From Kofleriaceae bacterium (GTDB taxonomy: Bacteria; Myxococcota_A; Polyangia; Haliangiales; Haliangiaceae): a stretch of DNA of 49,810 bases. The notes below the pieces were generated by a model, which saw nothing but the letters and a program-made list of their open reading frames with translations, was not told where the DNA came from and made no database searches. This document shows, piece by piece, positions 1-49,810 of this stretch. Position 1 is the first letter of the stretch, and each line of letters opens with the position of its first letter. Position numbers and translations under genes: made by a program. Where the stretch lies: contig JBKJLC010000292.1 in NCBI GenBank assembly GCA_046597055.1, forward strand, positions 1 through 49,810, read 5' to 3'.

Positions 1-810
<810 letters not shown>

Positions 811-975
811 GGGCGCGGTTCTACCATCTCCGCCGGCCCACCGGCGCGGTCGCTGCGTCGGTCAGCCGCACGGCTCGATGCGCCTTGCCCTGGTGGACCC
901 TGACGAAACCAGACCCCGCCCACGACCTGTGCCCCCCGTGCACCCAGCATCATTGCTGATCGCTCGCTTCGCTCG

Positions 976-1631
976 CTAGCCCCACTGCTCGATGCGCCAG
1001 CCCTGCCGGCGCGCGTGCCGCCACAGGCGCACGTCGGGGTTCACCGCGACCGCGGTGCCAACCCGAGCCAGCATCGGCAGATCGTTGTAGCTGTCGGAGT
1101 AGAACGTCGAGCGCGCCAGGTCGATGCCGTGCGCGGCGGCGAACTGCTCGGCGACGGTGACCTTGTGCGGGCCGAAGCACATCGCGGCCAGCCGGCCGGT
1201 GAAGCGGCCATCGACCACCTCGAGCCGCGAGCACAGCGTGTGCTCGATGCCGAGCCCGGCGGCCACCGCCTCCGCCGCGTACTGGGTCGCGCCGGTCGCC
1301 AGCACCACCAGATCGCCGGCGCGCCGGTGGACGTCGATCGCGTGGCGGGAGGCCGCGCTCACCATCGGCGCGACGTCGGCCGCGTACCAGACGACGCACT
1401 TGGCGACCATGGTCGCCTCGTCCTCGCCGGCGAGCCCGGCGGTCAGCCGGATCGCGAGCGAGTCGAGATCGAGCACCGCCGCCTTGTAGAGCAGGCTCCA
1501 CCAGACCGCCCGGGCCAGCCCGGTGCGCGACAGCTCGCCGCGGCGGCGCAGGAAGCGCATCCAGCTGGTGCCGGTGTCCGAGCGGAGCACCGTGTGGTCC
1601 ATGTCGAAGAAGGCGGCGGGGCGGAGCGTGG

Positions 1632-1635
<4 letters not shown>
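976..1635 (-). CDS. HAD-IB family hydrolase (SerB-like phosphatase)
   Basis: FFDMDHT motif I, ATGA motif II, conserved [12 protein letters not shown] and AVNPD motifs; 4-bp overlap with the upstream gene. Confidence 0.9.
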
Positions 1636-2369
<734 letters not shown>

Positions 2370-2382
2370 GCTGCCGCGGTAC

Positions 2383-4107
2383 CTACCACACGAACGCGAT
2401 CGACGACTGGAGCGTGAACGACCCGTCGGCCTCGGACAGCCGGTTCTTCAGCGCGGGTCCGAAGCGCAGGTAGCCGGTCTCGAGCGTGAAGCGCATCTGG
2501 CCGGCGAAGCGGGCGCGGACTGCAAGATCCACCTCGGTGCCGAGGTAGGTCGCGTCCTTGCTGCCGTTGCAGGCGCCGCCCGCGGCGCAGCTCGCGAACA
2601 GGGCGATGCCGTTGGCCGGCGAGTCGACCCAGGCCGCGAGCACGCCGCCGATGATCTCGAGCCCGGCGACCTTGGTCGGCTTCCAGCGCACCTTGGGGAA
2701 CACGTAGTTGGCGTTCATCACGCCGCCGTTCGAGAACAGGCCGAGCGCGCCCTGCGGGTTCTCGCGCGAGATGAGCGGATAACCGTAGGTGCGCGCCGAC
2801 AGCTCGCGAAGCGTCTCCTCGAACAGGATCAGGCCGACGTTGAAGTCGGGGTGCATCGCGCGCTGCTTGAAGTCGTCGTCCTCGAGCATCTCGTCGCCCG
2901 AGGCGTGGCCGACCTCGAGCATCGTCTCGACCTTGGGCATCAGGTACGCGAACCGCGCGACGCCGGCGGTGATGTTCGCCGTCTTCTTCGCGTTGCGGGT
3001 CGGGAACGGCACGCCGCCGAACGTGCGGCCGCCGATGCGGTAGGCCTCGCCCTCGGTGAACAGGCTGCCATAACGGATCCGCCACCACACGTCGAGGATG
3101 GTGACCTTGGAGCCGGTGTCGACCGACGGGTCGGGCAGCGCCGACGGCTCGGTCGAGCCCTCCTTGGCGGTGCGCAGGACGCCGTAGACGCCGAAGCGCA
3201 GCTCGTCGAGGAACGACTTCTTGTCCCAGTCGGGGTCGTTCCACACCGCCAGCGCGACGTGCTCGTTGACGTCGTCGTTGCGACCGCGCGAGATGAAGCC
3301 CTGCTGGCCGAACGGCCGGAACTGGCGCTCGAACGGCTCGTACGGCAGGAGCGGCGACTCGCTCAGCTTGTCGAACGCGTAGCCGATCACCAGCGGGTGC
3401 TCGACCTTGCCGAGCTTCTTGATCGTCCGGTAGATCGTGATCGGCCGGGTCGCGAACAGGATGCGGTCGGCGGTCGAGCCGAAGTGGTTGTCGCCGAAGT
3501 CGTCGTCGAAGAAGTTGTCGGCGACCATGCGCGCGGGCTCGCCCTTGGGCGAGTCGGCGTCCATCCAGCCGGTGCCGCCGCCGTTGGCGAGCAGGCCCAT
3601 GCCCCAGTGCGAGGGCATGCGGCCGACCCGCATCACGCCGACCGGTACCGTGAACTGCATCCAGGCCCGGCGCACCTGCACCGAGTCGGTGACCGGCCCG
3701 CCCAGGAAGTTCTGGTTCGAGCCGTCGGTGGCGAACAGCGGCGCCGTCGACAGGGCATTGTTGTCGCCCCACAGCACGTCGTCCATCGCGTCGATCTGCA
3801 TGTTGAGCCGCGCGACCTTGCCGTAGACGAGCGACGGCATCAGCCGCAGGCGGCTGACGATGTAGCTGGTCCGGCGGATGTCCGGGATCACCAGCGTCTC
3901 GCCCGGCGTCGGCGCGTACGGGACCGACGTGCGCGGCATCGGCGCCAGGTTGGTGAGCAGCACCGTGCGGGTGCGGAAGTAGCCCTCGGTCGCCCAGTTG
4001 AGCTCGACCAGGTCGGCTCGCGCCATCCCGATCGATACCAGCTGGGTGGCGGCGAGCGCCGTGAAGGCAGCGATGGTCAGAACCCGACGACGCGAACGTG
4101 TGCTCAT
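2383..4107 (-). CDS. Secreted outer-membrane beta-barrel protein (resembles myxobacterial TIGR04551-type porins)
   Basis: Signal peptide (..GMARA), GYFRTR first strand, amphipathic strands, [14 protein letters not shown] motif, C-terminal aromatic residue (AFVW); RBS-like GAGGGG upstream. Confidence 0.7.
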
Positions 4108-4137
4108 GAATCCCCTCTGGAAGGCGCGCGGACGATA

Positions 4138-4169
4138 ACAAAAGAAAACGGGCCGCGTGGGCGGCCCGT
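4138..4169 (-). terminator. Rho-independent terminator after the lipoprotein gene
   Basis: Minus strand ACGGGCCGC-CCAC-GCGGCCCGT, a perfect 9-bp stem followed by TTTCTTTTGT. Confidence 0.8.
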
Positions 4170-4241
4170 CATCGTTTCGCTTCGGTCAGCGCGTGATCGA
4201 ACGTCGGAGATCGCGTGTCGTGCGCGCGATCTCCGCGCTCG

Positions 4242-5177
4242 CTACTGCCGCTTCACTTCGACCGACGCGGTGATCACCGCGTTGGCCTCGACCGGCGCGG
4301 CGAGCTCCGACAGCAGCGTCAGCTGGCCGGAGGCCACCTCGGCGGCGGTCCGGAAGCCCCAGACCTGGATGAACGCGGGCGCGGTCTGCGGCGGCAGGTC
4401 GAGGACCACGAACAGGCCGTCCTGGTTGATCATCGGCCGGACGTTGGTGCGGACCGGGAGGCTCTGCGCCGCCGCCGAGAAATAAAAGGTCCGGGCGCCG
4501 GTGAGATGGGTCGAGGCGCCGGCGACCGAGCTGACCGTCGCCACCGCGTTGGAGACCTCGCGGCCCTGGCAGTCGCGCATGGCGCCGGCGAGCACGCCCT
4601 TGAGCGGGTCGCGCGCGGCGCCGACGAACGACGGCAGCAGGGTCGCCGTCGACTCCGAGATCGCGGCCATGTCGCGCATCGCGGTGGGCGACGCCGGGCT
4701 GAAGTACTGGTTGAGCAGGTACGTCTTCACGTAGTCCGCGTTCTCGAACTTGAAGCCGTAGCGGGTGGTCCCGGCCGGCAGCGGGGCGAGCGTCATCGAG
4801 TAGCTGCCGCGGTTGGCCGTGGTGTCGGTCATCGCGGTGCCGGAGTTGCCGGCCAGGTTGATCCCGGGAAACGCGGTGACGGTGGTCGCGCCCTCGATGC
4901 CCATCCGGGACTGGAAGTCGTTGATCCGTCCGGTCAGCGTGACCGCGGTGGTGCTCGGCTGATCGGTCGACGGCATGCCGAGGCAGCTCCAGTCAGCGTC
5001 GCCGAGCTCGTTCCACACGTCGCCGACCTTCATGTTGGCCTTGGTGGCCATCGTCGGCACCGAGAAGCCTGGGTTGCTCGCCGCCGCGGCGTCGAGCGGG
5101 GTCTCGCCGTCATCACCGCCACACGCGGCGGCAAGCAGGGTCACGGAAGCAAGGCCAGAACAAGAAATGAGCCGCAT
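4242..5177 (-). CDS. Lipoprotein with carboxypeptidase-regulatory-like beta-sandwich domains
   Basis: MRLISCSGLASVTLLAAAC-GGDD lipobox; beta-rich VTLTGRIND..GIEGATTVT pattern; start moved to ATG 5177. Confidence 0.7.
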   Translation of the reverse strand: MRLISCSGLASVTLLAAACGGDDGETPLDAAAASNPGFSVPTMATKANMKVGDVWNELGDADWSCLGMPSTDQPSTTAVTLTGRINDFQSRMGIEGATTVTAFPGINLAGNSGTAMTDTTANRGSYSMTLAPLPAGTTRYGFKFENADYVKTYLLNQYFSPASPTAMRDMAAISESTATLLPSFVGAARDPLKGVLAGAMRDCQGREVSNAVATVSSVAGASTHLTGARTFYFSAAAQSLPVRTNVRPMINQDGLFVVLDLPPQTAPAFIQVWGFRTAAEVASGQLTLLSELAAPVEANAVITASVEVKRQ

Positions 5178-5386
5178 GAGATCTCCCGGAATAAGGTCCG
5201 AAGGCACGCGGGAGCGCCCTTCGACGTCCCCGCTTGTATCGGAAATCAGTGGCAGGTTGCAAGCGCGCCCCCGCGCCGCGGCCGGGCGGCGCGGGCCCGG
5301 TCACACCCGGCGATCGCCGGGGGCATCGCTTGCTCGACTCCGAGCCGACGAGTATGACCAGAAGCACACCCTGCTGAGGACAGATC

Positions 5387-6454
5387 ATGCCTCGTGACAT
5401 CCGTCAAATTCGCGAAATGCTTGGAGACAACGCCCCGCTCCTCGACCACGTGTCGAAGACGTTCCCGAAGGAGACGCTGTCCCTGCCGGGCCCGCGCTAT
5501 GTCGACGACGTGTTCAGCGCGAGCGACCGCAATCCGCGGGTGCTTGGCTCCATGCAGCGAATGCTGGACAGCGGCCGCCTCGGCGGCACCGGCTACGTGT
5601 CGATCCTTCCGGTCGATCAGGGCATCGAGCACTCGGCCGGCGCCTCGTTCGCGCCGAACCCGATGATGTTCGACCCCGAGAACATCGTGAAGCTCGCGGT
5701 CGAGGGCGGCTGCAACGCGGTGGCGTCGACCTACGGCGTGCTCGGCATCGTGGCGCGTCGGTGGGCGCACCGGATCCCGTTCATCGTCAAGATCAACCAC
5801 AACGAGCTGCTGTCGCACCCGAACACGTACGACCAGACCCTGTTCGGCAACGTCCGCCAGTGCTTCGACATGGGCGCGGTCGGCATCGGCGCGACCGTGT
5901 ACTGGGGCTCGCCCGAGTCGCGCCGGCAGCTGTCGGAGCTGGCCGAGGCCTTCGCCGAGGCCCACGAGCTCGGCATGTTCACGGTGCTGTGGTGCTACGT
6001 CCGCGGCAACGCGTTCAAGACCGAGCGCGGCGATCACAATGTCTCGGCCGATCTCACCGGTCAGGCCAACCACCTCGGCGTCACGATCCAGGCCGACATC
6101 ATCAAGCAGAAGATGCCGGAGGGGAACGGTGGCTACAACGACCCCTCGCTCAAGGGCTTCGGCAAGACGCACAAGAAGGTCTACTCGGACCTCACGACCG
6201 ACAACCCGATCGACCTGTGCCGGTACCAGGTGGCGAACTGCTACATGGGCCGGGTCGGGCTGATCAACTCGGGCGGCGCCAGCGGCGAGAGCGATCTCCG
6301 CGACGCCGTGGTGACCGCGGTCATCAACAAGCGCGCCGGCGGCATGGGGCTCATCACAGGTCGCAAGGCGTTCCAGCGCCCATTCAAGGAGGGCGTCGAG
6401 CTCCTCCACGCGACCCAGGACGTCTACCTCAACAAGGAGGTCACGATCGCCTGA
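5387..6454 (+). CDS. fbaB: Class I fructose-bisphosphate aldolase
   Basis: [29 protein letters not shown] Schiff-base Lys, [26 protein letters not shown]. Confidence 0.96.
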
Positions 6455-6572
6455 GATTCGAAAGAATCACAGCCCCTGAGCCTGGGTGCGGCGGTTTTCG
6501 GCGCTCACCCCAGCGGGATGAGCCCGAAAGCTACCGGTCCGTGGCCGAGGCCTGCTAACGTCGCGAGCTGCG

Positions 6573-8168
6573 GTGGCTCGACTGGGCGAGATCTTGGTGC
6601 AGCTGGGGCTGATCAGTGAAGACCAGCTCCACGAAGCCCTGTCCGCGCAGGTCGTCTACGGCGGCCGGCTGGGCACCAACCTGGTCGAGATCGGCCACCT
6701 GACCCTCGACGGGCTGGCCAAGGCGCTGGCCCGGCGCCACCGGATGCCGGCCGCCCTCGCCGGCCACTTCGACCGGTGCGACGCCGTGATCCAGCAGCGG
6801 GTGCCGTCCGACGTGGCCGGCAAGTGGCGGGTGGTGCCGATCGGCCGACTCGCGCACGACTCGCGCCGGGTCGCGGTCGCGGTGCGCGATCCACTGCCCG
6901 AGCATGGGCGCGGCGAGCTCGCCTTCCACCTCGACGTCGAGCCGAGCGAGGTGGTGCAGGCGGTCGCGCCCGAGCTGCGCATCCACTACCACCTCGAGCT
7001 CGCCTACCAGATCCCGCGTGCGAACCGGTTCTTGCGCGTCAAGAGCCGGGTCCAGACCGAGCTGCCGGTTCCCCCGGCCGCGGTCGACGACACCGACATC
7101 GGCGGCTGGCGATTCCAGAAGGGCGCCACCGGCGCCGGCGGGCTGGTCAGGCAGAGCCCGCCCGCGGAAGGACCGCCCGCCGACGCGCGGCCGCCGGAGC
7201 CGCCGTCGGCCCGGCCGATCCCGCCCCCGCCCGGCGCGGCGGTGGCGCCCGGCCCCGCGACCGGACCGCAAGCGTCGACGCCGTCGGGGTCGTCGTCGAC
7301 GGCGAAAGCGGCCGCGGCGGTGGCCCGGGCCGCGGCCGTCGCCGCCGAGGCGGGCGCCCGCAAGGCCGCCATCGAGGCCGCGCGGGTCGCGGCGGCCGGG
7401 CAGGCCATGGTGGATCAGGCTGCCGAGCAGGCCGCGGCCGCCATCGCCGACGAGCCGATCGAGGTCAGCGTGGGCAGCGACCCGGCGCTCCGCCTCGACT
7501 ATCAGAACCAGCCGCTGGTGCCGCCCGTCAACCGCTCGCTGGAGCGCGAACGCCGCAGCTTCGTGCCCTCGCTCGGCGAGGCCAGCGGCACCCAGACGCT
7601 GGCGCGGATCGCGGTTCGGCAGGTGGCGAGCAGCGACTCGGCGATCCGGGCGATCCGCGAGCTGCCGGCGCGCCCGAACGGCCTCGAGGAGCTGGCGCGC
7701 ACCGTCCGCCGCTCGGAGACCCGCGACACCGTCGGCGAGCTGATCGTCACCTCGCTCGGTGAGCTGCCGGGTGCGCCGCTGGATGCGGTCGCGATCCTGG
7801 TCGCCCGCCCGCCGCTCGCGATCGGCTGGAAGGGCTTCTGCGAGGAGGGCCCGATCGCGATCGAGTCGCTGGCGGTGCCGCTCGATCAACCCGGGCTGAT
7901 CGCCGACACCTACGCCGCCGGCCGCGCGCGCCTGGTCGAGGTCGAGCCGTCGAACGTGTCGGTCGTCGACGAGCGGATGTGGGCCATGCTCGGCACCCGC
8001 CGGCCCAACCGCGTGCTGGTGGCGCCGATCATGGTGGTCGACAAGGTGATCTGCGTGCTCTACGTGCAGACCCGGACCGCGCTGGGCCCGGCCGAGGCCA
8101 TGGTGATGACCCTCGCCGAGGCCGCGAGCACCGCGTTCGCCCGCCTGCTGCGCGCCGCGCAGCGCTGA
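6573..8168 (+). CDS. MshEN (T2SSE_N) c-di-GMP-binding domain protein with Pro/Ala linker and GAF-like C-terminus, no ATPase
   Basis: Tandem RLGEILVQLGLISEDQLHEALSAQ and RLGTNLVEIGHL motifs; no Walker A motif. Confidence 0.75.
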   Translation: MARLGEILVQLGLISEDQLHEALSAQVVYGGRLGTNLVEIGHLTLDGLAKALARRHRMPAALAGHFDRCDAVIQQRVPSDVAGKWRVVPIGRLAHDSRRVAVAVRDPLPEHGRGELAFHLDVEPSEVVQAVAPELRIHYHLELAYQIPRANRFLRVKSRVQTELPVPPAAVDDTDIGGWRFQKGATGAGGLVRQSPPAEGPPADARPPEPPSARPIPPPPGAAVAPGPATGPQASTPSGSSSTAKAAAAVARAAAVAAEAGARKAAIEAARVAAAGQAMVDQAAEQAAAAIADEPIEVSVGSDPALRLDYQNQPLVPPVNRSLERERRSFVPSLGEASGTQTLARIAVRQVASSDSAIRAIRELPARPNGLEELARTVRRSETRDTVGELIVTSLGELPGAPLDAVAILVARPPLAIGWKGFCEEGPIAIESLAVPLDQPGLIADTYAAGRARLVEVEPSNVSVVDERMWAMLGTRRPNRVLVAPIMVVDKVICVLYVQTRTALGPAEAMVMTLAEAASTAFARLLRAAQR

Positions 8169-8260
8169 GCCCGCCGCCGAGGGCGGGCCCGCCCCGGTTG
8201 AGCCAGGCTCGTGAGACGCGCGCTTGACGGCTTGCGGTGGGACGCGTCATGGTCCGCCCC

Positions 8261-8497
8261 GTGACTGCCGACACGGGTCCCCGCAAGAAGCACCGCCACG
8301 ATCTCGGTCACGAAGACCACGGACCGATCATGGCCGCGCGCACGACGCGCGGGATCCAGGCGCTGCTCGGCCTCTGGATCGGTCTCACCGGCCTGGCGTT
8401 CGTGTACGCGATGGTCGTCGGCGGTCGCGGCCCGGAGCGGGCCCAGCCCGTCGACCCGGCCGCCCTGCGCGGCGCGAGCGAGCCCAGCCGCCCGTGA
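8261..8497 (+). CDS. Small single-TM hypothetical protein
   Basis: ORF with one hydrophobic helix (IQALLGLWIGLTGLAFVYAMVV); TTGACG-N18-CATGGT sits 7 nt before GTG 8261. Confidence 0.55.
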   Translation: MTADTGPRKKHRHDLGHEDHGPIMAARTTRGIQALLGLWIGLTGLAFVYAMVVGGRGPERAQPVDPAALRGASEPSRP

Positions 8498-8605
8498 TCG
8501 GGTTCGCTGGCAGGGGACCCCGCCGCGGGTCACACTGCCCGGTCAGCAGGTCGCGCTAGTCGTCGCCCAGGGCGCGGCGTGGCCGTGCCCAGCGTACGAG
8601 GGACC

Positions 8606-10498
<1,893 letters not shown>

Positions 10499-10500
10499 TC

Positions 10501-12666
<2,166 letters not shown>

Positions 12667-12744
12667 TCGATTGCGCCGGCCCGGCGACGAAGCGGCGCCG
12701 GCGGCGGTGCGCGCGGCCGGCGGCTGAGGCACCCTGGGCCCGTC

Positions 12745-13746
12745 ATGCGACGGATCCTCACCGGCATCAAGCCCACCGGCACGCCCCACGTCGGCAACTA
12801 CCTCGGCGCCATCCGGCCCGCGCTCCGCGCGGCTCATGACCCGGCGCTGGAGGCCTGCTTCTTCATCGCCGACTACCACGCGTTGACGTCGGTCCACGAC
12901 CGGAAGGAGCTGGACCACCTGGTCCACGAGGTGGCGGCGACCTGGCTGGCCTGTGGGCTGGATCCGGCGCGCACGCTCTTCTACCGCCAGTCGGACGTCC
13001 CGGAGATCTTCGAGCTCTCCTGGATCCTGGCGTGTTTCACGCCGAAGGGCTGGATGAACAAGGCGCACGCGTACAAGGCGCGGGTGGCCGAGGCCGAGAC
13101 GGCCGGCGACGCCGAGGTCGACGCCGGCATCTCGATGGGCCTGTACACGTATCCGGTGCTGATGGCCGCCGACATCCTGGCGTTCGACAGTCACCTGGTG
13201 CCGGTGGGCAAGGACCAGGTGCAGCACGTCGAGATCGCGCGCGACATCGCGCAGCGGCTCAACCACACGTACAAGGCCGACCTGCTGGTGCTGCCGGCGG
13301 CGGTGGTGGACGACGACGTCGCGACCGTGCCCGGGCTCGACGGGCGCAAGATGAGCAAGAGCTACGACAACACCATCCCGATGTTCGCGCCGCCGAAGCA
13401 GCTGAAGAAGGCGATCGGGCGCATGGTCACTGACTCGTCGCCGCCGGAGGCGCCCAAGGACCCGGCGACGTCGACGATCTTCAGCCTGTACCAGCTGATC
13501 GCCACGCCGGAGGAGACCGACGCCCTGCGCGGGCGCTACCTGGCCGGCGTGGGGTGGGGCGACGCCAAGGCCGAGCTGTTCCGCATGCTCGACGCCCACG
13601 TCGCGGGCCCGCGGGCCCGCTACGACGAGTTGATGGCCGACCGGCCCACGGTCGACGCGCTCCTGGCCGATGGGGCCCGGCGCGCGCGCGCCATCGCCGG
13701 CCCGGTGCTGCAGCGGGTCCGGCGCGCCATCGGCCTCGAACGCTGA
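12745..13746 (+). CDS. trpS: Tryptophan--tRNA ligase
   Basis: TGIKPTGTPHVGNY (HIGH-like), YPVLMAADIL, VPVGKDQVQH, KMSKS. Confidence 0.97.
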   Translation: MRRILTGIKPTGTPHVGNYLGAIRPALRAAHDPALEACFFIADYHALTSVHDRKELDHLVHEVAATWLACGLDPARTLFYRQSDVPEIFELSWILACFTPKGWMNKAHAYKARVAEAETAGDAEVDAGISMGLYTYPVLMAADILAFDSHLVPVGKDQVQHVEIARDIAQRLNHTYKADLLVLPAAVVDDDVATVPGLDGRKMSKSYDNTIPMFAPPKQLKKAIGRMVTDSSPPEAPKDPATSTIFSLYQLIATPEETDALRGRYLAGVGWGDAKAELFRMLDAHVAGPRARYDELMADRPTVDALLADGARRARAIAGPVLQRVRRAIGLER

Positions 13747-13910
13747 GGGGCTGAGCCGGCCGCGCAGGTGCTCGAACGAGCCGTGCTTGGGGCACGTGGT
13801 GGCCAGGCGTTCCGACAGGAAGGCGTTCGCGCCGGCGCGCGCGGCCTGACGGGCCACCGCGGCGCCGTGACGTGGCGCCGCGGTCTCCACCGCGCGAGCC
13901 CCGGCCGCGG

Positions 13911-14459
13911 TCAGTAACGCGTGGGCGGCGGCGGCGGCGGATAGGTCGGGCTCGCGCCGCCATCCCCGGCCCCCCCGAAGCCGGCGGCCTCGGTCGAGGC
14001 ACCCGCGGCCGGCCCACGCCAGCCGTTCCAGTCGCCCTGGCGGTCGCGCGTGCTGGTCCACCAGCGGCCGGTGAAGCGGGCGCCGGTTGGCTCGAACACG
14101 ATCCAGCCCTCGCCGCCGAGCTGCGGCGCACCGGGCGCGGGCTGCGCCGGCTCGCGCCAGGTCAGCCGGAGCACGTTGCCGTCGAGCGTGCCGGCGAAGT
14201 ACCCGACCACCTGCTCGGCACCGCGCGGGTAGGTCCACACGCCATGCAGCCGGCCCGACGACTCGTCCTCGATCTTCACCGCCCCGAAGGTCGTCTTCCA
14301 AAGGCCGTGCGCCAGCCGCGGGTCCATCCCCTGCGCGGCCGGCGGCTGCGCGTTCCACGCACCGACGGCCGGCGGCGGCGCCTGGCTGCGCGAGCCCGAA
14401 CAGGCGGTGAGGGCAGCCAGGGCGGCGGCGACGACGAACAGGCGGGCGAATCGGGCCAT
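13911..14459 (-). CDS. Hypothetical lipoprotein (small beta-barrel, Pro-rich tail)
   Basis: MARFARLFVVAAALAALTAC lipobox; GLWKTTFG..FTGRWW..GDWNG pattern; TAACGT -10 box 7 nt upstream of ATG. Confidence 0.7.
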   Translation of the reverse strand: MARFARLFVVAAALAALTACSGSRSQAPPPAVGAWNAQPPAAQGMDPRLAHGLWKTTFGAVKIEDESSGRLHGVWTYPRGAEQVVGYFAGTLDGNVLRLTWREPAQPAPGAPQLGGEGWIVFEPTGARFTGRWWTSTRDRQGDWNGWRGPAAGASTEAAGFGGAGDGGASPTYPPPPPPTRY

Positions 14460-14539
14460 CGGGACGACGTTACCACCGGGCTGGTTGCAGTCGCCGGGCT
14501 GTGGGGCTAACGTCCCCGCCGCTGTAACTTTTGCCACAT

Positions 14540-14614
<75 letters not shown>

Positions 14615-14653
14615 TCGCCGCTCTCCCCGCGGAATGACAACCGAGGACGTACC

Positions 14654-15400
14654 TTGAAAGATCAGCTTACGTACCTGCTGCAGCTGCAGATCATCGACAC
14701 TCGCGTCAAGGAGCTCGAGGCCGCGCGCGCCGCGCTGCCGACCCGGCTCGAACCCCTGCGCAAGGACCTGGCCAAGCTCGAGGGCATGCTCGGTGGCGAG
14801 CGCGCGAAGCTCACCGAGACCGAGACCTGGCAGAAGCAACAGCGCGAGCTGCTCGACCGCGAGCAAGAAGCGCTGCGCTCGGCCAAGGGCAAGCTCCAGG
14901 GCTCGAAGACCGGCAAGGAGTACAACGCCGCCAGCCGCGAGGTCGACCACAAGCGCAAGTCGATCACCGATCGCGAGGCCGAGCTGAAGAAGGTCGTCGA
15001 GGGCATCTCGTCGGGCAGCTCGGTGATCGCCGAGCGCGACGGCGCGGTCGGGCAGCTCCGGGCCCAGATGGCGTCCGAGGAGGCCGAGGTCGCCAACAAG
15101 ATCGAAGACCTCGGGCGCAAGATCGACGAGGCCTCGGCCGGTCGGGCCGAGCTCCGCGAGAAGATCGATCGCAGCTGGCTCAAGACCTACGACACGCTGT
15201 ACACGCGCCGCGGGTTCGCGGTGTCGGCGGTGGTCGCGGGCACCTGCCAGGGCTGCCAGATGCGGATCCCGCCGCAGCTCAACAACATCCTCGCGCGCAT
15301 GGAGACGCTCGAGATGTGCCCGCGCTGTGGGCGCATCATCTACCGCAAGGAGATGATGGAGCCGCCGGCGGAGGCCCCGGCCGCGCCCACCGAGGGCTGA
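14654..15400 (+). CDS. C4-type zinc ribbon domain coiled-coil protein (DUF164 family)
   Basis: LLQLQIID start, long coiled coil, CQGC..CPRCGRIIY; TTG start with GAGGA RBS. Confidence 0.92.
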   Translation: MKDQLTYLLQLQIIDTRVKELEAARAALPTRLEPLRKDLAKLEGMLGGERAKLTETETWQKQQRELLDREQEALRSAKGKLQGSKTGKEYNAASREVDHKRKSITDREAELKKVVEGISSGSSVIAERDGAVGQLRAQMASEEAEVANKIEDLGRKIDEASAGRAELREKIDRSWLKTYDTLYTRRGFAVSAVVAGTCQGCQMRIPPQLNNILARMETLEMCPRCGRIIYRKEMMEPPAEAPAAPTEG

Positions 15401-15486
15401 GCCGAGCGCAGCCTCTGACACGCGCTCGGGCCCGGACGACGCCTACGCCGACCGGACCCGACGAAGATGGAGCAGCGCCGCGCGGC

Positions 15487-16269
15487 TCAGCGCACGGCCG
15501 GCAGCAGGCCGTAGGTGCCGCGGCGCAGGTTGCGCTTGATCGTGATCGCCTCGCGGATGACCTTCCACAGGTCCTTGAGCGGGTTGACCCGCGACCGCTG
15601 GTCGTCGGTCCACTCGACGCCGACCTCGACCACCTCGTGACCGAGCCGCTTGGCGAGCGCGAGCACCTCGAGGTCGAAGGCCCAGCCATCGATGGTGGCG
15701 CGCGCGAACAGGTCGTGCGCGGCCTCGGCCGTGAACGCCTTGAAGCCGCACTGGGTGTCGCGGACGCCGGGGACGAGCGTCTTCTGGATGACGCGATTGC
15801 ACAGGCGACTCCAGATCCGGCGCCACGCCGGCTGGCTGACCGGCGCCGCGCCGGCCGCGTAGCGCGAGCCGATCGCGACGGCGCAGGTGCCCCGCGCGAT
15901 CGGCGCGAGCAGCCGGGGCAGCTCGCTGGCCGGCATCGAGCCGTCAGCGTCGCACATGACGCGGATCTCGCCGCGCGCGTCGAGCATTCCGACCCGGACC
16001 GCATGGCCCTTGCCGCGGTTGGGTGAGGTGGCGATCACGCGGAGGTTGGGCAGCCGCGCCGCGAGCCGGCGGCACAGGGCGACGGTGTCATCCGACGAGC
16101 CGTCATCGACCACCACGATCTCCCAGCGGGTCGGCTGCGCGCCGAGGAAGGCCGCGAGGCGCTCGAGGGTCGGCGTGATCCGCAGCGCTTCGTTGTAGGC
16201 GGGCACGATGATCGAGATGTCGACGGCGGTGACGAGCGAGAGGTGGCGGGTGCGGGCGTGGGTGGACAT
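15487..16269 (-). CDS. GT2 glycosyltransferase (polyprenol-phosphate glucosyltransferase-like)
   Basis: SIIVPAYNE, VVVDDGSSD, NRGKGHAV, DADGS, DTQCGFKAF, FDLEVL. Confidence 0.92.
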   Translation of the reverse strand: MSTHARTRHLSLVTAVDISIIVPAYNEALRITPTLERLAAFLGAQPTRWEIVVVDDGSSDDTVALCRRLAARLPNLRVIATSPNRGKGHAVRVGMLDARGEIRVMCDADGSMPASELPRLLAPIARGTCAVAIGSRYAAGAAPVSQPAWRRIWSRLCNRVIQKTLVPGVRDTQCGFKAFTAEAAHDLFARATIDGWAFDLEVLALAKRLGHEVVEVGVEWTDDQRSRVNPLKDLWKVIREAITIKRNLRRGTYGLLPAVR

Positions 16270-16394
16270 GAGGAACTCCTGGCGCGACGAGGCGCCGAGT
16301 CATGCAGTGACGATCCGTGCGAGCCGGAAGGGTCGGTGCGCGGCGACGGTCCCTGCGAGGCGCGGGACCGTGCGAGACGAAGGTGGACGGTCGG

Positions 16395-16784
16395 TCAGTG
16401 CGAGGCGACGAACACCAGGCGGCGCTGGGCCGGGTAGCTCCACACGAGGAACACCGCGAAGGCGCACAGCACCTTGCCGATCAGGTACGGCACCTGGCCG
16501 AGGTCGCAGACCAGGAACATCGCGCCCGCCATGAGCATGGCGGTCGTGCCCGACACCATCGCGAACGTGCTGAGCTGGCGGACACTCAGCGGCCGGTGGT
16601 CCCGGAACGCGATGTACTTGTTGATGACGAAGCAGAACAGCGCGCCGGCGGCCGAGCCAAGGAACGCGGCGACCGCGATCGGCGAGCCACGCTCGGCCAG
16701 GGTGGCGAGGACGCTGACATCGACGCCCGTGGCCACGAGGCCGCTCAGGCTGGCGAAGAGCAGTCGACGCTTGCGGGGGCTCAT
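16395..16784 (-). CDS. GtrA family membrane protein
   Basis: 129 aa with four TM helices; FVINKYIAF and RRLVF motifs; adjacent to GT2. Confidence 0.8.
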   Translation of the reverse strand: MSPRKRRLLFASLSGLVATGVDVSVLATLAERGSPIAVAAFLGSAAGALFCFVINKYIAFRDHRPLSVRQLSTFAMVSGTTAMLMAGAMFLVCDLGQVPYLIGKVLCAFAVFLVWSYPAQRRLVFVASH

Positions 16785-16796
16785 GGCCGGGGATAG

Positions 16797-16812
16797 AGCA
16801 TCCGCCGTGCCA
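16797..16812 (-). promoter_or_regulatory. Putative sigma54 promoter for the gtrA-like gene
   Basis: Minus strand TGGCACGGCGGATGCT versus consensus TGGCACG-N4-TTGCW. Confidence 0.55.
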
Positions 16813-16958
16813 CCCGGTTCGACCTTTACGTTCCGACCGGTTGCGGGTGGTGGACCTGTCGGACCACCGTCAACTTACCGACGGGGACTGTCGCGCTCTG
16901 GCACCTACACCGTGCGCGGAGTCTCCTCTGCGGACCCGGCGGATCCGCGCTTCTCGCA

Positions 16959-17750
16959 TCACCAGGTCGCGCGCCGCACCTCGCGGAGCCAGGCGTCGAG
17001 CTCCGCCACCGCCGCCGAGGGGGGCTCAGCCGGAAGCGGCGAGGTGGCGATCGCGGCATCGAGCTCGGCCAGCGCGCGGTCGAGCTCACCCAACCAGCGG
17101 GTCAGCTCCTCGCTGGTGAGCGCGGCCCGCTCGGCGGTGCGCTTGCGCTCGATCAGCTCGGCCACCTCGGGCCCGTAGGTCGGTGCCAGCTTGGTGAGAT
17201 CGGTGACGAGCTCGCCGGTGCGCAGCAGGTGGAGCCCGGTCCGCGCGGTGCGCAGGACGTAGAGGACCTTCTTGGCGGTCGGCTTCTCGATCGCCGCCTT
17301 GCGCTGCGCGATCGCGAAGCCGCCGTAGTGGCGGGCGACCGCGCGCGACAGCACCGCGCGCACCAGCGGGCGCAGCGAGGTCAACCGCGGCTGATCGGCG
17401 TCGAGCACCAGCTCGCCCAGGATGCGCTCGAGGTAGTTGCCGTTGCCCTTGAGCACGCTGCGCAGGACGTCGGCGAGCTCGTTGGAGCCGTAGTCGAGCT
17501 CGACGCCGTCGACCACGATCATCTGCTCGGCGCCGCCGTCGCTGCGGGTCAGCCCGACCAGCGATCCGGTCGGGGCGATGTGCACGCACTTGAGATCGAG
17601 GTCGCTGTCGGGCGACGGGAAGCCGTACGCGTGCGCGCCCGACAGGTAGACGACGAGGTGATGGCGCTCGGCGGCGCGGGCGGCGAGGTACCTGCGCGCG
17701 ACCGCGGTCTGGTGATCGGTGAGGACGTCGAAGCGAGGCGGGATCGTCAT
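16959..17750 (-). CDS. RlaP/YcgL-family nucleotidyltransferase (Pol-beta superfamily)
   Basis: SGAHAYGFPSPDSDLD catalytic motif, KGNGNYLE, HYGGFA, KKVLYVLR. Confidence 0.85.
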   Translation of the reverse strand: MTIPPRFDVLTDHQTAVARRYLAARAAERHHLVVYLSGAHAYGFPSPDSDLDLKCVHIAPTGSLVGLTRSDGGAEQMIVVDGVELDYGSNELADVLRSVLKGNGNYLERILGELVLDADQPRLTSLRPLVRAVLSRAVARHYGGFAIAQRKAAIEKPTAKKVLYVLRTARTGLHLLRTGELVTDLTKLAPTYGPEVAELIERKRTAERAALTSEELTRWLGELDRALAELDAAIATSPLPAEPPSAAVAELDAWLREVRRATW

Positions 17751-17768
17751 GGTCGAGCTCCGGCAAGG

Positions 17769-19022
17769 TCAGGTGAACCGCGCGATCGCGGGCGCCGGCG
17801 CCTCGGCGCCCCACGGGCCCGGCGCGCCGGCGAACCAGCGGCGCGCCGCCTCGTGGCGGATCGTGCGCAGCGCGGCCTCGACCCGCTCGAGGTCGGCCTG
17901 GCGTGGCAGCGGGCTGTGCGCGCGCGCCTGCTCGAGGGCCGGGGTCATGGTGTGCGCCATCGCGATCACCTCGGCCATCGGCAGCTCGCCGGCCTTGATC
18001 GAGAGCAAGGTCGCGCGCAGCTCGCCCGACACCCGCAGCACCGGGGGCTCGCCGCGCAGCCAGCGGGTCGCGAGGTCGAGCAGGCGGATCAGGTTGTAGG
18101 CGTTCTTGGGGCGCAGATCGCGCGGTGGCTCGAACTCGTGGGCGGTGTCGCGCGCGAAGGCGACCAGCGCGATCCACTCGGCCGAGGCGAGCAGGCCCTG
18201 ATCGTAGAGCGAGCGATAAAGCTGCTTGACGTAGTCGCGGGCGCGGCCGCGCGCGTCGGCCGGCGTGGGGCCCGGCACCGCGGCGGCGTCGGTCAGCCGG
18301 GTCGCGACCGCGTCGAGGGTGAGGGTCGGATCGGCGCGCAGCCACTCCAGGATCAGCGCGCGGTGATCGGCGAGGCGCTGGTTGTGCTCGAGGCGCTCGA
18401 GCTGCGACAGGGCGTAGCGACCGAAGCTGCCGTAGATCTCCTGCGAGACGAACGCCTCGCGGACGTCGAGCAGCACCCGGCCCATCGGATCGGTGACCGC
18501 GTCGTCGGTGGCGGCGAACAGCATCTCGAGCGTGTTGGGATCGGCGCGCAGCGCCTGGCGCACCGCCTTGCCAACCTCCCAGTAGGCGCGCGCGCTGTCG
18601 CCCGAGCCGAGATCGAGCGGCGGCTCGACCAACCCGGTCTGCCACGGGAAGGGCAGGACGAAGACGCCGCGGCGATCCTCGTCGCTGCCGGCGTGGTCGA
18701 GGCCCCACGCGCGCGAGCCGACCACCGCGTCGACGACGACGGTCGGCGCCAGCTCGGTCCACGCGTCCTGGCGACGCTGGGCGTAGCGGATCAGCCCGAG
18801 CTTGCGCGGGGTGAGCTCGGTGCGCAGGAAGCGGACCCGGCCGACGCCGACCACCTCGACCTCGACCTGGTCGCCCTCGCTGGCGACCACCCGGCCGACG
18901 GCGCCCTGCCCGACCGTGCGCTCGCCGACCGCGCGATCGACGCGCGTGACGACCTCGGTGCCGGGCGGCAGCGGCACCGCGAGCGGGTCGAGATCGGCGA
19001 GGCCGCCGAGTCGTAGGGCCAT
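17769..19022 (-). CDS. RlaP/YcgL-family nucleotidyltransferase with N-terminal SH3-like extension and internal insertion
   Basis: VGSRAWGLDHAGSDEDRRGVF, ADPNTLEMLF, FGRYALSQL, KNAYNLIRLL, LLSIKAGE. Confidence 0.85.
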   Translation of the reverse strand: MALRLGGLADLDPLAVPLPPGTEVVTRVDRAVGERTVGQGAVGRVVASEGDQVEVEVVGVGRVRFLRTELTPRKLGLIRYAQRRQDAWTELAPTVVVDAVVGSRAWGLDHAGSDEDRRGVFVLPFPWQTGLVEPPLDLGSGDSARAYWEVGKAVRQALRADPNTLEMLFAATDDAVTDPMGRVLLDVREAFVSQEIYGSFGRYALSQLERLEHNQRLADHRALILEWLRADPTLTLDAVATRLTDAAAVPGPTPADARGRARDYVKQLYRSLYDQGLLASAEWIALVAFARDTAHEFEPPRDLRPKNAYNLIRLLDLATRWLRGEPPVLRVSGELRATLLSIKAGELPMAEVIAMAHTMTPALEQARAHSPLPRQADLERVEAALRTIRHEAARRWFAGAPGPWGAEAPAPAIARFT

Positions 19023-19031
19023 CCCGCGATG

Positions 19032-20600
19032 CTACGGGCCGACGTACGCGATGTCGATGCAGGTGCGCGCCTCGGGTCGGTCGAGGTTGGTCGCGTCCTG
19101 GTTGCGGGCCCACGCTGCGCACACCGGGTTGCGCCCGCGCCGGAGCGTGAGCGGCACCATCGCGATGCCGGTGCCGCCGGTGGTGGCGTCGCTGACCGCC
19201 TGATCGTTGACGCTGATGCCGAAGGTGCGGCCGGGCTGAGCCCGCAGGCGCAGCGTCACGGCGGCGGTCGCCGCGATCGTCGGCGTCGCGACGTCCCACG
19301 CGGGGCCGCGGACCGGCGCGGGCGTGGTCGCCATCGCGGCGATGGCGGCTTGCTCACCGGCGGCCGCGTCGATGCGGATGCGGCCGACCTGCCCGGCGGC
19401 GCCCATCAGGTTGCCCGGGCCTGGGTTGCCACCGGGCGCCGCCAGCCAGACGCCGGTTGCAGTGATCGCGCCGCCGCTGCGGACCAGGAGCGCACCACCG
19501 GAGCCGCCACCGCCGCCACCGCCCGACGCACCTGCGCCCTCGCTGCCGGGCGCGCCCGCCGCACGCAGCAGGCCGCCCGCGCCGGTCACCGTGATGTCGC
19601 CGCCGGCCTCGAGGACGAGCACGCCGCCGCCCCCACCCCCTTGCCCCCCTGCGATGGGCACGACCACCTGGCCGGGACCACCACCGCCGCCGCCGTTGCC
19701 GCGGTTGCCGCCGACGTTGGCCGGGGAGACCACCGGGACCAGCATGTCGTTGCCGGTGATCATGCCGCCGGCACCGCCCTCGCCGCCGGCGCCGCCCGGC
19801 GCCGCCGCGCCGAAGCCACCGCCACCGCCGCCCGAGCCGTCGGCAATCACCTGCACGTTCGAGCCGGCGCCGCCGCCGCCCGGGCTGCAGGTACCGCCCG
19901 AGGCCGCGAGCCCGCCGGCGCAGCCATGCGGACCCGGCAGCCGCCCGGCCGCGTCGACATCGAGGCGGCTGTTGATGAAGGTGATGCCGCCGGTCGCGCG
20001 CAGGATCACCGGGTCGGCCTGATCCGGCGCGTAGTGGACGTCCCCCACGATCTCGATCTGCGAGTAGCGCTCGGGCGTGGCATCGACCGTCGCCGCCGCG
20101 GCCGCGGTCAGACGCAGCTCGGCGAGCCCGTCGATCGGGATATCCACCGAGCCGGTGGCGGCGCCCTGGGTGAGGGTGATGCGCATCATGCGAGCCTGAC
20201 CCGCAGCGAGGTCGGGGAGGACCGGGATGCGCACGGCGACCGCGCCGCCGGTGCCATCGCTGTAGGCGTCGAAGCCGACCACGGTCGGTCCCGCGCCGCC
20301 GGCGGGTGCGTCGAGGAACCCGGCGGTCACCACCGCGCCGGCCGCGCCCCCGACGATGCTGGTGCCGGCCAGCAGCACGATCGTAGGCCGACCATTGGCG
20401 GCGCCGCTGCCCTCGGCGATCGTGGCGGCCGACGTCCCCACGTCGAAGCCGGTCACGGTCAGGCGCGATGGGTCGGAGTCGGTCGCGGCGTCGACCGGCG
20501 GCTCGGCAGCATCGATCCGGGGCAGGTTGTCGGGGTTGTAGAGGATCGAGCAGCCCGTCAGCAGCGCGAGCGGAAGACAGCCGAACTGGCGAAGGCCCAT
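19032..20600 (-). CDS. Glycine-rich lipoprotein
   Basis: MGLRQFGCLPLALLTGC lipobox; repeated GGGGG turns (GGGGGSGGALLVR, GRIRID); TATGAT box 7 nt before ATG 20600. Confidence 0.75.
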   Translation of the reverse strand: MGLRQFGCLPLALLTGCSILYNPDNLPRIDAAEPPVDAATDSDPSRLTVTGFDVGTSAATIAEGSGAANGRPTIVLLAGTSIVGGAAGAVVTAGFLDAPAGGAGPTVVGFDAYSDGTGGAVAVRIPVLPDLAAGQARMMRITLTQGAATGSVDIPIDGLAELRLTAAAAATVDATPERYSQIEIVGDVHYAPDQADPVILRATGGITFINSRLDVDAAGRLPGPHGCAGGLAASGGTCSPGGGGAGSNVQVIADGSGGGGGGFGAAAPGGAGGEGGAGGMITGNDMLVPVVSPANVGGNRGNGGGGGGPGQVVVPIAGGQGGGGGGVLVLEAGGDITVTGAGGLLRAAGAPGSEGAGASGGGGGGGSGGALLVRSGGAITATGVWLAAPGGNPGPGNLMGAAGQVGRIRIDAAAGEQAAIAAMATTPAPVRGPAWDVATPTIAATAAVTLRLRAQPGRTFGISVNDQAVSDATTGGTGIAMVPLTLRRGRNPVCAAWARNQDATNLDRPEARTCIDIAYVGP

Positions 20601-20761
20601 CACGGCCATCATACCCGCTCGGTCGGCCCCGCTCGGTCGGCGGCCCACGCTCGGTCGCCGACAGCAGCGCGGTGGTGGGACATCCACCGACGCGCGCCGG
20701 CGTACGCAACTTTTCCGCTGGCCGCTGGCGTGGAATCGCCGATGGAGGCACGATCGACCCG

Positions 20762-21586
20762 ATGGCCCGGTGCGTCCTCTGCACCTTCCCTGCCGCGCAC
20801 GGTCATCTGTGCGACGCGCATCGGAAGGCGATCGTCCCGCTCGGGCTGACCAGCGAACAGCTGGCGAGCCGGCGCGCCGACGGGCTCGCCTCGCTGGTGG
20901 ACCCGTGGGGCGGCGCCTGGGCGCTGGCGGCGCGGACCGTGGTCGGACGATCGCTCGCGGACTGCGACCTCACGATCCTGCATCCATCGGTCTCGCTGGT
21001 CCACGCCGTGATCGAGCGGGTCGCCGACGGGACGTGGCAGGTCACCGACCAGGACAGCCGCAACGGCACGCTGGTCGATGGGACCCGCACGACGACCGCC
21101 GTGCCGCTCACCACCGGCCTCCGGGTCCGGTTCGGCGAGGTCGCGTTCTACTTCGTCGATCGATCGCTGCCGCGCACCGAGCGACCCGAGGGCCCGGGCC
21201 GGACCGCGCCGAGCCGGCGCGAGCAGCTGATCTTCACCGCAGCCCTGCGGGCCAGCAGCGGTCAGCGGGTCGAGCTGTCGCAGCGGGTCGAGGGCGGCGT
21301 GGTCCGCGTCAACGGCACCGCGGTCGATCTCGGCAAGCTCGAGTTCCGCCTGCTCCAGGTGCTCGCCGAGGCGCGGCGCGAGGTCCAGGACCTCGATCAC
21401 GCCTACGTGCCGTGGCCCAAGGTCGCCGAGCAGCTCGACTTCCGCTCGTACGAGGCCGACAGCGAGAACGTGCGCGAGCTGGTGCGGCGGGTCCGACGCA
21501 AGCTGCAGCAGGCCGGGAGCGACGATCTGATCGAGTCCAAGCACGGCGTCGGGTACCGGCTCGCGGCCGCGTTCGAGGACGCGTGA
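20762..21586 (+). CDS. FHA domain plus OmpR-type winged-helix regulator with N-terminal Cys/His motif
   Basis: FHA motifs VGRS, SVSLVHA, DQDSRNGTLV; C-terminal LEFRLLQVL..VRRVRRKL..IESKHGVGYRL. Confidence 0.85.
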   Translation: MARCVLCTFPAAHGHLCDAHRKAIVPLGLTSEQLASRRADGLASLVDPWGGAWALAARTVVGRSLADCDLTILHPSVSLVHAVIERVADGTWQVTDQDSRNGTLVDGTRTTTAVPLTTGLRVRFGEVAFYFVDRSLPRTERPEGPGRTAPSRREQLIFTAALRASSGQRVELSQRVEGGVVRVNGTAVDLGKLEFRLLQVLAEARREVQDLDHAYVPWPKVAEQLDFRSYEADSENVRELVRRVRRKLQQAGSDDLIESKHGVGYRLAAAFEDA

Positions 21587-22461
21587 TGACCTCACGCGCC
21601 GTGCTCGCGAGCCTGCTCCTCGGCGTGACCGGCGCCGCGCAGGCGCAGCCGGCGCCGACCGCCCCGGCGGCCGCGCCCGCGACCCACGAGCCGCGGGTGG
21701 CGGTGGTGATCGAGCTCGCGGTCAACGTCGAGCCGGCCCGGGTCGAGGCGCTGTCGGCGGCGCTCGCCGATGCGCTCAATCGGGAGCTCGAGGTCGACGC
21801 GTTCGGCGGCGGCGACGTCGAGCGCCGCCTGCCGGCCGGCGGCCTGCCCGAGGACTGCCTGGCCACGCCGACCTGCATCGCCGACGTCGCGGCGCGGCTC
21901 GAGGTCGCGCAGCTGCTGGTGATCGCCGTGGTCCAGGTCGGCGACGACATCCAGATCGACGCGTCGTGGGTCGACGTCGCCACCGCCGAGGTGTCGGCGC
22001 GGCCGCGGATCTTGCTGCCGGCCGACGCCCGCGCCGGCGAGGTGTTCGGCGACGCCGCGCTCCGCCTGTTGCCACGCGCGCGCAAGCGACCGCTGTCGGT
22101 GGCGCAGCCGGTCGAGGTGACCACGCCGGGACCGAGCCGGCGCTTCACCCGCGGGACCTGGATCGCGGGCGGCCTCGGGGTCGCCGCGCTCGGCGCCGGC
22201 ATCGGCGTCGGGTTCTCGACGCGCGCGAGCTACGGTCGGTGCGAGCCGCTCGGGGTCAACTGCAGCGACGACGAGAAGTCGTCGATCCGCACGCGCGCGC
22301 TGGTCGCCGACGGGCTGTTCGCCGGCGCCGCGGCCGGGCTCACGGCCGCGGTGATCCTCTATTTGCGCTCGGCGCGCGCGGACGACACCGCGACCTCGTC
22401 CGCGCTGACCGTCACGCCCACGACCGGGGGCGCGGTCGTGGGGTTCGTTGGCGGATTCTAG
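21586..22461 (+). CDS. Secreted/membrane hypothetical protein (myxobacterial PEGA-associated type)
   Basis: Signal peptide MTSRAVLASLLLGVTGAAQA; C-x5-C motif; C-terminal hydrophobic hairpin ending GAVVGFVGGF; TGATG overlap with the FHA gene. Confidence 0.65.
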   Translation: MTSRAVLASLLLGVTGAAQAQPAPTAPAAAPATHEPRVAVVIELAVNVEPARVEALSAALADALNRELEVDAFGGGDVERRLPAGGLPEDCLATPTCIADVAARLEVAQLLVIAVVQVGDDIQIDASWVDVATAEVSARPRILLPADARAGEVFGDAALRLLPRARKRPLSVAQPVEVTTPGPSRRFTRGTWIAGGLGVAALGAGIGVGFSTRASYGRCEPLGVNCSDDEKSSIRTRALVADGLFAGAAAGLTAAVILYLRSARADDTATSSALTVTPTTGGAVVGFVGGF

Positions 22462-22483
22462 GTCGTCGAACCCACCGCGCGTC

Positions 22484-24322
22484 GTGGTCAGCGAACACTT
22501 CTCGTCGTGCCCGAGCTGTCGCGCCGTGTTCCGCGGCGGCTTCCAGCGCTGCCCGCACGATGGCGCGCGCCTGCAGGAGGGCGACGAGGATCCGCTGGTC
22601 GGGACCGTGCTCGCGGACCGCTACCAGATCGAGGCAGTGATCGGCGACGGGGGCATCGGCCGGGTCTATCGCGCGCGCCACGTGCGGATGTCGCGCAAGT
22701 TCGCGGTCAAGGTCCCGTTCGGCGAGCTCGGCTACGACCGCAAGGTCCGGGCTCGGTTCGCCAACGAGGCCGAGGCGGCCAGCCGGCTGTCGCATCCCAA
22801 CGTGATCGGCGTGGTCGACGTGGGCGAGACGCCCGAGGGGCTGTTCTACCTGGCGATGGATCTCGCCGAGGGCATGCCGCTGTGCGATCTGGTCGCCGAG
22901 GGGCCGCTGCCGACCCGGCGGACGCTGGCGATCCTCGCCCAGCTCGCCGACGGCCTGGCCCACGCCCACGATCGCGGCCTCATCCACCGCGACCTCAAGC
23001 CCGACAACGTCATCCTGAGCACCGCGTCCGACGGCGGCGATCACGTGCGCATCGTCGATTTCGGGCTCGCGATCGTCCAGAGCGATCGCACCAGCAACCG
23101 ACTCACCACCGAGGGCGTGGTGCTCGGCACCCCGTACTACATGGCGCCCGAGCAGGCGACCGACGAGGCGATCGACTACCGCGTCGATCTGTTCGCGCTC
23201 GGGCTGATGCTGTTCGAGATGCTCGCCGGCGTCCTGCCGTTCGACGGCTCGCCGATCGAGGTCGCCCGCCAGAACCTCGGCCGCGAGCTGCCGACGATCG
23301 CCCAGCGCGCCGGCCAGCCGATCGATCCGCTGCTCGAGGCGCTGGTCCGCTGGCTGACCCGCAAGCAGCCGGCCGACCGGCCCGAGCGGACCCAGCAGGT
23401 CGCGGAGATCGCGCGCATGCTCCTGCGCGGCGATCGCGAGGCCGCCGCGGTCTGCATCCCGGACGCGCTGCCGGCGCCGGCCGAGGTCGAGCTGGTGGCG
23501 ATGGACGACGAGGTGGCGCCCGAGGCCGCGGCGGCGCGCGGCGGCGCCACCAGCGACCCCGCCGTCGTCATCCGGACGTCGCCGCAACCCGCGCTCCCGG
23601 CCGAGGCCACCCGCTTCAATCCGACCTACGAGTACGTCCCGACCGAGCGGGTCGACGCCGATGAGGTGGGCGCGAATGCCCAGCGGCGGCGCCGGATGGC
23701 GGTCGCGCTGGTGCTGGTCGCGCTCGTGCTCGGCGGCGTCGGGCTGGTGTTCGTCATCGCTGGACGGGGTGGCGACCCGCCGTCGGCCGCGCGCGCGGAT
23801 GCCGCGGTCGCCGTGGTCGTGGCGAGCGCGGTCGATGCCGGTGGGGAGGATGCGCCGGCGGTGATCGAGCAGGCGGCGGTCGTGGATGCGGGGGTCGCGG
23901 CGGATGCGCGGTCGGGGGGCAGCGGGCGCGATGCGGCCGGGCGAGTGGCGACGCCAGTGGTGGTGACCGGGCGGCGGGGGATCGATGCGGGGGTCGCGGG
24001 CGGCAGCGGCAGCGGCAGCGGCAGCAGCAGCGGCAGCAGCGGCAGCGGCAGCGGCAGCGGCAGCGGCAGCGGCAGCAGTAGCGGCAGCGCGGTCGCGCCC
24101 GCGGACGAGCTCACGACCGCCACGTTTCGTGCGCTGTACGAACAGGTCGGGCGCCGGCTCGAGGCCGCGGTCAAGGCGCACGGGCTCGACGCGACGGCCG
24201 ACCTGCGCCGTCGCTACGCGGCCATTCCGTACCTCGACGCGATCCGCAAGCCGCCGCTGCGGACCGAGGCCCAGCAGCAGCTGCGCGCGCTCGCGCGTCA
24301 GATCGACGCGCTCAAAAAATAG
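22484..24322 (+). CDS. Membrane Ser/Thr protein kinase with N-terminal zinc ribbon
   Basis: CPSC..CPHD; GDGGIGRVY, AVK, HRDLKPDN, DFG, GTPYYMAPE; one TM helix and a C-terminal extracytoplasmic part. Start uncertain (ORF open from 22448). Confidence 0.92.
   Translation: MVSEHFSSCPSCRAVFRGGFQRCPHDGARLQEGDEDPLVGTVLADRYQIEAVIGDGGIGRVYRARHVRMSRKFAVKVPFGELGYDRKVRARFANEAEAASRLSHPNVIGVVDVGETPEGLFYLAMDLAEGMPLCDLVAEGPLPTRRTLAILAQLADGLAHAHDRGLIHRDLKPDNVILSTASDGGDHVRIVDFGLAIVQSDRTSNRLTTEGVVLGTPYYMAPEQATDEAIDYRVDLFALGLMLFEMLAGVLPFDGSPIEVARQNLGRELPTIAQRAGQPIDPLLEALVRWLTRKQPADRPERTQQVAEIARMLLRGDREAAAVCIPDALPAPAEVELVAMDDEVAPEAAAARGGATSDPAVVIRTSPQPALPAEATRFNPTYEYVPTERVDADEVGANAQRRRRMAVALVLVALVLGGVGLVFVIAGRGGDPPSAARADAAVAVVVASAVDAGGEDAPAVIEQAAVVDAGVAADARSGGSGRDAAGRVATPVVVTGRRGIDAGVAGGSGSGSGSSSGSSGSGSGSGSGSGSSSGSAVAPADELTTATFRALYEQVGRRLEAAVKAHGLDATADLRRRYAAIPYLDAIRKPPLRTEAQQQLRALARQIDALKK
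24002..24088 (+). repeat. (GGCAGC)n microsatellite encoding a Gly-Ser linker within the kinase
   Basis: Directly visible tandem GGCAGC/AGC repeats encoding GSGSGSGSSSGSSGSGSG... Confidence 0.9.
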
Positions 24323-24330
24323 TGCCCTTC

Positions 24331-24701
<371 letters not shown>

Positions 24702-24766
24702 GGAGAGCGGCCCATAGGTACCGCCCCGTCGCGCGCGCCGCAAGGGCTACCGACCGGCGGTACCGG

Positions 24767-26680
24767 TCAGTTCGGGGCCTCGGGGCCTCCGTAGAGGCCC
24801 ATGTCGGCCCGGCTGCCATCGCGGTCAGTCAGCTGCGGGTGGCCCGCGTTCACGCCCACGCTGGTCGCCTGCAGGCGGAAGTTGCTGACTCCCGGGTCCA
24901 GGTACGCGGGGTCGGTCGCGAGGTTGCCGTTGCCGCCGGTCGGATCCGCCATGCCCGCGAAGGTGGCCGGGAAGGCGTCGTTGAAGCGCCAGATCGGCGT
25001 CGCGGCGGGCGCTGCCACGACCGCGGTCCCGGTGTGGCCGGTGAAGATCGAGCTCTGGAACGACAGGTTGGGCGCCCCGATCCACACGGCCGCGCCGGCG
25101 TCCGCCACGTTGCCGTGCACGACCATGAAGTCGACCTCGGCCACCGGGTCGATCGGCGGGCACGGACACGCGAGGGTCCACGGATAGCTGGCGCTGGGGT
25201 CGACGTAGAAGCCGCCGCCCACGTCGGCCGCGTGGTTGCCGATGAGGAGCGAGTTCGACATCCGCAGCGGCGTCCCGCGGGTGTAGACGCCGGCGCCCTG
25301 GTGCGCGGTGTTGCCGGTCAGCACGACCCGCCGGACCGTGACCGGCTGGTAGTTGTTCTCGAGGTACATGCCGCCGCCGCGCCAGGCGTGGTTGCCCGCC
25401 AGCTGGACGCCGTCGATCAGCCCGCCATTCCAGGGCCACAGCATGGCGTGGATGCCGCCGCCGATGCTGGCGCGGTTGCGCGAGATCTCGCCGCCGCGCA
25501 CCACGCTCGCGTCGTTGTCGAGCTCGATGCCACCGCCGGCGCCGAGCGCGATGTTGCCGGTGATGATGTTGTCGATGTACTCGCCGGCCACGTGCGAGCT
25601 CTTGAAGCCGCCGCCGTCACCGTCGACCGCGTGGTTGTCGGCGATGACGTTGCGCTCGAGGCGCGCCGCACACTCGAAGATGCGCAGGCCGCCGCCGTCG
25701 TCGAAGCTGGTGTTCGCGACGATCTGGTTCTCGGTGAGGACGCCGGTGGTCTGGTGCAGGTAGAGGCCACCACCCTCCCACTCGGCGTCGTTGTGGCTGA
25801 TGTTGTTGCGGCTCATCGTGGGCGCGTGCTTCCAGACGTAGATGCCGCCGCCGGTCCAAGCCGAGGTGTTGTCGTTGACCAGGGTGTCGTCGAGCGCGCT
25901 GTCGCTGCGCTGGTAGAGCGCGCCGCCGTGGACCCGGGCGTGGTTGCTGGTGAGCTCGCTGGTGCGGAGGTCGACCCGGCCTTCGAGCAGCGCCACCGCG
26001 CCGCCGTCATCGGCCGAGTTGCCGACGAACTTGCTGCCGGTGATCGAGCCGGTGCTCTCGACCAGGAGCGCACCGCCACCCTGGAGCACGCCCTCATTGG
26101 CCTCGAAGTGGGTCCGCTCGATCTCGACCTCGCAGCGGGCGGCGAACAGGCCACCGCCGCCACGCTCGGCGCGGTTGGCGCGCAGCGCGCTGTCGAGCAC
26201 GGTCAGCGCTGCGTCGACGCAGCGGATGCCACCGCCCTCGGACGGGTTGCCACCGCCGCGGATCGTGAGGCCGGCGATCGTGACGTCGCCGCCGCTGACC
26301 GACAGGCCGACCCGCCCCCCCGCGTCGATGATGGTGGCACCGGCGCCGGCACCGTTGATGCGGATCGACCGGCCCGACACCGCGAGCGCCTCGGGGTACG
26401 TGCCCGCGCACACCTCGATGCCGCCGCCATCGGGCGCCGCCTCGATCGCCGCCGCGATGGTCGTGAACGGCTGGCTGCCGTCGGCGCACACGTAGAGCTC
26501 GTCGATGACCCCGTCGCAGTCGTTGTCGACGCGGTCGCCGTGGACCTCCGTGCCGGTCGGCACACAGACCTCGTCGGGCTGGTCATCGTCACCGCCGCCC
26601 AGCCCGCCCCCTCCGCAGGCGGCGAGGAGCACCATGGCGAGCGACCAGCGACGGGGGACGGCGACGCGACGACGAAGCAT
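24767..26680 (-). CDS. Right-handed parallel beta-helix repeat lipoprotein with MopE-like metal-binding motif
   Basis: LLAAC lipobox; DRVDNDCDGVIDE motif; many N-x-A-x-x-GGG repeats; DMGLYGG end. Alternative start 26704. Confidence 0.8.
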   Translation of the reverse strand: MLRRRVAVPRRWSLAMVLLAACGGGGLGGGDDDQPDEVCVPTGTEVHGDRVDNDCDGVIDELYVCADGSQPFTTIAAAIEAAPDGGGIEVCAGTYPEALAVSGRSIRINGAGAGATIIDAGGRVGLSVSGGDVTIAGLTIRGGGNPSEGGGIRCVDAALTVLDSALRANRAERGGGGLFAARCEVEIERTHFEANEGVLQGGGALLVESTGSITGSKFVGNSADDGGAVALLEGRVDLRTSELTSNHARVHGGALYQRSDSALDDTLVNDNTSAWTGGGIYVWKHAPTMSRNNISHNDAEWEGGGLYLHQTTGVLTENQIVANTSFDDGGGLRIFECAARLERNVIADNHAVDGDGGGFKSSHVAGEYIDNIITGNIALGAGGGIELDNDASVVRGGEISRNRASIGGGIHAMLWPWNGGLIDGVQLAGNHAWRGGGMYLENNYQPVTVRRVVLTGNTAHQGAGVYTRGTPLRMSNSLLIGNHAADVGGGFYVDPSASYPWTLACPCPPIDPVAEVDFMVVHGNVADAGAAVWIGAPNLSFQSSIFTGHTGTAVVAAPAATPIWRFNDAFPATFAGMADPTGGNGNLATDPAYLDPGVSNFRLQATSVGVNAGHPQLTDRDGSRADMGLYGGPEAPN

Positions 26681-26836
26681 TCCCTCGGCAGTAGCGATTC
26701 TCATGCCGCGCCTGGTGGCGGCACAATCCGAGCGATTCCGCCCGCCCGACCGTGGCATTCATGCACCACCGTGCGAGCGGCGCGGTCGGGGAGCACGCCA
26801 GGCGGGCGCGGGCACCGTGCTTCTCGCAGGCCGGGG

Positions 26837-28399
26837 TCAGGGCCCGCCGTCCGGCGAGGCCGGTTCGGCGGCGTCGACCGCGTCATCGACCAGCTCCAGC
26901 TCGAGATCGTCGGCCGGCGGCGCCTCGCCGGGCTCGGCCGCGGCGAACGGAGGCGCGGCGCCGGCGCAGGCGCGGGTCTCGCCGAGCACCGCCGTGGCGA
27001 CGCCGCCCCCACCCGCGATGCGCGCGACCTCCTTGCCGCTGGCCACCTCGAGCACGCGCACCGCATCGCCGTCGACCAGCGCCAGCCGGTCGCTGCCTTG
27101 CCAGGCCGGCGACGGCACCGATTCGCTGGTCGCGACCGCGCGGGTGCGGCCGGTCGCGACCTCGGTGACGTGCACGGTGATCGTGCGCGCGGCGTCGGCC
27201 CCGCACGGCTCGTCCGCGACCGTCGCGAACGCGAGCCGGGTGCCGTCCGGCGACCAGGCCACGCTGTGGCCGTCGACCAAACCCGGGCCCGGCGTCACCA
27301 CCTTCTTGCTGCGATCGATGCGGAACGCGCTCGCGGTGCCGGCATCGTCCCAGTCCGCGGTGATGCCGGCGACCGGCAGCCGGCGCCGCGCGACCTCGAG
27401 CGGCTTGACTCGCAGCAGGTCGCCGCGCGGGCGGTCGTCGGTCGCGCGCCGGGTGCCCTGGCGCCAGTCGACCGCGTAGGTCCGGGCCCGCGGCGCCTGC
27501 CGGGCGGTTCCGCGCGCAGGCAGCACCCGGACGATCAACGTCGGCTCGGCGCCGCGATCGAGCCAGGCCAGCGTGGCCTCCTGCACATCGCGCACGGTGA
27601 CCTCGCGGCCAGTCTTGCCGGTCGCCAGATCGACCGCGCCCACCCGCAGCTCGCGGATCGAAGGGCCGCCGCCGCGCGGGCGCGCGACCTCCCGGTAGGC
27701 GGCGTAGGCGAGGAGCGGGCGGCCCGGCGCGGGCAGCGCCCCGACCACCGCGCCCCCGGTGCGGGTGAGCCGGATCCATCGTCCGCCAGCGACCGCATAG
27801 AGCTCGGCCCTGTGATCGACGGTGGTGTCTCCGTCCGGTCGTGGGCGCCGGGCCGGCGCCGACCGCGCGACCACGATCACGGCGCTCGCGACCGCCGCCG
27901 CCAGCGCGGCGCGATGGCCCTCGCCGGCGCGGACCCACCCGGTGCCGGCCGGCGTGGCGCGGAACGCCGCGAAGACCGGCAGCTCGAGCGAGCGCTCGCC
28001 CCACTTGGCCCAGTCGCCGGCCCCGGCGACCGCGAGCGGGGCCAGCACCTGATCGAGCTGGCCCTGCCGCGCCCGCACCACCGCGAGCATCCACGCGGCC
28101 TCGAGGTGACCGGGATCGGCCGCCACCGCCGCGCTGCACGCGCGCGCGATGAGCTCGAGATCGCCGCGCTGCTCGGCGGCCAGCGCCCGGTCGAACGCCT
28201 CGCGGCCGGGACCGCGCCGCCACGCGAAGCCCTCGAGGCGGGTCGTGCCGAGCGGTCGGACCGGTACCGCGACCACGACCTCCGCGGGAGCGGCGTCCTC
28301 CGGCAGCTTCTGATCGGCAGCGCCAGGGGCCCCCGAGCCGCAGGCCACGCCGGTGCCGATCGCGCATGCGACGAAGATCACGAGCCATATCCGCCCCAT
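26837..28399 (-). CDS. Lipoprotein with TPR-like segment and TolB/WD40-like beta-propeller
   Basis: GVAC lipobox; helical [13 protein letters not shown] segment; [12 protein letters not shown] and SPAWQG repeats. Confidence 0.65.
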
Positions 28400-28504
28400 G
28401 CTGGCCCGCGCATATCACGGTGCGCACCGCGGTGCGAGCGTTTCCCAGGCGTCTCAATGCCAGGGCAGACGCGGCGGAATAAACGTGATACTGAGCCGCC
28501 GTTG

Positions 28505-29065
28505 ATGCGCGCCTTGCTCCTCGTGACCCTCGTCGGCTGCCAGTCCAGCCCAGCCGAGGCGACCCCCGTCGGGGTCGAGCTGCGCGACCGCGCGGGCGCG
28601 GTGGTCGTGCGCGTCGAGCGCACGCGCGGTGGCTGCACGATCGACCCGCCCGCGCTGACCGCGACCGTGGCCGGGACCGAGACCACCGCCGGTAGCTGGC
28701 GGATCGTCCCGGGCCCGACCGGCCGCGAGTTGCACGGCGCCGCCGGGCTGCTGGCCCGGGTGGTCGACGAGTCGGGCCGGTTGTCGGTGATCGACCCGGT
28801 CGGCGTCCCCCTCGCCCGCTTCGTTCGCACCGACGATCGCGGCGCCGGCATCCTCGATGCTGGCCGCACCCCGATCGGCCGGCTCGAGGCCGAGGCCACC
28901 GGCTTCCGCGTGCTCGATCGCGACGCCCGCCCGGGCGCCGCCGTCGACGGCACCACCGATCTCCCGCTGGCGGCGGTCCTCGCCGCCGTCCCCACGCTTC
29001 CCGTCGAGGTGCGCGCGCTCTTTGCGTGCGAGCGCCTCACCTCTGCCCCCGTGCCAGCGAAGTAA
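28505..29065 (+). CDS. Hypothetical lipoprotein
   Basis: [15 protein letters not shown] lipobox at the 3' end of a long shadow ORF; fills the gap before typA. Confidence 0.65.
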
Positions 29066-29076
29066 CCAACAAAGCC

Positions 29077-30921
<1,845 letters not shown>

Positions 30922-30958
30922 CCAGCACGTGAAACCTGCTGCGGGGGCCGGGGAGGGC

Positions 30959-30984
30959 GTAACCTGCGGACCTTGATGAGCGTC
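30959..30984 (+). promoter_or_regulatory. Putative ECF sigma promoter (copy 1)
   Basis: GTAACC-N16-CGTC, 9 nt before GTG 30994. Confidence 0.65.
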
Positions 30985-30993
30985 CAAGGCGGC

Positions 30994-32400
30994 GTGAGCA
31001 CGATCGTGATTGCCGGGGCAACCGGCTTCGTGGGGAACGCGCTGGCGCAGCGGCTGGCCGGTCGCACCCAGGACCCGCTCGAGGTGGTCGGGCTCACCCG
31101 CGGCCGCCGCGAGGCGGCGGGGGCGTGGTCCCGGCTGGTCACGTGTGACCTGTTCTCGCTCTCCGACGTGCAGGCCGCCCTGAAGGGCGCGCGGTTTGCG
31201 GTGTACCTGGTCCACTCGATGCTGCCGTCGGCGCGGCTGGTCCAGGGCAACTTCGCCGACCTCGATCTCATCTGCGCCGACAACTTCGGGCGCGCGGCCA
31301 AGGCGGCCGGGGTCGAGCAGATCGTGTACCTCGGCGGGCTCATTCCCGACACCGAGCCGCTGTCGAGCCACCTGGCCAGCCGGCTCGAGGTCGAGGCCGC
31401 GCTCGGCTCGCACGGCGTGCCGGTGACGACCTTGCGCGCCGGCATCGTGATCGGCCCGGGCGGCTCGTCGTTCGAGATGCTGGTGCGGCTGGTGCGCCGG
31501 CTGCCGGCGATGATCACGCCGCGCTGGTGCGATCACAGCTGCCAGCCGATCGACCTGGGCACGGTCACCGCGCTCATCGACCACGTGGTCGGTCGGGTCG
31601 AGTGTTACCACCAGACCTACGATATCGGCGGGCCCGATATCCTGAGCTACCGCGACATGCTGCTCACGGTGGGCGCGCTGCTCGGCACCCCGCGGCGCGT
31701 CTACCGGTTCCCGCTGTTCACGCCGCGGCTGTCGCGGCTGTGGGTGTCGCTCATCACCGGCGCGCCGCGCGCGCTGGTCGCGCCGCTGATCGACAGCCTG
31801 CAGCACGACATGGTGTGCCGCGATCGTCGGCTGCAGGCCGCGGCCGACCTGCCCGGCATGAAGTTCCGCGACGCGGCGGCGATCTCGCTGGGCGCGGCCG
31901 CGGCCACGCCCGGCACCGCGCTGCCGGTGGTCTACAAGGCGGCGCCGCGGGTGACCCCGACCGGCGTGCGCTCGGTGCAGCGGATCGAGCTGCCAGGCGG
32001 CCGCGACGCCGAGTGGGCTGCCCACGAGTACATGCGCTGGCTGCCGCGTGGCGCCTGGCCGTTCCTGCGGGTCGACGTCGACAACCAGCGGACCTGCTCG
32101 TTCTACCTGAAGGGATCGCGGCGGCCGCTGCTGGTGCTGACGTTCGCGGCCGAGCGCAGCGCGTCGGACCGACAGCTGTTCTACGTGACCGGCGGCGCGC
32201 TCACCCGCGCCAGCAAGCGCGGTCGACTCGAGCTGCGGGTCACGCCCGACGGCGAGCACCTGCTCACCGCGATCCACGAGTTCGTGCCGCGGCTGCCGTG
32301 GTGGCTGTACCGAGTCACCCAGGCCCTCGTGCACCGCTGGGTCATGGCGCGGTTCGGCACTCACCTCGGCCGCCAGCGCGCGCTGCCCGCTGCGGCGTGA
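30994..32400 (+). CDS. Atypical SDR / NAD(P)H-binding protein (YbjT-like) with C-terminal DUF2867-like domain
   Basis: [11 protein letters not shown]ossmann motif, [31 protein letters not shown]. Start set at GTG 30994 from the promoter position (ORF open from 30973). Confidence 0.85.
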
Positions 32401-32968
32401 GCTGGGCGCCGAGCGCGTCGTCGCCGGCGAGCACGGCATCCTCCGCGTCCGGGGTCCGGGCCAGCCGCAGCTGCTGCCGCGCCCGGTGCGCGCGGATCTT
32501 CACGTTCGCGACGGTGATGCCGAGGCGGCTCGCGGTCTCGGCCTCGCTCAGCTCGGCGCGCAACATCATCACCTCGCGATACTTCGGCGCCAGCTGGTCG
32601 AGCACGCGCTGGGCCGCGAGCGCGAGCTCGCGATCGGCGACCATCGTCTCGGGCGAGCGGGCCGGGTCGGGCACCTCGCGATCGACCTCGTCGGCGGTCG
32701 GCGCCAGGTGCTCGCGCGAGCGCTTGCCACGTCGGAGATGATCGAGCGCGGTGGTCGCCGCGATCCGGTAGAGCCAGGTCCGGTAGCGCGCGTCGCCGCG
32801 GAACGAGTCGCGGTGGCGGTAGGCCAGCAGCATCGCGTCCTGGGCGACGTCGTCGGCGGCCTCGGCGCTGTGGACGATGCGGCGGGCGACCGAGTACACG
32901 AAGTTGCGCTCGTCGCGGCCGAACTTCATCTCGTCACGGGGCCGCGCGGTCTCGGTGAGGGTCGTCAT
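32342..32968 (-). CDS. ECF RNA polymerase sigma factor
   Basis: [25 protein letters not shown] (region 2); [23 protein letters not shown] (region 4); starts 1 nt after the folE stop with a GGAGG RBS. Confidence 0.9.
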
Positions 32969-32969
32969 G

Positions 32970-33623
32970 TCACCGACCTCCCGGCGCGCGCAGCAGGGCC
33001 ATGACCTCGGCGCGGGCCGCGGCATCGGTCGCGAACACGCCGCGGTGCGCGACCGTGGTCATGGTGGCGCCCTGCTTGGCGACGCCCCGCATCTTCATGC
33101 ACATGTGCTCGGACTCGATCACCACCGAGACCGCGCGCGGCTCGAGGTGCGTCATCATCGCGTCGGCGAGCTGCCGGGTCAGACGCTCCTGGACCTGCAG
33201 CCGGCGGGCGAAGGTCTCGACCGCGCGCGCGATCTTCGACAACCCGACCACGCGGCCCTCGGCCGGGAGATACCCGACGTGCGCCACGCCGGAGAACGGC
33301 AGCATGTGGTGCTCGCACATGCTGTGCATCTCGATGCCGCGCACCACCACCAGCTCGTCGCCACCCTCGTGGAAGATGGTGCGGAGGTGCTCGCCGGGGT
33401 CCTCGCCGAGCCCGGCGGTGAGGTCGCGGTACGAGCGCGCCACCCGCGCCGGGGTGTCGGCAAGGCCCTCGCGATCCGGGTCCTCGCCGATCGCGATCAG
33501 GATCTCGCGCACCGCTCGGGCGATGCGCGGCAGGTCGATGACCCGCGGCGAACGCGCCCCGCCGACAGCATCGCGACGGGTTACCAGCCGCTGCGTGGAC
33601 GAATTAACATCCAAGTCGTTCAT
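32970..33623 (-). CDS. folE: GTP cyclohydrolase I
   Basis: [55 protein letters not shown] box 7 nt upstream of ATG 33623. Confidence 0.96.
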
Positions 33624-33636
33624 AACGTCCACCATA
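33596..33636 (-). promoter_or_regulatory. Putative operator array plus -10 box at the folE start
   Basis: Minus strand TGGACGTTA-TGAACGACT-TGGATGTTA (9-bp period) followed by an inverted copy ATTCGTCCA; adjacent -10 TATGGT at 33631-33636. Confidence 0.5.
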
Positions 33637-33749
33637 CGCCGCAAAACGGTCAGCGCTAGCGAAAAACGTTCGAACTACACAACCGGTTGAAACTTTATGG
33701 GTATGTTGCCGTGTCTTCGACCGGGCCCCAGGTACCCCGCCTCCTATTT

Positions 33750-33775
33750 GTAACCTGGCTGACTTCGAAGGCGTC
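33750..33775 (+). promoter_or_regulatory. Putative ECF sigma promoter (copy 2)
   Basis: GTAACC-N16-CGTC, 10 nt before ATG 33786. Confidence 0.65.
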
Positions 33776-33785
33776 TCCTCGTCCT

Positions 33786-34631
33786 ATGCGTCTGCTGTCC
33801 CCCAAAGAGCTCGCCGAGGCGCTCGGTGTGAGCGAGTCGTCGCTCAAGCGGTGGGTGGACGCGGGCAAGATCGCGGCGGCACGCACCGAGGGAGGTCACC
33901 GCCGGATCGCGCTGCCCGAGGCGGTCCGGTTCATCCGCGAGACCGGTGCGCCGCTGGCCCGGCCCGAGCTCCTGGGCATGCCCGAGGTCGCGGTCGCGCA
34001 GGCCCGGGTCGCCAGTGGTGATGCCCTGCTCGAGGCGCTGCTCGCCGGCGACGCGGTGGCCGCGCGCGGCTGGCTGCTGGCGCGCTACCTGGCGGGTGAC
34101 TCGGTCGCCGCGCTGTGCGACGGGCCGATCCGCGAGGCGATGCACCGCATCGGCCAGCTGTGGCAGCACGACAGCGAGGGCATCTTCGTCGAGCACCGGG
34201 CCACCGACACCTGCCTGTACGCGCTCATGCACCTGCGGACCTCGTTCGACCCGAGCGGCGAGGCGCCGGTCGCGATCGGCGCGGCGCCCGAGGACGATCC
34301 ATACCTGCTGCCGTCGCTGAGCGCGGCCACCGTGATCGCCGCCGGCGGCATGCGCGCGGTCAACCTCGGCCCCGACACGCCGACCAGCGCGCTCCACCAC
34401 GCGGTCATCCGCCACGCGCCACGGCTGGTCTGGCTGAGCGTGAGCGCCGCGCTCGAGCCGGTGCAAGCTCGCCAGCTCGGGCGCTGGCTCACCTCGCTAC
34501 CGCCGTCGGTGATCGCGGTGGTGGGGGGACGCGAGAGCGCGTCCGTTGCCGACGCGCAGCCGGGCATCCGGCGGGTCGAGACGATGACCGAGCTCGCCGC
34601 GATCGTGGCCGACATCGTCTCCGGCCGCTGA
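33786..34631 (+). CDS. MerR/BldC-type HTH regulator with CarH/LitR-like B12-binding fold
   Basis: LLSPKELAEALGVSESSLKRW..RTEGGHRRI HTH; IGQLW-x9-EH helical-bundle motif; Rossmann NLGPDTP, LVWLS, VVGG; canonical E/DxHxxG replaced by DPYLLP. Confidence 0.82.
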   Translation: MRLLSPKELAEALGVSESSLKRWVDAGKIAAARTEGGHRRIALPEAVRFIRETGAPLARPELLGMPEVAVAQARVASGDALLEALLAGDAVAARGWLLARYLAGDSVAALCDGPIREAMHRIGQLWQHDSEGIFVEHRATDTCLYALMHLRTSFDPSGEAPVAIGAAPEDDPYLLPSLSAATVIAAGGMRAVNLGPDTPTSALHHAVIRHAPRLVWLSVSAALEPVQARQLGRWLTSLPPSVIAVVGGRESASVADAQPGIRRVETMTELAAIVADIVSGR

Positions 34632-34635
34632 CAAT

Positions 34636-34661
34636 GTAACCTCGGCGCCGCGACCGGCCTC
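34636..34661 (+). promoter_or_regulatory. Putative ECF sigma promoter (copy 3)
   Basis: GTAACC-N16-CCTC, 9 nt before ATG 34671. Confidence 0.6.
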
Positions 34662-34670
34662 GAAGGCGCC

Positions 34671-35201
34671 ATGAACCGAACCTGTCTGACGCGCCTCCCC
34701 ATCCTGCTCGGCCTCGCCCTCGCGGCATGCGGCTCGAGCGCACCGGCCGCCACCGAGCCGGGCATGGCATCCACCGAGCCCGCGGCCGCCGAGCCCACCG
34801 CCAACATCATTCAGACCGCGGTCGCGGCTGGCTCCTTCAAGACCCTGGTCACCGCGGTCGAGGCCGCCGGCCTGGTCGCGACCCTCGAGGGCCCGGGCCC
34901 GTTCACGGTGTTCGCCCCGACCGACGAGGCGTTCGCCAAGCTGCCGCCGGGCACGCTCGAGGCGCTGCTCGCCGACAAGGCCAAGCTGACCGCGGTCCTC
35001 ACCTATCACGTGGTCGCCGGCGACGTGAGCTCGAGCGCCGTCGCCGGGATGAAGTCGGCCACCACGGTCCAGGGCAGCGCGGTCGCGATCGACGCCAGCG
35101 CGGGCGTCAAGATCAACGACGCGACCGTGATCAAGGCCGACATCAAGGCGACCAACGGCGTGATCCACGTGATCGACACCGTGCTGCTGCCCCCGTCGTA
35201 A
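34671..35201 (+). CDS. Fasciclin (FAS1) domain lipoprotein
   Basis: LAAC lipobox; [33 protein letters not shown]. Confidence 0.95.
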
Positions 35202-35223
35202 CCGGACTGGGGGCGCCGACATC
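35198..35223 (+). promoter_or_regulatory. Putative ECF sigma promoter (copy 4)
   Basis: GTAACC-N16-CATC, 8 nt before ATG 35232; overlaps the fasciclin stop codon, so it could be partly coincidental. Confidence 0.5.
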
Positions 35224-35231
35224 TCAGGGTC

Positions 35232-35639
35232 ATGAACGGTGTGCTCCCAGACGGCAAGACGGTCGAGGTGTTCTACGACGGTGACTGTCCGCTGTGCATG
35301 CGCGAGATACGCATGCTCGGACGCCTCGACCGCAAGGCGCGCATCGAGTTCACCAACATCGCGGCGGCCGACTTCGACGCCGCCGCCCTCGGCACCACCT
35401 ATCCGGCCCTGATGGAGCGCATCCGCGGGCGGCTCGCCGACGGCACCTGGATCGAGGGCGTCGAGGTGTTCCGGCGCCTGTACGCCGCGGTCGGCTTCGG
35501 CTGGCTGGTCGCGGTGACCCGCGTGCCTGGCCTCTCGCACTTGCTGACGCTGGGCTACCGGGTCTTCGCGAAGAACCGACTGAGGCTCACCGGCCGGTGC
35601 GCGCCCGACGGGGCGTGTGCCGTGCCGCGCGCGTCGTAG
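35232..35639 (+). CDS. DCC1-like thiol-disulfide oxidoreductase (DUF393)
   Basis: [10 protein letters not shown] motif; [17 protein letters not shown]. Confidence 0.9.
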
Positions 35640-35802
35640 CGCTGCGCCCATCGAAGAAGCGAGCGCTTTTGAATACATCGAGAGGCGTTCTCCGGACCGC
35701 GCTGCGCCGTTCGGGCACAGGCGGCTGGGCTGGCCGGCAAGTGGCGTGTGCGGCTTCCCACCCGTCCGCCGCCAACTCCGCGCGAACCTTGGTGTCTGCG
35801 GG

Positions 35803-35818
35803 TGGCATGGACCATGCT
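35803..35818 (+). promoter_or_regulatory. Putative sigma54 promoter
   Basis: TGGCATGGACCATGCT, with correct -24/-12 spacing, 28 nt before ATG 35847. Confidence 0.5.
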
Positions 35819-35846
35819 CAGGGGCCGAGCAGCCTTCGAGCCTTCC

Positions 35847-36905
35847 ATGAAATCCTCTATCTTCTTCGCTCTCGCGCTCTCCTGTTCTTTCACCACGGCC
35901 TGCCTCGACACGCCCGTCGACGACGAGCTGCTCGGCGACGACGTCAGCGAGCTGGCCCGCGCCGCCACCAGCGACGCCCGGACCGATCTCGACGGGACCT
36001 CGACCTTCTACCAGGTCGAGCCCGACCACCGTCGCTGCGCCGCGCCGGCGTGTGGCGGGGTCTTCTATAGCCTGGTCAACGCGGGCGTCACGACCTGCAT
36101 CGACGGCAGCCACGCCGAGCGCTGCTATGCCGCCCGCGCCGACTGGAAGCACACCGGGCTCGGCCACGCGGCGCTCGCCGAGGTGAAGTCCGCGCTCGGC
36201 ACCCGCCAGCTGCTGGTGCGCGCGTCGATCGGCCGGAGGCGCTTCACCACCCGCGAGGCGTTCGCCGAGCTGCGGGTCACCGAGGCCTGGCTGGGCCAGG
36301 GTCCCAACGAGGCCTCGGGTCCGTTCGCCAAGATCCTCGAGATCGACCAGCGCTGCCTGGCCGCGCCGTGCCTGACCTACCGCGAGGCCAAGCTCAACTC
36401 GACGACCACGATGGCGATCGCCGAGCTGAGCTGGGACGTCTCGGGTGCCACCGACGAGCAGGTCGACGCCGCCCTGGCCGAGCTGCCGGTCAACGGCCTG
36501 ATCATCGCGGGCGATCGCTACCTGGTCACCGGCCCGGCCGGCTCGGCCAGCGCTCGCGCCGTCACCAACTTCTACCAGCGCGCGGTCGACAAGCTCGGGG
36601 TCACCGGCGACTGGCGCCACACTGCCGAGGACGGCACCCGCTACAACTACACGTTCAACCCCGACGGCACCTTCGCGGCGATGATGCAGCCCTCCTGCAT
36701 GTTCGCGCCGCTGCCGTGCATGGTGAAGATGGCGCTGCTCGGCGGCACCTTCGCGACCGCGCAGGGTCAGCTCCAGCTGCTCTACACCAGCGAAGTGCGG
36801 AACGGTGACCGCGTCGACTTCGCGATGGCCGGCCAGGCCGGGTCGATGCGGCTGACCGGCCGGGACTTCGAGCAGGAGCTCACGCTCCGACGGGTCGCGC
36901 GGTAA
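35847..36905 (+). CDS. Cys-containing secreted lipoprotein (DUF6748-like)
   Basis: Signal peptide ending TTAC; repeated RCAAPACGG, RCLAAPC and CMFAPLPC motifs. Confidence 0.65.
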   Translation: MKSSIFFALALSCSFTTACLDTPVDDELLGDDVSELARAATSDARTDLDGTSTFYQVEPDHRRCAAPACGGVFYSLVNAGVTTCIDGSHAERCYAARADWKHTGLGHAALAEVKSALGTRQLLVRASIGRRRFTTREAFAELRVTEAWLGQGPNEASGPFAKILEIDQRCLAAPCLTYREAKLNSTTTMAIAELSWDVSGATDEQVDAALAELPVNGLIIAGDRYLVTGPAGSASARAVTNFYQRAVDKLGVTGDWRHTAEDGTRYNYTFNPDGTFAAMMQPSCMFAPLPCMVKMALLGGTFATAQGQLQLLYTSEVRNGDRVDFAMAGQAGSMRLTGRDFEQELTLRRVAR

Positions 36906-36924
36906 CCGAGTAGGATGCCCCCCG

Positions 36925-38502
36925 ATGGGGGCGACGCAGGAGGACGACCGCTTCGAGCTCCGTGGTGAGCTCGGCGCCGGCTCGTCGGGCACCGTCTACC
37001 GCGTGCTCGATCGCCGCCGCGGTCACGAGGTCGCGCTCAAGGTCCTGCGTCGCTTCGGCGGCGCTGACCTCTACCGGTTCAAGCGCGAGTTTCGCGCGCT
37101 GGCCGGCCTGGCCCACCCCAACCTCGCGACCCTGCACGAGCTCTACGCGGTCGGCGAGGAGTGGATGTACACGATGGAGCTGGTCGATGGGGACCCGTTC
37201 GATCGGTGGGTCCGGCCGGGCGGGTCGGTGGCGGCGATCGACGCCGACGAGCTCGCGGGCACCACCACGCTGGTGCGGCGCAGCGGCCCCGGCGCCGCGG
37301 TCGACCTGGGCCGGCTGCGGGCCGGGCTGATCCAGCTCGCCGACGGGCTGACCGCGCTGCACTCGGTCCACAAGATCCACCGCGATCTCAAGCCGAGCAA
37401 CGTCCTCTGCGATCGGGCCGGGCGCGTCGTGATCCTGGACTTCGGCCTGGTGATCGACGCGGTGCGCGCCGACCGGACCCACGACGGGCGGCCGATCGGG
37501 ACGGTCGCGTACATGTCGCCCGAGCAGGCCGCCGCCGTGGCGCTGACCGCCGCCAGCGACTGGTACGCGGTCGGGGTCATGCTGTACGAGGCGCTCACCG
37601 GGATCCGGCCGTTCCGCGGCGCCGCCCACGACGTGCTCCTGCGCAAGCAGCTCGAGGACCCGCCGCTGCCGTCGGTGATCGCGAGCGGGGTGCCCGCTGA
37701 TCTCGAGCAGCTGTGCGGCGCGCTGCTCGCCCGCGATCCGCTCCGACGCCCGGTCGGCGCCGAGGTGCTGGCGGCGCTCGGCGCCACCCCCTCGTCCGCG
37801 TCGGTGGCGCTGGCGGTGCGTCCGGCGGCGCGGCCGGCAGACCCGGCCGCGCTGGCCGCGCTGCTCCAGGCGCTGGAGGACAGCCGCGAGCACTTCGTCG
37901 CGGTGGCGGTGCTCGGTCGGGCCGGCGCTGGCAAGTCGGCGCTGCTCGAGCAGTTCGCCGAGGAGGCCGAGCTCCGGCAGCACGCCTGCATCCTCTACGC
38001 GCGCAGCGACGGCCGCGAGCAGTCCATGTTCCCGGCCCTCGACCAGCTCATCGACCAGCTGGGCGGGGTCCTGCTGGCGCTGCCGCCCGAGGCGATGGCG
38101 GCGGTCGCGCCGCTGGCGACCCCGGTGGCGCGGGTGTTCCCGACCCTGCGCCGGGTGCCGGCGTTGCGGGCCCCGGCCCTGCCGAGCGCGACGCCTCCGG
38201 ATCCGGCGCGCGTGCTCGAGCGCGCGCTGGTGAGCTTTCGCTCGGTGATCGATCACCTCGCGGGAGAGCGGCCGCTGGCCATGTGCGTGGATGGCGCCGA
38301 GCACACTACCGTCGACGGCGCCGCCACGTACAGCCGGCTGTTCACCGTGACGGAGGCCATGCCGCGCGCGATGTTCGTGCTCAGCCACCGCAGCGAGCCC
38401 GACCAGGGCGGCCGCGCGCTCGCCGCGCTGCGCCGGTGGGCCGACGACCAGGGCGGCGACGTGCGCTGGATCGATCTCGACGCGCCCCCTAACACCCTCT
38501 GA
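36925..38502 (+). CDS. Cytoplasmic Ser/Thr kinase with short C-terminal P-loop (AAA_16-like) domain, paralog 1
   Basis: GAGSSG, ALK, HRDLKPSN, DFG, YMSPE; Walker A GRAGAGKS. Confidence 0.9.
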   Translation: MGATQEDDRFELRGELGAGSSGTVYRVLDRRRGHEVALKVLRRFGGADLYRFKREFRALAGLAHPNLATLHELYAVGEEWMYTMELVDGDPFDRWVRPGGSVAAIDADELAGTTTLVRRSGPGAAVDLGRLRAGLIQLADGLTALHSVHKIHRDLKPSNVLCDRAGRVVILDFGLVIDAVRADRTHDGRPIGTVAYMSPEQAAAVALTAASDWYAVGVMLYEALTGIRPFRGAAHDVLLRKQLEDPPLPSVIASGVPADLEQLCGALLARDPLRRPVGAEVLAALGATPSSASVALAVRPAARPADPAALAALLQALEDSREHFVAVAVLGRAGAGKSALLEQFAEEAELRQHACILYARSDGREQSMFPALDQLIDQLGGVLLALPPEAMAAVAPLATPVARVFPTLRRVPALRAPALPSATPPDPARVLERALVSFRSVIDHLAGERPLAMCVDGAEHTTVDGAATYSRLFTVTEAMPRAMFVLSHRSEPDQGGRALAALRRWADDQGGDVRWIDLDAPPNTL

Positions 38503-38505
38503 CGC

Positions 38506-39171
38506 TCACGCCGCGACGGCGATCGGCGACGCGTCCAGGTGTTCGAGGAGGTCCTGGGGACCGTCGTAGATGGCGAGGGCGCCGGCGAGGACCCGATCGG
38601 GCTGGCCCCCGGAGCGGACGGCGATCGTCCAGATGCCAGCGCGCGTGGCGGCCTCGACGTCGTACTCGGTGTCGCCCACCATCACCATCTGCTCGGGCGG
38701 GAGGTCGAGGCGCGTCATGGCAGCGGTGACGATGTCGGGATCGGGCTTGGACCGCTCGGCATCGTCGGACGTGGTGGCGAGCTGCGCGAGCCAGGGCGCA
38801 CCGAGCACGGCCAGGAGCCCGGCCAGCTCGTCGCGGCGCGCCGAGGTGGCGATTCCCACCGCTGCGCCCAGCGCGCGCAGCCGCTCGACCAGGTCACGGG
38901 CACCGGGGAGCGGGCGCACAGTGGGAAGCTGACGCTCGGCGAACAGCTCGGCACGCCGGTCCCCGAGCGCGAGGGCGCGCTCGTCGTCGCTGGTCCAGCC
39001 GGTGATCTCGGTGATGAGCTTGTCCCCGCCCATCCCGATCAGCGGACGGACGCGTCCGAATGGGATCAAGATGTTCTGCTCGGCGAACGCTTGCACCCAG
39101 GCGCGGGCGTGGGCGTCGTTACTATCGACCAGGGTGCCATCGACATCGAAGATCACACCAAAGCGGGCCAT
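38506..39171 (-). CDS. HAD-IA family hydrolase/phosphatase
   Basis: IFDVDGTLVDS, ATS, SKPDPD, VGDTEYD. Confidence 0.92.
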   Translation of the reverse strand: MARFGVIFDVDGTLVDSNDAHARAWVQAFAEQNILIPFGRVRPLIGMGGDKLITEITGWTSDDERALALGDRRAELFAERQLPTVRPLPGARDLVERLRALGAAVGIATSARRDELAGLLAVLGAPWLAQLATTSDDAERSKPDPDIVTAAMTRLDLPPEQMVMVGDTEYDVEAATRAGIWTIAVRSGGQPDRVLAGALAIYDGPQDLLEHLDASPIAVAA

Positions 39172-39222
39172 ACCGCCCGTCCACTGCATGGGGTGCGCCA
39201 AGGGGCGGAGTACGATGCGCCG

Positions 39223-40749
39223 ATGGTTCCGGACGCCGTGGAAAACGAGCGCTTCGAGCTCCGCGGCGAGCTGGGCATCGGCGGCGGGGGCGCGGTCTAT
39301 CGCGTCTTCGATCGCGAGCGCGGCATCGAGGTGGCCCTCAAGATGCTGCGCCGGGTCGGCGGGCCCGATCTCTATCGCTTCAAGCGCGAGTTCCGCGCGC
39401 TGGCCGGGCTGGCCCATCCCCACCTGGCCACACTGCACGAGCTGTACGTGGTCGGCAGCGAGTGGATGTACACGATGGAGCTGGTCGAGGGCGTGCCCTT
39501 CGATCAATGGGTGCGCACGCCGGGCGACGGCCCGGAGCCGCCCGGCGTGCTCGACACCGCCCGGCTCCGCGACGCGCTGTACCAGCTCGCCGACGGCCTC
39601 ACCGCGCTGCACGGGCTCGGCAAGCTCCACCGCGATCTGAAGCCGTCGAACGTGCTGTGCGAGCCGAGCGGCCGGCTGGTGATCCTCGACTTCGGGCTGA
39701 TCGTCGAGCCGGGCTCGGTCGAGCACACCCACGAGCACAGCGCGGTCGGCACGCTCGCGTACATGTCACCCGAGCAGGCCGCCGACGTCCCGCTGACCCC
39801 GGCCAGCGACTGGTACGCGGTCGGCGTCATGTTGTACGAGGCGCTGACCGGCGTCCGCCCGTTCCGCGGCGCGACCCACGACGTGCTCCTGCGCAAGCAG
39901 CGCGAAGACGCGACCCCGCCCTCGGTGGTGGCGCCGGGTGTCCCGCGCGATCTCGCGGCGCTATGTGCCCGCCTGCTCCATCGCGATCCGACCCGCCGGC
40001 CCGACGGACCGGCGGTCCTCGCCGCGCTGGGCCAGACCGAGTCACTGGCGACGATCACGACCCTGAGCCGGGTGCACGCACCTCCCGCGCCGGCGGCGCC
40101 GGCGGCGATGGACGCGCTGCGCCAGGCGCTCGCGGCCAGCCGCGACCACTTCGTGCTGGCGGTCGTGCACGGCGACGCGGGCAGCGGCAAGACCGCCCTG
40201 CTCGACGCGTTCCTCGACGAGGCGCGGGTCGAGCACGACGCGCTGACCCTGGCCGGTGCCGACGATCCGCGCGAGCAGATCCCGCTGTCGAGCATCGACC
40301 AGGCGCTCGATCAGCTCAGCTCGTACTTCATGGCGCTGCCAAAAGCGGGGGCGGCGGCGCTGCTGGCCGATGCGGCCCCGCTGGCGCGTATGTTCCCGGC
40401 CCTGCGCCGGGTGCCCGCGCTGCAGGTGCCGGTGCTCCCGCAAACCAGCGTGCTCGGGCCGGACGAGCTCCGCCGCCGCGCCTTCGGCGCGCTGCGCACG
40501 ATCCTGGCTCGGCTCGGCCTCACCCGCCCGGTCGTGCTCGCGTTCGACAACAACGGGCACGTCGCCGGCGCCGACGCGCGGATCTTCAGCGAGAGCTTCG
40601 TCGGCCCCGACATGCCGCACGCGCTGGTGATCGCCAGCTACCACTCCGACCTCCTGGCGACCAGCCAGTCGCTCGCCGACCTGCGCCGCTGGGCCGACCA
40701 GATGCAGGGCGACCTGCGCTTCGTCGGGCTCGACCCGCCCGACGCCTGA
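39223..40749 (+). CDS. Cytoplasmic Ser/Thr kinase with short C-terminal P-loop domain, paralog 2
   Basis: GIGGGG, HRDLKPSN, DFG, YMSPE; Walker A GDAGSGKT; long near-identical stretches with paralog 1. Confidence 0.9.
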   Translation: MVPDAVENERFELRGELGIGGGGAVYRVFDRERGIEVALKMLRRVGGPDLYRFKREFRALAGLAHPHLATLHELYVVGSEWMYTMELVEGVPFDQWVRTPGDGPEPPGVLDTARLRDALYQLADGLTALHGLGKLHRDLKPSNVLCEPSGRLVILDFGLIVEPGSVEHTHEHSAVGTLAYMSPEQAADVPLTPASDWYAVGVMLYEALTGVRPFRGATHDVLLRKQREDATPPSVVAPGVPRDLAALCARLLHRDPTRRPDGPAVLAALGQTESLATITTLSRVHAPPAPAAPAAMDALRQALAASRDHFVLAVVHGDAGSGKTALLDAFLDEARVEHDALTLAGADDPREQIPLSSIDQALDQLSSYFMALPKAGAAALLADAAPLARMFPALRRVPALQVPVLPQTSVLGPDELRRRAFGALRTILARLGLTRPVVLAFDNNGHVAGADARIFSESFVGPDMPHALVIASYHSDLLATSQSLADLRRWADQMQGDLRFVGLDPPDA

Positions 40750-40758
40750 CGGCGCCGG

Positions 40759-42876
40759 TCAGGGGTCGGCGCGCAGGCGGGCGACGTCGTCGAGGAGCGC
40801 GAGCGCGGCCGGGTCCTGCTCGAGCTGGGCGAGCGTCCGTGACCACGGCCGGTGCCAGTTGGGGCGCTCGTGCGAGGTCCCCGGCACGTTCTGCGGCGCT
40901 GGCTCGAGCCACAGATCCTCGCCGGTCACCAGCACGACGTGGGCGGGGCTGGCCGCCAGCGCGCGCGTACACGCGGTCAGCGCGGCCAGGCACGCCGCGT
41001 CGCTGGGGTCGTCGACCGCGGGCCAACCGGCAGCGGCGAGCAGGGCGACCCGGGTCGCGGCCCGCGCCGTGCGCTCGTCGACCGCCTGGGCCGGCGTGAT
41101 CAGCCCCAGCGCGACCCGGTCGTCGATGTCGGCGCCGTGCCAGAAGCCGGCGAAGGTCGGGGTGTCGTGGGTGTCGAGGCTGGCGACCTGCTCGCTCGAC
41201 GGCACCTCCATCGCCGCGCCGACCTGGCCGGGCATGGCGAACTCGCCGACGAACAGGCCGGCGATCGCGTGGCGCCGCATCGCCGGGCGCACGTCGTCGG
41301 GCACGGTGCCGAGATCCTCGCCGACCACCGCGCAGCGATGGCGCTGCGACTCCAGGCAGAAGATCGCGTACAGCTCCTCGGCCGGGTAGCGCACGTAGAC
41401 ACCGTCGGTGGCGCGGCCGCCAGCCGGCACCCAGTACAGCCGGTGCAAGCCCATGACGTGATCGATGCGCAGCATGGTCGCGGCGCTCATGTGATGGGCG
41501 ATCACGCGGCGCAGGTAGCGCCAGCCGCCGGCGCGCGCCAGCTCGGGGTGGAGCGGCGGCAGGCCCCAGTCCTGACCGCCGAGGAACAGGCCGTCGGGCG
41601 GTGCCCCGGTCGACGCGCCCAGCACGAAGTCGTCGCGGTGCCGCCACACGTCGTAGGCGTCGCTGCTGACGCCAACCGGGAGATCGAGGTAGAGCCCGAC
41701 CCCGCCGGCGCGCAGGGCGCCGAGCTGGCGCGCCATCGCCCACTGCGCGTAGACGTGGGCCCGGGCCGCCGCGGGATGGTAGCCATCGCCGTCGAGCGCG
41801 GTCACCGCCGCGACGTCGGCGGCCGGCGCGTCGCGCCAGCGCGGGTCCCAGCGCGGCCACGAGGTCCGGGTCGCCTCGCCGACCGCGCGGAAGACCGCGT
41901 AGTCGGCGACATCAGGGTGGCCGGCAAAACGCTCGAGCTCCACGCGCAACGTCGGGGTGGCCCACGCCGCCGCGCTCAGCGCGTCGATCACCAGCCGCCG
42001 CCACGCGTACTGACGCCGGTAATCGCAGTGCGGCATCGCCGCCAGCGCGGCGCGCTCGGTCGCGACCGCCGCCGACCCCATGAGCCCGCGCGCGACCGGC
42101 GCGTGGTCGAGGCCCGGCGCCGCATCGAGGTCGAGGTAGAGCTCGTTCCAGGCCAGCCGTGACGCCGGCGAGTACGGGCTCGGCTGGAACGGCTGGTCGA
42201 GGAACTGGGCCAGGATCGGCAGCGTCGCGACGTAGTGGCCGCCGCGGGCGCCGACCAGATCGGCGAGCCGCCCCAGCTCGGCGAGATCGCCAGTCCCCCC
42301 GGCGCGCGCGCTGCGCAGCGCGTAGGTCGGCGCGAACACGCCCCAGCGCCGCGCGACCTCGCCGGGACCGGCGAACGCCCGCGCCGGCGCCGCGATCACG
42401 GTGGTCTCGCCTGAGCGGGCGCCGACCCGCCAGCGCACCGTGTGGTAGCCGAGCGCCCCGGCGCCCGGCAAGGTCACGTCACGCTGGCACCACACCTCGC
42501 CGCCGGGCCAGGCGTGGCCGTGCGCGGGCAGATCGTACAGCCGACCGGCGCCGCGCTCGCGCCGGCCCGACTCGAGCAGCACCTCGACCTCCCAGTCTCC
42601 GTCGACCTGGGCCGGGACCCGCAGCGGCAGCCGGGCCGCCTGGTCGTCCCACCCGACCACGACCGGTGGCGCGCCGGCGTTCCACCACGCGAGCTCCCAG
42701 GCGGCCTCGGCGGCGGCGGCATCGCGCGGGCCGGTCAGGTTCGCGCCGACCGCGCGGAGCACCGCGACCAGGGCATCGACCGGGGCCTCGACCGCGTGAC
42801 CGCGCCAGCTCTGGTAACGCCGGTTGACCCCGGCGCGCGCCGCGAGCCGCTCGAGCGCGTCGAGCTCGCTCGTCAT
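40759..42876 (-). CDS. malQ: 4-alpha-glucanotransferase (amylomaltase, GH77)
   Basis: SPYSPASR, LYLDLPVG, GAPPD..GQDWGLPP, RIDHVMG, GEDLG, THDTPT, QNVPGT. Confidence 0.95.
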   Translation of the reverse strand: MTSELDALERLAARAGVNRRYQSWRGHAVEAPVDALVAVLRAVGANLTGPRDAAAAEAAWELAWWNAGAPPVVVGWDDQAARLPLRVPAQVDGDWEVEVLLESGRRERGAGRLYDLPAHGHAWPGGEVWCQRDVTLPGAGALGYHTVRWRVGARSGETTVIAAPARAFAGPGEVARRWGVFAPTYALRSARAGGTGDLAELGRLADLVGARGGHYVATLPILAQFLDQPFQPSPYSPASRLAWNELYLDLDAAPGLDHAPVARGLMGSAAVATERAALAAMPHCDYRRQYAWRRLVIDALSAAAWATPTLRVELERFAGHPDVADYAVFRAVGEATRTSWPRWDPRWRDAPAADVAAVTALDGDGYHPAAARAHVYAQWAMARQLGALRAGGVGLYLDLPVGVSSDAYDVWRHRDDFVLGASTGAPPDGLFLGGQDWGLPPLHPELARAGGWRYLRRVIAHHMSAATMLRIDHVMGLHRLYWVPAGGRATDGVYVRYPAEELYAIFCLESQRHRCAVVGEDLGTVPDDVRPAMRRHAIAGLFVGEFAMPGQVGAAMEVPSSEQVASLDTHDTPTFAGFWHGADIDDRVALGLITPAQAVDERTARAATRVALLAAAGWPAVDDPSDAACLAALTACTRALAASPAHVVLVTGEDLWLEPAPQNVPGTSHERPNWHRPWSRTLAQLEQDPAALALLDDVARLRADP

Positions 42877-43027
42877 GGCCGTGCCTCGACGGGCGTGCCC
42901 GTCACCGATCCAACGCTGGTGCGACGGTCTCCCACGAGGACCGCGACGGTAGCATCAGGCATCCGATCGGGGAACCGGTCGGGCCTTGCCGCCGCCGCCC
43001 CGCGCGGTCGGACCCGACGGCGCGCCG

Positions 43028-45067
43028 TCAGGCGCGATGGCGCATGAACCGCTCGACCAGCAGGCGCAGGCTGCGCAGGTCGAACGGCTTGTCGACCCGC
43101 TCGTTCGGCACCTCATCGAGGAACCGGCCGGCCGCCGCGGTGAAGGCACCGCCGGTCATGAAGACCATCCGCTCGGTCAGCGGCGGGAAGGTCCGCGCCA
43201 GCTCGGCGTGGACCTCCATGCCGCTCATCACCGGCATCATCAGATCGCAGAGGATCACGTCGACGTCAGGCGTGCGCGCCAGCCAGGCCAGCGCGTCGGC
43301 GCCGCCCCGCACCACCGTCACGTCGTGGGCCTTCAGCACGCGGGCGAGGCTGGTGCCGACCACCGGGTCGTCATCGATGACGAGCACCCGGGCGCGGCCG
43401 TCGACCCGCCGCCGGGGCGCCGCGGGCGAGGATGGGTTCGCCGCGGGGGGCACCAGCGCCGCCGGCAGCGTCACCCGGAACGTGCTGCCGTGGCCCAGCC
43501 GGCTCTCGACCGTGATCTCACCGCCGAGGTCGCCGACGATGCCGTGGCACACCGACAACCCCAGGCCGGTGCCGACCCCGACCGGCTTGGTCGTGAAGAA
43601 CGGATCGAAGATTCGCCCCATCACCTCGGGGGCGATGCCCGGGCCGGTGTCCTGCACCTCGATCACCGCCCGCCCGTCGGCCGCGGTCAGGGTCGTGACG
43701 CGGATCTCGTTGCGATCGGCGTGGCCCTCCGGCAGGGCCTGGGCGGCGTTGACCAGGAGGTTGATGAAGACCTGGCCCAGGCGCGCCTCATCGACCTCCA
43801 CCACCGGGACCGCGCCGAGCTCCTTCACCAGCCGGGCCCGGTGCCGGATCTCGTTGAAGCTCATGTTGATCGCGGTCTCGAGAATCACGCGGACGTCGTG
43901 CGGGCCGATCTGCTCCTGGTCGGTCCGCGAGAACGCCTTCAGCCCGCGCACGATCTTGCGGACCCGCTCGGCCCCGGTGCGGGCCTCGCTCGCCAGCTCC
44001 GCGAGGTCCTTGAGTCGGCCTGCGGGCGCGCCGCCGGGCAGCCCACCGAGCTCGCCGAGCTCGCCGACGATCATGTCGAGGTTCGACATGATGTACGCGA
44101 GCGGATTGTTGATCTCGTGAGCGACCCCGGCGGCGAGCGTCCCGATCGACGCCATCCGATCGCCGAGCTGCAGCCGCGCCTCGATCGCCTTGCGCTCGGT
44201 CACGTCCTCGACCTGCGACACGAAGTGGAGCGGCTGACCCGCGCCATCCCGGACCAGCGAGACGTGCAGCATGACGTGCACGACCTGCCCCGCCTTGTGG
44301 AAGTAGCGCTTGGCCAGCGAGTAGCGCGGGATCTCGCCGCGCAGCAGCTGCTCGACCAGCGCCAGATCGATCGCCAGGTCGTCGGGATGGGTGAGGTCCT
44401 GGAAGGTCAGCGCGATCAGCTCCTCTGGCGTGTATCCGACCACGTCGCACATCGCGCGGTTGACGCGGAGCCAGTGACCGGTGAGCCCGACCAGCGCCAT
44501 CCCGATCGGCGCCATGTCGAAGGTCAGTCGGAACCGCTCCTCGGAGGCCTGCAAGGCGAGCTTGTCGGCGGCATGGACCAGCGCCGCCGAGACGAAGCCG
44601 GCGACCAGCTCGAGCGCGTCGACGTGGGTATCGGTGAACGCGCCCGGCCGTGCCGAGGTCACCTTGAGCACGCCGACCGCGACCCGGTCGTGCCGGAGCG
44701 GCACCACGATCATCGAGCGCGCGCCGACCCTGCGACAGGCCTCGCGATCGACCCGATCGTCGGTGTCGGTGTCCTCGCACCGCAGGATCTCGCCGGTGCG
44801 GACGCACAGCCCCGACAGGCTGGTCGCGATCGCGAGCCGCAGGCCGACCAGGCCGGTCGCGCCACCGGCCACGGCCCGATACACCATCTCGTCGCCGTCG
44901 ACCAGCTCGACGACGCCGCTGTCGGCGTCGGTCATGACCTGGGCCCGGTGCGCGATCACCGGCATCACCCTCTCGGGGTCATGGCCGAGCGCCATCACCT
45001 CGTGCTGCGCCTCGATGACGGACGTCAGCGCTCGCAGGCGCGCAGACTGGTCGGTTCGCCGCGCCAT
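43028..45067 (-). CDS. Hybrid sensor histidine kinase (GAF-PAS-HisKA-HATPase-REC)
   Basis: GAF N-terminus; PAS THPDD; AHEINNPL; NLLVNA; DTGPG, FFTTK, GTGLGL; receiver IDDD, CDLMMP, KPF. Confidence 0.93.
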   Translation of the reverse strand: MARRTDQSARLRALTSVIEAQHEVMALGHDPERVMPVIAHRAQVMTDADSGVVELVDGDEMVYRAVAGGATGLVGLRLAIATSLSGLCVRTGEILRCEDTDTDDRVDREACRRVGARSMIVVPLRHDRVAVGVLKVTSARPGAFTDTHVDALELVAGFVSAALVHAADKLALQASEERFRLTFDMAPIGMALVGLTGHWLRVNRAMCDVVGYTPEELIALTFQDLTHPDDLAIDLALVEQLLRGEIPRYSLAKRYFHKAGQVVHVMLHVSLVRDGAGQPLHFVSQVEDVTERKAIEARLQLGDRMASIGTLAAGVAHEINNPLAYIMSNLDMIVGELGELGGLPGGAPAGRLKDLAELASEARTGAERVRKIVRGLKAFSRTDQEQIGPHDVRVILETAINMSFNEIRHRARLVKELGAVPVVEVDEARLGQVFINLLVNAAQALPEGHADRNEIRVTTLTAADGRAVIEVQDTGPGIAPEVMGRIFDPFFTTKPVGVGTGLGLSVCHGIVGDLGGEITVESRLGHGSTFRVTLPAALVPPAANPSSPAAPRRRVDGRARVLVIDDDPVVGTSLARVLKAHDVTVVRGGADALAWLARTPDVDVILCDLMMPVMSGMEVHAELARTFPPLTERMVFMTGGAFTAAAGRFLDEVPNERVDKPFDLRSLRLLVERFMRHRA

Positions 45068-45134
45068 CAGCGCCCGTCGCCCCGCTCGGCCCCGCGGCGC
45101 TGCCCCGGCGGGTCCCGTCCGCGGTCCGCGCGGG

Positions 45135-46594
<1,460 letters not shown>

Positions 46595-46598
<4 letters not shown>

Positions 46599-48238
46599 GG
46601 CTCACCTCCGGCCCGGACGGCGGTCGTCGGCCGGCGTGCCCCCTGGCGCTTGCTCACGCAGATCGCGAAGTCGTCCGAGCGCAGCGACGGCTCGGTGACC
46701 GCCTCGGCCAGCTCGCAGTGGTACTCGTCGATGAACGCGTGGGTCGCCGGCTCCATCCGCTTGAGGAACGGCCGGGGCAGGACGCCCATGACGAAGATCA
46801 GGATGACGAGCGGGATGAACACGGCCAGCTCGCGACCCGACAGGTCGCGCAGCGCGCCGTTCTTGCTCTGGTCGAGCGGGCCGAAGAAGACCTTCTGGAA
46901 CATGAACAGCAGGTAGACGGCGCCGAGGATGACGCCGGTGGTCGCCAGCGCACCGAGCAGGCGCGGCGCCGGCAGGTACGAAGGCCAGCCGGCCGGGAAG
47001 GTGTCGGCGGCGTTGAAGGTCCCGAACAGGGCCAGGAACTCGCCGATGAACCCGGACAGGCCGGGCAGCCCGGCCGAGCCCATCACGATGATGAGGTACA
47101 GCGCCGAGAACACCGGCATCTGCTTCCACAGCCCGCCGTACTCGGCGAGCCGGCGGGTGTGGCGCTGCTCGTAGAGCACGCCGATGCCGAGGAACAGGCC
47201 GCCGGTGGTGAGCCCGTGCGACAGCATCGCGTAGATCGAGCCCTCGACGCCGACCGCGGTCAGCGAGAACAGGCCGAGCGCGCAGAACCCGAGGTGCGAC
47301 ACCGACGAGTACGCGACCAGCTTCTTGATGTCGTCCTGCGCGAACGCGACCAGCGCGCCGTAGATGATGCCGATCACCGCGAGCACCGCGATGTACGGCG
47401 CCAGCTCGGCCGCGCCGTACGGGAACAGCGGCATCGCCCAGCGGATGAAGCCGAAGATGCCGAGCTTGAGCATCACGCCGGCGAGGATCACCGAGCCAGG
47501 GGTCGGCGCTTCGACGTGGGCGTCGGGCAACCAGGTGTGCAGCGGGAACAGCGGGATCTTGATCGCGAACGCCAGCGCAAAGGCGGCGAAGCACCAGACC
47601 TGCGCCTTGTGCGGCAAGACCATGGTGGTCAGCTGCTCGAGGTCGGTGGTGTAGACCCCGGTGACCTCGGCGTACGTGACGTACACGTAGAAGATCGCGA
47701 CCAGCATGAGCAGCGAGCCGACCATCGTGTACAGCACGAACTTGATCGACGCGTACAGGCGGCGCTGACCGCCCCAGATGCCGATCAGCAGGTACATCGG
47801 GATCAGCATCACCTCCCACATCACGTAGAACAGGAAGGCGTCGAGCGAGATGAACGCGCCCAGCATGCCGACCTCGAGGATCAGCATGGCGGCGACGAAC
47901 TCGCGGACGTGCTTGCCGATCGTGCGGGTGGACGCGAGCAGCGTCAGCGGGGTCAGGAAGGTGGTCAGCAGCACCAGCCACAGCGACAGGCCGTCGATGC
48001 CGAGCTTGAAGTGCGCGCCGAGCCCGGGGATCCACGGCACGTCGGTGACCAGCTGGTAGCTGGCCTTGTTCAGGTCGAAGTAGGTCAGGCACAGCAGCGA
48101 GACCAGGAAGGTCGCGCTCGAGAAGAAGAGGCCGATGCCGCGCTGGAGGCTCTCCTCGCCGCGGGGGGTACACATGGCGAACAGGGCGCCGAGCATCGGC
48201 AGCCCCAGGATCACGGGGAGGACGAACGCGCCGGTCAC
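46595..48238 (-). CDS. nuoM: NADH-quinone oxidoreductase subunit M
   Basis: LGIDGLS, WEVMLIPMY, KIPLFPLHTWLPDAHVEAP, KKLVAYSSVSH; GTG start overlaps the nuoL stop, with an AGGAGG RBS. Confidence 0.97.
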
Positions 48239-49810
48239 CGGGGACCTCCTTGGCGAGCGGGGACCGTGGGCGCGGGCCCCACGGCGGCGGGAACGCCGGG
48301 TTCGGAGATCGGTGCGAGCGCGACCTCCCGGGTGACCTTGCGCCACTCGGTGGGCTCGCCGTTCTTGCTCTTCTTGCCCCACACCGGGTCGGAGATGAAC
48401 ACGGTGACGCGGCTGGCGACCTCGCCGGGGCGCTTGACCACCACCGGGCCGTCGACGCCGGGATCAGGCTGGCCATCGCCGTCGAAGTCCCAGCGGATCG
48501 CGGCGGCCTGCCGGACGCCGTGGCCGGGGTCGGCGGTGAACTCGACGCCGGCTGCCACCGTCCGCCAGCGGAACGACGGGCGGTCGGCCCGCGAGGTCCA
48601 CAGGAAGATCGCGGCGGCGCCGAGCACGATGCCGACCAGGTAGCGCTGGACCTGGCCGTTCTGCACCCAGCGCGACATGCGGCTGAAGGTCGTCATCGCG
48701 AAGCCGGTGCCATTGACGACGACGGTGTCGATCATGAAGCGGTCGACCACCTCGAACAGGCCGCGGGCCAGCATCCGGAACGGGTTGACGATGATCATCT
48801 CGTAGAGCTCGTCGACCCAGAGCTTGTTCTTCGAGGCCTCGTACACGGCCTGGCCGGTCCCGTCCGCGGTCTGGCGCGCGACCCACGCTGACGGACCCTT
48901 GCGGTAGAGCAGCGCCGCCAGCGCGATGCCGAGGAGCCCGGCGCCGGTGGCGACCCCCATGAGCAGCCACTCCTTCCAGGCCACGATGTGCGGCAGCACC
49001 GACGGCTCGGCGCCGTGGCCGAACATCGGCGCCAGCGAGTGCGACAGCCAGGTCGGCAGGAAGGTCGTGTACTTGTTGACCAGCGGGCCGAACACGTGGG
49101 GCAGGCCGATGAAGCCGGACAGCACCGACATGACCGCCAGCACGACCAGCGGGCCGGTCATGCTCTTCGGCGACTCGTGGGGGTGGGCGACCAGCTCCTT
49201 GCCGCGGTACTCGCCCTCGAAGACGAGGAAGTACAGCCGCCACATGTAAAAGGCGGTGCCGAGCGCGGCGACGATCAGCACGACGTAGAGCATGGGGCCG
49301 AGGAAGCTCGGCCAGCCGTCGTGGCGCGCGGCCCAGGCCCCGGCGAGGATCGCGTCCTTGGAGAAGAACCCGGCGAACAGCGGGAAGCCCGCGATCGCGA
49401 GGCAGTAGACCAGGAAGCACAGCCGGGTGACCGGCATGTACTTCTTGAGCCCGCCCATGATGCGGATGTCGCCCGAGCCGTCCATCCCGTGCATCACGCT
49501 GCCGGCGCCGAGGAACAGGCCGGCCTTGAAGAACGCGTGGGTCATCAGGTGGAAGATCGCGGCGGTCCAGTTGCCGGTGCCGACCCCGACGAACATGAAG
49601 CCGAGCTGGCTGACGGTGGAGTAGGCCAGGACCTTCTTGAGGTCGGTCTGGGCGAACGCCATGAACGCCGCCACCACCGCGGTCAGCGCGCCCACGATCG
49701 CGACCACGGCCAGCGCGGTGGTCGAGTGCGCGTAGAGGAACGAGCAGCGGGCGATCATGTAGACGCCCGCGGTGACCATGGTCGCCGCGTGGATGAGCGC
49801 CGACACCGGG
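48235..49810 (-). CDS. nuoL: NADH-quinone oxidoreductase subunit L (5' part outside window) with C-terminal PKD-like extension
   Basis: PVSALIHAATMVTAGVY, DLKKVLAYSTVSQLG, HAFFKA, GFFSKD, QNGQVQRY. Confidence 0.96.
   Translation of the reverse strand, partial: PVSALIHAATMVTAGVYMIARCSFLYAHSTTALAVVAIVGALTAVVAAFMAFAQTDLKKVLAYSTVSQLGFMFVGVGTGNWTAAIFHLMTHAFFKAGLFLGAGSVMHGMDGSGDIRIMGGLKKYMPVTRLCFLVYCLAIAGFPLFAGFFSKDAILAGAWAARHDGWPSFLGPMLYVVLIVAALGTAFYMWRLYFLVFEGEYRGKELVAHPHESPKSMTGPLVVLAVMSVLSGFIGLPHVFGPLVNKYTTFLPTWLSHSLAPMFGHGAEPSVLPHIVAWKEWLLMGVATGAGLLGIALAALLYRKGPSAWVARQTADGTGQAVYEASKNKLWVDELYEMIIVNPFRMLARGLFEVVDRFMIDTVVVNGTGFAMTTFSRMSRWVQNGQVQRYLVGIVLGAAAIFLWTSRADRPSFRWRTVAAGVEFTADPGHGVRQAAAIRWDFDGDGQPDPGVDGPVVVKRPGEVASRVTVFISDPVWGKKSKNGEPTEWRKVTREVALAPISEPGVPAAVGPAPTVPARQGGPR

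Follow-up and report, generated by a model that had tools for sequence, protein, structure and literature searches.

The analyzed window, a 49.8-kb stretch (49,810 nt) from an uncultured myxobacterium, carries a six-gene cluster at positions 30959..35639 (Table 1). A gene for a CarH/CtMerR-like regulator stands back-to-back with a folE-sigma operon, in which the folE TGA stop lies 1 nt upstream of the sigma ATG, and this pair is flanked by genes for an SDR/epimerase, which we take to be YbjT-like, a predicted fasciclin lipoprotein and a DCC oxidoreductase. Gene calls and domain matches bear out the first-pass annotation on this layout, as well as on the lack of an anti-sigma gene within the cluster, where the sigma gene runs convergently into the SDR gene. 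The SDR protein shares 41% identity over 249 aa with DUF2867-bearing neighbors of the regulator in other genomes. The sigma scores below the NCBIfam equivalog cut-off (best model PRK11922, 107 versus 204 bits), and in a quick tree it groups with regulator-adjacent sigmas of relatives and with one paralog from its own genome (SH-aLRT 99).

Table 1. Genes and predicted regulatory elements of the cluster, ordered by position in the window.
Feature	Position	Strand	Remarks
Predicted ECF promoter of SDR	30959..30984	+	GTAACC-N16-CGTC; GTG start 9 nt downstream
SDR/epimerase, NAD(P)-binding	30994-32400	+	GTG start; 3' part overlaps sigma 3' end by 59 nt
ECF sigma	32968-32342	-	Sigma70_r2 and r4_2 domains
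folE, GTP cyclohydrolase I	33623-32970	-	Passes NCBIfam cut-off; ATG 33623 likely a leaderless start
Predicted sigma70-type promoter and predicted operator	33596..33672	-	-35 TAGCGC, -10 TATGGT, TG(A/G)ACG(A/T)T half-sites overlaid
Predicted ECF promoter of regulator (feedback link)	33750..33775	+	GTAACC-N16-CGTC; ATG 10 nt downstream
CarH/CtMerR-like regulator, 281 aa	33786-34631	+	HTH_17/MerR, B12-binding_2 and weak B12-binding domains
Predicted ECF promoter of fasciclin	34636..34661	+	GTAACC-N16-CCTC; ATG 9 nt downstream
Fasciclin-domain protein	34671-35201	+	Lipoprotein signal LAAC, predicted from sequence
Predicted ECF promoter of DCC	35198..35223	+	GTAACC-N16-CATC; ATG 8 nt downstream
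DCC1-like thiol-disulfide oxidoreductase	35232-35639	+	Domain match

Four of these genes had been proposed to share one ECF-type promoter motif, and the pattern GTAAC-N17-C[ACG]TC indeed occurs four times in the window (30959, 33750, 34636 and 35198), each time 8-10 nt ahead of a start codon, compared to a mean of 0.28 and a maximum of 3 in 100 shuffles. The -35 of the DCC site includes the fasciclin TAA stop. Because the pattern was derived from these four sites, which belong to 20 GTAACC-N16-CNTC matches genome-wide, independent support comes from motif counts in relatives, before the regulator and crtY.

We assembled these counts from 80 related loci, the relatives (Kofleriaceae) being kin and not independent samples, and scored gene presence with tblastn since a codon-trained gene caller missed 18 of the 80 regulators, in lower-GC loci. 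The regulator and sigma co-occur in 48 loci and are adjacent and divergent in 46. In 1.05 Mb of sequence, 33 of 48 strict motif matches lie directly before the regulator; control spacers gave 5-9 matches at seven wrong lengths and 24 at one base shorter. With the motif relaxed, a match lies ahead of the regulator in 35 of the 46 loci where the sigma is adjacent versus 2 of 26 that lack a sigma, and carotenoid operons (crtY) carry the motif in 12 of 14 loci, against a background of 66 of 6540 genes in the genome (1.0%) and 11 of 614 other neighbors. These comparisons support sigma-driven transcription of the regulator, the feedback previously proposed. Photoprotection genes recur as neighbors across the 80 loci (crtI/B/E/Y in 14-16, fasciclin in 16, folE in 14 and TspO in 10), which supports the suggested light or photo-oxidative theme. 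Conservation of the cluster as a whole did not hold: the six genes occur together in none of the 80 loci, the core being regulator and sigma only, and folE is an occasional insert (5 of 48 regulator-sigma loci). No anti-sigma is conserved downstream of the sigma in these 48 loci, where the CarQ-CarR type of pairing would place it; the next gene is tspO in 8, convergent in 22 and of other kinds in 13, with a contig edge in 5.

The cluster might also be a recent local assembly in which the GTAAC promoters depend mostly on a different ECF sigma, so that the adjacent sigma and its supposed targets form no single circuit. The absence of the full set elsewhere would fit this, as would the 26 ECF-like genes found in the genome, the paralog of the same clade (G000:C60), which could read the same promoters, and similar sigmas (E<=1e-25) in 25 of 39 relatives, often multicopy and also present in genomes without the regulator. 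GTAACC is, moreover, described as the -35 of Caulobacter sigmaF (PMC3511200), although the -10 elements differ. We nevertheless consider this reading very unlikely: the motif before the regulator tracks the adjacent sigma, and the crt operons that carry it lie next to regulator-sigma pairs.

The putative regulon extends beyond the cluster, contrary to the earlier picture of a self-contained four-gene set. Unlinked motif-bearing genes in the genome include furan/cyclopropane-lipid genes, a second fasciclin, a lipocalin and cryB, and carotenoid operons of relatives carry the motif as described above. Counterparts of these unlinked genes in relatives mostly do not: in a 400-nt search of the coding strand, the strict motif was found at 0 of 24 amine-oxidase (ufaD-like) and 0 of 6 cryB genes. 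Only after the -35 had been relaxed post hoc did it appear, at 3 of 4 close orthologs of ufaD and, within the genus, at 1 of 3 cryB genes. It also precedes 0 of 9 tspO, 1 of 17 yfcH-like, 1 of 9 ybjT-like and 3 of 14 fasciclin genes.

Upstream of folE we confirmed the reported combination of a sigma70-type -10 box and a repeat array. The predicted promoter consists of a -35 (33658-33653), a 16-nt spacer and a -10 (33636-33631) with the ATG 7 nt on, and half-sites lie at 33645, 33624, 33615 and 33606 on the minus strand and at 33596 on the plus strand. Relative to the folE ATG, predicted half-sites fall at -29, -8, +1 and +10, a 9-nt period spanning the start codon. A plain sigma70 promoter/terminator scan returned no match, and the -35 is degenerate, yet it aligns without gaps to TTGACA/TTGCGC of relatives. 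From the 18 best-scoring of 36 anchored promoters, selected for their TTG and -10 letters, we derived the relatives' sigma-side consensus, TTGACA-N16-CATNAT-N7-ATG, in which repeats fall at -29, -19 (inverted), -8, +1 and +10. Scanned with a matrix of those 18 promoters, which excluded the window, the window's intergenic region ranked first genome-wide, by a thin margin (70.7 versus 69.5). In 24 sigma-less loci of Planctomycetota and others, TG(A/G)ACG(A/T)T is likewise overrepresented ahead of the regulator (46 seen versus 5.8 expected), indicating that the half-site tracks the regulator and not the sigma. A conserved sigma70-type promoter lying under these repeats is predicted to drive the sigma side, and its overlap with the array lends comparative support to the proposal that the regulator represses folE and sigma.

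The regulator could instead activate the sigma promoter, either alone or in addition to repressing it, acting by MerR-like DNA twisting or in the manner proposed for Streptomyces LitR in light, and its own ECF promoter would then give positive rather than negative feedback. Published work describes activation of litS by Streptomyces LitR in light (PMC11519972). Relatives carry an inverted half-site pair inside the -35/-10 spacer, and the window's -35 is weak. MerR-type promoters have spacers of 19-20 nt, however, and the spacer here is not elongated. Also against activation, three half-sites extend from the -10 end over the start site into the first codons, which fits blocking, and many relatives have a consensus TTGACA; we regard activation as unlikely and retain repression.

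The regulator was taken at first to be an ordinary CarH/LitR, and this part of the annotation fails at the cobalt ligand. Its fold matches CarH and CtMerR, with an HTH_17 DNA-binding head (SLKRWVDAG) and a G123xxW126-x9-E136H137 cap. The W126-x9-E136H137 signature of CarH/class I LitR photoreceptors is found in 78 of 80 loci, with W in 117 of 118 homologs. Where the motif whose His serves as lower cobalt ligand reads D/ExHx2G/P-x41-SxT/V-x22-27-GG, the regulator has D171-P-Y173-x2-P176-x41-S218-V-S220-x26-G247G248; spacing, D, P, S and GG are all kept, and the sole change is His to Tyr173. Tyrosine occupies this place in 76 of 80 loci and in 128 of the best 150 representatives, and 117-118 of 118 close homologs retain the adenosyl cap (W126/E136/H137) as well as the tail pocket (S218, G247G248). 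The NCBIfam CarH model scores 37 bits against a cut-off of 400, and of the four SignatureFinder elements of CtMerR-type domains the regulator has three (G123xxW126, E136H137, G195xxxP199). The best solved-structure match is CtMerR of Chloracidobacterium thermophilum (PDB 8JBS/8JBT, E 1.5e-47), which has the same HTH, four-helix cap and Rossmann architecture and the same GxxW, EH and GxxxP elements; however, its cobalt ligand is described as His204 (PMC11796333), which aligns with Tyr173, so the fourth element, GxxH, fails here and reads D/GxxY. From these sequence features, the Tyr-variant branch is CarH-like rather than canonical CarH, with an undescribed sensor; our literature search, largely of non-subscription journals, found neither the system nor the Tyr variant described.

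CarH His177 is reported as a proven key AdoCbl-binding residue, and HaAI-2E, with Arg at the equivalent place, is reported to bind only OHCbl and to be light-independent (PMC11796333), which makes AdoCbl photoreception by this regulator doubtful. Cobalamin binding without histidine does exist, as in Mmp10 with a lower axial Leu322 (PMC8828468). We rejected Mmp10 as a precedent for Tyr-cobalt ligation, its Tyr115 being described as binding an Fe-S cluster (PMC8828468). The genome encodes cobS, cbiX and cbiD.

The same two-tier cascade might be governed by something other than a B12 light sensor: another ligand (heme or porphyrin via Tyr, or a FolE-made pterin), thiol redox at Cys143, or release by a partner anti-repressor, as with class II LitR and its short LOV protein or CarA/CarS. 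The tyrosine itself and the HaAI-2E precedent point this way, as do Cys143, which 114 of 118 homologs retain, and a canonical CarH that already serves the genome's carotenoid operon. TspO, whose gene directly follows the sigma in those 8 of 48 loci, binds porphyrin. Class II and III LitR are also described as B12-independent (PMC9758184). Yet the remaining AdoCbl signature is near-invariant, a degree of conservation with no obvious use for a non-corrinoid ligand; the LOV motif is absent from the genome and the 80 loci, BLUF was not found in the 94%-complete genome, no small partner gene is conserved among the neighbors, and only 14 of 80 loci have folE. Searches of the same genome for class I photolyase (PF00875) and for the CarF-type family (PF10520), the latter run without a positive control, gave no match. 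We consider a non-B12 sensor somewhat improbable.

We favor, with slightly better than even confidence, a two-tier cascade with feedback. The regulator would bind the repeats over the predicted sigma70 promoter and start codon and keep folE-sigma off until a signal, probably light or photo-oxidative in kind and likely perceived via a cobamide held without the usual histidine, released it. The sigma, having no anti-sigma, would be active on synthesis and transcribe GTAAC-N16/17-C(A/G/C)TC promoters, mostly giving near-leaderless mRNAs, at the SDR, fasciclin, DCC and regulator genes, at the unlinked lipid, fasciclin, lipocalin and cryB genes, and at carotenoid operons in relatives; fresh repressor would then reset the switch.

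For the class III LitR-folE2-LitS system of Burkholderia multivorans, Sumi in 2018 reportedly described a repressor acting on a folE operon as well as on an ECF sigma that in turn drives cfa and photolyase operons. Class III LitR is described as lacking the B12-type C-terminal domain (PMC9758184, PMC6739363), whereas the window regulator keeps the whole cobalamin-binding fold. In Streptomyces, a CarH-family LitR lies divergent from the ECF sigma gene litS and controls its promoter, and the sigma drives carotenoid genes (PMC11519972). The regulator-sigma pair kept in 46 of 80 loci and the predicted sigma-specific promoters before photoprotection genes parallel this topology, so the locus represents a known design in variant form, its sensor being undescribed. 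Streptomyces LitR is, in contrast, described as AdoB12-based and as itself controlling both divergent promoters, and the LitS promoter as GCATCCR-N15-CVGAAD (PMC11519972), compared to Tyr for His, an HTH_17 head, a predicted sigma-driven regulator promoter and GTAAC-N16/17-CNTC here. Regulons of Pseudomonas class II LitR (PplR/PmlR) and Rhodobacter RpoE-ChrR overlap in output (folE, cryB, furan-fatty-acid genes, SDR), but neither of the inputs described for them, short LOV proteins and the anti-sigma ChrR (PMC9758184, PMC6852236), was found here.

The claimed difference from Myxococcus CarQ/CarR and CarA/CarH stands, but a repressor placed over an ECF sigma is already published for Streptomyces (PMC11519972). 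The phylum label, light-protection output, ECF sigma and CarH-like repressor over a sigmaA promoter are common to the Myxococcus CarH/CarA and CarQ/CarR/CarS systems as described (PMC9304148, PMC8156234). The window system has no RxWERRY winged helix, 11-bp TnnACA repeats or anti-sigma, and has an HTH_17 head and predicted 9-nt-period TG(A/G)ACG(A/T)T repeats instead; the order is also reversed from published accounts, the repressor here probably controlling the sigma and the Myxococcus sigma controlling an anti-repressor.

All characterized B12 photoreceptors in the literature surveyed hold cobalt by histidine, and a widespread Tyr family keeping the whole pocket would broaden the chemistry of B12 (or tetrapyrrole) sensing and might yield a new optogenetic module. 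More tentatively, and with less than even confidence, we propose a large undescribed CarH-like branch (Kofleriaceae, Planctomycetota, Acidobacteriota, Gemmatimonadota and others) that may bind cobamide or another tetrapyrrole via Tyr or without a lower ligand, giving new photochemistry or a redox/singlet-oxygen sensor, and that would recognize an operator of its own made of 9-nt repeats spanning a leaderless start codon. In Kofleriaceae, the anti-sigma-free ECF sigma would have been inserted under it as a feedback amplifier, and sigma-less lineages would repress protective genes directly; a sigma layer under the same repressor is present in one lineage and missing in others. Since the locus supplies a predicted operator, a one-promoter target, an anti-sigma-free sigma and a promoter consensus, the whole switch fits about 2.3 kb and could be rebuilt in a laboratory host. 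A plasmid search gave no match for the regulator, and its sigma and folE matches were uninformative. The system may represent a second, non-Myxococcus way of wiring photoprotection in Myxococcota, where a phylum-wide sample of 301 genomes yielded the regulator (E<=1e-30) in 4, its own included.

Pfam and NCBIfam scans recovered all six genes that the first-pass annotation had named in the cluster, which is bordered in the window by typA on one side and a DUF6748 gene on the other. The sigma ATG starts one base after the folE stop, and the 3' end of the sigma gene runs head-on into the SDR gene, leaving no room for an anti-sigma gene. The earlier claim that the cluster lacks an anti-sigma gene thus held, and among the sigma-bearing loci of the 80 related loci none is conserved, the gene after sigma being variable. 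Just downstream of the cluster lie two similar Ser/Thr kinase genes with a HAD-like hydrolase gene between them; at window position 36902 there is a GTAACC, but no matching -10 goes with it.

Features of the cluster and of other loci in the same genome (G000) and a relative (G032); locations without a contig refer to the window
Feature	Location	Strand	Remark
SDR/epimerase	30994-32400	+	
ECF sigma	32968-32342	-	
folE	33623-32970	-	
Regulator	33786-34631	+	
Fasciclin	34671-35201	+	
DCC1-like protein	35232-35639	+	
Ser/Thr kinase	36925-38502	+	AAA_16 domain
Ser/Thr kinase	39223-40749	+	
61-aa membrane protein	G000:C76:3144-3329	-	motif well placed; divergent from SRPBCC/amine-oxidase/SDR genes
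Secreted protein	G000:C92:9584-10354	+	motif well placed
~170-aa protein	G000:C233:91539-92057	+	motif well placed
Second fasciclin, with cobS, cbiX and cbiD	G000:C233:21439-30000		L043
Carotenoid operon with CarH	G000:C79:9925-17305		L146
~190-aa membrane-like protein	G000:C79:14647-15225		
Orphan sigma paralog	G000:C60:39476-40006		L145
Related sigma with other HTH_17 regulator	G032:C319:8457-9425		

The predicted ECF promoter motif, GTAAC-N17-C[ACG]TC, matches the window four times, upstream of the SDR, regulator, fasciclin and DCC genes, compared to a mean of 0.28 and a maximum of 3 in shuffled windows. Because the pattern was derived from these same four sites, it was checked in other loci. 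In the best 80 of the 557 related loci found (1.05 Mb, many cut by contig ends), it matched 48 times, 33 of them directly before the regulator, versus 5-9 matches for seven incorrect spacers and 24 when the spacer was one base shorter. When the spacer may be 16-18 nt, the motif lies before the regulator in 35 of 46 loci whose sigma is adjacent and in 0 of 2 whose sigma is further off; without sigma the count is 2 of 26, and for loci at contig edges 1 of 6. It also stands before crtY, the first carotenoid gene, in 12/14 loci (background, 66/6540 genes in the window's genome and 11/614 other neighbours). Judged from these counts, the motif first proposed for the four cluster genes is real. In 35 of 38 regulator promoters, the distance from the -10 to the start codon is 8-15 nt, so these mRNAs would be near-leaderless. 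The promoter of Caulobacter sigmaF is given as GTAACC-N16-CGAA, with an identical -35 and a different -10 (PMC3511200).

On the strand divergent from the regulator, relatives share the consensus TTGACA-N16-CATNAT-N7-ATGAACG, drawn from the 18 best-scoring of 36 anchored promoters, which were chosen by TTG and two -10 letters. The window's sigma-side promoter aligns to it without gaps, which fits the sigma70-type -10 box beside a repeat array originally assigned to folE, though the -35 is weak (TAGCGC). The consensus carries half-sites TG(A/G)ACG(A/T)T at positions -29, -19 (inverted), -8, +1 and +10, an array that crosses the start codon with a 9-nt period and fixes the N-terminal Met-Asn-Asp/Glu of the first gene, whether sigma or folE. 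In the genome, a matrix built from the 18 relatives gives the window's region the top score by a narrow margin (70.7, then 69.5 and 63.9), which suggests that the regulator has one main direct target. The half-site is likewise enriched before the regulator in 24 loci that lack sigma (Planctomycetota and other groups; 46 observed versus 5.8 expected) and occurs at least once in 22 of them, indicating that it accompanies the regulator rather than sigma; we infer that the regulator binds it. Some regulators without an ECF promoter (L033, L038, L048, L049, L036, L037) carry an upstream sigma70-like -10 and a half-site at the start codon, an arrangement that would give direct autorepression as another way to wire the feedback.

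The structure model of the regulator (pLDDT 94) resembles CarH and CtMerR. CarH is defined by Wx9EH and D/ExHx2G/P-x41-SxT/V-x22-27-GG (PMC9304148, PMC8156234). In the regulator these read W126-x9-EH and D171-x-Y173-x2-P176-x41-S218...GG; the spacing is exact, but Tyr stands in place of His, and Y173 falls on the CtMerR His in the HMMER alignment. Tyr characterises the family, occurring in 76/80 loci, 116/118 close homologs and 128 of the best 150 among 1086 representatives (E<=1e-30); close homologs that naturally carry His include those at L090, L101 and L107. RxWERRY is absent from the DNA-binding head. By these features the protein is not a canonical CarH, and its initial reading as an ordinary CarH/LitR is not supported. 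A second, His-type canonical CarH (24% identical) ends the crtY-crtE-crtI-crtB operon, giving this genome two CarH-like systems; upstream of that crtY are TAGACA/TTGTCTAG repeats similar to the TnnACA operator.

The cap and tail pocket are strictly conserved and the genome encodes cobS, cbiX and cbiD, from which we favour a cobamide as the likely cofactor. Mmp10 binds cobalamin without His and offers a precedent. However, His177 is described as a key AdoCbl residue of CarH, and an Arg variant took only OHCbl (PMC11796333), which by analogy would count against AdoCbl-type cobamide sensing by a Tyr regulator. We rank direct cobamide sensing, without strong odds, above sensing of another ligand, redox state or a partner. 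Neither a LOV motif (genome and 80 loci) nor a BLUF domain (genome) was found.

The nearest relatives carry Kofleriaceae/Haliangiales labels, which very likely places the host in this family. Of the 16 other genomes in the genus, 13 have a full-length ortholog (E<1e-70), and 4 of 301 genomes sampled phylum-wide, own included, have the regulator at E<=1e-30. The complete six-gene set was found in 0/80 loci (best 80 of 557, many cut by contig ends), so the expected conservation of the cluster did not hold. Neighbours in these 80 loci are sigma (48), crtI (16), crtB (16), fasciclin (16), crtE (15), crtY (14), folE (14), yfcH-like (13), ybjT-like (12), TspO (10), DUF378 (10), DCC (4), lipocalin (3) and an amine oxidase-DUF1365-CMAS operon (2); yfcH, ybjT and ufaD are the names we take these Pfam patterns to represent. 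folE lies between regulator and sigma in 5/48 sigma loci, and its remaining 9 copies are all in loci that lack sigma. There, genes for folE, fasciclin, DUF378 and SDR stand directly divergent from the regulator without the ECF motif.

Several variants accompany these loci. tspO lies directly 3' of sigma on the same strand in 8/48 loci (L072, L080, L082, L092-L095, L100) and, in L084, directly divergent from the regulator with sigma absent. Among L026/L086 (G007:C114), L038, L048 and L049, G007 has two regulator-sigma pairs in tandem, and degenerate extra regulators in several genomes have lost Wx9EH and the DPY motif while keeping divergent sigma and operator. A related sigma stands divergent from another HTH_17 regulator (weak match only), which suggests that the pairing of an HTH_17 regulator with a sigma of this clade has been reused as a module. 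After crtB in 15/80 loci (L055, L056, L061, L063-L065, L067-L070, L078, L091, L097, L099, L114) comes a conserved gene for a membrane-like protein of ~190 aa that matches no Pfam family above cut-off and likely belongs, unannotated, to the carotenoid pathway.

The regulon was first taken to be self-contained at four genes. Instead, the motif also lies upstream of unlinked genes: both arms of a divergent SDR / amine oxidase-DUF1365-CMAS-DUF1295-CMAS locus (C150), a second fasciclin (C233), a lipocalin (C133, where the spacer has one more base) and the genome's only DPRP/cryB gene (C247). Such genes are outputs of Pseudomonas class II LitR and, in part, of RpoE-ChrR (PMC9758184, PMC6852236). In relatives, the 400 nt searched on the coding strand lack the strict motif at 6/6 cryB and 24/24 amine-oxidase loci, many of the latter being distant paralogs or operon-internal. 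A post-hoc relaxed -35, for which the background is 2.5% per 200 nt, recovered 3/4 close amine-oxidase orthologs and 1/3 same-genus cryB genes. Of the 100 genome-wide matches at 16-18 spacing, most are probably chance. An extended but labile regulon is plausible in this genome. Between the second fasciclin and cobS, which lies downstream of it, there are 113 nt; an ABC uptake set, cbiX and cbiD come next, and transcription reading through from the fasciclin could tie cobamide supply to the response.

Burkholderia reportedly has a LitR-folE2-LitS circuit. The proposed contrast with the Myxococcus systems stands, but the design is not unprecedented, since Streptomyces LitR-LitS already places a repressor over an ECF sigma (PMC11519972). 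A search of main texts turned up no description of the Tyr branch, of its operator or of this sigma.

At rest, the regulator would likely sit over the sigma70 promoter of folE-sigma and over the operon's first codons. The signal, judged from neighbour genes, is likely light or photo-oxidative stress. Release would yield FolE and sigma, which, with no anti-sigma, would act immediately on its own promoters, the regulator's included, and the regulator so made would restore repression. The C60 paralog, of the same sigma clade, could share these promoters. This orphan sigma (40% identical) is divergent from a response regulator, with TAGACA/TGGACA-like sites and a GTAACC lacking a matching -10 upstream.

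Follow-up and report, generated by a model that had tools for sequence, protein, structure and literature searches.

Lower-axial His is treated as obligatory in CarH-type sensing, and the locus described here raises the question of what a regulator of this family binds when that residue is replaced. The regulator is encoded in a 49,810-nt stretch of Kofleriaceae DNA, called the window below. A preliminary description had noted that the protein keeps the W-x9-EH motif, reads APEDDPYLLP at the site of the cobalt-ligating His, and carries RTEGGHRR in a BldC/Xis-type helix-turn-helix (HTH) domain. It proposed that the protein binds a Tyr-ligated tetrapyrrole, base-on B12, or a pterin or folate derivative made via the adjacent FolE, or else that it senses through a partner protein. 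The features of the locus are collected in Table 1.

Table 1. Features of the regulator locus, in window coordinates
Feature	Position	Strand	Remarks
ECF-type promoter GTAAC-N16-GCGTC (predicted)	30959-84	+	before epimerase
NAD-dependent epimerase	30994-32400	+	related to DUF2867-bearing neighbors of relatives
ECF sigma factor, LitS-like role (predicted)	32342..32968	-	starts 1 base after folE stop; longest ORF begins 33025
folE, GTP cyclohydrolase I	32970..33623	-	likely start ATG 33623, probably leaderless; first gene of predicted repressed operon
Predicted operator, 9-bp direct repeats, consensus wwwCG(T/G)(T/C)CA	33596..33652	.	repeats 33605-13, 33614-22, 33623-31, 33644-52; inverted core 33596-601
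ECF-type promoter GTAAC-N16-GCGTC (predicted)	33750..33775	+	10 nt before regulator ATG
Tyr-type CarH/CtMerR-like repressor (predicted)	33786..34631	+	HTH_17 domain 1-53, four-helix cap 80-151, Rossmann domain 160-279
W126-x6-I133-x2-E136-H137, adenosyl-face cap	34161..34196	+	equivalents of CarH W131/V138/E141/H142
D171-P-Y173-L-L-P176, loop after strand 1	34296..34313	+	Tyr173 at cobalt-ligand His position, by alignment
W216-L-S218-V-S220-A221, strand 3 and its loop	34431..34448	+	
G247-G248, nucleotide-tail pocket motif	34524..34529	+	kept in 495 and 498 of 503
ECF-type promoter GTAAC-N16-GCCTC (predicted)	34636-61	+	before fasciclin lipoprotein
Fasciclin lipoprotein	34671-35201	+	
DUF393/DCC1-like protein	35232-35639	+	

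The gene is a 281-aa open reading frame (ORF) of coding-type composition (GC1/2/3 = 0.76/0.54/0.93), and the three sequence features are all present in it as described. The cap reads W126-QHDSEGIFV-E136-H137, with W-x9-EH intact; RTEGGHRR occupies residues 33-40 of the HTH; and the APEDDPYLLP loop contains Tyr173 (codon TAC, 34302-34304). This Tyr aligns with His204 of CtMerR (DLHEI) and His177 of TtCarH (ERHEI). Thus, the cobalt-ligating His is indeed replaced, and ordinary His-on binding cannot apply. When set against the published B12 motif, D/ExHx2G/P-x41-SxT/V-x22-27-GG (PMC9304148), the regulator has D171, P176, the x41 spacer, S218, an x26 spacer, and G247-G248 all at the expected spacing, so that in the alignment His-to-Tyr at 173 is its sole departure. 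The tail-pocket motif here reads S218-V-S220, and position 220 is Thr in 20% of the clade. The Pro of DPYLLP had also been counted as a deviation, namely loss of Gly. That point falls away, since the motif allows G/P and SasPcob, a characterized AdoCbl photoreceptor, has Pro there too (EWHALP). From the SignatureFinder signature, GQLW, EH, and GPDTP are present, and GxxH fails, reading DDPY.

Pfam recognizes HTH_17 (E 4e-10), B12-binding_2, and a sub-threshold B12-binding domain in the protein. Its HTH scores above the cut-off of TIGR01764 and below that of NF033787 BldC (35.5 vs 77 bits), and the NCBIfam CarH model gives 37.6 bits against a cut-off of 400. The monomer model (pLDDT 97) has the CarH fold. 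Its best fold match is CtMerR (8JBS; Z 19.8, rmsd 3.6, 215 aligned), on which Foldseek agrees, followed by photocobilins (Z 19.5 for 8J2W and 19.2), TtCarH (5C8D; Z 17.2), and the AppA SCHIC domain (4HEH; Z 15.2). The closest structural matches of the model are thus AdoCbl photoreceptors. CtMerR is also the best sequence hit (E 2e-22; profile E 2e-46).

CtMerR, from Chloracidobacterium thermophilum (8JBS/8JBT), shares with the regulator an HTH_17-type DNA-binding domain, the W-x9-EH cap, the Rossmann domain, and the GxxW, EH, and GxxxP motifs (PMC11796333). It binds AdoCbl and passes from tetramer to monomer in light (PMC11796333). It differs in having His204 where the regulator has Tyr173 and a Cys in place of W216, and the ligand and photochemistry proposed below for the Tyr regulator are predictions. 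The BldC/Xis-type HTH of the preliminary description therefore stands as a domain assignment, given the HTH_17 match, but not as a novelty, since CtMerR has the same type and TtCarH has RTPGGHR. With HTH type and Pro176 already known from characterized photoreceptors, Tyr173 is the new part, and the most fitting label for the protein is that of a Tyr variant within the CtMerR branch of the CarH family.

That DPY might be a subfamily signature is borne out by the homologues. Tyr173 occurs in 117 of 119 close homologues, in 130 of 150 representatives of 50%-identity clusters (∼41-77% identity; the best 150 of 581 such clusters at E <= 1e-30 to the query), and in 468 of the 503 sequences of a pooled clade comprising all proteins and loci, minus duplicates and rows gapped at 173 or 216. 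These counts rule out a sequencing error or a private mutation. The remainder of the pool has His (13), Ser (7), Gly (4), Phe (3), Thr (3), Ala (3), Cys (1), or Asp (1) at this position, so homologues that keep His, which would have spoken against the idea, amount to only 13 of 503. In a FastTree phylogeny rooted on three canonical CarH proteins, the Tyr sequences form one clade (support 0.98), and the sister group consists of 120 His-type HTH_17 proteins (118 with His); CtMerR itself is not in the tree. Matches were obtained in 27 of the 44 genomes from the window's family (E <= 1e-20; the named relatives are Kofleriaceae), in at least 46 of 301 genomes of Planctomycetota, the phylum of an Isosphaeraceae record, and also under Acidobacteriota labels. 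The Tyr173 clade spans Myxococcota and Planctomycetota. Our search, confined to open-access literature, returned no description of this Tyr variant or of Tyr-ligated cobalamin, and the supplements of PMC11796333 and PMC9304148 could list members. A sister group with W-x9-ER in place of EH (14 of 503; loci L179-L183, L141, and L029) mostly retains Tyr173. Two Tyr-clade paralogues adjoin each other in single genomes (L196, G407:C96; L195, G573:C1), and at another locus (L147) a His-type HTH_17 regulator (EHHDIG) adjoins GTP cyclohydrolase II.

Among the 503 clade sequences, D171 is kept in 502, S218 in 450, W126 of the Trp cap in 483, E136 in 500, R138 in 465, and W216 in 490. Cap residues W126, I/V/A133, E136, and H137 are all kept together in 164 of 171. 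Against this background, positions 173 and 221 covary. His221 is found in 16 of 18 rows with a small residue at 173, in 25 of 468 with Tyr173, and in 0 of 13 with His173; this association (Fisher 4e-17) is the strongest among all columns from 75 to 275. By approximate lineage counts, from a tree in which several branches are poorly supported, the small-173 rows fall in 13 separate lineages, 11 of them with His221, and His173 returns in 10. The two small-173 lineages that lack His221 have also lost W-x9-EH, and 11 of the 13 His173 rows have Pro172 replaced. This tree, built without columns 172-174 and 220-221, comprises every non-Tyr and every His221 row, the cluster representatives, and 60 others picked at random, for a total of 242 clade rows. 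Phe stands at 173 in 3 of 503 sequences, vs 80 of 503 at the control column Tyr101. Because Tyr173, His173, and His221 replace one another and Phe is avoided at 173, a donor atom appears to be required at the lower face. This requirement in turn leads us to infer that the regulator binds a metal tetrapyrrole, with a donor side chain under the ring. Positions 173 and 221 lie in the loops after strands 1 and 3, respectively, and in MetH, TsrM, TokK, and OxsB it is these two loops that occupy the lower side of the corrin (PMC13331322). His221 could nevertheless be a space-filler rather than a ligand. On the tail side, W216 is clade-specific, bulkier than the Ala/Val/Cys of His-type relatives, and covaries with G165 (Gly plus aromatic in 166 of 171). 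It may narrow the tail pocket. The summed side-chain volume of eight pocket positions is 1009, vs 927 in His-type relatives, while that of G165 and W216 (287) is close to the V+V of TtCarH (280).

A homodimer model of the regulator scores 0.72 against 0.00 for the best control; the mark was reached by 20 of 30 solved pairs and by 1 of 23 single chains. At least 80% of contacts are shared between runs, with partner pLDDT of at least 83 and an interface of residues 130-152 against 192-206. Heme was included in the modeling and left unscored, and the pass may reflect likeness to solved CarH/CtMerR dimers. In the model, I133 and H137 are interface residues, and their conservation therefore need not mean adenosyl binding.

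We give about an even chance to the reading that AdoCbl is bound base-off, with Tyr173 at the lower face instead of His. Sequence and model show that the fold, adenosyl cap, and tail-pocket residues of CarH are kept, with Tyr replacing His. In this reading, the cavity under the ring would need a donor, supplied by Tyr173, His173, or His221; Tyr173 under the cobalt would act as a weak O-ligand or as the holder of an axial water; and the protein would form head-to-tail dimers as in CarH and CtMerR. The Tyr-ligated tetrapyrrole of the preliminary description is thus the best-supported of its options. Since the adenosyl cap and tail-pocket residues persist, however, cobalamin is a likelier identity for this tetrapyrrole than a new chromophore. 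Cobalamin is also favored because the changes that mark the SCHIC domain are absent and because His-off binding has precedent. Indeed, base-off, His-off cobalamin binding is established in the B12 Rossmann fold (PMC13331322; see also the TokK preprint 10.1101/2021.07.10.451909, PMC9692996, and PMC8828468). TsrM, TokK, and OxsB share this fold, and the residue beneath their ring is not His; in many cases the strand-3 loop provides it (PMC13331322). In contrast to the regulator, these proteins and AppA SCHIC are enzymes or antirepressors, and in the descriptions consulted none of them has Tyr at the strand-1 position. Other observations weigh against cobalamin. TtCarH H177A takes up no B12 (PMC8221060, PMC4557120), the open-access search yielded no Tyr-ligated cobalamin protein, W216 may narrow the tail pocket, and Arg stands at 137 in 14 of 503 clade rows. 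In the CarH photocycle, the His177-Co bond breaks (PMC10442372). The window's genome carries MetH, a mutase, two adenosyltransferases, cobS, and a cobalamin riboswitch. Co-occurrence of such genes was set aside as evidence, being permissive and not discriminating between regulator-positive and -negative genomes: an adenosyltransferase is present in 42 of 43 positive and 19 of 20 negative Planctomycetota, and a mutase is rarer in the positives (21 of 43 vs 15 of 20). The sample covered 43 of 46 positive and 20 of 255 negative Planctomycetota genomes, with residue 173 read for 30 of the 43, and, at the Kofleriaceae level, 16 of 22 chosen positives plus the window's genome. A bolder form of this reading seems to us unlikely: a Tyr oxygen would serve as the lower AdoCbl ligand throughout a widespread photoreceptor class, with a spectrum that is blue-shifted and base-off-like and a photocycle that differs as well. 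Cells that also carry canonical CarH would then read two light qualities by means of one cofactor.

The same circuit could instead depend on a metal tetrapyrrole without a tail, such as heme or cobinamide, with Tyr173 as the axial ligand. The protein would then respond to redox state, to the level of tetrapyrroles, or to photo-oxidative stress, and not to photolysis of Co-C. We doubt this, although the exchange among Tyr173, His173, and His221 suits any metal tetrapyrrole, and Tyr and His commonly replace each other at heme iron. The tail pocket could be occupied by W216, the conserved R138 and R/Q249 could bind propionates, and the canonical CarH in the same genome, described below, hints at a different input for the Tyr-type paralogue. 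Heme binding also has a model in the same fold, the AppA SCHIC domain, which in switching to heme kept its His ligand, lost the Trp cap, and acquired a longer strand-3 loop (PMC9144470). However, the regulator resembles SCHIC in none of these respects: it keeps W126, its loop aligns gapless to CtMerR, and it has no His at 173. E136, which binds the ribose in CarH, is also nearly invariant in the clade, and S218 and the GG motif are kept. Sensing through a partner would make the protein a cofactor-free repressor, released as in CarA/CarS or PmlR2/short LOV, in which Tyr173, His221, and Trp216 only stabilize an empty pocket. This is quite improbable in our judgment. H177A abolishes B12 binding by TtCarH (PMC8221060), CarA and class II LitR drop B12 yet keep similar regulons, folE included (PMC9304148, PMC9758184), and cap residues would double as dimer contacts if the model holds. 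Space-filling, however, leaves unexplained both the avoidance of Phe at 173 and the fact that all 16 compensating residues at 221 are His. CarA has lost the cap Trp, which the Tyr clade keeps, and class II LitR lacks the B12 Rossmann motif; the regulator retains both. Release of PmlR2 depends on a short LOV protein encoded next to it, and none was found beside the Tyr regulator. More generally, no partner, antirepressor, LOV, BLUF, or phytochrome gene recurs among the clustered or scanned neighbor proteins, a search of linked genes only, with 190 ORFs scanned by tblastn with 14 marker queries alone and 142 of 158 in another set scanned with Pfam. The window's genome (94% complete) has no BLUF and no LOV motif, with a LOV DNA pattern at chance level; its one phytochrome leaves room for an unlinked partner.

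The two remaining proposals we consider very improbable. A pterin or folate ligand made via FolE has in its favor that folE is the divergent neighbor in both phyla. Moreover, the class III LitR of Burkholderia (LitR-LitS) is reportedly a UV-A sensor with an unknown chromophore that controls a folE2-litS operon. However, folE lies near only 17 of 125 relatives and is absent from the other 108 loci, a second copy exists elsewhere in the window's genome, and a pterin explains neither the exchange of lower-face donors nor the kept cap and tail motif. Class II (Pseudomonas PplR/PmlR2) and class III LitR proteins are described as having no recognizable B12 Rossmann domain (PMC9758184), unlike the regulator. 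The regulon content of class II LitR (folE, photolyase/cryB, and ECF sigma; PMC9758184), and likewise of class III, matches that predicted for the Tyr regulator. In Pseudomonas, light induces folE (PMC9758184), and the gene is a known target of other LitR regulons. AdoCbl bound base-on, with Tyr173 packing on the nucleotide loop, would account for the missing His ligand, and W216 might block insertion of the tail. It fares no better, in view of the conservation of S218 and G247-G248 and of the donor exchange between 173 and 221, which implies protein rather than dimethylbenzimidazole at the lower face.

Whatever the ligand, the regulator is most likely a dark repressor of a light-protection program. 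The predicted operator overlaps both the predicted -10 of the divergent operon (TATGGT, minus strand, 33636-33631) and the folE ATG. When a matrix trained on other genomes was applied to the window's genome, the site at 33614 scored highest (28.7, with 23.1 for the next). Upstream of 29 loci, the core CG(T/G)(T/C)CA occurs 112 times in 330 nt vs 16 times in equal coding stretches; 44 of these are at 9-nt spacing, and 26 of the 29 loci, two from planctomycetes included, have a 9-nt-spaced pair. Among 74 metagenome loci, 44 have an operator-like pair and 30 have none. The start codon of the divergent gene and a -10 element ∼7 nt before it both fall within the repeats, and many relatives have TTGAC(A/G) at -35; the window's own -35 is degenerate, and a sigma-70 consensus scan of the window returned no site. 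The operator repeats also encode the N-terminal MNDL(D/N) of the first gene, folE or sigma (33596-33631 in the window; loci L004-L028), and unrelated proteins thereby share their first residues.

Repeats of 9 bp fit a BldC-type HTH, by analogy with BldC of Streptomyces, which binds 9-bp direct repeats head to tail (PMC5859096). BldC has the same HTH type, and the repeats predicted here share an AT-rich start with its sites; it differs in being a stand-alone 68-residue domain acting on AATTXXXX(C) repeats (PMC5859096), whereas the regulator has a fused sensor domain. It is useful to contrast the regulator with CarH and class I LitR (T. thermophilus, myxobacteria, and Streptomyces LitR-LitS) as well. 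Domain order, cap motif, and tail-pocket motif are the same, and head-to-tail dimers, repression via tandem direct repeats over a promoter, and pairing with ECF sigma and carotenoid genes are predicted to be so. In contrast, the regulator lacks the lower His, has SLKRWVD in an HTH_17 domain rather than the RxWERRY recognition helix of MerR_1, is predicted to use 9-bp repeats rather than 11-bp TnnACA, and has Pro where R176 forms the dimer salt bridge.

In the circuit that we propose, the HTH would bind the 9-bp repeats over the -10 and ATG of the folE-sigma operon and block it in the dark. By what is known of the family, light would then break the Co-C bond, the oligomer would leave the DNA, and FolE and the ECF sigma factor would be made. 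Sigma would transcribe GTAAC-N16-GC(A/G/C)TC promoters before the fasciclins, the epimerase, cryB, and the regulator itself, the last giving negative feedback. Pairing of LitR with an ECF sigma factor, LitS, is known (PMC11519972). Taken without the identity of the ligand, a repressor/sigma photoprotection circuit is something we hold to with considerable confidence. In 24 of 29 loci, GTAAC stands before the regulator, usually within GTAAC-N16-GCATC; for the metagenome loci the figure is 16 of 74. The three sites in the locus lie 9-10 nt before starts, and others precede a second fasciclin and cryB. Across the window's genome, the pattern occurs 26 times at spacer 16 vs 6-21 at other spacers, and before an ORF 11 times vs 2-7. 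Because this enrichment is modest, the regulon list is a prediction. Around the regulators of 125 relatives, tblastn with 14 marker queries found sigma in 58 loci, fasciclin in 23, DUF1731 epimerase in 20, folE in 17, crtI in 16, a DUF2867-type gene in 15, crtB and crtY in 14 each, TspO in 12, and photolyase in 7, with some marker in 72; these are raw frequencies from loci that are not independent, without a background control.

Several other loci touch on this network. A canonical CarH (RIWQRRY, W-x9-EH, GERHELG) sits at a crtY-crtE-crtI-crtB cluster with a glycosyltransferase on contig C79 of the same genome (L112:3899-11303; L002), and TAGACA/TGTCTA repeats upstream of it resemble the CarH operator. 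By contrast, crtI accompanies the Tyr-type regulator in 16 of the 125 loci of relatives. The crt cluster repeatedly ends with a membrane protein that has no Pfam match (L015:1-636 and 16 other loci; C79:14665-15213 in the window's genome). On contig C247 (5744-5769; L208), GTAAC-N16-GCCTC and an 18-codon ORF precede a CryB/PhrB-type photolyase gene; upstream of this cryB lies a C-terminus that we take to resemble class II ribonucleotide reductase. The idea that folE supplies the antenna of a class I photolyase was dropped, since the genome has no PF03441 match and only the CryB/PhrB type. On contig C233 (L113:7400-11740), a second fasciclin with the same ECF-type site is followed by cobS, a cobalamin riboswitch (L113:9048-9272), a YncE-type propeller, and a periplasmic binding protein, and a CobA adenosyltransferase lies on the same contig. 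The cobS and B12 uptake genes are not counted here as members of the sigma regulon; the uptake genes have their own riboswitch. At a single locus (L184; G315:C11:148187-148687), the regulator has a PduO-type adenosyltransferase ∼3 kb away. Elsewhere in the window are a class A RNase P RNA (24330-24698, minus strand) and two similar tandem Ser/Thr kinase-AAA genes (36925-40749, plus strand), with a HAD hydrolase match on the opposite strand (38506-39738).

The Tyr clade is large and unstudied, and its members are found within clusters of photoprotection genes in Myxococcota and Planctomycetota that have seldom been cultured. The GxxH filter of the published mining signature omits it by construction. 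Its natural His173 and His221 variants form a ready ligand-swap series. If Tyr-type ligation of cobalamin proves true, it would be a new coordination chemistry for photoreceptors and possibly a color-shifted optogenetic part. If the ligand is heme, the clade would represent a second cofactor switch in the B12 Rossmann fold, and if a partner protein is the sensor, it would point to a new antirepressor.
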